64,000 nucleotides of DNA from Asterias rubens (Eukaryota), in assembly GCF_902459465.1 (NCBI RefSeq), contig NC_047069.1, positions 4,650,001 through 4,714,000 of the forward strand, in the 5' to 3' direction. Below, piece after piece: positions 1 through 64,000 of this stretch. The stretch's first letter is position 1. Each line of letters starts with the position of its first letter. The position numbers and the translations under genes are program-made. The notes below the pieces were generated by a model. That model was not told the DNA's origin. It searched no databases and saw nothing but the letters and a program-made list of their open reading frames with translations.

Positions 1-2656
1 TTGGTAGGGGAGGAAGAGCGTCTTAAAGAAGAGGTTGCATCGGCCTGTGTCCTCATGAAGCATCAAGAAAAGATCAATGGTGGTCTGAATGAGAGAAAAA
101 AGTGTCTAGAAGAGGAAGCTGAGGACGCCCAGGCTAACGCCAAGCAGCAAGCTGAGTTTATTACATCTCTCCAGGCATCAAAGGCAGAACTTGAGGGGAA
201 GGTGACATCATCCTATGAGAAGATTGTGAGGTATGAGGAAGTGATACAGGAAGTTGAGCAGAGGAACAACGACTTGAAGATAGAAGAGAGGCGGTTCTCG
301 GAAGAGATTGAGTCTGCTCATCTACTCGCCAATCAACAGAAAGACGCTCTGAGTAGTCTAAATGAGGAAAAGAGACGTCTACAAGAAGAAGTCTGCAATG
401 CTCAAACTGAGGCTGAGATGCAAGCTGTTACTCTACTGAGCCTCTCAGCCACAAAGACAGCATTGGAAGAAGAGACCCTGTCAGCCAATGCACAGATCAA
501 GAAGTTGGAAGGAATAATCAAAGACCTGCAGCAGAAGAATGAGGATTTAATGGCAGAAGAAGGCCCCTTAACTGAAGAAATTTCATCTGCTCGTGTTTTC
601 ATCAAACAGCAGGAAGAAATCATTAATGCGCTCACTACAGCTAAGAAGGGTCTTGAGGATGAAGTCACCAGCGCTCACGCTGAGGCCAAAAAGCATTCAG
701 AGATCATCACTGCTCTCCAAACAGCAAAGGCAGCATTTGAAGAGGGAGCCACGTCAAATAATTCTCAGATACAAAGAAGTACGGAGATGATTGTGGAGCT
801 GCAGCACAGAAATGAGGATTTGAAGACACAGCAGGAGCGTCTTTCAGAGGAGGTTGCATCTGCTCATGTTCTGACAAAACAGCAGGAAGAAGTTATTAGA
901 ATTCTGAATGAGAAAAATACACATCAAGAAGATGAGGTCTCACGGATTCGAATTGAAGCTAATCAGCAGTCCAAGGCTTACACCATCCTTAATGCAGCAA
1001 AAACAGCACTAGAAGAGGAGGTTAAGGTGATCCATGCACAGAGTCAGAATTTCAAGGAAATAATCCAGGAGCTAGAAAAGAGGAAGGAAGACTTGAAGAC
1101 CGAGAGAGGATGCCTCACGGAGGAAGTTTCTTCTGCTCAGGAGAGAACAGAGAACCAAGAACAGATCATCACTGCTCTAAATGAAGAAAAGAAGGCTCTT
1201 GAGAATGCAATCCTTGATGCCCGTACTGAGATCTCTCATGCTCAAACTGAGTCTGAGCAGCAAGCTGTTACTTTACTGAGCCTATCGGCAGCAAAGACAG
1301 CACTGGAAGAAGAGACCCTGTCAGCCAATGCACAGATCAAGAAGTTGGAAGGAATAATCAAAGACCTGCAGCAGAAGAATGAGGATTTAATGGCAGAAGA
1401 AGGCCCCTTAACTGAAGAAATTTCATCTGCTCGTGTTTTCATCAAGCAGCAGGAAGAAATCATAAATGCGCTCACTACAGCTAAGAAGGGTCTTGAAGAT
1501 GAAGTCTCCAGCACCCACCTTGAGGCTGTTAAGCAATCAGAGATCATCACTGCTCTCCAAACAGCAAAGGCAGCATTTGAAGAGGAAGCCACGTCAAATA
1601 ATTCTCAGATCCAAAGAAGTACGGAGATGATTATGGAACTGCAGCACAGAAACGAGGATTTCAAGACACAGCAGGAGTGTCTCTCAGAGGAGGTTGCATC
1701 TGCTCATGTTCTGACAAAACAGCAGGAAGAAGTTATTAGAATTCTGAATGAGAACAAGAAGCAAATTGAGGATGAGGTCTCATGCCTTCATGCTCAGGCT
1801 AATCAGCAGTCCGAGGCTTACACCATTCTTAATGCAGCAAAAACAGCACTAGAAGAGGAGGTTAAGATGACCCATGCACAGAGCCAGAATTTCAAGGAAA
1901 TAATCCAGCAGCTAGAGAAGAGTAATGAGGACTTAAAGACACAGCAAGAGCATCTTTCAGAGGAGGTTGTGTCTGCTCATGCTATGACAAAACAGCAAGA
2001 AGAAGTTATTAGTATGCTTAGTGAGACCAAGAAGTATCAAGAAGATGAGGTCTCATGTATTCAAATTGCAGCTAATCAACAATCTGAGGCTAACACCATT
2101 CTTAATGCAGCAAAAACAGCTTTAGAAGAAGAGGTTAAGGTGACCAATGCACAGAGCCAGAATTTCAAGGAAATAATCCAGGAGCTAAAGAAGAGGAATG
2201 AAGACTTGAAGACCGAGAGAGGGAGCCTCACGGAGGAAGTTTCATCTGCTCAGGAGAGGGCAGAACAGCAGCAAAAGATCATTAGTGCTCTAACTGAAGA
2301 AAAGAAGGTTCTAGAGAATGCAATCCTTGATGCCCGCACTGGGGGTTCTAAGCAACTTGCGGCTCTTGCCAGCATCCAGGCAGCAAAGACGGCTCTTGAG
2401 GAAGAAGCCACCTCAGCCAATGCCCAGATCCAGCGCTTCAAGGGGATGATCAAGGAGTTACTTCAGAGGAATGAAGAGCTAAAGACGGAAGAAGGCCGCC
2501 TCACAGAAGAAGTTGCATCTGCTCGCCAATCTGCAAAAGAGCAGGAGAAACTTATTAATGTCTTCAAGATGTCGCTTGAGAATGAGCGTTGTGCTGATAA
2601 GGAGAAATTGGCAGAGACTAAGATGAAAGCTAAAGAAAGGCAGCAGATGTTGCAAG
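1..2656 (+). CDS. NUMA1: NuMA giant coiled-coil exon (open at window start)
   Basis: Uninterrupted frame from base 1; donor caag|gtgaga at 2656/2657 (phase 1). The ORF-track extension to 2706 is intron read-through. Confidence 0.9.
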
Positions 2657-5600
2657 GTGAGAAAGTGTTTAAAAAAAAAAAAAAACTACTGCAGACTATT
2701 TTGTGAATTTAACATCTTAAGCTAGTTGCCAAGTTTTCTTTTCTGTTTGTTTCGGGTGTGTTTGTTTGTTAAGGTAGGAGAAGGGTTATTATTTTTTGTG
2801 TTTGTTTGGGGTTTTAAAAAATTTTATTGGGGTGTTTGGTTGGGTTTCTGTTTTTTACCGACAAATGTACAACAGTGGAAATAAGTGTGCAAGTCAGTTT
2901 TCCATTTTCTTGTAATTACAAATCTAAAAGAATAAAGAAAGCATTTTTTTTTTTTTTTTCTTCAAATTCCAACTTTCTTTGTATCTAGAACAACGCAAAA
3001 GTAAACTGTGCGTTGACCATTTTCAAGCAGCGTTTATTTTTATATATTTTTTCTTGGGTGGGGGTGTTTGTTTGGGAGTTTTTTTTTACTGGCAAAACAA
3101 CAGTGACCATAAATGTGCATGTCGGTTGTTAATTTTCTCGTAATTACACACCTATGTGTAATTCAAACCTAAACATTTACAGAAAGAAGCTCCTTTTTTA
3201 AATTCTAACTTTTTCCTTTTTGACCGTTTTCTAACAGCGTTTATTTTTATTATTATATTTTAGATGAGATCAATAAGCAGAAAGAGCAGACGATGAGGTT
3301 TGAAGAGACAGTCACCTCAAAGGAGGCCCTCTTGGAACAGATCCAAACGCAGATGGAGATCCAACAACGGTGAGAGTAACTTGCTGTAGAATCCATACAC
3401 TGCACACTGACCCAAGTCTAGAGACATTACCTCATCTACATTCCAATCATGACCCAACCTAACTAATGAATCACCACCCCATGCAATGATTGTTCCTTTG
3501 AAACAGTAGCCCATTGCTAAGCATACTGTACTATATACTGTATGCACTAAGAAGAACATGTACTACAATTCACCAAGCAACCAACAAACCAACAACTGTA
3601 CAGTGTCAAGCTTGAGACATTACAGGGCTTGAAACACAATCCACATACGATCTCTGGTCAAATCGTCCACAAAGGTGAATATTTATGGCAGGGCAAGATA
3701 GCCACCAAGACAACTTGATCCTCCTACAATGTCCCCATTGGAAAGCATTTACACTTTCGTACATTTTACACTTTCGTCACGTTTTTGTTTTTTTTGGGGG
3801 GGGGAAACACCTTATCTCTCTATACTGACTTTTTTCAAAATGTCAGTTTTGGAGTAAAGCCCGGTTCATACTTCCTCAATGCGAATGCGATACGAAGTTT
3901 GACGTCACAGGGCTGTTTTCACAGCGAATGTTTTGCGGTGAATGAGTTGAGCACATTTCAACTGATGCAAGTTATTCGTTGGGAAATTGTTACGCCAAAT
4001 TCTGTATAGATAGCGCAATTGCAGGAAGTATGAACCGGGCTTTTTAAGGCAGTTAAGCTGTGGAAGGGCCGAGTCAGAAAAGTAATTTGCTTTGTTTTGA
4101 TTTCTCAGTGTTCATAGAGAAGAGGTCTCTCTCCTTATGGAAGAAAAGAAGGAGGAATGTGAACTCCTTCAGGCCAAGATTCGTTTTGAGAAGGACAGTC
4201 ACAGCAAAGAGATAGACATTCTGCAGGAAGAGGTAGGCATGCCAATTGTTATCATCAATGGTTGCATCAATGCTATGGCTTAAAATTGTCGCAAGACAAC
4301 AGGGGCCAATTTTCATAGAGCTGCTTATAAACACAACAAAATTATGGTGACAAGGACAAGGTTACAAGCCAAAGTACTATGTCGCATGTACCATCTTTGA
4401 CTCGGGGTATCCTGCTTCATTGTTGCTCATCAGAAAATTGTAAAGTTAGACTTTTTGAACAGGTCTTAAAATTGGGCCTTCAGCCCAGTTGTGTAGAACT
4501 GCTTAAAGGCACTGGACAACTTTGGTAATTGAACAGTATACTCTGAAGACGAGCAGAGTATACTGTTAGAAACGTCAAGACCAAACCGGCTCTTTTTAGA
4601 GCCACCACTCCTTCAAAAGAGATTTTATTTCACTCATGGTTGTACCCGCAAGTTTACAGATAATATTTATATTTATAGTTACTCTTATAACTCTCTACAG
4701 AATTTCCATTCTGAAATGGTAGGCCCCCCTATATTGTTTAATACTCTATCCATGATGCTCCTAACTATAGCTTGACCAAACAAAGCATCTCCTGTACCAG
4801 CAGCAGTCATCTTCAAGGTATGGTCTACCCCCAGCCCTTGATCCCTTGCCTGTTGATGTCAGCATGCACAGCCTAGACAGTCTGGACGATGGTGAGCTTA
4901 ACCTGGCAGAGCTCGACACAGGCTCTAGGGCTAGTATTGCGTCCAATGCCTCAGGAGACAGCATCCGATCCACAGACAGTGCCAGATGTGAGTTAGATAC
5001 TTGAAAGAAATATAAATTTGTACTTGACATCTATCTTTGTCGTCATGCTTGATTCATTTGAATTGTTAGGTAATTATTTTAAACATTGGTAATCTTCAAA
5101 TGCATTAGTATAATTTGTTTTCATAATTTGATAGCCTCTATGTAAATAACGTCCGTCGATATATCGAAAATACTCAAAAACTCGATATTTTTTTGACATC
5201 GAAATCGCCGATGTCACTTTTATAATCATATCGTAATATCGGATTTTCGATATATATCGAAAATTTCGATGTTTTGAAAATTTTGATGTTCCTAAATGAT
5301 ATCGAAAATACCAAAAGAGTGTCTTGAGTATTAGAAAAGCCGTCGTCGTTATGTAGTTTCATCATTTTGAGTTGCCCTATTAAATAAAATACGTTTTACA
5401 ACCAAGTATGTCTGCATGTTCTTTGTGTTTTCGCCATCAGCCGCCGGCCCGCCGCAGAAGTTCACGACCCCGCGGCGAGCGCACGGTAAAACCTCAAAAG
5501 AAACCGCCGCTGCTGCCCTAGCCTATCGGCTGTTTAAGATGCAACTTCCCATTGTGCATGTGATCAAAATCAATGCGTCTTCATCACAGCATTATTGACT

Positions 5601-8600
5601 TTGCAAAAATACCCCGCAAAAACTTCCCCGAATCAACAAGACAAAACAAAACAAGGAAGAAAACAATCTTACGTTATACAGTAAAATAATCTTTCTATCA
5701 ATCCAAGGTATCGTAATGGCGTCATTTTGGTCAAATAAAGCCTACACGTTGTGTTGTTTTCGGTAAACAAGCTAACATTTCCGAGGAACTATATGCTTCG
5801 CAGACCACGCTGTCGGCGGCTATTGCGTGCGTACCAGCGAAGACTATGCTGTCGTACGGTTTAAGCGTGCACACCAGCGTGTATGGTTATTGCAATTCGG
5901 GGGGAAAACCCGTTTGCCCAAGCATGCGCAGACACATGCAGTCTTTGGTCAAGGCGGTATCGCGTGATGCACTGCGTTATTTCGACAATAGAGGGCGTTC
6001 TAGCATTCAATGTTTCTTGCCTTTGTTATAGAATGCAAAGTAAAAAGACTACAAGCCTTTATTGGAGACTATGTGACTGCATGCTGCCTGCGTTTTATAT
6101 TGTGATCGCTGAGGGTAGGTCTGTGTTTTGCGGGACTTTCTAGTGATTTTTTTCCGATGATTATCTCAACCATTTTCAACCGTAAAGGTAGTCCGCGCGC
6201 TCGTCGGACAACTTGATTGACACTTCTACGTCAATGCATCGGCAACTCACAAAGGCTCTGTGTCATTTTGAGACAGCCAATCATGGCCAATCACGAATCG
6301 AGAATTGTGGTGAGCGTTCACCAATTGGCCAAGCCAGCGGTAGCGGCGATCATACTTTGTTGTAAAACCAGAAATAATCGGGGCGGGACTACGCAATTTG
6401 AAATTGTTTGGACTACAAACAAGTTCGGGGGATCAGACAAAAACAGGTTGAAATGTAACCCTATTAAACTGTCAGTCTATGGTATATATATTTCTACCTC
6501 CATGAGTATACCAAGTGCTGTTTTTAGGCTTCCATCTTGAGCGCGGGAAATACTCGATATATCGAGTATACTCGATATTAAATTTTCGATATATCGGTTA
6601 TGGGAAAAAACCGACATCGACGGACGTTAATGTAATAGGCTCAAAAATCAAGACTGGAAACAGCATTATGATGTAGTTGTAATGTGTTTTATTCCATTGT
6701 TCCAACGGTGGAAACCGCGCGCAGCCAGCGCTGTACAAACCTTTTATCTCTTTAAAAACAACTCCTTGCAGACCATCTACAAAACTTTGGAACCTTTGTA
6801 AATTGCTCTTTCTACAACGCTGGTAATCTTCCTTCCCTTCTACATACAGGCAAGTATACAATTGAGATACACAGCCGTCAGCACACACCAGTTAACGAGT
6901 CGCTAACCACAAGCCAAACGACCACAACGCACCTGTCCACCAGTCGACACTCCATCACCTCCAATCAGCTACACCTGTCTTCCCACAGTAACCTGTCCGA
7001 TAGTCTCAACTTGAGCCGCCTCGGACCGCTGTCTGTGTCTAGGGCCAGCACTGACCGTGGGGATAACCTCCCCGATCAGGTGTCGGAGACCATTGATGAG
7101 CTTAGTTGCAGTCAGAGCAAGACCAGGAAGATTAGGGCTTCCATGAGGCAATCCCTTGTCAGCCGCAAGACAACAGGTAAGACTAGTATTTACATTTCTT
7201 CTTTACAATTTCAGATACAGGATTTTCATAAGCGTCAAGCGTATTTCTTCCCAGCAATATTTTTTATTGGATAAGTAGTTAAAGGCATCAGATATTATTG
7301 GTATTAACTGAAGAATAATTGTTAGCATAAAAAGTTACTTGGTAACAAGCAATGGAGAGCTGTTGATAGTATAAAACAAGAAAGAGAGGCTTCTAAGAGA
7401 GTTTGCTATAACACCATGTGAATATAGTCAAAATGGTGTTACAACAAAACTCTCTTAACTTGCCTCAAATGACACTACATCTCCCACTGCTTTTGCATGT
7501 AGGCCGTGGCCGTTTCTTCATCGTAAATAACTGCGAGGAGGAGCCTGAAGTCTTTGACTGGAACCGCTTGTCGGAGCTGCAGCGCAGGAACACCCTCTGT
7601 CTCCCCCACCTGCAGACGTCTTACCCGGTGGAGACGCAGACCAGACCCCCGCAAGAAATCTCAGACGATAGTCTGAAGCTGGGAGAAACCACAGAAGGGT
7701 CTGGTGGAGAGATGATGACGCGCTCAATGCGCAAACGAAAGAGCGGAGATCTGGAGCTTCCACCAGGGGGTGGGCCAACAAAGGTTTGTGTGACATATTT
7801 TTTAGGTTTGTCCGTTTGCTTGTGCTTTTGCTTAGTTTGTACTTGATTTGATCAAGCTTGTGGTTTGTCAAGATTTTTCCTCATTATGGGCTTTGTCACA
7901 GATCCTCCATGTTTACCCATGGGCCTTCAGATTTTGTTGGAGACTGCCCTTATTATGACCAAATTGCTTTTTGCGTTTTCTTCGATTTGGGAGCAGACTG
8001 ATTCTCAGTAAAAAATAACTTATGTAAACTTCTTTGTTACTCTGTTTACTCTGTAGGACAACAGCCTGTTTCTCAGTAAACGTAATTTCTGTAAACCTCT
8101 TTGTTACTCTGTTTACTCTGTAGGACAACAGCCTGTTTCTCAGTAAACGTAATTTCTGTAAACCTCTTTGTTACTCTGTTTACTCTGTAGGACAACAGCC
8201 TGTTTCTCAGTAAACGTAATTTCTGTAAACCTCTTTGTTATGCTCTATGTAGATGAAAACATCAAACTCTTACCATGCCATGCCACCTCCTCCCCCACCT
8301 GATATGAACAACATGGCCAAGAGATCAGTCTCCTTGCAGAATATGAAGTCCACAGCTGCTGGATTATCCTCAAGCTCCAGCCTCCAAAGCAAGGTAAGGC
8401 CATAGACCTATTATTTATATTGACCAGAGCGCTTCTTCGTTTTTTTTAAGCCCCCAGTGGTCGATTTCACAAAGAGTTAGGACTAGTCCTAGGAGATATT
8501 AAAAAAATGAGGCTATTCCTAAGTTAGGACGAGTCACTCGTGCAAACTCGAGATAAGACTAGTCTTAACTCTCTGTGAAATCCACCCTAGGGCCCAATTT

Positions 8601-10516
8601 CATAAAGCCTGTAAGCACACAAAATATGCTAAGCACAGAATAATATTGCATACCAGAAACAGGTTACCAGCCAAAATTACATTAAGTTTGCATTGTTGTG
8701 GCTGTTGCCCCACTCAATTTTTGCTTGGCAAAGTTTATAATTTAGTGATCTAGTTGTTGATGCAATGATTACTGCACCCATCCGACAGATTGATTCTGAT
8801 TAATCGTTTCAGAATTTTGTTATTTTAAAAAACAGTGCTGTCCTTTAATATTTATCAACCAAAAAATAGATTTTTATTCTTTTTCAGCCACAGGAAAACA
8901 GCAGAGGATTAACCAAGAATATCAGCAGCAGTAGCATCAGCAGCAACACAAGCATCCGCAGCAAAGCAAGCACCCACAGCACAGCGAGTAACAACAGCAG
9001 AACAACAACAAGTGGCAGTAACAGTAGAATAGACCGAGCTGGCGTACTGCGAGCCAGCACAAAGTCCAACAAGAGGCATGGGGCAGTTGAGCCGAGCACC
9101 AAGGCAGAAAAGGTACAAATGTTGATTAATAAACTTGGCATAGAGCTGGGCCCAATTTTATGGCTCTGCTTACCGTAAGCACAGAATCGGCGCTTACGGA
9201 AGCAGGGAATTCTGTGCTTACGGCAAGCGTATTTCAAGGGTTAGCGGCAAATTTGGGCTTCTGCACGTGCGTACTTTACTTTACTAGGCATTCTACGCTT
9301 ATAAGGCTAGCGCAGAAACTCGGCGCTTGCACGTAAGCAGAGAATCGCGATCGTAAGCGCATAATTCGGCGGTAAGCAGAGCCATGAAATTGGGCCCTGC
9401 TTATAAGCAGAGAATTATGCTTGAGACCTTTCTGCTAAACTCTGCCCAGGCCTTAAGAGAACAATATCGGTTGAAGTAAAAGTTGAAGTGAACTTTATTA
9501 ATTCTCAAAGTTCCAGTGTCTGGTATTGATGGATTGTATACACTGCGCAGCCAACCTTACTATGCTTGATGTGATGAGGCCAAGTTATGATTCTTACAAA
9601 ATGTCTTACCAAAGTTCAAAGCTTTGGCATAATACCATTTATCAGTATCAGCGATTCTGGTTGACAATTTAAAGTAAAACCTCCAAGTACTAAGGTTAAT
9701 GATATTTTGTTCATTTTGCTCACACAGCAGAACGACCCACGTCGAGAGAGCATCGCCTTCAGTGTTGGCTTCTCCCCCAAACCCCAAGCCAGACGCCGCG
9801 CCTCCAGAATGTCTTTATCAAAGAAGGCAACCAACAGCCCTAAAGTACAGGCAGCTGCACCGGGAATAACACCCAGCAAGAAATCATCCAGAAGGGTATG
9901 TGTCCTATTCTCATGAGCCAGGTTCAAATTAACAATATTTGTGTCGTGTCGCAGAAGGTTTAATTAATTTTTTCTGACCTAAAACGAAGCTTTCAAAAGT
10001 TGTTATTATTGCAAAGCTGATAAAGTTGACAAACTCAATCAAGTGGACATAAAATTGCAGACCACAGCAGCTGCAAGCGACTTGTGCCAAAATTCCCTCA
10101 GCGACCAAAAAAAGCTGCAAGAACGGACCTTCCAATCACAACCATGAATTGACGCTTTCCATGTAGAGATAGGATAAGATAAGACAAGAACTTTTCATTA
10201 TTCCACGCTAGGGAAGTAAAACTGTTTTGCCCTGTTTGCTTTCAAGACATTTTGCGAAAACAAAGACAAAATTGAGTTTTAAAAAATCAGCAATTTGAAT
10301 CATTTCAGGAGATGATTCATACACAAATGAATGGTCTCTAAAGGATTCAAACTTTTTTGTTACCCCTCACCAATTTTCTCTTTACAAAGTCTCCCTTTCA
10401 ACAAATATCTGCTATTTGTTTCTCCATCATCAATATAAACTTGATACTTATTGTTGTTTTTCCTTTTTTTCATTTTTTTTTTACAGAGATCTATTGCTAA
10501 GTGGCTTGCCAAGTAG
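1..10516 (+). CDS. NUMA1: Nuclear mitotic apparatus protein (NuMA) orthologue, 3' part; exons <1-2656, 3264-3369, 4109-4232, 4771-4987, 6850-7176, 7503-7783, 8253-8393, 8888-9112, 9728-9895, 10487-10516
   Basis: Long heptad coiled coil followed by a disordered tail. Exon 7503-7783 encodes CEEEPEVFDWNRLSELQRRNTLCLPHLQTSYPVE, matching the NuMA LGN/microtubule-binding segment as I recall it (CQDEPEQLDDWNRIAELQQRNRVCPPHLKTCYPLE). It also has an NLS-like RSMRKRKS, and exon 9728-9895 has RRESIAFS (cf. RRQSMAFS). All splice phases are consistent. The 5' end lies outside the window and the last exon is less certain. Confidence 0.9.
3264..3369 (+). CDS. NUMA1: NuMA coding exon (DEINKQKEQTMRFEETVTSKEALLEQIQTQMEIQQR)
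   Basis: ttttag acceptor, gtgaga donor, phases 1/2 fit neighbours; coiled-coil character. Confidence 0.85.
4109..4232 (+). CDS. NUMA1: NuMA coding exon (VHREEVSLLMEEKKEECELLQAKIRFEKDSHSKEIDILQEE)
   Basis: tttctcag acceptor, gtaggc donor, phases 2/0. Confidence 0.85.
4771..4987 (+). CDS. NUMA1: NuMA coding exon (LDQTKHLLYQ...LDSLDDGELNLAELDTGSRASIAS...)
   Basis: ctaactatag acceptor, gtgagt donor, open frame, phases 0/1. Confidence 0.85.
5147..6629. mobile_element. Non-autonomous DNA transposon in a NuMA intron (~1.48 kb)
   Basis: 14-bp perfect TIR taacgtccgtcgat/atcgacggacgtta; subterminal cgatatatcgaaaat repeats at both ends; flanks atgtaaa/atgtaat; GC-rich interior without a credible ORF. 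Confidence 0.7.
6850..7176 (+). CDS. NUMA1: NuMA coding exon, S/T-rich tail
   Basis: pyrimidine tract plus catacag acceptor, gtaaga donor, no stops, phases 1/1. Confidence 0.8.
7503..7783 (+). CDS. NUMA1: NuMA coding exon with LGN-binding/microtubule-binding motif and NLS
   Basis: EEEPEVFDWNRLSELQRRN motif; tgtag acceptor, gtttgt donor. Confidence 0.92.
8031..8240. repeat. 67-bp tandem repeat, ~3.1 copies
   Basis: tctttgtta starts at 8031, 8098, 8165 and 8232. Confidence 0.95.
8253..8393 (+). CDS. NUMA1: NuMA coding exon (MKTSNSYHAMPPPPPPD...)
   Basis: ctatgtag acceptor, gtaagg donor, 141 nt, phases 0/0. Confidence 0.8.
8888..9112 (+). CDS. NUMA1: NuMA coding exon, S/N/T low complexity
   Basis: tttttcag acceptor, gtacaa donor, 225 nt open frame. 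Confidence 0.8.
9149..9396. mobile_element. Harbinger-like MITE (ggcccaatttcat... TIR family, CWG target)
   Basis: ctg|ggcccaatttta...gaaattgggcc|ctg; relatives near 4301, 8590, 21024, 32391, 32900, 41853, 43480, 63440. Confidence 0.75.
9728..9895 (+). CDS. NUMA1: NuMA coding exon (QNDPRRESIAFSVGFSPKP...)
   Basis: cacacag acceptor (NAGNAG), gtatgt donor; RRxSxAFS motif of the NuMA C-terminus. Confidence 0.87.
10487..10516 (+). CDS. NUMA1: Probable NuMA terminal coding exon (RSIAKWLAK*)
   Basis: Very strong poly-T acceptor (ttttttttttacag), phase 0, TAG stop. Confidence 0.6.
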   Translation, partial: RSIAKWLAK

Positions 10517-12388
10517 TCGTCCATACGGGTCCATCCTGCTCATCAGTTTATTACAAGGTTTTGTTAGGTTCAAATAGTTGATGAGGCGTTACCGTGATAT
10601 CTGCTTAGCATGGAAAACATTTCCAAACTTTTGGATAACGGTTTACACACTTTGTGACGCTCCATGCTAAAACTTCGAATGGGATTGCACTAATTCGAGA
10701 AGTGACTGTTTTTGCCATGCTGCATCACAAATGATAAGAGTTTAGTGTGTTCATAATTTCATCCCGATTGTAAAAACATTGTTGTTGTTTTTTCGTGAAG
10801 TTTGTGATTGCATTTTTACATGAGTTTATTCCGAATCAAAAGTAATACCATTGGAATTTTGATTGGTTAAAATTCTCTGTTCGACCCCCCCCCCCTGTAA
10901 ATAGGTTCTTTTTAAGCTAGATATGACAGCATTGTCTATCGACTTGTACATATTGTGGTTGTGGGATCTATGCAAATGGAACATGAGAGAACAAGAAAGG
11001 GGACCAATTAATTTATAAATTCAATCTCAATTATCAATTATGTTTCCAGTGATTGTACATATTTTTTACTTTAAAAACAACAGATATGTTGAATACAAAC
11101 TACTTTTAAAAGCTTTGCTTTGAAGGACTGGTATGAACCCTTTGCACTGGTGATACACACGCGGCTACTGACTTTCGGTCTGGTTTGACTTTCAACTTGT
11201 ATGTAAAGATATGGTGATGTTGAAAATGCGCACATGCCACATTCAGTATGACCACTACACAGTTGCGTACAGGGAATCTAAATGGTGCAACAAATTTTAT
11301 TGAGGGGCTGGACATAGGGGTCCCAGTTCACACGGCTTTTATGCATACAAATTTGCTAAGCACTACAAACTCCTGCTTAGAAGGAGCTGGTTACCAGCCA
11401 AAATTACATAACTTTTACAATGTTGCAACTGGCGACTTATTTTTTGTTTAGCAAAGAAATTTGCACAGCATAATTTTCTGCTAAACACCTTTATGAAATT
11501 GGTCCTGGGTGAATTGGGTGCAGACTTGAAAGCAAGCTTTTGGGTTTAAAGTTGTTATTTTGAATTGTTTTGTCTGTATGATTTTCAGTGCAGTTTATTC
11601 AGAGCAGCTTTTACATTAATTCAGGGTTTAGTATGAAAGAAAAATCTAGGTTGTTTACTTCACTTTTTTGTTCACGTTTTGAGGATTACAGAGAAATTTG
11701 TTTGGGCTTTTAAATGCATTTATTCTGCAAAAATCGAATGAACTGACCATTGTTTTAAGAGGTGATTCGAGGCAAATGTACTTTGTTTTAATTGGTAATA
11801 GTGGACAAATAAAACAATGGTTTGTTCATGGTGGTGGTCATAAGTTATTTTTAGTTTTGTTTTGCCAATAATAAAACACAAACATGTAAATAGCAACAAC
11901 AAAAATCCTTGTTAATTGTAAATAATAGATTTTCTATTGCACAAGTCATTGATTTGACGTACCATGAGTTTGCCGTGGGGTTGATTACTAATACATGCAC
12001 TGACATTGTTTGGGGCCAAGTCTTAGTTTCTTACATTTAAATGATGCATAGTTGATGTGGACAATCAAAGGTGAAAGGTGGTATATAAATTGTGTGTACT
12101 GCGAGTAATGTGCCATTAAATAAACAAAGTGATTTTTAGACACTAGTTTTTCAGCAAATTTGTCTTTTGTTTCTGTTTAGTATGCAATGAATTTTGTACA
12201 GCTACTTAGGCATACAAAATTGAGCTATACAGTAATATTACCTAATTGAGGTGCCCTCTATAAAGGATAGAAAATGTATTAGTGACCTTTTCATTTAAAG
12301 AACGAAACTGCATGCCAGATATTCACTCTTGGTATGTCAAATTAGAACAGTCAGTACATCGGACTCAAGTTATGATCGACAGAGTCTA

Positions 12389-12581
12389 TTGACGATGTGA
12401 CCTATGTTTACATTCAAACAGCCCTCTGTTGACAAAACACTGTATACGTCATGTTTCGCCGGGCAAAAAGAAGCGTACTCATGGTAAGATTGCATACACT
12501 TTCTAGCTGGCTGCCAAAACACAAAGGTTTTGCCGGGGGTATGTTATGGTTTTCTGGTGACGTCACAGGTCACATCGTCTA
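12389..12581. mobile_element. MITE with t(a/t)gacgatgtgacct TIRs (Academ-like termini)
   Basis: ttgacgatgtgacct...aggtcacatcgtcta; 9-bp flanks cagagtcta/tagagtttg (decayed TSD). Confidence 0.6.
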
Positions 12582-14099
12582 TAGAGTTTGGGTTCGAATC
12601 CCGGTCATGGGCAAAAGACTTAACTGTAATTGACTCAATTCACCCTGGAGAAAATAGTTGTTGATGTAAATGCTAAGCAAACTTTGCGCTCGTTTGGCTT
12701 GCATACTGCAAGGAATTTATGCTTGAGACCAAGTGATTGATAAGTAGTGAAAGGGCCTAATATTATCATTATTAAATTAAAATTTGCAGAAATATCCTGA
12801 ACAAATTTGGTAGAATGAAGTTATCAGCTCAGTAAAATTTGGCCTATGAACAAAAATTGTTTTTATATAGAGGAAAAGTTTGTACTTTGTATATTTTAGA
12901 TAACATTGAACTTTTTATGGGCATTTGTATCCTCATTATTATCTTCCACAATTTTCATTTTTTGTGAGCATATGCCAGGTTAAGCAGTTAATGTCACCCA
13001 AAAGTTTGTTGATGAAGATCAAACTACTTGCAATTGCAACATGCTCAATTTAATCAAATTGTAATACTTGGAATGGAAGTTTGGTGCTGGTTTGTTGGGG
13101 GTTGTAAGAACAGACCTTATAATATGCACATTAAGTCATTTGAGTAGGGTGCCCCTGCTAGAGGCAAAAGCCACACCTTTACAAGATGTGCATTTTCCAT
13201 TGTTTCATCATCGTTTAACCTCTAAGATGGTGAGATGTCAATACACAAGTTCACGTTGCACATCATGTGAAGGCTTTCTTGGAATGAAAAAGTAAAAATA
13301 AAACTACAACTTATTTTGATTAGAAACATATTATTGTATTTTGTTATGTTTATTGTCTTTGTGTTTTTCATTACTGTACATCTCCTGACCTCATCCTTAG
13401 AATACACAGCGAATCATAAAGTTTTTCTTCTATTGCCTAATATACAGCACACATAAATGCTCACATGTTTGTCACAAGCTCGCTGTAGACAAATTTAACA
13501 ACATTTTTCTTTTCTTTTTTTCCCAAATATGACCAATCAGTGACTTTTTCTTAAATGAACCACACGTTAACACAGGCTAACATTCATCACACAAGCTGAT
13601 TGTTGAAATTTGTAGGGCCCTCAAAATCTTTTGAATAATAGTTTTTGGGGACATCGTGCAATTAATAGATTGTATCATATGCCAACCTGTGGGCTCTGTG
13701 CTTCAGATTTGACAAATTTAGGCTTAAAAAGTTGGTAGTATGTATTTGGCTTGGGAATGGGAGTAATGCCTCATGGAAACTTGCAGGCATCGAGTCAGTT
13801 GGGAAAAAATACATTTGCGGTGTGGTTTTTCCCAGAGCAATTAGCAAAAATTCCATAACGGAAATCAGAAGTTCAAGTTTAAAAAAAATTATCTGATTGT
13901 TTTCAAAAGGTTGAGAGAATTTAAATATTTGTTGAATACTTATGAATGTTTTAGCATTGGTTTATTTAGAAGGGAGCACCGTTAAGTATGAAGCCCGCCC
14001 TCTTGCAAAAAACTTGGCCAGTAAATGACAACTACACTGGTAATCCACATAATGGCCATAGTATAACCACACTATCTAAGGTAAATTGTCTGTTGATTG

Positions 14100-14243
14100 C
14101 CGCACACCAGTTACACATCGATAGTTCAATCTCTTATCTCTTTTCGTGGTAAATAAACGGACGCCCATCTGCCCGAAAAATAAGCGATTCATGATGTTGG
14201 TCCATTATTCATTTTCTTGATGATGTCAACTGTACCAGTGAAG
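14100..14243 (+). promoter_or_regulatory. Probable FHIP1 promoter / non-coding first exon (donor gaag|gtaaat at 14243), splicing to an acceptor at 16034
   Basis: GC box (gcccgccc ~13993), local CpG enrichment and a canonical donor; the start coordinate is approximate. Confidence 0.4.
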
Positions 14244-16154
14244 GTAAATATAGTTTCTTTTTAACTTCTAAATAATATTTACTTGTGAGTTAAAAGTGTA
14301 AATCATTTGTGCATTTTGTTGGTCAGTGTTTGTCTTGCTGTGAAGTTGGTTTAGTTTTGATGATACCAAAATCAAGTCATCAACTTGAAGTTGAACAAGA
14401 TCCATGACATTGGCATTTTTGGTGACCCTTTTTCAATTTTGGTTGCCTATGCCATTTAACTGTTTTGTTGCACTGGTCTGCAGTGCTGCTGTTTTCGTCC
14501 GCCCCTTCCGGCTCTAGTCTTGTTATTAATGTTGTTTCATAAAAAGTGCATAACAAGTGCATGTTTTATTTTAATTAATACTGCAGTCGTCTGCACACTG
14601 ACTGAGTGAGGGGTAGGCCTACCTACTCACTACTGACAGTGACACATCGTCACAACCACAGAACAACATGAACCAGCAACAAAGCACACTAAATCAAGCT
14701 CTGACTTCTGACCATGGTACCAATTGTTTGCTGGTACTTTCTATGTACAGGGAATGTACAAATGGTAGTCTCTGTCATGATTGTTTGTGTTTGTTGACGA
14801 AAGACTCTACATGGTAAATGATGCTAACAGTTTGCAATAAAATACAGCTTGCTACATTGACAGGAAAAAGACTAGATTAGTGCTGGCTCGGTTTGGTGTG
14901 ATAGTTTGGATGCTGCATCTTCAAGCTGCTTAATGAGGACCAGTTACTGAAATGTGTTGTTTTTGAACACCCATAAAGCAAGGTTTCCAAATTTGCTTGA
15001 AATATAAAAACTGGGTTTCAAAATTGTTCCCTTACATGCGTATGTAAATAATAAATACAACAGGGTGTCCAGAAGACACTCAGACACCCCTCTGGCTAAC
15101 ACTACGCCATGGACATGATGGAGGTGGAGTTAAGACAAGTCCACTTTATGAATTATGAAGACATAGGCCCCTAGCCCTAATATTATTTTTATGACAAAAA
15201 TATTAAAAGTGGACCTTTTAAGTTGTATGCCCTTATTATCATCACATGACCTTGTTGCACAGACACTGTATGGTTTTAGACGGGTCTAAATGTTGTATCT
15301 TGAAAATATGTAAACAACCTTGTGGCACAACTGCATTGTGTCGTTTAAAGTGGGAACACTGTCATACTTCTTAGCGCATCAAGGTCATGTGTCTGAGCTT
15401 GCGTTATGGTCCGAGATACAACTTTGTTGCTTTGAACATGTTAGCGAATTATGACCTGTATCTTTTTAATAACTTTTTTTGACAAAGTTTAAACTTAAAA
15501 GTTCAATCAAACAAAATTAAAGCATCTTTTGTATACATGCAAGTACTCAATTTCACCCCCAAATAACATACGACCTTGTTTCACTGACCCAACGTAATAG
15601 TCTTGGTACGGTGAGAAGTTGTGTCCACAAATGCAACAAATACACTGGAAACATTGCAATGATGACAGCCAGTATGACTTTTCATATAATGAGCCTTCAT
15701 ACTAAACGTAACGCAATACTTCAGTTCAAAGTACTACGGGCATACAATTTGCACTTGCTTTATACTTAACACATGTGAGTGAATGTCATCTTGTTTACTT
15801 AGTTGAGGTTCATTTTACACTTCTACACCCATGAACATTACACTCGGACAGATGTTCTCTTGCAAATGTACATGTACTTTGTAACATATCTGCTTGCTAC
15901 AAATTACAAGTATTTGTTGTACGGCGTAGATCGCACTGACACCTGTGCTTGTGTGTCACTGTGTTGATTTAAATTCTGTAATTTTTTAATTGATGGATAA
16001 TGTTTCCTGGTTTTTCTTTTAAAAAAACAACAGGATGTAAAAGTCTCAAACATGACACAGTGGTTTTGGCACACAGCCAAAATGGAAGTGAAATAAGAAG
16101 AGTCGTTGCTGTTGGTGACTTTGTGAACGTGTGTGAAATTGAAATCGCATCACC

Positions 16155-16338
16155 ATGAGTCGATTAATCCGGCGTTTATCAGGGTCTTCACTTTCGTCCA
16201 TTACCACCATTGGGGGGTCGACTAATGGGGCACCTCTACCGGGTGTTGTGGGGTCTGTCGGGCCCATGGCTATCCCTGCAGGAGCTGATCCCCAGGCTTG
16301 TTTTGAAGTGTTCTGCAGTCACTGGGCTCAAATCAAAG
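16155..16338 (+). CDS. FHIP1A: FHIP1 coding exon 1
   Basis: caccATG start; gtgagt donor, phase 1. Confidence 0.88.
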
Positions 16339-19300
16339 GTGAGTTCTAGAGTTCCTATGTGTATTTTTATCTATTGTCCTAGAGTTTGTTCTTAAAATGT
16401 TTTTGTCCTATAAAGGAAAGCAGGTTCTAACTAGCAGAGAAGATGATATGTTTTTGTTTGGCATAATTATTAAAACTTTGTAAAATCATAAAATTACTAA
16501 GTTTCTTTTCCCCCCTTTTTTGTAGAGGTCTTTTAGCCCTTATTTGTATCTGGTCAAAGTTCAGTGTTTTTTGTTTATTTATTAATATTTTTTTTAAATC
16601 ACTTTAAAAGTATGTTACTACTTCTTGCTAGTATCATTTCATGTTTTGTAAAAAAGAAAAGAACAAAATCTTGTACACATGGTTTATGAGAGTCCTGGAT
16701 TACATTGTCAATGAAGAAACTACATTTAAAAAACTATTTACTGCTGGTTGCTGATGATTGTTTATTTATGTGATTAAATAGACTAAAAAGTCTATTAAAG
16801 CCTACACCATGTAAGTCAGCCCTTGTCCTCGATAAAATATTCCTACTTTTTTTCCCAAAGGGCCAAATTATAACATGCCTGACTCATAAATCTAAATGGT
16901 TCTGTAATACATTGCCCCTCCAGGAATCATTGTCAAGCAAAATGCCAGTGGTGGTCGTTTCCCCCGCACCAAAGCCAGCTTTGACGACATCCAAGCAGTG
17001 GCTAACTACGCCACCCAGATGATGTACCTCCTAGTGGAGGAGACCCAACCCACAGAGGGCGTGATGGGCCACATGCTGGAGCTAACCATAGAGGAGAACG
17101 TGATGGACCAGCTGCTGTCGTGGGGCTTACAGTGCGGGGAACATGTTGAGGACATGAAGAGGGAGCTGTTACGAATCTATGAGATGATGCTGGCCCAGGC
17201 CAAGCAGGCTGTGCTGATGCATAATGCCCTGTTAAACCCGCTGTTGAGGTTGCTCATAGCGTGCTCAGAGTACTGCTCGGATAGAGTGGAGCTGCATCTT
17301 GTCTTGTTGTTACATCAGCTGTGTGTCTCATTATCAAAGGTAGAAATTTCAAATATATATTTGTTTTCTTTCTTACAACTGGTAGGCCTATCCTATTTAA
17401 TTTATTGGTTTTTTTTTCCTTTCCTTTTTTAGCTGAATACAGAATTTAGGGTTGCACTATAAAGTAAGAGACAATCGGTAATTAGTACGATATGTGCATG
17501 TCAGATCTACTGCGGGACAAACACAGTATGCTTGCTTCAAACAAAACAATTTGTTGTATTCACTTTTTTTCTAAGCGTTTGCTTTTCCAGTCTGACTATG
17601 AACAAATGTTTGAAGGCTTTTCATTCAACCTCTGGGAATTAAGATTTACAACGGTTCACATAAAAAAATTTCTTTGTGAATGTTTCCTTTCACTTGTCGT
17701 ATTTGAATCATCTATGCTGTCTTAAGTAAACCAAAAGCTTCTGTGATATGTCAATTATTGAGTGCCTTGCAGTTTTTGATACATACGTTGTGAATTACAT
17801 ATTTTGGTTAATTCAGCACAGGCCTGAAATTACATGAAGGCCTGAAATAACATGAAGGCCATAAAGGCCTTTGCTTCTGCTGCCCCAGGGTTTGGCTGTG
17901 GTGCCCCTTCAAAAGTTTCCCAGTAGGCATTTGATTTTCCAATGGAAGTGCCTTTTGTAAAATAAAAGTTGCCTTGCCCTCTCAAAGATGAAATTCCATG
18001 CCTGAAAACAGTTGTCATCTTTATCCAATTTTTTATTGTATACTTGTACATAAATAGCAATAAACCAAATCAATCAATTAATCAACCAATCAATCAATCA
18101 ATCAATATCATCGCTAATTCTACTGTTTCACTTACAGGACCCAATGCTACTGGAATATCTGTTCCATGCCAGCCCTAGCCAGGGGCCAGCCAAGTTCCTT
18201 CTCTTCTCTCTCCTGATTCCGTTTCTTCATCGTGACGGCAAGGTTGGCCAACAGGCCAGGGATGCCCTCCTTCTATGTATCTCCGTCTCTAGTCAAGGGA
18301 GTAATATCGCCAAGTACATTGCTGAGAGTACAAACCTTTGCCCGGTAAGTACATGGGTATAAATGAGTAACTGCTAGGATTGAGGTTGATAATGTGTTTG
18401 AAAAAGCCGCTGGGGCGCCACGGCAGTTCAGGTCTGTATACTCCCCATGGAGCTGAGAAAGATTAAAGCAATGTTATTGGCCCAATGACCAGGGCACTTA
18501 TGTAAAGCGCATTGAGATGTTATTGGGAGATGAGCTATATATAAGAACTAGTTATTGTTAAGTGTCTAGACTAGAACTCTAATGCACATTCTGCTGATCA
18601 GAAACACCAGAGCTTTTGAGTCTGGTGTACTTGACTGCTCAGCCACAACACTTTTACATTTTTTTTTTCATTTGGGATCATTTTACCACGCAATAATTTG
18701 TTAGGCAAAGAACACACCGTTAACCCCCTACTTCCTTTGGCAGGTCTTAGCAACAGGCCTGGGGGCATTATACTCACGGCTGCCACGTAAACTTGACATC
18801 CGGGTTGACCATTGGCACTGCTTGACCCGTGAAGATTGGACAGTAATCCCTGAACTTTGTATGTTCCTGCACTCGTTAGAATTCTGCAACGCTGTTGTCC
18901 AGGTAAGTACTAATTCAAGTTTGAATTCCTATGGAAATCTTTCAGGGATATTCTGTTCCCCTGAGATTCTGTCCCCCATACGGGGGCGCTATCAGAAGGT
19001 TGTTCACAGGTCGCCCTTATCCCTGGGGGGACAGAATCTCCCGCCACACCGGCATGAACTATCCAATGAACTATTATTTGAGAGTTGGTTAGTGCACAAG
19101 TTAATATCTGATTACTATACTCACTCACAGTGTTTCATATCTGTTTTGAAAAGAAGGGCATTAGCATGCAAAAACTAGGTTTTGTGTAGAAATGTGTATA
19201 TTGCCTGTATGTAAAATTACCATGCCTCATTCTTTGTATCACATCTTTAATAAGGTTTATTTTGTATTTTGATCCTATTTATTCTGACCTGATGTCTTTT

Positions 19301-22300
19301 GATCATATTTATTCTGATTCTAAATTTCTACAACGTGTTACAACATTGTTTTATTGCTGCAATTAATTCATGTGCTTGCTTTTTAAAAATGTTTCTACTT
19401 CAATGTGTGTGAATTTTTTTGTGAGCTGTTTCTTTTTGTTGAAAAAAAATGAAACTTTATTTGTTTTTCCCATGAAATATATCTGGTGTATTACAGGCCT
19501 AGAGTATTCTATTACTCTTTCCAGATGCAGCCGTTTCAGTTATTTTTACATCTGATTTCATGTACAGGAATCTGTTTGCTGAAAGTAACTTGAAAGAAAT
19601 GCAAAATATATAACGCTGTTGATGACCAAATCTAGTGTAATGTATTTGTTTGAATGCATTGTGTGCATAGCTTAGTCCTCTGTTTACATATCAAGGCAAA
19701 ATGGACCTAATCAATAACTCAAGGACATGAACAAGGTAGAATTAAAGTCTAGTATAAAGGCTGCTTTGTACTTTAAAAAACTCAATAACCAAACGTATTG
19801 TCAAACACTTAAATAATTTAAAGGAGACCCGACAGTACCTTGAGAAGTAGTTCTGCTTGAAATGCAGTCATGTTTCAGAAACATAAAGTTCTGGCCAGAA
19901 TAAATAAGACGGTATCACATACACATCATCAATTTTATTTATTTATTTATTTCCTCAAAACCTCCAAAAATGGAGAAGATAAAAAGATTTATAAAAATTA
20001 CTTCAAATATACAGTATAAGGGATATTAACACGAAATAAAGAAACAGGATAACACTGACACTCTCGGACGACCCCCAGACCATCTTGACAAGTATGAAAC
20101 AAAAGAATTGTCAGAACTTAGTAGTTGACCAAAAGCTCTACTTAGTAGTTGACCAAAAGCTCTATTCACAAATACAGCTAATGTGTTTGTGTTGTCATCT
20201 TTTAACTTTGCTTAAAGTGGTGTGGTGGTTGAACAGCATCTATCTGTTTTATTCTACTAGGTGGCACATCCGATAGTCAGTAATCAGCTCATACAATACT
20301 TCCATGATGGCTTCTTGGTACCAGTCATTGGACCAGCACTTCATCAGGTAAAATAAAACAACATTCATGCCTTGAATTTGTTCATACTTTCTGTCTTTTT
20401 GTGTATGTATTTGTAATTTTTGTTTGATTGTTTGTTTGTATTGAGGCTAGGGAGGGGATAGATCGACATGTATTTTTGTTGTAATAATGTTTTTTACAAT
20501 GTGAAATTGGAGGATAGGTACAAGTACTTATTTATTTGTTAACAGTTATTTATGTCACCCTAAATGAGTGAGGGGACCCTTAGTTATACCTGTCTTTTTA
20601 TTTGTTTTCAGGAAGAATAGTAAGATTTGAGTGATTTGTGTATACAGTGTATGCTCATAGTCTAAGTTATGAATTATTTATTAATGCATGTCTGGCAAAG
20701 CTGCACAGTGCATAGTTTTAGAACTCAAGGGTAAAAGTGAACTAGCTTGTCTAAATGTACATGTCAATTGCAAGTGGAAACATGTCGCTGTTTTATTTAG
20801 AAGTTGTTCAGGACATGAAACAGGCTCAATTTTGCTCACTTCTCAGTTCTTTGTTTGGTGAGATTTTGTTCTTTGTTGAGCATGTTTGTGATAAATGCGA
20901 AGGGCGTTTTAAATAAAACAAACTTTGTATAGTAAATATAAAAAAGGACAAATATAGAACGAAGGATAATTTTCTGAAATGTTCTGCTGTATGGACAGCA
21001 AGTAGTTCACCATGTGTTAGACCAGGGCCTGATTTCATAGAGGCTGCTTAAAAGCAGAAAATATTTCTTACAGTTTTTCTGCTAGGCACACCAATGTAGA
21101 ATGTAAAATGGTATTTAAGCGTGTATCCGATTTCTGGTAAGCATAATTTGTTTATAAATGCTTAAGCAGCTCTATCAGCTTTGTAAAATTGGTCCCAGGC
21201 CATTTGGGTTATTGTATTACAGTTATGATTGACTTAGATGAACAGCCAACATTTTGTAATTTTATAACCTAGACCCCATGAAGTGTGCTAATGGCCATTG
21301 AATGCCAAAGAGGGTTATCTTCTCTGGTCTGGTGTCACTTTCTGCAGGACACTTCAAATAATATGCTGCCATTAATACGTGTTTGCATAACATTACCGTT
21401 ACAAAATAATTCTAAAAGCATCTTCACTGTGAATTACAGCAGTGTTGACCTCAGAGTATTTGAAATGTAGGTCAAATTGTGCCGTTAAGTTTAGTCTTTA
21501 AATAGGATTTGGAACTTTGGATGATGGAAGTATTTAACTAGGAGAGATTTGCAGTAACACAGTGTAAATATCTCTTTCGAGTATAGTGTTGGTTCTGAAA
21601 AGAACCTGGGGTTTACGACTCAACGTTTCGACCAGTATGCTCTGATCGTCTTAAAGACAGTGGACACTATTGGTAATTGTCAAAGACCAGTCTTCTCACT
21701 TGGTGTATATCAACATATGCATAAAATAACAAACCTGTGAAAATTTGAGCTCGATTGGTCGTAGGGGTTGCGAGATAACTATGAAAGAAAGAAAAAACCT
21801 TGTCACACGAAGTTGTGTGCTTTTAGATGCTTGATTTCGAGACCTCAAATTCTTAACTTGAGGTCTCAAAATCAAATTCGTGGAAAATTACTTCTTTCTC
21901 GAAAACTACATCACTGCAGAGGGAGCCGTTTCTCACAATGTTTTATACTATCAACCTCTCCCCATTACTCGTTATCGTTACCAAGTAAGGTTTTATGCTA
22001 ATAATTATTTTGACTAATTACCAATAGTGTCCACTGCCTTTACTGGGAATGCTGGACTCTGTTTAGTCTACATTGTAAAGGCAAAAAAATAATTTTTGGC
22101 CTGATGTTTCGACTTTAATGGAGGTTCATAGTTTTGGGGCTAATCAGATTCAGTCTCCATTTATTTTAGCTGCTTGTAGTTCATCCTCATATTTCACTCT
22201 CGCTGGCCACAACTCAATCCAGGAAATTAGTGTAAAATCTCATTAAAGGCAAAATAAACCTGTCGCTTTTGGAACCGTACGATTGTGATAATGCTATATA

Positions 22301-25300
22301 AATGTATGAACACAAACAACTATCACCTGAAAATTTCATTTCAAAAGGTGGTCGTGTTTTTGAGATACATTGCCGAAAATTCGTAGCTGATGACAAATCC
22401 ATAAATACACAATCTGAGTCAGACTCCAATTTGGGGGCGTAAGAACTGTTTTTACGTTATAACCGCATTACTTCAAAGTGAATTGTTTCTCAATTTGTTT
22501 GCCATTAATTGTTTTATTACCAAATGTATACCATCCCTTTAAATCCATGTTGATGTCAAAGATCAGTCTTCTCACTTAATGTATCTCAACATATGCACAA
22601 AATAACAAACCTGTGAAAATTTGAGCTCAATTGGTCGTCGAAGTTGCGAGATAATAATGAAAGTAAAAACACCCTCAACACACGAATTAACTTTGTGTGC
22701 TTTCATAAGCTTGATTTCAAACTTGAGGTCTCGAAAAATTACTTCTTTCTCGAAAACTACTTCACTTCAGAGGGAGCTGTTTCTCACAATGTTTTATATT
22801 ATAACACCCCTTGCAAGTATTCTGCCTGCTCATTGGTTTAGAGTGCGTCACATGACATGTCTTAGTTTCGCTAGACGACGGCCGTGTGATAGTGCATCGG
22901 TTTGCCATGCGCTAGTCCGAAGACTAGCACACGGCGCCGTGCGCTAGTCCGACAGACTAGCACACGGCGTGCAGTACCCAGACATCCGTTGCGTGTACGA
23001 GGATGATAAATTAATAGTCTGTAACCATTTTGGATTGCACGACACTACATGCAACACAGTAAGTAAAAGTGTTTGCAATCTGTATTCGCGTCGTCCGGGG
23101 ATTGTAGCATTCAGGTCTGTAGCTTAATAATAATAGTACAGTATTTAGAAATGTTTGGGGTGTTATAAAACAAATATTGACTACTTTTACTCGTGCAATG
23201 GTTAAAAACTATGACTCCCTTGGTGATCCCCGGAGCGTTCTATTTTCCCTCGGCTTCGCCTCGGGAAAATAGAACGCTCCGGGGATCACCTCGGGAGTCA
23301 TAGTTTTAACCATAGCACTCGAAGCAGTCAATATTTGTATACTATCAACCTCTTCCCATTACTCGTTACCAAGTAAGGATTTATGCTAATAATTATTTTG
23401 AGTAATTACTAGTAGTGTCCACTGCCTTTAAATGCATCTAGTGGTGTGTTGCCGCAGATTAGTGCTGGAATACAACCTTGTTGTAGTCTTGTGTACCATG
23501 TAAAGTTCACTCCGAAGGTCATGGTCTCTCTGATCTAAAATAGACTGAAATTGAGTTACCCAGGCATTTGTCGATTTAGGGGGGCGTTTTTTGCTTGAAG
23601 TCAATTTAAAGGGACTATGGTGTGACAGCACACAATGAAGAAAATACGTTTAAATGTACTGCACAAAACCTGCTGTGAAAACATGTACAAAGTTTGTCAT
23701 GGCAAAAGGTCAGAGATCAGCTTAGCAGTGATGACCTTTATGACCTTTAGCAGCCCTTCTAGGTTGACCCACTTGCTACCAGAGCCCAATATCATAAAGC
23801 CCTCATGATGGTCACCTGCCAGGTTGCCATGTACATGTAATGTGCAGTTCTTTAAAGATGGCCGCTGCTAATAAATATTTTTTGCTGTCAAGCAGCTTCA
23901 TGAAATTGGGGGATGAAATAACAATGTATTTTACAATTGTTTACCAAAGGCTCACTCTGGACAACAAAATGTAAATAATTTGACCTTCAACTTGGTATGT
24001 TATGTTGGGTAAATTTATTAAATATAGCTCAGGAAAAAGCTGACATTTTCTAAGGTACATGTAACTCAGGATTTTGTTCTGCAAGCTGAGCAATTTAATC
24101 TTTTGCCCTTCTCACTTCTATGTATCTGTATCATATTACACAATCTTTACAACAATTAGACTTCAGCTCTCAAATTTTCACTGGTTTCCGAAAGAAGTGT
24201 TCACAATGTTCTGTTGATTTTTTTTTTGATTTTTTTTAGTGAAATTTCCCGTGATACTTTAAACAGATGTGGAAATACTTGCCCAGAGCAACCTCCCTGG
24301 AAACAAATTAACTCTTAGCTGGAAAATGTCAACCAGGCTTGTAGACATTTGACTAGTTGACAGATGATTATGTAGGTGATTTTGTTTGTTTAGATGATCA
24401 TCCCAACAAGGGAACTCCAAAAATGTCCCATAGGAGATCTATAAACACCAAGCTGGCAACAGCGAACCCCTCACATACAGACATTGGTTTAACGTCTATG
24501 ATTATGAACCAAACCAATAAGTTATGATTTAGTAATTAGATGACACCACCACTTATTTTAGTCATTGTGAAATCAGTGGTTAGCTTGGCCGGATTCGAAC
24601 CCACAACCTTGCGATTGCAAAGTTCTGAAGTCTAACCATTTCTGGAAACTTTGATATGTTCAAAATAAATGTTAGTTGCAGCAAATTCTTATGCAGAAGC
24701 ACACTTTCATTGCATGTTTTGCACACTTTTTAAATCATGTTTTAAAAAGCAACTGAAAAGTGGCATTTTTCATGTCGTAGAAAGAAGCGTTTCTTCACAT
24801 TAATTGTAAAGGGCCCATATTACAGCTGTGCGTTTGGGAATAAAAAACACTTTATTATAACATTTTATTGTGTTTATTTAACAATGACAGCTAGCAGCAT
24901 TCGACTCATATATAGTAAGTCAGCTTGATTTATTTAATTTTTTTTTCTTACTTTACTTTCTCATTGAGTCGTACACTTTGTTTAATAAACTTGTCAACCT
25001 CGTAATGTTTTTGTAATAACATCTGTTGAAGCTTCTCATTGTTCCCTTTAACAACAAATCGTGCTGCAAAATTTACAGGAGATCTTAAACATGTGGGTTA
25101 TCTTTTTCAGTATGAATTTTTTGTAATCACAGCTCAAAAATAGAAAATGCCCTTCTTTTTTGTCAAAGTCCCTGGAAAAAAATTATTTCCTCATATGACA
25201 CGTATCACAAGCAATCAATGCTAAAAGTGCTAAAAATACTCAATCTAAGGTTCTTTTTTGATGCAGAAATGCTTCAGCGGGCATGTAATTACATGGAGAC

Positions 25301-25848
25301 CCTCTGTTTCCCCTGGTCTTTAGCGTGGTTCCCCTTGAAAAGTTCCAATAGACTTTAAAGACATTGGACACTATTGGTTTTTATCTAAGACCAGTCTTCT
25401 CACTAGGTGTATCTTAACATATGCATAAAATAACAAACCTGTAAAAATTTGATCATCGGTCATCAAAGTTGCCAGGTAACAATGAAGAAAAATAACCCTT
25501 TTTAGTTGTGTGCGTCTAGATGGTTGATTTCGAGACCTCAAGTTCTAAATCTGAGGTCTCAAAATCAAATTCGTGGAAAATTACTTTCTCGAAAACTATG
25601 GCACTTCAGAGGGAGCCGTTTCTCACAATGTTTTATACCATCAACCTCTCCCCATTACTCGTCACAAAGAAAGGTTTGATGCCAATCATTATTTTGAGTA
25701 ATTACCAATAGTGTCCACTGCCTTTAAGATTTTCCAATGGAAGTACCCTTTGCAAAATGAAAATGGTCTATCCCTCTCAAAGATGAAATCCGCTACAAGC
25801 CTAGTGCACAATCTACTGAGCATATTAATTGAACACTCGCCCAATGTC

Positions 25849-25884
<36 letters not shown>

Positions 25885-28800
25885 TCGAAGTCTTATATAG
25901 CGCACGTATCTACCAAACAAGGTACTCAAGGCGCTGAGTATATACAAACTTTTAGAAAAATAGGTTATTGCAGTGATGAATTCTGAGACCCAATTATTTA
26001 GCATCTTATAAGGGTTTACAAGGTGCTACGGTGCATTAAGCAGCCACAACCAGGAACACCGGGGTGAACCCCTTCTCTTTTCGATAAGTGCACTGGGTTC
26101 TTTTACATGCGTTACACAACACATGGGACCAACGGCTTTACGTCCCATCCGAAGGACGAAGCAATGGTTAAGTGTCTTGCTCAAGGACACAGTGTCACGG
26201 GTGGGGATTCGAACCCACACTCTGCTGATCAGAAACACCAGAGTTTGAACTCGGTGCTCTTAACCGCTCTTGTAAGCACAAATATTAAGCAGAGAGAAAC
26301 CTTACTCAGCAGACACAGGTTACCAGCCATCATGCCATGAAGTTCACATTGTTGTGATTGGTGCGCGCTCTTTTTTTGCTAAACCAAGATATTTTTAAGC
26401 AATATTTTCTGCTAAATAGCTTTTTGAAATTACATGGGCCCATGTCCCAACACACTGCACCATTTACATGTACTACCTATGACTAGTTATATAACCAAAG
26501 CAGCAAGGTTAAATTATGGATTCGCTCAAAAAACCAATAACTTTAACGACAGGCCTAGTACCTTCTAAAAATGCTGGTAGGCTATGAGGGAAGGTACATC
26601 ATGTACATTTCTTGTTGTTGAAAGTTCGAGTTCCAAACTCTGTTTGTATATAATACAATCACAGGTGTAACTGTTTTGGATTGCCGATCTTTTGCAGTTT
26701 GACCTTGCTTATTGTTGACATCTCTTATCTACAACAAAAGTTCTCTCAGCTGGACAGTATTTATTTAAAAAATATACTTGACTTTTGAATTTGTAGTTTC
26801 CACCTATGTCAACAAGTAAAGTACCCTGATGTTGTCTCGGTCGTATAATTTAAACAAATAATATGGGTGTAGTAATAATAAATGTATTGCATGGTTTGTA
26901 CACTTGTGTTTAGTGTTCATTAATATTACACGTAACGCACGTACCAATACGCCGTATCTTTTACCAGATGAGGGCGCTCTAAATAATAATTGTCTCATTT
27001 CTGGGGGGTATACGTCATTCGTCGGCACAGTTTTATCACTGGCGTTCTGTCACTTCTGTTCGCTGTTGTTTTTAGTTGCTTTAGAGATGAATTAAAATGG
27101 CTCTTTTAGGAGTCTTATTGTCCATGATGGATATGATGTCTGTGTTGGTAATGTGTCCCAGTCTTTATAACTGTTTTGAATGATACCCCCGCAAGTGATA
27201 ACAATATTTTTGAGAGCGCCCTCACGTGATCAAAAGTATGGGCAATAGTCGTACACGAAATCTGCATGTCTGTATCTGATCCTGAACAGAAATCTGTGTG
27301 GAGTATTTGTTGGTCTTTTATTAGATTGTAATTATTAATTATTTGTTGATATTGTTAGGTAAATTTGTACAAATCGGGTGAGTTTCTAACACACCAACTT
27401 GATCTTTCTTGCGATTTATCCAGAATGTATAAACAAGGTTGTCCCTGAGTGTGACATTTAACCATCATTGCTTCATCTTTTGGATGGGAATTACTCAGAT
27501 AGTCTTGTGTGCACCTGTCGTTAAGATTTAGGGGTTGGCCCCAGTGTTGCTGGTTTACTTTTAAAAAGACACTCATGATTCCACCTGTATTGTAGATTTA
27601 CTTTTGCTAATTTAACAACAAGATTAGGCTATGTAGCCAAACCTTCTGAGAGCCATGACTTCTTGCAATGATACGGCACATTACGATGGATGACAACAGA
27701 TTTTGTCACTGCCATATTACATCGTTGCAATGAACTAGCATCACTACATAAAGCATTTTGTTTAAAGGTGTTGGACGGCAAATACAATGCAATGCACACA
27801 CATTGTCTTTTAGAATACCTTCTGTAGATGTATAGTGAGGCCACATCTTATTGCTTTGTTACGAAAGTTGACAATAAATCCGTTGTGATTGTTTGAAAAA
27901 AATGTGATGTAGACACACAGTTTACCTGAGCACCTTTGGTCCACATTTTCATTGCATATTTATTTCCATTTTACGTGTTTTAAGAGTCAAAATGTATCGT
28001 ATAAATCATAAAGTCAGTTAAAGCACAAAATTTTGCTTAGCTCACAAAAATCCCACCGTCATCTCATTGACACTTTGTGACAGGTATCAAGCTACAATAT
28101 ACCTTTTATTTTTGCTCTAAAGGCCGTCACGGACACTTTTGGTAAATACTCAAAATAATTGTTAGTATAAAAACTTATTAAAGAGCAATGGAGAGCTGTT
28201 GATAGTACAAAACATTGGGTGAAATTGTTCCCTCTGAAGTAACGTAGTTTTTGAGAAAGAGGTAATTTCTCAATCAAATAATAAAGACTTCAGGCCTGAA
28301 GCCTTTTATTATGCATCTGAAAGCACACAAAAGTGTGCAACAAGGGTTTTTGTTTGTTTCATTACTCTCTTGCTACTTCGATGACCATTTGAGTCAAATT
28401 TTTCACAGTTTTGTTGTTTAATGCATTTGTGGGGATACACCAAGTGAGAAAACTGGTCTTTGACAATTACTAAAGGTGTCCAGGGGTCGATTTCACAAAC
28501 AAACTTAGGACCAGTCCTAACTTTAAACTAGTCCTAACCTAGGAGATATAAAAACTTAAGGCTAGTCCTACTAAAGTTAGGACGAGTAACTACATGTAGT
28601 CCTAACTCGAGATGATACTAGTCCTAACTTGTTTGTGAACTCCAACCCAGTGCCTTGAAAGTGGTTTATAAAATGTTGTCGTAGTTGTGTTTTGACGCAA
28701 GTTGCAAATTTTCTTCCTGAGAAGTACTCCACGGATTAAGGGCTAGATTTGTGAAATATTTTTCGTTCTCACTTCAAAACTAATAAATTTAATGCTTGGG

Positions 28801-31800
28801 AAGTATCAACCATTACATGATTAGCTCATAAGCTAGAAGGTTAGTGTCCGTATGTGATTGTATGTGTTTAGTTACATCTCAGGTGATCTGTTACTCGACT
28901 ATAGAGGGCCTGTGGCCCATGAATCATTTCAAAACATTTTCTTTTCATCACTCATGTTAGTTGTCGTGTTTTTTTCCCCCACTCCCCTCATTCCAATTTC
29001 ATTCATAGTTCTCTTTTGCCGATGGCGACAGTGGTGATGTAGATAATCCGGTAGGTTTTGATTTATTGCGTTTTAGGATGAGCTTTTTCCGTAGACGCAT
29101 GAGTTTGGAGGCAGATTGTATGGGTGTTGCTGTGGTTTAGTTTATGTAGATTTATGCAGATTTATACAATGTTTTGTTTCCTTTTTTTATATTATTTATG
29201 CACATTATATTCATTTGTCATTCATCATACTTCACTTGTTATCACATTTGTAATTAACAATTGGGTTTTACCAAATTTGGGGTTTTCCGTAATTACATCA
29301 TTGTCATCATCTTTTTGTTGGTGTGGGATGTTTCCAAATGGATGTTCTTCCAACTGTGTATTTAACTCCAATTTATATTCACATACTACACAACACAATA
29401 TTTTGTCATTATCACTCCCTGATCAAGAGTCTCTACCCAATTAGGAGTCCCTTGTCTAAGCCCCTCAGATCAGACGAACCCATCTGCCTGATTTTGATGG
29501 ATTTGTTATGGTTGGAATTCAGTTGAAAATTCTTTTTCTTTAAAGTGTGGCTCATGGTTTTGTGTGGTTTTATGTGAGTGTGCTTGTTCCAATATTTGTG
29601 CATGTTGTTACTTTACAGTGTACAGTGGAAATGGGTCACTGTTAATTTTGGTCATGCAATTAAAAATTGATGTTTAATTTCTTTTAGAGGATTTTTGCAA
29701 CTAACCTTTACAGTAAACCCAGCACAAACCAAGCATTCTTTCGGATTAAGTCTCTATGCCTTTTGCATGGGCCAATGATAAACTCTATGTTGATTTCAAT
29801 TTCTTTTACTCCATGGAAATGCATTTTTGCATGCTGCAAGGGCAGGCACCAGAAATGTTCAGGTGCAAGATTTAGAAAGTTATTTTTTGTTTTCTTTTTA
29901 ATACACCCAGCTAATAACTTTAGCATAGCATGACAAAAGCATGATGTTGTTGATATTTCAAAGGGAAAATTGAATACTTGGTGAGAGGAGATTAGCACGA
30001 TGCATGAGGTGGAAGGGATTTTACTCATTCTCACTGAGAAAAATAACAATAATAATAATATTAACTAGTTCTTATAAAGCGCATTTCATAATAAACGCCT
30101 CAATGCGCTTTACATTTGTGTCCTGGTCATTGGGTAGATGACATCCTCGCAACCTTTCTCAGCTCCCTCGGGAGTATACCGCGCTGAGCTGCCATGGCAC
30201 TCCAGAGGCTTTTTCACACAAAATATATCAACCTCTACCCTCGCAGTTACAAGCAGCTTAAATAGTGATCATATAACAAGGTTAGCACCCAAACCAACCT
30301 CCCTCTCAAGCTAACCTACTCCTCATATTTCTCATACATCATATTTGTATGATTTTTTTATCTTGAGTCAGATTTGTAAGATCAGCGATTAATTTAAATG
30401 TTACACAATTGTTCATGATTAACTTGTGTTTAAAACCAAAAGTGTGCCGTAAGACCATATAGAGACGTCAAATTAAACAACGGTTTGTACAGAATAGCAT
30501 TAATTAATTGTACTAAATCCATATTATTATTTGTAAAATACATGTATGTGTAGCTCTCCCAATGTAATAGAAAGTGCATTGTTCCCCTTGGCTGATGAAC
30601 TTTAGTTTATAATCTGAATGGTTGAACCTAAGTTTTTTGTTATATACCCCTATTTATTTAAAAATTGTCATATTGTTAACATCAATTTCTTTGTACGTTA
30701 AGGGAATGTCTAAAAAGTCAGGCACGTTCTAGTTGAAGAAAAAAAAAGATTCTGTGCGCACATGCCTTCAATTCAATGGATTATTACATGTATAATACAC
30801 TGTTCTGCTGGACCACTTCGCTTTGGCAAAGTACAGGATCAATCCCACATTAGTGCATATTTATGTGCACACTTTTTATATTCCAATGACATTACCTCGA
30901 GTTGGAATACTAACCGATCCAATTAGAACGTTCTTACCATTCCGATTTTTGAGACACTCGCTAAAGTTAACTTTGTACGTATAATTTTAGCAAAATTAAC
31001 AAATAACATAGTTGATTTAATACTTAATGGTATTAATACAAATAGTTACAAATTTTATTTTATTCTGCTTTTCCCATTTTTGTTCATAACAGTTTCAAGT
31101 TTTCAAATTTGTGATCTCTTCATTTTGTTGTGTTGATGTTTTATGTTGAATGCATTTAAACATGTATTGCAAGATTGAGTCTACAGTGCTAACACGCATC
31201 GGTGTATATGGGTAAAAACAAAGATGAATATTCTTTATCCGTGATGCAAATTTAACACCTCTTGATCTTGCAAATGTAGAGTGTCGTACTTACATGTATG
31301 GTACATTTTTTAGTTTAAAGTCACAGGAAAAAAAATTGCGAAAAAAATTCATGGCCAATTCCTGAGTGAAAGGAACTTCCATTTAGAGTCAGATTTTTCA
31401 TTGGGAACAGTTTTCATGGTATAAAGGAGAAGTTTATTGACGTATACTGTGCAAAATCCTTATAATATTAAAATGTTTAAATGCGCGACATGCGCCGAAC
31501 AAGCTGAGAGAGGACACATCATGCAGCAACTCTGCCCCATTCCCATACATGGAAGGTCTCCCATCCACTTACTGACCATTGTCAATGCCAGTTACAATTG
31601 GCAGTTAGTTAACGCCATTAGCTCTAACAGAAAACAAACAATTGCTGCAGTAGAAATTCTCAACGTGTCCATAGAAAAAAGCTCTTAAAAATAGTTAGAG
31701 ACAAACAAGTGCATAGTCTACTTTTAATAGTTTAGCAAACAAATGGAAGTACATGGCAACGTTTGAGTTCAGTGATGTTAAGTACGATTTGAAACTTTGC

Positions 31801-34800
31801 ATGATGGAAGCATAACTAAGAGAGGTTTGCGGTAACACAATGTTAATATCTCTTTTTGAGAAGTGTTGGTTCTGATAAGAACTGGTAGTTAACGAATCAA
31901 CGTTTTGACCAGTACGCTCTGATCAATCTGAGGGCCATTCATTCTAAACATCCCTCTGAAGACAATCAGAGCAAACTGATCGAAGCGATGAGTAGTTAAC
32001 CACCAGTTCATTTTTAGAACCATTACTACTCAAAAAGAGATACTCGCATGGTGTTACCGCAAACCTGTCTTAGTTCTTAGTGGAGATGTTGAACAGATTT
32101 CGCCATCCAATTTTGATGTTGTTTGGTTTTTATTTTATTCGTCAGAATCCACAAGACGAGATTGTAGCAGCTACCGCCTACGTGAATCTGTTCCTGACCA
32201 GCATCACGGCCCCGCCCCTCATGAAGGGCTTCCTTCACTACCTGTGCATGGGTCAACATGAGGGTCAATTAGTGTTAGAGTCATTGCTGTCAAGGTTTAG
32301 CACTAACTCCAGGGTAACTAGAACAAGTTCTTATATAAATGTAATGCATTTCACAATAACCATCTCAATGTGCTCTACATTAGTGCCCTGGGCCCAATTT
32401 CATAGAGCTGCTTAAGCACAAAATTTTGCTTAAGCAAAAAAAAACCTTCCCTAGTAAAATTAATTTACCAGCCAAAACTCCTCTCAATTGTTATGCTTAG
32501 TAAACAACAGCTAAATACCAGTCACAAGCAATGTATATTGCATACAATTTTGGCCAGTAACATGTGTAAAATAAGCGAGCTATTTTTGTGCTTAAGCAAA
32601 TTTTTTGCTTAAGCAGCTAGCTCTATGAAATTGGCCCCTGGTCATTGGGCCAATAACATTCCTTTAAGCTTTCTCAGCTCCCTGGGGAGTATACAACCTG
32701 GGCAACTGTATCACTCCAAAGGCTTTTTCATTTGCTAACAGAATGCATCTTCCGGTAACAAGAAAATGAATGACGTCAAAATACAAATCCATGGTTAACA
32801 CACAATATGACCGCCTAATTCTCTTGCTAACCTGTGAAATGCGCTTTTGCTTGAGCACATTTTTCTGCTTAAATAGTTAGCACAAACATTTGCTTACCAT
32901 TAAGCAGCTCTATGAAATTGGCCCCTTGTCAGAAAGAAGGTTAATTTGCTTGAAATTTGCTTTAAAAACATTCAGGTCAATAAAGTTTGCTAACTGGTTC
33001 CCTAAGACAAACTTTGACTTTTTACTTACGATAATCACTGTGCATTTCAGCCTCCAGTTCAGACTAGGATCAAACTTTTAGATAAAGCTTAACCTATTTT
33101 AGATTAGGATTCAAATTTTTAGATTAAGGCACAGACATTTGCAGATACCAATTGTAGTTTACCACGGTCAACAGCTCAATCTTCTCTGTTAAGAAATGTT
33201 TGCTTCAATATGTTTAATAAATATTTAAATGATACAATGTGTCATTTTTTTCCAGTTGTGTCTTGTGACACTGTCGTTGTTTGACACCCTGGTGAACCTG
33301 AACTGTGAGGACTTCATGCTAGAACTTATCCTTAGGTATGTTGTGGAGATAAAACCAAACAAAAGCCCTTTTCACACGGCCAAACTGTAGCCAGGGGTGG
33401 ATTTCACAAAGAGTTAGGACTAGTCTTATCTTGAGTTAGGACCAGCTACTCGTCCTAACTTAGGACTATCCATGCAATTTGTATATCTCCTAGGACTAGT
33501 CCTAACTTAGGACTAGTCCTAACTCTTTGTGAAATCGACCCCTGGGTCCTTTGCTACAAAATTTACGAGCGTGGATTGTTCATTTGTTATCACTGTGTGG
33601 GACTGATTTTGTGAGGTTTCCCACTGAAGCTAAAAAAACTAACAACCCTTGTGCGACATGAGAGTGATATGACGAATTGGTAATCCTGATCACCTTGATT
33701 GGACAAGATAGCACCCACAATAGCATGCGCTGTATGGGCATTTTCTCCTAGGAAGTCGTTCAATAAACATGGATTCCTTTCACACGATGATGTAGCCCAC
33801 GTCCTTGGTCAAAACTTCCGCTAGTGTAAGATTTCGTCGTAGGTCCGGACCTCCGACAAAATGTAGCAATGTTGGACAAGATTTGACAAGGGACCCTGGA
33901 CACTCCAAAACTTGTTGTCCTTTCACACGAGGTGCATTTTGTAAAATCTAACGACCATGCCACAATTTAGCAAGGGATCCTTGCTAAATTGCTCTCGTGT
34001 GAAAGGGGCTAAAGTGACACATGTAATAACCTAGTTCTATTGTGTATGTATCCTTAGGGCAAGGGCCTTGTCACTCAAGGCAACCTTTACAGGCAACTTG
34101 GAGGCAACCAACTACAGTGCATGCTTATTGCTAACAGACTACTTTGGTCGCGCATTGGTATACTTTTAAACAAGGTCTTACTACCCCAAGACAAACATTT
34201 GAACATTTGAATATGAATGCATTTCTTCTTGGAAATTGCCTTGAACTGGTTGCCTGTGAATTGCCTTGTTTGACATGGTCGTTATGCTACTGTTTCTAAA
34301 CCTTGCCACATTGACAAGTTATTCTTGACATACATTTGTGTTTTTAATTTCATAAAATAATGTTATCTATTTTTTATATTTTTTTTCAGTTTGATTTGGA
34401 CTATTTTGTAGCAGCCCATTTATGCACTTGCGCCATCTTAAATACTATTGCAAGCATCCAGGGAATCCGAGCACAGTTAAAAATGAAATCAAGCTGTCAA
34501 GATGGTTGCCATGCTGTTACTTTGCCAGGTTTTAAAGTTGTGTACTACACTACTTCAAAATCAGCAGGCCATGATGGTTGTCGGTGTTTCACCCAGAGTC
34601 CTTTGCGTGCCATTCATGCGCATTGGGACTGTAACATGCCCGTAATTATTTTGCAGAGCACAGGAAAGTTCTGATTGTACAGAGCTTACACACATCGGCG
34701 GTGTGTGTGGTTAAAACCAAAATTGATAACATAGATATAGCTGATACACCAGTGGTTTTCAACCTGTTACTATGTGTAACCATTATTGTAGGTGTGCACT

Positions 34801-37800
34801 TAAAAAAAAAGAATTGATGAAAATGATGATTTGTTTGAACAACAGATACTTGGTGCCATGCAACCATTTGATGGTCAGCCAGCGTAAAGCTATCCGACAG
34901 GTGGACCTGCACAGTAAGTCAGCAGACAGGTTCTTGTCGCTCCGACCGACCTGTTGCAAGACCAAACCCACTAAAGAGGAACCCAAAAAACCAGTGACAG
35001 TCCCAGCAGCTAGTGATGCCAACAGAATGTCCAATGGTAACTCGTCACCAGAGAAGAAACAGGTGAAACTTACTTTGCCGAGCCGTGTGTGGACCACCAG
35101 GGTTAAAGGCCAGATTGCCAAACAGCAAGAGCCTTCTCAAGCTGCCGACAAGCTCCCTTCATCGGCCAGTCAGCCAACAGAACATTCCTTGGAAGATTTT
35201 GAAACAAGTCAGGTGGAGTACCTCCTCGATGCCAAAGAGGGGATACAAGCCTGTACTCTCAGCACTCTGAATTGGTCTGCACCCTACGATGGACTCCACC
35301 CTCCCCCTGAAACTCTCAGTCCAGAGATTACGCCTGTTCATGAAAGGAAAAGGTCTTCATCCACTTTTGATATGTCTACAAATGCTCCCAACTCTGCAAC
35401 ATTTGCCGTATTAGCTGCCGATGAGGATACTGGATTATCATCAACTTATAAGTCTTATAGTGTAGCGGAATATCTTCCAAGACCTAGGGATAGAAAGCGA
35501 AGTGTTGACCCTAAACTAACCGCAACGATTCAGGAGGTGTTATCGTTGAAAATCGGAACTGATTGTGAAAGCGTGGACACCTCTGATGTCAATATCATTG
35601 ATTTATTCATGGATGAAAAGAATCAGAGTGCAGTTAACGGAGGTTCTCCAGAGAATGAGAACAAGTCCTCTCCAAAAAATGTAGAATTCAGGCCAGTAGA
35701 GAATGGTGTTGCCGACCATGCTGAAATGAAAGGAAGCAGGAACCACACAAGTGAGCCTCAACAGTCTGTGGACCAGAAGCCATTTGTAGAAAATACCCCA
35801 GGAAGCAGACCAGTTGCAAATGGTCATGACGGACAAACTAAACCATCAGGTAATCTACATACCACAGAACCCAATCAATCTGAAGATATTGTCAGTGAAC
35901 TCTCCACCCCAGAGAGCCGGGTAAGTTCGGGAAAATCCAGACCCAGAGATCTTAATGTTCCCTGTAAACACTCACAGGAATCTGATAGTGCCTTTTCTGG
36001 GAGCAACTCGCCAGTTTTAGACAGCAACTACAACGGTGGTAGCTCAATTCCTCGAGTCAACCCCATCGGAAGCTCTCACAAGGGCTCCCAGGTTGCCAAT
36101 TGGCTGCAAGCTCTTGGGGAGGACACTGACAGTGTCAACTTCATAGACTCTCTATCAGATGATCAAAAGAGACGAAAGAGACTCAGCCTGACCAGGCCTG
36201 AAATGGAGAGGGATAGCGACGAACCCTGTGTATTCTGGGAGTTTGACATTGAAGCTTCCCCTGAGGCTGTCTCATCAAAGAGGGCTTCCTCAGGAGGAGA
36301 CGGTATCAAGAATGAGGTTGATCAGATCCTGCATGGGCTGGGATTCAACGTTCCAAGGGGTGCAAACCACAAAACCAATTCGAACGGCGGAGCTTATAGA
36401 AATGCACTCAACAGTGAAGCCAGTGAAGCCAGCACCATTGAAACTCTAAACTCGTCCATGAATGAGAACCATTTCTCAATGCTCAACTCATCATTCCACT
36501 GGGACAGGAGCCTTAATGCCTCGGGTTTCTCAAATCAAAGTTTTAATAAATCACTGAGGTCCCACTCGTCACCTGTTCAAGGAACTGCACCCAGGTCTAT
36601 GTATACTCCAGTCGGAAGGACTATTGGTATGCCAACCACAGGTAAGATTCTTTACACTTTATTTTTACACTTTATATACTTGAACTTTAGACACCAAATG
36701 GTATCTTGATTTGATTTGCTTCATATCAATTTAGTACGTTCTTTATCTTTTGGGGGTTTCAAGAATGTAATGTGTTTTCTCCATTTGAAATAACATGTTA
36801 CATTTTATTTGATGTCAATGTCATGTTAATTTTGTTTGCACCATTTTGTAAGTCAGTGTCTATGTGTGTTACTGTAATAGAGTGTTATACAAAAGCTTGC
36901 CCCGAACCACTTGACATAGCAACTTCCTCTATAGTCTGAGGTATTTAAATCTTAGTGGTGTTTTGTGACTAAGCAAGTGAATGTACAATACTTTATTCAA
37001 ATCTATCTTGCAAATTGCTTATTGAGAGTTTGTGTTTCTTCTTGTCTGGTTGTTTAATAGGTCCCTTCATGGATGCCATCTTTGCGCGTCTGGATACCAT
37101 GATGCAGAACTCATTTTATGTTAATCTACTGCTGACTGGAATCGTAGCCAGACTAGCTTACTACCCACAGCCCCTCATTCGCTCGTATCTCCTCAATACA
37201 AGTATGGTATTCCAACCAAGTGTCAGGTCGCTTATACAGGTCAGTAATATTTCATATGATGGTTGACAATAAATATATGTCAAGTTTTCGGTGGTCGGGT
37301 TGGCATAGTGGTACAATGTACCTTTCCCCGCCTTCCACCTCCCGATTCCGATCATGGTGGAAAAGGTTTTCACTTTTTTGCCTTAAGTGGAATTCGAACC
37401 GGGGTCCCAGAGGTGAAAGGCGATGGAGGCAAGACACAACAACAACAACATGATCGCCCATAAACCAATGCTATGTACATGATGCAGCATCATCTGTAAC
37501 TAAATGCAGTATGTTTCTTTCCAATGTGTGCCATTTTGTTTATTTTGTTCATTATTAAGCACCATTATTTGCTAAGGACTTTGGTAGGGATCTTTTGATG
37601 TCCAATGCTTGTGTGTCATTTTAAATGTTTCCAATAACTTCCTGACCTGCATTATTTATTGTTCATTATTGTGTCTCATTCTTTGCTATGAGATGTAGCA
37701 GAGGTCTTTTGCTATCTAATGTTTGTGTGGCATTTTGAATTTATTTACTAACTGAATAACCTGCAGTATTTGCTGTTTATTATTGTGAATCATTATTTGC

Positions 37801-39699
37801 TAAGCAGAGGGCGTTTGCTGTCTAATGTTTGTGTGTCATTTTGAATGTGTCAAATAACTCAATGACCTCCATTATTTGCTGTTTATTATTGTGCATCATT
37901 CTTTGCTATGAACTGTAGCAGAGGTCTTTTGCTGTACAATGTTTGTGTGGCATTTTGAATTTGTTCTCTAACTGAATGACCTGCAATATTTGCTGTTCAT
38001 TATTGTGTCTCATTCTTTGCTATGAACTGTAGCAGAGGTCTTTTGCTATCTAATATGTGTATGTCATTATGAATTTGTTTACTAAAACTGAATGACCTGC
38101 AATATTTGCTATTAATTATTGTGAATCATTGCTATCTAATGTTTGTGTGACAACAGAATTTGTTCAATAACTTTAATGACCTGCATTATTTGTTGTTTAT
38201 TAGTGTGTCTTATTCTTTTCTATGAACTATAGCAGAGATATTTTGCTGTCTTATGTTTGCGTGTTGTTTTTATTTTCAACCATGTATTTGTGCTCACCTA
38301 GACCCTTGCCCATCAATTGCCAATTGTTTCATGGATTTGAATGAATTGTTTGTGTTGATTTGTTGAACTTTTTTATGTCAATATTTGCATTATTATGTCA
38401 ACTACCACTGATAATGAATGGTGTTGTTCATTTTTCTTTTTTCATGTAAATTATGTTTACTCAGCAAGTACTTTTACAATGCTTTTATTAAACCTTTGTG
38501 TATTATTTATTTAATTTTTTGTTTTGGTAAACAAGCTTAGTAAACTCATATTGTTTGTTTTGTGGGTATTTTGTTGTAGAATTTAAATTATTATTTCTTA
38601 GTTGTTAAGTAGTATCTTAGTTGTTAAGTAGTATACAAACAAATTAAAAGTAGTAACACTTCTTTTTCTTCTTACCTTATTTTAGTTATATGTTACCAAA
38701 AAAGTTTCAATTATTAGGCTTTGTTTCTTTTCTTAAACTTGTATTCTAGTTACATTTTCCCTAAAAAGTTTCAAGCATTAATTTGTTTTTCATATCCTTA
38801 TCCTGTCAGGTTCTCACAACAATAAGGAACAACTTAGATGCCTATGCAGCGACCATCCCCGAATTTGAAAACCTTCTTGTCCGGGCCAAGGAGTACCTTT
38901 TCATGAGGGAAGATGGCGACAGCGTTTATAAAGGACGCTCCCTCAATGAGAGTGAAGGGCTGGACAAAACTACGAGGCAACGAAGTGGATCGCTGAAGAG
39001 TAGTGGTGAGATGTGTTTCATATTTGCTCACAGTAAAGCCTGGTTCATACTTCCTGGGAATGCGAATGAGATTTTAATTTTGATGTCACAAATTTGCAAC
39101 GAGCAGTTGTGCTGTGGGCAACTCCTGCAAAACATTTACTGCAAAAACAGCCATTTGACGTCAAAATTCGCTTCGCGATTGCATTTGCGGGAAATATGAA
39201 CCAGACTTTTCCTGGTACCAGTTAGCCTTCAAGGCTTACCAAACATTCTTTTTTAAAGAACAACACTGGCTCTTTTCAGAGCCAACACTCCTCCACAAGA
39301 GATTTTATACATGGTTGTACTCGCAAGTTTACTATTTATAGTTAATTATGATCTTATTTTGCACACTCTATGAAAAAGTTCAACCACCAATTTTCTTTGT
39401 AATCAAAGGGTCTTTTTGTTTCTCTTCTCACAGTGACCCGCAAATCAAACGCCTTGGATCTCTTCCTACGCCGTGGCAGTCGTCGCAACAAATCAATCAG
39501 CGCGGCGGAGAAACAAAAGCTGTCCAGAATAAACGAAGCAGGGATGGCATTACCGGCTGCATCTGCAGAGTACCAGTCACTCAAGACAAGGAATGCTGTC
39601 TACTGCGCGGTCATTTTGGACGAGTTCCTTAAGGAACTGGCAGCCATTTCTCAAGAGCATGCTGTTGCGTTCAGTGAGCTGGAACTTGGATTAAGATAA
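16155..39699 (+). CDS. FHIP1A: FTS and Hook-interacting protein FHIP1 (FAM160A family), 1245 aa; exons 16155-16338, 16924-17339, 18138-18344, 18744-18902, 20261-20347, 32146-32313, 33256-33335, 34846-36641, 37061-37239, 38810-39005, 39434-39699
   Basis: Family motifs DPQACFEVFCSHWAQI, VLATGLGALYSRLP, LEFCNAVVQVAHP, LRYLVPCNHLMVSQR, GPFMDAIFARLDTMMQNSFYVNLLLTG and C-terminal NAVYCAVILDEFLKELAAISQEH. The 11 exons splice in frame (3738 nt). Probably co-orthologous to vertebrate FHIP1A and FHIP1B. Confidence 0.93.
16924..17339 (+). CDS. FHIP1A: FHIP1 coding exon 2
   Basis: ctccag acceptor, gtagaa donor; helical RAI16-like domain. Confidence 0.9.
18138..18344 (+). CDS. FHIP1A: FHIP1 coding exon 3
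   Basis: FLLFSLLIPFLHRDGKVGQQARDALL; canonical splice sites. Confidence 0.93.
18744..18902 (+). CDS. FHIP1A: FHIP1 coding exon 4
   Basis: VLATGLGALYSRLP...LEFCNAVVQ; canonical splice sites. Confidence 0.93.
20117..20164. repeat. 24-bp tandem duplication
   Basis: cttagtagttgaccaaaagctcta x2. Confidence 0.9.
20261..20347 (+). CDS. FHIP1A: FHIP1 coding exon 5
   Basis: VAHPIVSNQLIQYFHDGFLVPVIGPALHQ; followed by an 11.8-kb intron. Confidence 0.92.
21651..22042 (-). mobile_element. Kolobok-like MITE, same family as 55761-56146
   Basis: Near-full-length reverse copy inserted into a Penelope-like repeat remnant. Confidence 0.82.
22557..23430 (-). mobile_element. Kolobok-like MITE copy interrupted by the 22799-23337 element
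   Basis: Family sequence resumes exactly (…caatgttttata | ctatcaacc…) on either side of the insertion. Confidence 0.8.
22799..23337. mobile_element. Helentron/HINE-like or otherwise unclassified hairpin element nested in a Kolobok-like MITE
   Basis: 12-bp inverted repeat ttataacacccc (22799) / ggggtgttataa (23157); ~168-bp terminal hairpin at 23170-23338; internal 32-bp tandem repeat; interrupts the host MITE at tata. Confidence 0.65.
25355..25727 (-). mobile_element. Kolobok-like MITE with verified TTAA TSD
   Basis: Inserted into another repeat; the empty-site paralogue gactttaagattttcc is at 48231-48246. Confidence 0.87.
25848..26269 (-). mobile_element. tRNA-derived SINE with (TTA)n tail
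   Basis: Reverse strand reads gagcggttaagagcaccgagttc...gtgggttcgaatccc (A/B-box-like); ends in an (ATA)n microsatellite; near-identical copy at 40360-40653. Confidence 0.8.
28125..28660 (+). mobile_element. Kolobok-like MITE with a Harbinger-like MITE (28484-28647) nested in its right TIR
   Basis: Family sequence; right TIR gtgtccag|insert|cagtgcc shows a CAG duplication. Confidence 0.75.
30048..30250 (-). mobile_element. SINE 3' fragment, second family (relatives at 18395-18550 + and 32638-32730 -)
   Basis: Shared ggagctgagaaag...ccaatgaccagg...gtaaagcgcattgag...ataagaactagtt tail. Confidence 0.6.
31815..32076. mobile_element. Inverted pair of Penelope-like terminal-repeat remnants
   Basis: Two ~120-bp diverged arms in inverted orientation with a ctgaaga-c-stem-gaa(a)cg motif; relatives at 4541-4665, 21537-21650, 39255-39335. 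Confidence 0.5.
32146..32313 (+). CDS. FHIP1A: FHIP1 coding exon 6
   Basis: EIVAATAYVNLFLTSIT; canonical splice sites. Confidence 0.92.
32391..32637. mobile_element. Harbinger-like MITE
   Basis: TIRs ggcccaatttcatagagctgcttaagc / gcttaagcagctagctctatgaaattggccc; CTG on both flanks. Confidence 0.75.
33256..33335 (+). CDS. FHIP1A: FHIP1 coding exon 7
   Basis: LCLVTLSLFDTLVNLNCEDFMLELILR; phases 0/2. Confidence 0.92.
33394..33541. mobile_element. Short MITE (gggtcgatttcacaaagagttaggactagt family) nested in a larger Harbinger-like element 33365-34009
   Basis: TIR pair; relatives at 8459-8587, 28484-28647, 48310-48440; outer element has gcccttttcacacg/cgtgtgaaaggggc TIRs. Confidence 0.72.
34846..36641 (+). 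CDS. FHIP1A: FHIP1 coding exon 8 (1.8 kb, largely disordered S/E/D-rich linker)
   Basis: Open frame; begins YLVPCNHLMVSQR, ends GMPTTG; aacag acceptor, gtaaga donor. Confidence 0.92.
37061..37239 (+). CDS. FHIP1A: FHIP1 coding exon 9
   Basis: GPFMDAIFARLD...FQPSVRSLIQ. Confidence 0.93.
37520..38270. repeat. Degenerate ~105-116-bp minisatellite, ~6-7 copies, FHIP1 intron 9
   Basis: Recurring (g/a)acct(g/c)ca...atttgctgt(t)ttattattgtg...cattctttgctatgaactgtagcagaggtcttttgct; edges approximate. Confidence 0.85.
38810..39005 (+). CDS. FHIP1A: FHIP1 coding exon 10
   Basis: VLTTIRNNLDAYAA...; canonical splice sites. Confidence 0.9.
39434..39699 (+). CDS. FHIP1A: FHIP1 terminal coding exon
   Basis: NAVYCAVILDEFLKELAAISQEHAV, TAA stop. 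Confidence 0.93.
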
Positions 39700-40359
39700 A
39701 AGACTAATGGGAGATTTTTGAGACGCTGACGGCAGCAGACATAACGGTCGTTTTTGTGGCTCCGCAGTTTTGCGAGCGTAGGTCTGGACACATGCACTAC
39801 TGGTCAGAATTGTGCAAAAGGACCGTCAAAAAGTCTCCCATTGTGGCAACAAGAAAGACAAGAAGACTCAGCAAATAGTAGATTTTTAAACAACTTTTAA
39901 AAGAATTTTTAGCCATATAATATTTTTTATGAATCGTCAATCTCTTCTTTTTTTTCTTTTCTTTTTAAAATATATGGTTATTTTGAGTGTACCAAGGTTT
40001 ATATGAATAAGTGTCTTTTTTCCAAACATTCCTGGCTTCTGTTGGTGGTTAGTAATTCAATATGCAATGCACACACACATTGGTGGGATGCTAGGGATTA
40101 TTTGCTACGTCTGGCTCCAAAGCTGGAACCAAAGTGTTTAAAGTTTGGTGCGGTTTACGGTAGATTTATACAACACTTTGTTACTCAAGATGCAAGATAC
40201 AAGATACAAGATGCATGGATACATATCTGAGTAACATTATTTGACCACCATTCTCCTAAATCCTTCAAAGTTCATTTCACTTGGTCTGATTACAGAGAAT
40301 TGAGGACTACCAACATGAATAACAGTTGCTTTTTTACCATAAAACTGTTCTTCTTTTGT

Positions 40360-40653
40360 TTATACAATAACAGGTCTTATATAGCGCGCGTACTACCAAT
40401 AAGGTACTCAAGGCGCTGAGTATATACAAACTTTCAGAAAGATAGGTTATTGCAGTGATGAGTTCTGAGACCCAATTATTTAGCACCTTATAAGGGTTTA
40501 CAAGGTGCTACGGCGCATGCAGCAGCCACAGCCAGGAACACCGGGGCGAACCCCTTCTCTTTTCGATAAGTGCACTGGGTTCTTTTACATGCGTTGAACA
40601 ACACATGGGACCAACGGCTTTACGTCCCATCCGAATGACAAAGCAATGGTTAA
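40360..40653 (-). mobile_element. SINE, same family as 25848-26269, head disrupted by a MITE
   Basis: High identity to 25885-26170. Confidence 0.78.
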
Positions 40654-40987
40654 AGGCAGTGGACACTATTGGTAATTGTCAAAGACCAGCCTTCACAGTT
40701 GGTGTATCTCAACAAATGCATAAAATAACAAACCTGTGAAAATTTGAGCTCAATCGGTCATCGAACTTGCGAGATGATAATGGAAAAAAAAAAAAACCTT
40801 GTCACACGAAGTTGTGTGCGTTTAGATAGTTGATTTCGGGACCTCATGTTTAGAACTTGAGGTCTCGAAATCAAATTCGTGGAAAATTACTTCTTTCTCG
40901 AAAACTATGGCACTTCAGAGGGAGCCATTTCTCACAATGTTTTATGCCATCAACCTCTCCCTATTACTCGTCACCAAGAAAGGTTTT
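40650..40987 (-). mobile_element. Kolobok-like MITE (truncated) inserted into a SINE
   Basis: Starts at SINE-internal atggttaa|aggcagtggacac; SINE sequence resumes near 40990. Confidence 0.75.
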
Positions 40988-41852
40988 ACACAAGTGTTAC
41001 GGTTGGGGATTCAAAGATTAGCACAGATTAGCAGATTACCAGGGAATTTCCGTTATGCACGTGCGAGCTCCACATTACTGGACATTCTTTCCTTCCACCA
41101 TATACACAGCTAGCACAGAAATTTGGTGTTTGCCCTGTAAGCGAGTAATTGGAGAGCAGAATGTAAACAATTACTTCAATATCTTTTCTTTTGACTTATC
41201 AGCAAAACTATTTTCAGGACATTAAAATAACTTTGTTTTTGTTTGGGAACCTTTGGTGTTTTTTTATATCGATGACAAATGTTTTTGTTTGTGTGCTTCT
41301 GCTGATATTTGTCAAATATTAACTCTGTCTTTCCATGGTAAATCACTTGTATTGTTCTACAAACGTGTGTGTTTTCAAATAGTGCCAAAGTATCCAATTG
41401 TACAGAAACAATTAATATCAGGGTTATTTTGTATCTAATCTCTTGAAAGAAAACAAAGAATAATAATCTTACAGTGCTCATGTTTCTTAAATGAAAGAAT
41501 AGTCAAACATATATATATATCATAAAACAAAAAGGGGTAAAAGTTGTAGGTGTGATACTGACTGAACATTTTTTTTCTGAGCGTCGCAAAATATTAATAA
41601 TTGTTCTTTGTGGTGAATGATACAGACATCTGTTATGGAATGGGAAAATAACAGATAAATTATGGATATTTGAAAGAAAGCACTCAGAAAGTATTACATT
41701 TTTCTTAACTTGTATTAATGATTTCTTTCTGAGTATAAAAGCTGTTAAAACTTCCCTTCTGTACAACATATAAATACTTCTGCTTGAGATACCAAACATT
41801 GCAAGAACGTTGACATTCAGACTCAAAGATTGAATGTTGTAAACTTGAAACC

Positions 41853-42138
41853 AGGGCCCAATTTCATAGCGCTGCTTAGCGGCCGATTTTGTGCTTACTG
41901 TGCAATTTCTGTTTCATAGCGCTGCTAACCGTAAGCACACAAAAAGGCATGCTAACCTTCCGGTGCTTACCGCACGAAAATAAATTACGTCACAATGCAA
42001 ATCCACGGTAAACACGCAAGATGGCCGCCCAATTTTTCTGCTAACCTGTGAAATATGCTAAGGCTTGAGCAAATTTTTCTGCTACAGTAAGCACGCAAAT
42101 TTGCTTACCGTTAAGCAGCGCTATGAAATTGGGCCCTG
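41853..42138. mobile_element. Harbinger-like MITE
   Basis: TIRs gggcccaatttcatagcgctgctta / taagcagcgctatgaaattgggccc. Confidence 0.78.
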
Positions 42139-42965
42139 TTAAGTACCTACAGTCCTGGTCGATAAACATGTACACTTCCGTCTGAAATACAGTCATGATC
42201 AAGAAATTTTGCCCCGAATACAAAATTTGTATTTTCTTTTGGCATATCAAAATTATCATGCAATAAACAAGCTCAGATACAATAGATAAAGCTGTTCATC
42301 AGAGTTTCCTCAAACAGGAAATCTCGTACTTATTTTATGAAGTTTTTTTATGGGTTATTTGTATGTTGTGTTTATTGAAAACAACATTTTTAATTTTGAA
42401 ATGCTATCCTATGAAGGGAAGGAACAAAAATAAACAGACCTTAGAAAGTTAAGGAGTTACCTCAACGTACCAAGGTAGAGACAAAAAAAAACAGTGAGGG
42501 ACCTTACTATCCTATAATAGTCAAAGAGATGCCTCAACTATCATAGGAAGAAAAGAATGCTTAACATACATTTGAAATAATTATGAAATGACACAGACTT
42601 AACTAGTTAAAGTTTAAAAGAATGTACGTATGAACATGTATTGTTCCCTCAAATACTAATCAATGTCTAACCAGGGATGCTCTGATAAAATTGTGTATTG
42701 AAGTGTAAGTTACAAAATGTACATCACGGGCAAATCTACCAATGTATGTAAATATCTAATTGCACAAAACAGTGTGTGACATTTCTATTGAAGATTTTGG
42801 TACTAAAGTGAACAAATAATTATACAAATGAAATTGACAGAGCTTTACGCAGTTAGAGTACATTAATCGGATGTCAAGTTTAAACGGTGTAAATACAGGT
42901 AACTCAAATTGGCATCATCAAAGGATAGATTGTAGGTTCTGTTCCCAATTTCATAAAGCTGTGAA

Positions 42966-43347
42966 AGGCACTGGACACTACCGGTATTGGTAATTACTCA
43001 AAATAATTGTTAGCGTAAAAAATTACTTGGTACCAAGCAATGGGGAGCTGTTGATAGTATAAAACATTGTGAGAAATGTCTCCCTCTGAAGTAACAAAGG
43101 TTTAAAGAAAAAATTAATTTTCCACTAAAATTTTTTTATTTGATTTCGAGACCTCAGAATTAGATTTTGCATTTTGAAAGCACACAACTTCGTGCAACAA
43201 GGGTGTTTTTTCTTCCATTATTATCTCACAACTTCGACGACGAATTGAGTTCAAATTTTCACAGGTTTATTATTTTCTGCATAATGTTGAGATACTCCAA
43301 GTGAGAAGACTGGTCTTTGAAATAATACCAAAGGTGTCCTGTGTTTT
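42966..43347 (+). mobile_element. Kolobok-like MITE, diverged copy
   Basis: aaggcactggacac...aaggtgtcctgtgtttttaa; family internal sequence. Confidence 0.75.
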
Positions 43348-46300
43348 TAAGCAGAAAATACTGCTGAACAAATTTCGTTGTTTAGCAAGTGGAGCACCAG
43401 GCAAATGTAATTTTGGCTGGTAACCTGTTTCTGCTAAGCGATACTATTCTATGCTCAGCAAGTTTTTGTACTTGCAGGCTTTATGAAATTGGGCCCTGTT
43501 CCTTAGGACTTTAACTCAAACATCCAGTATTATAAGCCGTAAATAACGGTTCATACATAAATCTAGAGTAGTTCTGTAATGTATTTTTTACTAATTAAAG
43601 CCATCACTATATTTTAGCCATTTTAAATTTGAGGTAGTATTTTTAATGTTGAGGATGACAGAACGTTAATGCGAGAGAAAAAGAAAACATGTACATATTT
43701 TTTAATGTATTATTCAAATGTTCCTGGAAAATTAATATTTGGTAAGAAGATCAAGAGTATATTTTTTACAAATTTTAATGGAAATTTTAACGAGTAAATT
43801 AATAATTTGTGCAGGGTCTGGCTATTTTATCAAACAGTGATGATCAGCTACAAAGAAACAAAATGCAAAATAAACAGCAAGCAAACTTTAGTGTGCTTGT
43901 TAGCTTGTGCATATCTTTACATGGTTCAGCTATTTGCATGCAGGAGCGGACATGGTTAATTTTTTTGGGGTGGATTCCGAGGACTAGTCTGCAGTTTGGA
44001 CTGTTTTTGTGAAATTGACCCCTGATCTATTCACATGCAAAACATGATACATGTACACTGACACACAGTCCCCTTTGTATTACTGCTGTGTTTTTCTGTT
44101 CTTCAATAGCGAACCCAGAAAGTAATATAATTGGCCTGGGGTGTTTGGGGGGGAGGGTGTTACTTTTGTAGTGTGCTATAAATTAAGTAGGCATTGGATT
44201 AATTTTGCTGTTTGGGGTTGGGGAGGGGGGGGGGGGCGCATCCGCATAACTAGATCTGCCTTTGTTCTTGTAAATGTTTCTTTGTTTCTGTATATATTTT
44301 TCATTCCAGCTATCCTTATTTGATTCCTGTATTGTCAAGTTGCTGATTCTTAAGCTAACAATAAGTTTAGCATTTAAATAAATTATGTATTCATTTTTAT
44401 GTAGAACATTTTAAGTTGAGTGGAAAAATCTGCATTTTTTTTATGATCTGTTTTTATCAATACGACATACTAATCAATTTATTAAGTTTAAAGGGTTGAT
44501 ATCATTTGTATTTTTCTTAACCGCCCTTCTTGGCAAGGAAAACACATGATTAATTGTATTTGCTTATTTAGTATCGGTTATAATAACTTTGTCTTTTGTT
44601 TCTGAGAGGACCTCGGATACTTTTATTTGGTTTTATCTTCTACCTTTGGGAATACTGTAACCACTGTCCATGAGACTGTTGCTGCCACTTTAGCAGAATT
44701 TGTTTTGACTAAGCAAGAAATAACCAGGGTACCAGTTGCATCGATGTTAACTGTATGGTGTTCTGGTTGGTAACCTATTTTTGCTGAAAATTTGGCCCTT
44801 AAGTCATGTTCCTCTTTCTGCAATAGCTGTCAATGGGTCAGACTTTTCAGAGATGGGTTGTTGGACCCTGGAAAAGGGGTGATGAATCATCTGTGCGTTG
44901 CCCTTATCAAAAGTCGTTATCAGTATTTCCACAACACATGTCTCCAGAATCTGATTCAGGATTTAGTATTGTCCATGTATGGGTTTGCATTTCATGTTGT
45001 GAGAAATCATTCTAAATGGATTAAATTTCAGGGGAAGATCAACTGACATCAGGCAAAGAAACAGCTGAACTATAAATTTAGTGTAAAATCCATTTGGACG
45101 AGTAGTTATCAAACACTTGCTCTTCAACTTTCAGGGACGATTCCTTTAAATTAATATGGAGTTTTTACTTTTGACGAAATTTATAAGCAAATTGAAAAAG
45201 TAACACAAAGTTTGAGGAATTTCCTAAATAACAATATACAAATTGATGGAAATTGTTACATTTTAGACAATTTCCACAATATTCTCATTAAAGTAAACTA
45301 GCACAATTTTATGTTCAGCTTGTTGGGGGTGATTTGAAAATATATAAAATGCTATTAGCTTATCTGGATTTAAAGAAATTTTGATTTGGGTTGTTTGTAT
45401 TCTGTGAAAAGAATCTGTGATCTATCCCTTACATGTTATGTTCCTGTTATTTTGCAATGCATTTATCAAAAGTAAAACATACTTTTACAGTAAAAAAGGA
45501 ATAACTGTCTTGCCAAATATATTCGGATGTTTTTCTTTGTAAATATAAATAATTTGAGATACTTTGAGAAACAATAAAATAAAAGCAAATTGACAAAGTG
45601 TCGACAAGAGATAATTTCCTTTGTGTTTAAAAGTTAAGTTTTATTCAAACATGGCAGATGTATTTAATTACAGATGTATTTAATTGATATGAAGTTTGAA
45701 AACAATGTTTACAATTAACAAACTAAAGCATGTTGCACTACTAGTTTAATTTTATATTAAAAAAATGATAAAATATAATCAGCTGCTGGAAACTGCTTAA
45801 ACCGATTATAAGAGCACAGGTGTTGTTACTGCACACATAGTTTGGCCTGACATTTCAACCCTTCCCCTAGCAGATGGCAACAAAACACAACACACATAAA
45901 CAGGTATATAACACGTTATAAGTTGAAATACATGAATAAAGAGAGATGAGCAAAAAGCACACAGAAAATACAAATAAACCAAAGGAGACAAAGGGGGAAG
46001 GGCTTAGTTTGGCCACACAAATACGTCAATAAAAATGTTTGGTAAAATGAGTTGATTTAAAAAGTTGACTGCTAGATAAAATGCAAAAAGTATCTCTCAC
46101 GAAGATCGGGCAGTTTAAATTATACTTTACACAGATGATGCACAAGTTACTTCATACATGAGCTAGTACACAAAAGTAAACAATCCTTTGAGAATACAAA
46201 TTACCATCTGTACTTTTTTTGTAACCAATGTTTCTTCAAAATAATTGCAGCTGTTTTCTCATTGCCTCGGTGTCCCCTACTTCATTTTCAAAGACACGTT

Positions 46301-48508
46301 AATCATTAGTAGTTAATTTAACGCATTAAGATAAGGCCAAGTAAAATAAATAACATGTTGCTCTTCTGGACTTTTTGAAAAGGTCAGTGAGGGAGGTCCT
46401 TGTTATTTGTTATTATCAAATTGTTTGTTATTTTTTCAAGATGGCAACCATGTCTAAGATGGCCGCAATATCGTATTTGAAGATGGTTTTATGAGTATGT
46501 TCTGTATGTCCTGAAATACTGTGTGTGTTTTTGTGTCTACTTTGATACATTTTTATTCTTTCCAAAGAGTTACTCTTGCTTTTGCTCCAAAGTTATTGCA
46601 TAGAACTGTGGCATGCAAACGTGAAGGGCAAAATGTTTCTAAGTACCAAGTTTCTCATTATGCGTTTTGCTAGCATTTTTTGTAGGCCTACATCTAAGAA
46701 AGATGATGATTTTTTTTTTTTTAATAACAAATAACCAAAAAAATCGGTGCGGCCGCCAAAACCGGTGCGGGCGGGGACGAGCAACATGTTATTTATTTTA
46801 CTTGGCCTGAAATACACTTGGTTAAATATAAAGCAGCTATATATGGCTTTTCACAAAGTTAAAGTACAAAAGTTAACTATGAAAGTACGTAGTAATAAAC
46901 TTCAAAGGTTAAATTCTGTACTGGTAAAATGTCACTTATAGTGAATTTTAACAGAACTGAAAACTGGTTAAAATGTTGAAGTGTTTTCCCTTTTTTAACA
47001 AAATTGTTGGCATCGGATGCATTTCAACATAGGAAATTATATAAACACTACAGAACAAACTTACAAATGTTCCAACTAGAAATTAACTACTGTAAAAACA
47101 ATTTAAAAGGCAGGTTTCTTGATATTCGTGAATTCATTTTTCAATCCCAATGAATGGATTAATTTGGTTTTGTATGATTGCAGACAGAGAATGTTGTCCA
47201 TCTGCAGTTATAAACAAGTTTTAACCTGAGCGATTGTCCATCGAATGCATAGAAAGAAAAAAAACTTTGTTCTTTCTATTGGGTCATGACATTCTTTTTG
47301 AACACACACTGTATATATTTTTTTCTTTAAAGGGTCTGCATAGTTTTTGTAGGTTACAAAACACAATGTCCACAGATTTACACTAAACTTAAAGGCAGTG
47401 GACACTATTGGTAACAAGTAATGGAGAGCTGTTGATGGTATAAAACATTGTGGGAAACGACTGCCTCTGAAGCTTTTTAGAAAGAAGTAATTTTCCACGA
47501 ATTTGATTCGAGACCTCAGACAAAGTTTTTATTTAGCATGAAAACGTATTTTCGTGACATTGTTTTTACTCATTTCTCAAAAACTACAGCACCTCTACTG
47601 CCATTATCTTCAAACTGTGTAAGTTTTAATGTAAATCTGTGGACACTGTGTTAAGTTACAAAAAGAACCCAAACTTGAACAAAATACTACACAATAATTG
47701 GGTTGCTCTCCAAAGGTTGTGGAATCAGAATTTTTTTGAACAATAACGGACCTGAGATTTTAAAAGTTGAATGTATTGTCAATAATAACCTCAACACCCA
47801 CTCTTCTCAATAGCCAGCCAACAGCATGTTCGGTTATACAGATGTACAACTTTAAATATGATTGTAAAATGTTTGTTTAGGACAGTGGATAAAATAACTG
47901 ATCATTGCAACCCCTGTTTTGGGGGTTCAAAACAGGCCTCAAATTAACCCGCAGCAATTACTGAGGTGCCCTGTGCTTTTGCTGTGTTGCCATTTAGTAA
48001 TAGTACATATTTAACTCTCCTCATAGAATGCACCCCCCCCCCCCCCTTGCCAGAGGAAAAATGATGTGCCCTTTCAAACATGAAGTTGAATACCTTAGCA
48101 CAGTTTTCAACAGTATTTCAATCGAAAATGCAATAATACTACAGGTCTGGAATTACACGCACGCTTTGGAGGCCTTGGCCTCCGTTGCCCCTTGTCTTGG
48201 CCTTGGTGCTCCCACCAAAAGTTTCCCATTGACTTTAAGATTTTCCCAGTGATAGATGTGCCCTTTGCAAAACTAAAAAGGGTCATGCCCTTTCAAATTT
48301 GAAATTCCATGGGTCAATTTCACAAAGAGTTAGGTTAGGACTAGTCCTAGGAGCTATTCAAAACTTGAGGCTAGTCCTAAGAAGTTAGGACAAGTAACTT
48401 GTCCTAACTAGAGATATGACCCTTTGTGAAATCCAGCCCCGGCCTAAAAACAAAACAAATAAGAATTGGGAAGGACAACCCAAGTTCTCAGAATCTCCTT
48501 GTGTTGCA

Positions 48509-48748
48509 TTACTTGGTTGCAAAACCCATCACATGGGGGCGTATCAATCGGATTAACTTAGGATGGGCAAGGAACTTCTTATAGAGGACCTTGGAGAAGC
48601 CGGCCTGGTCAACGTTGACCCATGGTGTCTGCATTAACTGGCAGCCATCTCCAAAGTAAAACCATACTGGATGGATCAACCACTGGATGGTGCGCACCCA
48701 TGTCCCTGGTTCGGCGCATACATGTTCCAGAAAGTAGAACTTTCCACC
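48509..48748 (-). CDS. METTL7A: METTL7 coding exon 2
   Basis: cacacag acceptor; GGKFYFLEHV...IRPHVMGFATK*. Confidence 0.92.
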   Translation of the reverse strand, partial: GGKFYFLEHVCAEPGTWVRTIQWLIHPVWFYFGDGCQLMQTPWVNVDQAGFSKVLYKKFLAHPKLIRLIRPHVMGFATK

Positions 48749-50077
48749 CTGTGTGTTAAAAAAGCACAAGTTTACAACTATCAAATAATAAACCACAAGG
48801 GAAACTTACTGGGTACATTTTATAAATGATTTTGGTTTGAACAAAGAAAATCAAGTACATGTACGAAAAGCCATTTTTATTCAATATACAGTGCATTTCA
48901 TCTACTAGTTGAAACTGCTTCATTGTACTGGCGTAAGCTAGAACCCTTGCCCCTCGATTCGGAGATTTAGATAAAAAAGTGCACAATATAATAATAAGTA
49001 ATAAGAATAACCGTATAACGCGCTTTTTGCAAAAGGATACAAAGCGCCAGGTATTTTTACTGCAAGGTGAGTGGGACGATAAATTGGTTTGATACATTTA
49101 CAGTAACTGCCCCCTCCCAACAATTCTGTGTTTGCCTTCGCTTGAATCCCCTCCTCCCCCCCCCCCCCCCCCCCATATATGAAATTGTATAGGTTCGGGA
49201 AGAGGGTTACGTTAACACAACTACAACTGCACTTGTTGTAGAGCTGTAGAGGCACGATTCGTGAGGTAAAAGTAGACCCAGTAAAAACTGGGCTTATTTT
49301 TAAAACATTAATGCAAATGAAAATGCAAATGTCAAAAACAAATTAGAATTAGAATAGTACAGAACCCCATAGGTCTTTCTAGCTAGTGGTGTGACCATTT
49401 AGTACTGATTTTTAACTTTTTTTAATCTTGGCGCATGCAGTCATAATTCATACCGGTTTAAGAACACGTTTTGCCTCTTTTATCACTGCATCAACGTCCT
49501 TGACACTGCAGAGCACAAGGGTGCTGACCACCGCATCCACGCTGCTGTCATCAACATGTCCGCGGAGATCCTCGGCATACGCCACCACCGTGCGTTGCAG
49601 ACGAACCCGTGGGTAGTACTCGGCAGCGTTCTTCCCGAGGTAGCCGGCAAAACTCGGATTCGGTTCAATTCCAACAACCTCAGTTCCTTCGGGATAGTAC
49701 TTAAAATTTGCACCAGCACCAACTCCAATCTCCAGAACTGTTATACCTGGAGTCGTCTGGCCATTTGCAGCAGGTTCCTCTACGGATTCTTTCTCGGATT
49801 CTGTTGACTTTTCAGGACGAAGACTCTCCAAATCTTTGAGCAGCTCTTGTTTGAAACTATCCATCGCCTTGTTGTACACGGTCCGCATACGGTTTAAGAA
49901 GTAGGCCATAATGGGGGGCTGGATATATCTGATGAACACCACATGGATGACCCAAAGCACAACAACAAGAAGCAAAACTCGAGAACTGTAAAAGAATGCC
50001 ACAGACGAGAAGATTCCTTCCGACTCCATGGTTGAAGTTGGCGGAGGTCCGGCGTCGTTTCCAGGTGTAGCGGCCAT
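48509..50077 (-). CDS. METTL7A: METTL7/TMT1-family SAM-dependent thiol methyltransferase, 287 aa; exons 50077-49454 and 48748-48509
   Basis: N-terminal hydrophobic anchor, SAM motif I VLEIGVGAGANF, VDAVVSTLVLCSV, RVLKP|GGKFYFLEHV, GDGCQL. The single intron falls at the position I recall for vertebrate METTL7A/B; A versus B orthology cannot be resolved. Confidence 0.92.
49454..50077 (-). CDS. METTL7A: METTL7 coding exon 1 (208 codons)
   Basis: aaacATGG start; ccg|gtatga donor. Confidence 0.92.
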
Positions 50078-51112
50078 GTTTTTGCTGTCCCAGATTTGGA
50101 TGTGTCAAAGTTTCCCTTTTATTTGTACGGTTGCCAGGACATGACACTCAAATATTAAATATATCTGAACTCAGCAATGTAGAATGATATCCCATAATTA
50201 TTTACATCTTGCACAAAGTAGTTGTGTACGGCTTTTGTTATACCAAAACGTTTGTATGAAATATTTTGCTCTTCATAATGAGGATATGGTCGTGATTATT
50301 ATTATTATTGTCAGGTTTGTAATGTTCTCTCGATGCCTACATAGCGCCCTCTTGAAGATTGAACTTTATTGTTTACATTATCTATAAATAGCAAAGAATT
50401 GGTCAACGCACTTTGCAGTATGGATTTTGCAATAATTACTTTCCATGTATAATAACTTCAGTACGCTAGCTTATTTAAAGTACTAGCAAAAATAAGCTGA
50501 TAAGTATTAATAGTGCACAGCCAAAACAAATCTCACCATTTAAGGAAGACAAAATGTTTTCTCAAACTCTTCTGTGATCTTTTTCAAAAATTATATTGTT
50601 TATTGTTCATAAAAACAGGGAATACATTACAACTAATGTATTATCCTCGTCGTATTTTATCCTTTAGAAAATGCAAAACAAATAATTACATAACTTCATA
50701 AATAACTTTTAAAGAACAAAGTTTAAAAAAATCCAATTTTGACATAAAAGAAACTTTGCCTTCTTTTACACTTTTTGTTGTTGCTGTACCTATGGAATGG
50801 TAAACTATGTATACAATGAAAAGAAGCCCACGCTGCCCTCTGAAAATAAACACTTAATAACAAAAAACTTAAACGCTCACTTGAGCTCTTTGATTACTTA
50901 AAAAAAGGTTTAAAAATATATCAGGGCTTGCTAAACAAAATTCAACATGTTTACTTGCAGAAAAAAAGGGTTTAATTTAAAACCTCAGCTTTTTATTGTA
51001 GATCTTAGCTATTATATTGTGATGGCTGAGACTATACAAAGTAAACAAACCCATGGGCAATCATGTGTCATGGGTGTCATGGCAGAGTGGTTACGAGCGT
51101 TAAATTCAAGTT

Positions 51113-51284
51113 CTTTATTATTGTTATGTCAGACCAGAAAAGACGTTCTCATGCTTTCCCTTGGCGTTCAAATGTCTGAATTTGTTCTTGTGTCCAGCCT
51201 TAGCCTGGAGTTCCTCGTCTTTCTTGAGGAGGTGCGACACATTCCACAACTTAATTTCCTGGTCGTGGGAGCAACTGATCAGGA
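51113..51284 (-). pseudogene. Partial duplicate of the WDR55 terminal exon, frame still open
   Basis: Offset 197 bp from 51310-51481; encodes LISCSHDQEIKLWNVSHLLKKDEELQAKAGHKNKFRHLNAKGKHENVFSGLT*. Confidence 0.85.
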
Positions 51285-51320
51285 AAAGTTTATATTTAAA
51301 ACCTCAGATTTTTATTAATG

Positions 51321-54300
51321 TTATTTCAGACCAGAAAAGAAGTTCTCATGCTTTCCCTTGGCGTTGAAATGTCTGAATTTATTCTTGGGTTCAGCCTTAG
51401 CCTGGGGGTCCACATCTTTCTTGAGGAGGTGCGACACGTTCCAGAATTTAATTTTCTGGTCGTGGGAGCAACTGATGAGGACCTGTTTGTCTGGGGTGAC
51501 CGCGAGAGACTCAATTGGGAAGTCACCGTGGTCTCCAACCACACCAAGGAAACGATTTGGGAGGATGCTGACGGCTCTGAAACAAATACCGAAGAAATGA
51601 AATTAATGCTTTGAGTAATAGTAGGCACTGGACACATTTGGTAATTGTCAAAGACCAGTGTTTGTTCTCACTTGGTGTATCCCAACATGCATAACATAAA
51701 AAATCTGTAAATTATTTGACTCAATCGATCATTAACATTGCAAGAGAATAATGAAAGGAAACAAACCTTGTTGTACAAATCTGTGTGCTTTCAGATGCCT
51801 ATAAAATGAACACAAGTGCCATAACCAGGATTCAAACCCACCAGGACTTGAATTTGACGCTCTTAACCACTCAGCAATGACACCCATGACACATGATTAC
51901 CCATGGGTTTGTTTACATTGTATAGTCTCATCCATCACAATATAATCGCTAAGAACAAGGTCAAAGAGAGTGAAAGTAAACAGTTTGACCCACCTGATCA
52001 TTCCATCCATGCTGCCAGTAAACACAATGCTATCAGTGAGTGCCACACAGCAATCAACAGACTGTGGGTGACCGGGGAAGCGGTCACTCAGATCACCAAA
52101 CTCATTCCAGTTGTAGATGTTGAGGGCGCCGTCACTCGCTCCGCACACAATTTTCTTTCCATCCTGTAAAGCATATCAAATTATAAGAAATAAGGACACT
52201 ACATAATTGGTTGATGGGAGAGAGAGTATATTCGTTCATATCCTCTAGTTTTAAAAAGTGTGTGAAAATTCAATCAAATGTCTTGGGAAAAAAGTTGATG
52301 TTTTGTTAGGGATTGGGCTTGTTTGTGATTAGACAATGGGTTTTTTCTAATGCTGTTTCTTTGACTGCAGAAGAAGTTGGACATGTGTCTTTTGAGAGGA
52401 TTGTCATTGATCTATAAGCTTACAGGTTGAAATAAATTTTGTTCTCACTAATTTCCAATCCTGAGCTTTCTGGATAATATTTCCTGCATTTAACATTGAA
52501 AAGACAATGTAGATGGGGACGCACTGGAAAGGTGTTTTTGTAACCCCCCCCCTCCCCTAAAGAAAAAAAAGCAACAGCTTAAGTTATTGGCTTAATTTAG
52601 AGATGGTCAGTACAACCGTGTTGATAAGGCTCAAATCAGTGATGAATACTCATAACTTAATTAAACATCATGTACCTTTACTAGTGTTATTGTCATCATC
52701 TCGTTCTGAACATTCTCTGATTTCATCACAAACTTCCTTCGTCTGATGTTGAAAGAAGACATTGTACCATCACCACTGAAAAAAAAACATGAACAGAAAA
52801 ACTGTCAAACACAAGTTCTAAACAGCAGATATACTATGCATTTTGTTTTCCTGCAAACCATACAATGTTTAATGTACTGTATAGGATTAGCCAATTGCCT
52901 ATTTGGGTAATTTTACAGTAAGAACAAGTATTGTCGTCTAGTTTTGAATCACAATTTATTGCTTTGTGAAATTCATAATCAAAGATGTTAAGGCAATGTT
53001 TGTATGAGAGAGATTGGCTTATTGCAAGCTTGGTGTTTATATCCCCTTGTGTTCCCATGATGGGAAAATCATCTAAACAAACAAAATGAAACAAACAAAC
53101 AAACAAACAAGCAGACAGACATATGTACCTCGTTGCCACAATGATCCGTCTAGCCTTGTCAATGGCCATTTCACTGATGTAATCTTCATTCTCCTTTACT
53201 TCCATAATAGCATGTTTCTTTCTCAGATCCCACACCTGCAGGTAAAAAACACAGTAGTGTCAATCAAACATCAGTGGAGGCTAGACCAACAGATTATTGC
53301 CAATTTAAAGGGAATCTGTAATGTAAACATGGAACTTAAGTTTTACCCAAAAACTAGAAAGCACAGAAAACTTTGTATGTTTTCCAGTTTTTAATGATGT
53401 TTACAAATAAGAAAAAGACCTGGCAATGTTGACATTCTAAACACTGAGATCGAGTATCGGTATGCACAGTATAAATATTTCTTTTATTGAGAAACAAACT
53501 GCTATGGTTGGCATGGATGGCCAAGTGTTAGCAAAACATTCAATCGTGTTAACAGATGTTTTAACCAAAACTTAAGTTTCATTTTTTGCAGACTAAAATT
53601 AAATCCAAACCCAAAACCATACTAGCTTAGACTCTTCTGGCATCTATCCAAATATTTGTCTTAAGACTGCCATGAGATCTCAAAGACACAAACATTTCTC
53701 TTAAGATCCTTGTAGTTAATTGGTCCTTTTGTGTCAGTGTGATTTAGTCTATTAAATGAAGCCTGTGTTATATACCTATTTGTATTATTTTAGACCATGT
53801 TACTTGGCCATTACGCCTACAAAGGAGACACAGAGCCTGGACTTTCTTACAGGCAAAATCTGTACACAGCTTAAATAAAGTTTGTGGATAATGTAATAAA
53901 AAATTCTAGAAATTTTGACCCTGGTGCCATCTCAAAGGTTGACCTCTGTATAACTCAATCTCAGGCCATGTCCAAATCGGCGGCTATGGCTACAGCTTAA
54001 ACTAAGGACGTCCAATACAACACATGATGACACGGCGATCCAGCAGTTAGCCACAGCCTGCTATTCGGACACAGTCTAATTTTCAAACTCATGTAATGCC
54101 TTACTTTGAATTGACCATCATCATCAGCTGTGGCAATAAGATTCTCATCAGCAACCAGTAAACAGTAGAGGGGGCTATCATGTGCCTTAAGAAACTGCTG
54201 TGTCGTCTGTCCAGTGTTGGCATCAAAAACCCTTAGTGACTTGTCCCTTGAAATTGTGTAGAGTGCTGTAAGAGACAGAAGTAAACAAATACATAAGAGA

Positions 54301-56381
54301 TTTTGTAAAGAAAAAAACTAATATACACTTTGAGACAAGTAATTGTTTTTGTAACATTTAGTCTCACCAAACAGTTATCAATGGTAACTATTTGAAAGAC
54401 AATACATTGAAAAGCAATACAGTTCTCAAGAACAAAATCTACCTGGGAAGTAGACACACAAGTGTTGTTACCACAAACTAGATAGAAAATCAATTGTTAA
54501 CAACAACAACTGTTTAAAAGTTCTTTCACAGCACCTAAACAAACAAAAATTGCTATTGTTATCACCTCATCTTTGTGCAAGGCAACATCTCACTACACTT
54601 TTGACTATGAATCTTCTGAACCATTTTCCTGATGAACATGAGATTTTAGCCAAGAAAAAGTTGCAGTGTTGTTTCTCACCACACGTCCAACCAAATTAGC
54701 TTGTGAAATAAACTATATTTCTTAATATTTCTTCTTTCACTGATCACAGAGAAATGCTACTTACTTTTACCATCATCTGAGAAGGCCACACCCCTACAGG
54801 CTTTCTGATGAGCTGGCAAGGACATAATCTCTTCACTTGGCATTTCTGGTGAAAAAGAATACCTAAGCAAAAAAAGGGAGAAATTAAAACATATACATAT
54901 TTAATACCAGATCTTTTCTGAAGAGGATTGTGTATACTTCCTGTTAATGCATTGCAAGTAAAGTAATACACTATATTGCAAGACAACTGATATCAAGATT
55001 TATTTACATACTTAGAGTCATTAGTTTATTAGAAGCACAACTTCAAATTCAGCAAATAGATAAAATTAAAAAAAATACCAACATCATTCATAATACAAAA
55101 CTTTTGCTAAATGTACTCGAAGGGGGCCTATCATTATCAACAATGTGAACATTAGCATAATGTAAAGGGTCTTACAGTTTAACAGTGCCATCCATCATAG
55201 CTCCAGCCAGGATGTTATCACTTGGATGACAACATAATCTGGATATCATATCATCACACAAAATGGTCTTGGGTTTGGGTGCCTGTTCAAAAAATATATA
55301 AAAATATAAAAACAACAGTTAAAGATGGTTGCTAGCCTCGTCCCCACCAACAGTCCCTGACCAGAGTCAGGGGGGAAATACTATAATCATCACAAATAAT
55401 ATGAATAAAATAAATCAAATGAGCGGCTGCAACTTGGATTGGAAGATGATTCATGATTCCTTTTCCATGCAATTTCCTGGCTTCCTCTTCACAAAAACAA
55501 ACAACACACCACACTCAATTTTTTTTTATTTATTGTTGTTTTGGCGTAAACAAGCTGCCCGCGCAAGCTTTCGCGCAAGCTTGAAGCTTACACGCATAAT
55601 CTTCAGTTCAAGTTTGCACGCTCAGCGAGGCGGAGGCTGAAGTTTGCGCGCGAGGATAGAAGTAAGTGCCAACATTACATACATTGTCATCTTTGTTTGT
55701 TAAAATGTATTTATATTTGTACCCCTGTACTGCGCCTAAGGTGGTGCAATATTTTGCCTTTTAAAGGCAGTGGACACTATTGGTAATTACTCAAAATAAT
55801 TATCATCATAAAACCTTTCTTGATTACGAGTAATGGGCAGAGGTTGATAGGATAACACATTGTGAGAAGTGGCTCCCTCTGAAGTGGAGTAGTTTTCGAG
55901 AAAGAAGTAATTTTCCACTAATTTGATTTCGAGACCTCAAGTTTAGAATTTGAGGTCTCGAAATCAAGCATCTGAAAGCACACAACTTCGTGTGACAAGG
56001 GTGTTTTTTCTTTCATAGTTATCTCGCAACTTCAACGACCAATCAAGCTCAAATTTTTACAGGTTTGTTATTTTATGCATATGTTGAGATACAGCAAGTG
56101 AGAAGACTGGTCTTTGACAATTACCAATAGTGTCCAGTGTCTTTAAAGTTTAATATTTTATAAAAATGAATTGAATTTGAATGATTATGAATGAAAATTC
56201 TCACCTCCGATTCGTCATCGTCTTCTTCTTCATCTTCACTATTCCCCTCTTCCTCACTTTCACTTTCCGATTCTGCTTCTTCTTCTTCAGAATTATTGCT
56301 GGCTTCATCTGAATCAGAGACAGAATCATCTTTAGCACAGTCCTCAAGGTTGCTCACGTTTTCCGACATGGTGGCCGCCAT
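51321..56381 (-). CDS. WDR55: WD repeat-containing protein 55, 391 aa; exons 56381-56205, 55282-55176, 54862-54765, 54265-54105, 53235-53129, 52775-52676, 52163-51994, 51576-51321
   Basis: WD40 blades with WDR55-type motifs HQKACRGVAFSDDGK, ATADDDGQFKVWDLRK, EDYISEM, TSGDGTMSSFNIRRRK, FGDLSDRFPGH, LISCSHDQKIKFW and a C-terminal FFSGL; acidic N-terminus. All 8 exons are in phase (1176 nt). The second ATG (56369) has a gccaccATG context. Confidence 0.93.
55761..56146 (+). mobile_element. Full-length ~378-bp TTAA-flanked MITE (Kolobok-like) in WDR55 intron 1
   Basis: ttaa|aggcagtggacactattggtaatt...aattaccaatagtgtccagtgtct|ttaa; AG..CT termini with TTAA TSD; about 11 related copies in the window. 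Confidence 0.85.
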
Positions 56382-56890
56382 CTTTACAATTTCACCCAAT
56401 TACAAATAATAACCCGAATACGAATAATAACTTCCCCCAAAAGGGGGCGCTGTTTTGGGGACCGTTAATTAAACTAAACAATTTCTACCAAAGAGAGCGC
56501 TATTTTGGGGGACCGTTAAATAAAGAAAGAAAAGGGCCGGCGATTTCTTCCCTAAAAACATAGACTTGTGGACAAGTCGTTAAATCGGCCCCACGCGCTG
56601 AGATAGTGCTCCCCCGACAACGCTGCTCTCGCGCGAACTCACTGCTCTCGCGCGAACTGATGGCTCCCCGATTTCGACTCCTCATAATGAGGAGTCGAAA
56701 TCGGGGAGCCATCAGTTCGCGCGAGAGCAGTGAGTTCGCGCGAGAGCAGCGTTGTCGGGGGAGCACTATCTCAGCGCGTGGGGCCGATTTAACGACTTGT
56801 CCACAAGTCTACTAAAAACACGGCACACTGCACTGCCGGTCAGACTCGACGTGACACTGAAGTGCCAACCTACTTCACCGGGACCGTAAG
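56382..56890. promoter_or_regulatory. WDR55 promoter region, possibly bidirectional
   Basis: CpG-rich region just upstream of the WDR55 ATG; duplicated motif at 56438-56473 and 56488-56524; plus-strand donor-like ggacc|gtaag at 56885. Confidence 0.55.
56561..56811. mobile_element. Perfectly palindromic non-autonomous DNA transposon (foldback MITE), AcademH-like or MULE-like
   Basis: 125-bp arms that are exact reverse complements around one central A (56686); TAGAC...GTCTA termini; exact 9-bp direct repeat ctaaaaaca at 56552-56560 and 56812-56820. Confidence 0.9.
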
Positions 56891-59466
56891 ACGCTTACTC
56901 AATTGTAGTTATTGTGATATTGTATTATTTTGTTTAATATAATATTCTCAACATTCATTACAGTCAAACGAGCAGAGAGAAGACAATAAAGAACATTTAC
57001 TTTAGTTTTTTTGTATAGATGTGGGCGACATGAGCGAGGAAAACCCGAGAGAATTATTCCAGGCCAGGGGGAAAACCCACGATTTCATTGTTATTGTTTA
57101 TTATTTATGATGAGCATTCGCACTGACGGTGACACTCCCACAGCATTATGCAGTAAATCCAGTCATTTTCCTAGTTCTTGTCTGGACTTGGATGACTTTC
57201 CTACCCCTTTACTGGGTGTCTCAATAATGAGATATCCCTTTATATGAAAAATAGTGAAAAAGTGGTGGCAGGATACGGAAAGATATCCAATAAAAACAAC
57301 AATCCATAATTGGTATTATTTATTGATGTTCGTTCCTTTAATTCTACGCTGCAATAATCGTTCTGAATCTTCGTTCTGAATCTCACGGGTTCTTCATTGC
57401 AGTCAGGAGGATTGAGGGTTAATAATCACAACTTACTACCACCCATCTACCAGTGCCACCATCACTGAAGAAAAAGTTTAGTTGTAAGTAACTGTGTAGG
57501 TTGGTGGTAAGTGCTGAGTTGATTGAAAGACCATCCGCCAAAAGCTGGTGCCGAGTCTACAAGGTTACACTCGGGTTTCCACAGCTGACTTTGTGGGTGC
57601 CAAGTTTCTTGGTGCCAAAGTGATTGGCTCCCATTGCATTACACATTTTTAGTTGTAGTTTTAATAACCTATCGATCCTTTGTTTTCTCTCAAAGTCTTG
57701 AGGCAATTTGTAGGTCGGAGGACAGAGAAGACGCAAAGCTACAAGAAGCCCAGGCTAAGACAATGCATGACCTCAACAAGAACCCTGAACCAAGAGGTCG
57801 GCCTCCTAGGATTCTTTACATCCCATTCTCTGTAGCAATCATCTTCACGTTGAGCACCATGGCAGCGGGATTTCTGCTTTGTGTTACCTCGGCCCTGATC
57901 TTCAATAAGAAGAAGAGTGTCGAGACTCATTGTGGAGTACATGTAAGCTGTTTATTGTCACTTTATTTTGTGCTGAGGTCTGGAGGCTGTTTTCTAACTG
58001 GTTATTTTACAGTAGAATAATTGAAACTAAGAAAATATTAATGATGACTTCTATAGCGCTGGCATCCACAAAAGTGGTGCCAGCTTCAATAATAAAGGTC
58101 ATAGCAAAAAACAGGTCAGAAGATGGCCTGCTCAGGGCTTGAGTTTAGGTGAAATTCTACAAGACCGTAGAGCTTGTACCTCAGACAGATTTACTGAATC
58201 AAAGGAGCAGAATCTGGGAAATATTTATCCACACAGTTTTTCATTCATGTATTCAATTGCCTTTTTTTATTTGGACAAGTATGAGGTTCAGCCAGATTCA
58301 GATTATCAAACAGCATGCCACATTGTTGACTGATTGGACCAAGTAAAAAAATGTAACAAATGTGTTTAACTACAACCGTCAGCGTGACAGACGAAATCTC
58401 AAAAACTGAATCTACTTTAAATGCTAGTCTTGACAAAGAGCTTCCATTAAAAAATTTCAAATATATTTTCTTTTACTTAAACACCATCATTCAGCGTAGC
58501 CTGATCGTGTCTGTGGCCACCTCCTCTTCAGATTGTAATGGGGAGAGGTATTCCTGGGGTCACTGCCATCATCTGTTCTCTTTTCAGTCACTGCGGCGCT
58601 ATTCTGAGCTCTTGCACACTTCTTTTACTCCACTTTAAACTATATTTTATTTCCAAACAACATTACCAATGTTTTAAACTTAATCTTGTTGTATCCAAGG
58701 TGCCCAACTTTCTTCCTTCAATCAGTGCAGCCATAGCTCTTCCTCCATCCTCGTACATCTGGAAGCTGTCAATCATCTTAACATCAGTCCAGAGATTGGT
58801 TGCCGTCAAGTTTCACCATATGCAGTTTAGTTCCATTAGGACAAGGTGTGTAATGAGGGACTGGAATTTCACCATCAAGAGGCCAAGGCCTTTTTAATTT
58901 TTTTAAATGGCCTTCCGTTAGAATCCTTGCAAACAGCGCCCTTACTGAGGCAAAAGGAGGCAGATCATTGGACTTAAGCTGTGAATATTACAGTCCTGAG
59001 TGACACAATTGGTTTACCGAACATGTAGTCCTGGCTATTTTTGTAGTAGTCATGGCCTGGCAGCTCGATTAACTGAGTAATTGAAAAACGGTAGTCGCGA
59101 CTCGATTAAGCAATCAGTCGTGACTACGGCACTAGTCACTTAGCACTAATGCAAACTGTTTTCTTTGCTAAATTCTTCCAGACCCCGGGAATGATATTTA
59201 GGAAATGTCTGGACAAGGTTGAAAAGAAAAAACTGCTCTTATAAATATTAGCTCAATTTCTTTAGGCTAAAGGAATGAAAACTTACAGTAAATTGGCATA
59301 CATTTGATTGGTTAACGACTCACAACTCAGTTAGGAAGCTTTACAGTTGATCCTGTATACTGTGAGAAGTTTGACTTTGGAGTCATCACTTCAATTTGGT
59401 TTAATGCATGTTTGTGTTAAAATTGCATAAATTTTGAGCTGTTTCTTACCAAGAAAGTGTGCAGAC

Positions 59467-60114
59467 TTAAAGGTACACGTTGCCTTGGATCGGACGAGTT
59501 GGTCTATTTAAAGCGTTTGAAACCGTTTGTTATGAAATGCATCTGGTTACCCAGGTCAAAATTCCAGTTGAACCTAGTTAAACTGGGTTTAACTGGAACT
59601 AGTTGAAAACCAGTTGATAAACTAGTTAAACACATTTAAAACCAGTTGGTTTAATATGGAAAATGGACAGAAACTAACTGGTTTATAATTTCAACCTAGT
59701 TGAACACAGTTAAACCTAGTCCAAACCAGTTGGTTAATATGGAAAATGGACGAGTTTGGTCACTATCCAGTTGAACCACTTGACCCAAGTTAACTAGGTT
59801 CAACTGCAATTTTGACCTGGGTAGAAAGTTGTTTTAAAAGTAGAATATAATGATCCACACAAGTATCACTCAAAATTGCACGGTTTTCCTTTTACATCAC
59901 GGTCGGCCATTTATGGGAGTCAAAATTTTGACTCCCATAAATGGCCGACCGTGTTAGTCGACAAGGTAAAAAGAAAACCACGCAATTTCAAGGCATATTT
60001 GTGTAGATGATTGTACTCTACTTTTACAATATCTTTCTAACCATATGCATTTTATAACAAACGGTTACAAACGCTTTGTATAGACCAACTCGACCGATCC
60101 AAAGCTTCCTTTAA
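59467..60114. mobile_element. Second TTAA-flanked palindromic MITE family with a nested insertion
   Basis: ttaaagg...cctttaa ends; long imperfect arms; perfect central palindrome acggtcggccatttatgggagtcaaaattttgactcccataaatggccgaccgt near 59899-59952. Confidence 0.75.
59550..59821. mobile_element. TA-flanked MITE (Tc1/mariner-like) nested in 59467-60114
   Basis: ~30-bp TIR cccaggtcaaaattccagttgaacctagttaa / ttaactaggttcaactgcaattttgacctggg; TA on both sides; internal ccagtt/ctagtt repeats. Confidence 0.8.
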
Positions 60115-61164
60115 ATTTAACCCTCTAAATCAGAAAATTGTTGTGACAAATTTAAAGTGCTGTTTGTTTGTCTTTTATCTGATTTTTAACCCTCCTACGT
60201 TAGTTGACCAACTATTTGAAACCATCCTTTTGAAATTGCATGGGTTGTGTATTGTGGCAATGCTTGTGACAGAACGAACTGTGTGCATGTATGTGTATTG
60301 AACATGTTATAGTTGCATCAGGAATAGAGAATGTCATTTTTTCATTTATTCTGGCCTCTTCCTTCTAGGTATGCTGGGTAGTTTGGTTGTAAAGATGTCC
60401 TCTGTAGAATTGGTTTGGTGTATGGGTTCACATCCCACCCAAGATGCCATTGTTTTTGTTTGGTCTTGAATGCTTATCGCTTGTCAAGTTGAACCAACAT
60501 ACCATTCTTCATTGTGTTTTCCTTTCATAATCATCATCCTGTTGTTGCTTGTGCTGTTGAATGCGTAGTAAAATTAATTTGGCGTTTAACAAAGAAAAAT
60601 TTACTCAAGCAGGATCTGACCCCGTGACCTGAACCTGTGACCTCAGAATTACCTGCGCTCTACCAACTGAGCTATCTAGTCCTAATGCTGGCAGTCTCCC
60701 ATAGTTTTTTCTTCCCAATATTTTTGTTCAGAGTGCCAGTCAGAATGAATAAATCAATCATTTCAATTTATCTCTAATACAACTATAACATCAAGTAAAT
60801 TGTTGGAATCTTTTATGTTCACTCAATGAAAACAAGAAAAGAAATTGTTCCTGTTCTAATAGGAAAAAATTGAAGTCGTATTTAAAAATACTTTCCTGGT
60901 GAGGCGGAGAAATTAAGATGTGGGTATTTCACTGAAATTTGACAAAACGCCTTCGCTGCTGTACTGAACATTTGCTTTTCATCTTTGCAACTTGACTTTT
61001 CACCCCTGACTCAAAGATCCCACCACATTCATTACCAAGAAGTCCTGCATGCTGCATCCCATTGGCATCCTATAAACAAGTAACCAATCCTAAGTTTAAG
61101 TATGGACTATCTCTCTCCAATAAAACACATCCTTCTCCTTCCTACTTTGTGATTCCGCTTTCAA

Positions 61165-61328
61165 ATTATACAGGATTGGTCAAAATGAAGTTAACCAAGA
61201 TTTATGATTTAAAAACAAACACTCAAAACCCCATCGAAGCACATATTATACAGGATTGGTCAAAATGAAGTTAACCAAGATTTATGATTTAAAAACAAAC
61301 ACTCAAAACCCCATCGAAGCACATATTA
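61165..61328. repeat. Perfect 80-bp tandem duplication
   Basis: attatacaggattgg starts at 61165 and 61245; copies identical. Confidence 0.95.
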
Positions 61329-64000
61329 AGCGTTCTTTCTTGCTTATCTGAAAAGAAAAGAATGAAACAAATTTATAATTTCTTTGCACAGTTTACACGT
61401 TTTACAATTGTGTCAAATAAGGGTCAAAGTAGGGAATCATGTGAAAGTTTTACCGCCGTTCCTTCCTCTTGAAATCTAGAAACATGGCAGTGAGTTGTGC
61501 ATTACTGTGTTTACATCCTATTGCATTAGTTTTCATTAATTGTATGGACAACAATTTCGGTGAGTTGTGCAATGTAATGTGTATCGCTAGATCGTTGATT
61601 TGATAAGTTTATCTATGGTTATACCAACGCAATCGAGTAATGCTGGAAGGCCAGAGGATTTAAAGAATGGAGTCGCACCCGGTTTTAATGTATGAAGATT
61701 TTAATAAATCAGCATTCAATTCTGCAATAAACCAAACAAAATCCAAGTACATGAATGAGTGCACATACCATAACTCAGAATACTGCTAAACAGTCTTAAC
61801 ACGTGTAAACAGAAAGATTATTACAGTCCAAACATCTGAAACAAGTGAAAGTAATTAATGAAACATAATGATTTTTAAACGGAAACATTAACTTACTACT
61901 GTGACCAGATACAACTAGCAGATCAGTAACAGTTCAGCAACAATAGTTCAGTCCAGATAAACAGCATACAGTTCAGTTAATCAAAACGGTAATCCCCCTA
62001 AACGCCGATCAGTAAATCTAAGCAGTATCAGTACAAATTTAAGCAGTTTAGATAACCTTTTACATCAGTAAAGCTATCGAGAAATACAGTTTCTGATGCG
62101 TTTATCGGAAAACGGTCGCCAAGTATTAGCGCCCTCAAGCGACAGTTCGTAATAAACAAAACTCGACGAAACAAATGCCGTTCTCGCTTACACTGAAATG
62201 CACTGAACTGCACACCTTCAAGGAAGCCCTATCTACAAAGCAAATAACGGGTGCGCGCTAGTTATCCCTGTTCTATTTGGTCGTTTTGAAAGCTTTGGTT
62301 AAGGGGGGGGGGCTGGTTAGAAACCTCTATTCATCGGATAATTAAGAAATCAACATTGCGAACTTTTAGCGCACTTTCCCCCCTCAAACACGATTGAACT
62401 CATCTTCACGCTAAGGATGTTTGGCAAACTCGGGCTGAAGCCAATCGTTAGTAATTTGGCCCGCCCTGTCTCAGAAGATTAACTTGCGCCTCTATCTCTC
62501 GCTCAGCGGTTCCCGTTACAGGGGCCCGATTTGGTTGGACGCGGGAATCTAGATAACGCGGGCATGGGATTCTCGAAAAACGGTGACGAACCCGAGATGC
62601 TCCGCCGGGGATTGGGTTCGGCCGCCGATCAATTCGTCCCCATTTGGGGTCGAGCTAGCCGCTGATCGAGCGAACTCTCCAAAACTCCCGAGTTTGACAG
62701 ACAACATGGGGCTAAGGTTACCGTGGATCGATGCGTGACGTGGTTATAGGTATAAAACGAATTTAGGGTTATGACGAGTGAAGTGAAGATTTCTCTCTTT
62801 CCGTTTTGATGGTTTCTGGCCAAGACTCCAGTAGAATGAGGGAACTTCCAGAGTTAATAGAATTTTGCCAATAACTGATGGGCAAGATATGAACCAAAGC
62901 GACCAGCACCCATTAATAAACCACTTTCTTACTTTCTATAATTATTTTAAATGCTTGCACCGGTTCATGACTTCCGAATTACACATCGCTACATTAAACT
63001 TAAATTTATCGTCGTATCTATAACCCGACCTCTTTAAAAAGGTAACATAAAGTACATGAAAATCAAGTGGAAAACAACAAAGAGCAGTTGAACAATAGAT
63101 GATAAACAAAGTTAACAAAGTTCCTGTACAGCCTCAATATATAGGACTTGAATAATTTTAGTAACAATTTGTGACAACAGAAAAGTTAATGTTTTTCAAA
63201 ATGAAGTTCATTATTGGCCAATATATCTTTCAAAGCAATACTCGTTCTGATGGTCGTCTAAGTCAAGACCTTGTTACAAGTTAATAAAGCCCGTAAGCCC
63301 AAAAACTTGCTTAGCACAGACAAGTTTGTTTAGCAGATACATGTTACTAAACCAACATTAATTTTGCGATGGCGTGGCTTGTGCTCGACTCATTTTGTGC
63401 TTAGCAAAGAAACAAGCTGCCATTTTCTGCTTAGCAGCTTTATGAAATCGGGCCCTGATGTGTTCCTGTCATCCGGGAACTTTTCATACCCATTTCCATC
63501 CCCCCCCGCTCTCTCCTCTTATCTTATTTGTGCCTGTTTTACTGAAAGCATTCATGTTTGTAAACTGTCCATGGAATGTTGCAAAGTTATTCCGTGGACA
63601 GCTTGCAAAATGAGTGTCTTTATTAAAATAGATAAACTCTTCTTAGGAATGATAAATATTTCGTTCATTCTTTTTTTCTAATAAGCAAGGAGAGAGTGCT
63701 TGTTAATTAAATGCTTTGAGTGTCATTTGTTAAATTTGAAAAAACATCACCAATATCGGTCAACTTCTTATTGACTTGCCCTGTAGATTAGTTGCTGCTT
63801 TGTTAGCCCTTGGCCACAAACCAAAGCAGATATTATTTTCTTAAGTAAAATAGATAGAAATATCTGTTTCTTTTACTGCATCATTAAATGCATGTGGAAT
63901 AGTTTTGTTGCAAATTTAGCTTAGAAAAACATGTCATATTTATGACTTGTTTGTTGCATATGAACATTGCGTTCTGGGAAAGTGGAAGAAATGTTATTTG

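What the first reader, a model, noticed from the sequence alone, without database searches (positions are those of the whole stretch)
56552..56820. Perfect 251-bp palindrome with exact 9-bp TSD in the WDR55 promoter (young foldback element, AcademH-like)
Seen: 125-bp arms are 100% reverse-complementary with a 1-nt spacer; termini TAGAC/GTCTA; exact flanking direct repeat ctaaaaaca (56552-56560 and 56812-56820). Each arm has a 19-bp-period repeat ctgctctcgcgcgaact, giving four ttcgcgcg (E2F-like) words; CpGs are intact; it lies 180 bp upstream of the WDR55 ATG. Established: 9-bp TSDs are made by MULEs and by the helicase-encoding AcademH lineage, and TAG..CTA ends fit Academ. Spacer-less palindromes of this length extrude cruciforms, are recombinogenic, and give perfect dsRNA hairpins if transcribed. 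Inference: a very recent, probably polymorphic insertion consisting only of two fused transposon ends. It may rewire or destabilise the promoter of a ribosome-biogenesis gene and could be a source of endo-siRNA. The TSD argues against an assembly fold-back artefact.
Basis: partly seen in the sequence, partly recalled or inferred. Interest (0 to 1): 0.75.

Follow-up and report, generated by a model that had tools for sequence, protein, structure and literature searches.

The report
Ends-only AcademH transposon stub upstream of WDR55
The perfect 251-base palindrome is real: it is the two fused ends of a very young sea-star cut-and-paste transposon of the helicase-encoding AcademH type, one of about 200 such ends-only copies in this genome, so the element is ordinary although its family breaks in an unusually regular way.

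Summary
There are 125-nt arms that are 100% complementary, one central base, TAGAC/GTCTA termini and an exact 9-bp duplication (CTAAAAACA). The element lies 190 bp upstream of the start codon of a WDR55 orthologue.

The arm is the terminal inverted repeat (TIR) of a family with about 484 termini (about 240 elements) in this 417.6-Mb genome. Exact 9-bp duplications flank 39 of 47 checked copies. The family has three forms:
- one 12.4-kb copy with two convergent genes, a DEAD/Helicase_C helicase and a DUF6589 protein whose model looks like DDE transposases;
- about 33 non-coding elements, mostly about 4.1 kb;
- about 200 ends-only or truncated copies.

The perfect symmetry looks like chance. In 25 ends-only copies all 50 breakpoints fall at TIR positions 106-131, the two sides vary independently, and nearly every junction is unique. 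The window's junction is 125+126 nt with 1-nt microhomology and occurs once in the genome. The hotspot abuts an inner inverted copy of the terminal motif.

Most likely a long element here lost its interior through a break or aborted repair at that inner site, followed by end joining. Polymorphism, cruciform, siRNA and E2F effects remain untested.

The parts
56552..56560 (.). Left copy of the 9-bp target-site duplication (CTAAAAACA)
   Evidence: D16. The family makes 9-bp TSDs: 39 of 47 copies exact and 4 more with one mismatch.
56561..56685 (+). Left arm, equal to TIR positions 1-125 of the family. It is identical 125/125 to ends of a 4.2-kb copy (C4:12991002) and a 4.16-kb copy (C3:16681479).
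56686..56686 (.). Junction base. It reads as TIR position 126 of the right arm (125 + 126 nt), or as a 1-nt microhomology (125 and 127 overlapping by one). This junction is unique in the genome.
56687..56811 (-). Right arm, equal to TIR positions 1-125 in reverse complement
56812..56820 (.). Right copy of the 9-bp target-site duplication
56564..56583 (+). Outer terminal motif (TIR 4-23; core ACTTGT-GG-ACAAGT plus CGTTAA), mirrored at 56789-56808. It is the presumed transposase-binding site. Long elements carry an inverted near-copy at TIR 125-142, which this copy has lost.
   Evidence: 18/20 match with a 2-nt gap; score 32 against a background maximum of 28
56623..56660 (+). Two 19-bp subterminal repeat units (each holding CTCGCGCGAAC), mirrored at 56712-56749. 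They are the source of the four TTCGCGCG words.
   Evidence: (D1, D8). Present in every sf1 TIR compared; subfamily sf2 arms are one 19-nt unit shorter.
56549..56549 (.). Third base left of the TSD (T). With G56823, the third base right of the TSD, it fits the family's symmetric target preference Y-N2-[N9]-N2-R.
   Evidence: C 32/43 and T 10/43 on the left; G 32/43 and A 11/43 on the right
56204..56370 (-). First coding exon of the WDR55 orthologue (ATG at 56368-56370), 190 bp from the palindrome
   Evidence: ORF; a 1902-nt contig of run X4 aligns only to 56204-56366, as a spliced transcript would; WDR55 identity from downstream exons

Best explanation
The palindrome is an ends-only (TIR-only) internal-deletion derivative of a very young AcademH-type cut-and-paste DNA transposon family of this sea star. 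The family's transposase made a 9-bp staggered cut at a Y-N2-[N9]-N2-R target 190 bp upstream of the WDR55 start codon. That step is shown by the TSD and by the family-wide target pattern. What remains is TIR 1-125 joined to TIR 1-126 of the other end. Inferred: a long element (4.1-4.2 kb non-coding, or the 12.4-kb coding form) sat here, or at a previous site. It lost everything between two breakpoints that each fell in the family's breakpoint hotspot, TIR positions 106-131. This zone lies against the inner, inverted copy of the terminal motif (TIR 125-142). The two stubs were then joined by end joining with 1-nt microhomology. Two sub-mechanisms fit about equally. (a) After excision, repair synthesis copying the element from a sister or homologue stops at the inner site on both sides, because of bound transposase or because the new strand folds back on its own terminal motif, and the two short strands are then joined. 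(b) The transposase aberrantly cuts at the inner sites. In both cases the near-perfect symmetry is a by-product of two independent breaks in the same 25-nt zone. The 19-bp CGCGCG-containing repeats are subterminal repeats of the TIR, probably transposase-binding sites, and need not be host regulatory sites.
For: Family and mobility. The arm matches at 98-100% at many loci. There are 240+244 outer termini against 0 for the reversed control. The 9-bp TSDs are exact in 39 of 47 copies, and the target signal outside the TSD is symmetric.

Superfamily. The 12,388-bp copy at C15:14040377-14052764 has the same 152-bp TIR and an exact TSD, GTAAATCAG. It carries helicase exons (DEAD, Helicase_C 1.5e-16, a RecQ_Zn_bind hint) and DUF6589 exons (4.7e-21, 2e-7) on opposite strands. 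The same gene pair is linked convergently at four loci, with 39-66% identity among the other three. A DUF6589 model (pLDDT 85.9) has as best structural neighbours the P-element transposase (Z 7.3, 247 residues), Hermes (Z 5.2) and retroviral integrase cores. AcademH is reported to make 9-10-bp TSDs and to encode a helicase (PMC10045372; PMC10799480).

Deletion origin. Only 65-66 ends keep TIR 118-149 or 128-149. By contrast 402 keep 85-108, 148 keep 109-130 and 484 keep 1-28. All 50 breakpoints of 25 short copies lie at 106-131, with 0-4 nt microhomology or 1-19 nt filler. The two sides are not correlated (p = 0.26). The window junction is unique. The TTAA-centred junction recurs at 4 loci in both arm subfamilies. 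Other derivatives break at the same place: 127/127 with 296 bp of foreign DNA, 1227/127, and 122/~6 flanked by a TSD.

Structure. TIR 4-30 pairs with 108-113 and 126-142 in single-stranded DNA (dG -31.9, z -3.8).

Reality of the insertion. Contigs of run X1 cross both junctions (56125-56585 and 56788-57300).
Against: No read spans the whole palindrome, because only short-read contigs could be laid and they break in the repeat. Assignment to the Academ clade itself rests on architecture and fold; no Academ reference protein was available for comparison, and the structural Z-scores are moderate (below 8). Sub-mechanism (b) predicts excised inner elements, yet at most one inner-only end exists. 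Sub-mechanism (a) needs a very strong block to explain so sharp a boundary. Whether the deletion happened at this locus, or the stub arrived already short, cannot be told from one genome.
Confidence: 0.85

Rival explanations
1. The 251-bp stub was made elsewhere and jumped here as a ready-made miniature element (MITE) mobilised in trans. It was not formed by collapse of a long element at this locus.
For: It keeps both outer termini, both terminal motifs and the subterminal repeats, so it should be a substrate. The TSD is intact. Two short copies at different loci, L028 and L051, share a junction.
Against: This junction occurs once in the genome. Nearly every short copy has its own junction. 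The one shared junction is expected by chance, at about 1.7 coincidences given the breakpoint spectrum (my calculation). Cut-and-paste movement without copying would, however, leave no sibling, so this rival is not excluded.
Confidence: 0.35
2. It is a Mutator-like (MULE) or Drosophila-type Foldback element, the other known makers of 9-bp duplications.
For: The 9-bp TSD, long TIRs with internal tandem subrepeats, and heterogeneous foldback copies. One copy has 100-bp tandem repeats in its arm (C7:3846908-3847361).
Against: Only three PF10551 hits exist in the genome (C15:2.41 Mb, C15:12.29 Mb, C5:16.41 Mb); none was seen near a listed family terminus, though the termini list was incomplete. 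The only coding element with these TIRs encodes a helicase and a DUF6589 protein and shows no MULE domain.
Confidence: 0.04
3. It is an assembly fold-back artefact and not real DNA.
For: Perfect palindromes can arise from chimeric long reads, and no single read spanning it was seen.
Against: An exact TSD is present. Independent short-read contigs join each flank to the TIR. About 200 similar copies exist, each with its own TSD and junction. The site fits the family's target motif.
Confidence: 0.02
4. The insert has been taken up as a working part of the WDR55 promoter (E2F-like sites) or as a hairpin source of small RNAs.
For: It lies 190 bp upstream of the ATG. It carries four TTCGCGCG words and 28 unmethylated-looking CpGs. 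If transcribed it would form a perfect hairpin.
Against: The same words are in every sf1 TIR compared, so they are explained by the transposon. The insert is identical to other copies, so it has had no time for selection. No RNA contig covered it specifically.
Confidence: 0.08

Closest known systems
AcademH lineage of the Academ DNA transposon superfamily (Kojima 2020, as cited in PMC10045372 and PMC10799480)
   Same: TIRs; 9-bp (reported 9-10 bp) target duplications; a coding copy with a DEAD/Helicase_C helicase gene plus a separate transposase gene; found in animals.
   Different: No Academ reference protein could be compared here, so clade membership is inferred. The inner inverted terminal motif, the breakpoint hotspot and the Y-N2-[N9]-N2-R target preference are not features I know to be described for AcademH.
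Internally deleted non-autonomous elements and MITEs formed by abortive gap repair (Rubin and Levy 1997, cited in PMC4877112; P, Ac/Ds and Mu deletion derivatives, from my own knowledge)
   Same: Derivatives keep both ends and the TSD. Junctions show microhomology or filler DNA. Short copies outnumber long ones.
   Different: Classic cases have breakpoints scattered along the element. Here about half of all ends, and all 50 sampled ends, break within 25 nt.
Bari-derived MITEs and IR-DR type Tc1-like elements such as Bari3 and Sleeping Beauty
   Same: Long TIRs with an outer and an inner copy of the binding motif. [quoted passage not shown]
   Different: A different superfamily (TA target, Tc1/mariner). 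There the inner repeat is direct, whereas here the better match is inverted.
Drosophila Foldback (FB) elements
   Same: Palindromic, heterogeneous, mostly non-coding copies with subrepeats in the arms and 9-bp duplications (my own knowledge).
   Different: FB arms are long arrays of short tandem repeats and the element is grouped with MULEs. Here the arms are unique TIR sequence with only two 19-bp units, and the coding partner is helicase plus DUF6589.

Membership tests
AcademH (Academ superfamily) | Target-site duplication of 9 or 10 bp | tested here: met
   The 9-bp TSD is exact in 39 of 47 copies and has one mismatch in 4 more. It is present in the window copy and the coding copy. The criterion is taken from PMC10045372.
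AcademH (Academ superfamily) | Terminal inverted repeats | tested here: met
   152-bp TIRs, perfect in L031, with 2 mismatches in the first 150 nt of the coding copy.
AcademH (Academ superfamily) | The autonomous copy encodes a superfamily-2 helicase (DEAD / Helicase_C) | tested here: met
   DEAD in two exons (1.3e-5, 4.6e-6) and Helicase_C (1.5e-16) plus a RecQ_Zn_bind hint on the + strand of the C15 element.
AcademH (Academ superfamily) | The autonomous copy encodes an Academ-clade DDE transposase | tested here: inconclusive
   The second gene carries DUF6589. It is linked to the helicase gene at 4 loci. The model's best structural neighbours are DDE transposases and integrases (P element Z 7.3, Hermes 5.2, integrases 4.3-5.2), while Foldseek found nothing. 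No Academ reference sequence was available for a tree.
MULE / Foldback | MULE-type DDE transposase (PF10551) associated with the TIRs | tested here: not met
   Three PF10551 hits in the whole genome, none seen at a listed family terminus (the termini list was incomplete), and no MULE domain in the coding copy.
MULE / Foldback | TSD of 8-11 bp and long TIRs | tested here: met
   These features are shared with AcademH, so they do not discriminate.
MITE (amplified miniature element) | Many near-identical copies descended from one short master, with a shared internal sequence or junction | tested here: not met
   Junctions are nearly all different. The window junction is unique. The arm haplotypes of short copies mirror those of different long copies.
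MITE (amplified miniature element) | Short, non-coding, with TIRs and a TSD, derived from a DNA transposon | tested here: met

The most novel reading that the evidence does not exclude
The family's TIR carries a second, inner copy of the terminal motif that dictates where the element breaks. Each excision or aberrant cut then leaves a roughly 230-260-bp palindromic 'stub' at the old site. On this reading the ~200 ends-only palindromes are oversized footprints that record former positions of about 33 long elements, and they are not an amplified MITE family. This would be a built-in, site-specified self-truncation mechanism in a superfamily whose transposition chemistry has not been studied.
Probability: 0.3. 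Interest if true: 0.6.

Novelty: new member of a known kind. Interest (0 to 1): 0.4.

Why it matters
The single palindrome is an ordinary transposon remnant, and nothing shown here says it alters WDR55. The family behind it is more useful. It appears to be a very young, possibly still active AcademH family with one coding copy, about 33 long non-coding copies and about 200 stubs, all 98-100% alike. It has a clear symmetric target motif and an unusually sharp deletion hotspot. AcademH is among the least studied eukaryotic transposon groups, so such a family offers concrete substrates (outer site, inner site, 19-bp repeats) for a first biochemical study. It also shows that hundreds of perfect or near-perfect palindromes of about 250 bp are tolerated in an animal genome, which bears on how unstable such sequences are in vivo.

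Tried and rejected
(1) A search for a transposase inside the 4.1-kb copies found no ORF over 134 aa and no Pfam hit.

(2) Large inserts in long copies were taken as candidate coding regions. All proved to be nested retroelements: Gypsy-like in C111, BEL/Pao in C8:2.45 Mb, Penelope-like in C21:5.42 Mb and a DIRS-like element in C21:5.55 Mb.

(4) A test for an excess of symmetric junctions, which a hairpin or fold-back origin would predict, found none: 8 observed against 6.3 expected, p = 0.26.

(5) The idea that the deletion arose by recombination between the 12-bp palindromic cores of the two inner sites was rejected, because the predicted 272-bp junction is absent from the genome.

(6) The idea that inner sites define an independently jumping inner element was not supported: at most one inner-only end exists.

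(7) No empty-site allele is present in the assembly.

(8) The Kojima 2020 paper is not held, so AcademH criteria were taken from papers that cite it.

(9) The protein-atlas look-up of a WDR55 exon gave only generic WD40.

The 20 further solo termini and the other three helicase/DUF6589 loci were therefore not read.

Full report
**Observation.** Arms 56561-56685 and 56687-56811 are 125 nt long and 100% complementary, with one base between them. The termini are TAGAC/GTCTA, and the 9-mer CTAAAAACA flanks the element on both sides. Each arm has two 19-bp units, which give four TTCGCGCG words. The insert is GC-rich (58%) with 28 CpGs and CpG o/e 1.32. The flanks have 39% GC and o/e 0.62. The minus-strand ATG at 56368-56370 is 190 bp away. 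Exons further down give human WDR55 chains as their best or colinear PDB matches, so the gene name is right.

**It is a transposon end, and the family is large and young.**
- The 125-nt arm matches many loci of the window's own 417.6-Mb assembly at 98-100%.
- A 28-nt terminal pattern occurs 240 times forward and 244 times reverse; the reversed control gives 0. That is about 240 elements.
- Of 47 copies read, 39 have exact 9-bp duplications and 4 more have one mismatch.
- Outside the duplication there is a symmetric target signal. The third base to the left is C in 32 of 43 sites and T in 10. The third base to the right is G in 32 and A in 11. The window site fits with T56549 and G56823.
- The window arm is identical over 125/125 nt to ends of a 4.2-kb copy and a 4.16-kb copy.

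**Which superfamily.** The common long form (about 4.1 kb, perfect 152-bp TIRs) has no coding capacity. Several large inserts in such copies are nested retroelements. A pattern for the inner part of the TIR finds only 66 ends. Among them is one pair 12.1 kb apart on C15.

That element is 12,388 bp long. It has the same TIR, an exact TSD (GTAAATCAG) and subterminal similarity to the 4.1-kb form. It carries two convergent multi-exon genes:
- a helicase, with DEAD, Helicase_C at 1.5e-16 and a RecQ zinc-binding hint;
- a protein with DUF6589 (4.7e-21) and zinc-finger hints.

The same two genes are linked in the same convergent layout at four loci of the genome, with 39-66% identity among the other three, so they travel together as a mobile unit.

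DUF6589 has more than 2000 relatives. Full-length ones are 820-1130 aa, with the domain in the C-terminal half. An AlphaFold model of that half (pLDDT 85.9) found nothing with Foldseek. An exhaustive structural alignment ranked the P-element transposase first (Z 7.3, 247 residues). Next came Hermes (Z 5.2) and a run of retroviral integrase catalytic cores (Z 4.3-5.2), all spanning model residues 62-436. The Z-scores are moderate, but the theme is consistent with an RNase H-like DDE core carrying a large insertion.

AcademH is reported to make 9-10-bp duplications and to encode a DEAD/Helicase_C helicase beside its transposase (PMC10045372; PMC10799480). The MULE domain PF10551 has only three hits in the genome, none seen near a listed family terminus, though the termini list was incomplete. 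The caveat is that no Academ reference protein was available for a tree.

**What the palindrome is within the family.** About 85% of copies lack the inner TIR. The counts of ends that keep each TIR segment are:

| TIR segment kept | Ends |
|---|---|
| 1-28 | 484 |
| 85-108 | 402 |
| 109-130 | 148 |
| 118-149 / 128-149 | 65-66 |

I read 30 short copies of 144-259 bp. All are the two ends fused. They fall into two arm subfamilies, and both subfamilies also exist as long elements.

In the 25 copies that could be mapped, all 50 breakpoints lie at TIR positions 106-131 (median 120). Junctions show 0-4 nt of microhomology or 1-19 nt of filler, some of it copied from the arm. The two sides are no more symmetric than shuffled pairs: 8 pairs within 2 nt against 6.3 expected, p = 0.26.

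The window copy is simply the case x = 125, y = 126, or 125 and 127 overlapping by one base. Its junction occurs once in the genome. A different, TTAA-centred perfect junction recurs at four loci and in both arm subfamilies, so such junctions form repeatedly. One pair of short copies shares a junction, but that is within chance expectation.

Other derivatives break at the same spot:
- 127/127 with 296 bp of foreign DNA between the stubs;
- 1227/127;
- TIR 1-126, 1-127 or 1-133 joined to unrelated DNA;
- 122 nt of one end joined to about 6 nt of the other, still flanked by its TSD.

**Why there.** Long TIRs carry at positions 125-142 an inverted near-copy of the terminal motif at 4-23: 18 of 20 bases with a 2-nt gap, scoring above every other window of the element. 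As a single strand the TIR folds so that 4-30 pairs with 108-113 and 126-142 (dG -31.9 kcal/mol, z -3.8). The hotspot is therefore the stretch just outside, and running a few bases into, this inner site.

Two readings fit.
- Repair synthesis after excision, copying the element from the outer end inwards, stops at the inner site. The block could be bound transposase or fold-back of the new strand. The two short strands are then joined by end joining. This is abortive gap repair with a fixed stop (concept: Rubin and Levy 1997, cited in PMC4877112).
- The transposase occasionally cuts at the inner sites.

Against the second reading, excised inner elements are not found elsewhere: at most one inner-only end exists. 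Against the first, the boundary is very sharp. A third idea, recombination between the palindromic cores of the two inner sites, predicts a junction that is absent. On either surviving reading the long element is not needed at the site any more. The stubs would then mark former positions of long elements, which would explain about 200 unique junctions against about 33 long copies. This last step is inference.

**Reality and polymorphism.** Contigs from the run that holds 96% of the stretch's words cross both insertion junctions (56125-56585 and 56788-57300) and show no branch at the TSD. The insert is therefore real in that sample and shows no sign of an empty allele there. Contigs break inside the repeat, so none spans both arms. 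A contig from a run under another organism label aligns from exactly 56812, with 63 unaligned letters before it. The assembly holds no empty-site sequence. TIR words are abundant in all four runs laid, so the family is present under all four organism labels.

**Function.** Nothing tested here shows an effect on WDR55. The CGCGCG-containing units belong to every sf1 TIR compared (subfamily sf2 has one unit fewer). The hairpin energy is what any perfect palindrome gives. The genome tolerates some 200 such palindromes, several perfect to within 0-3 central bases. E2F binding, cruciform extrusion and small-RNA production remain open.

**Verdict.** The element itself is an ordinary ends-only remnant, a new member of a known kind. 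The family-level regularities (inner site, hotspot, target motif, single coding copy) are the part worth following up.

Noticed in passing
own genome, 43 insertion sites (loci L001-L074, L079/L080): The family has a symmetric target preference outside its 9-bp duplication. The third base to the left is C (32/43) or T (10/43), and the fourth is never C. The third base to the right is G (32/43) or A (11/43), and the fourth is never G.
   Followed up: partly
G000:C7:3846908-3847361; also C23:3033944-3034171: Some copies have the inner half of one arm repeated in tandem (four units of 100 bp), like the satellite-built arms of Drosophila Foldback elements.
   Followed up: no
G000:C4:12064828, 12068054, 12071318 and C7:942366, 944851, 947338: TIR fragments recur at regular spacings of about 3.2 kb and 2.49 kb on one strand. 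A stub seems to be embedded in a tandemly repeated larger unit.
   Followed up: no
L071/L072 (C111), L077 (C8:2452900-2461400), L078 (C21:5424000-5433900), L076 (C21:5555400-5564700): Long copies of the family are hosts to nested retroelements. These are a Gypsy-like element (RVT_1, RNase H, integrase), a BEL/Pao element (Peptidase_A17, DUF1759), a Penelope-like element (RT plus GIY-YIG) and a probable DIRS-like element.
   Followed up: partly
window 56425-56524: Two copies of a roughly 50-bp unit lie between the WDR55 start codon and the palindrome (repeat finder D3/D6). Read depth there is 5-9 times that of the flanks, so it belongs to another repeat family.
   Followed up: no
window 56100-56148: Summed contig depth is extremely high in all four runs (millions against about 160), with many loose ends. 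A very high-copy short repeat lies just downstream of WDR55 exon 1.
   Followed up: no
window 56838-56885: Run X4, which behaves like RNA, covers about 56838-56878, and a GTAAG follows at 56886. This may be a first exon of a divergent plus-strand gene. If so, the palindrome sits inside a compact bidirectional promoter.
   Followed up: no
G000:C10:4632152-4637319; C8:2479422-2483267; C15:14143050-14148381: Three further loci carry a helicase gene and a DUF6589 gene in the same convergent layout, at 39-66% identity. These are other AcademH-like families, and the C8 and C15 ones are decayed with stop codons.
   Followed up: no
It is not related to the family studied here.
   Followed up: partly
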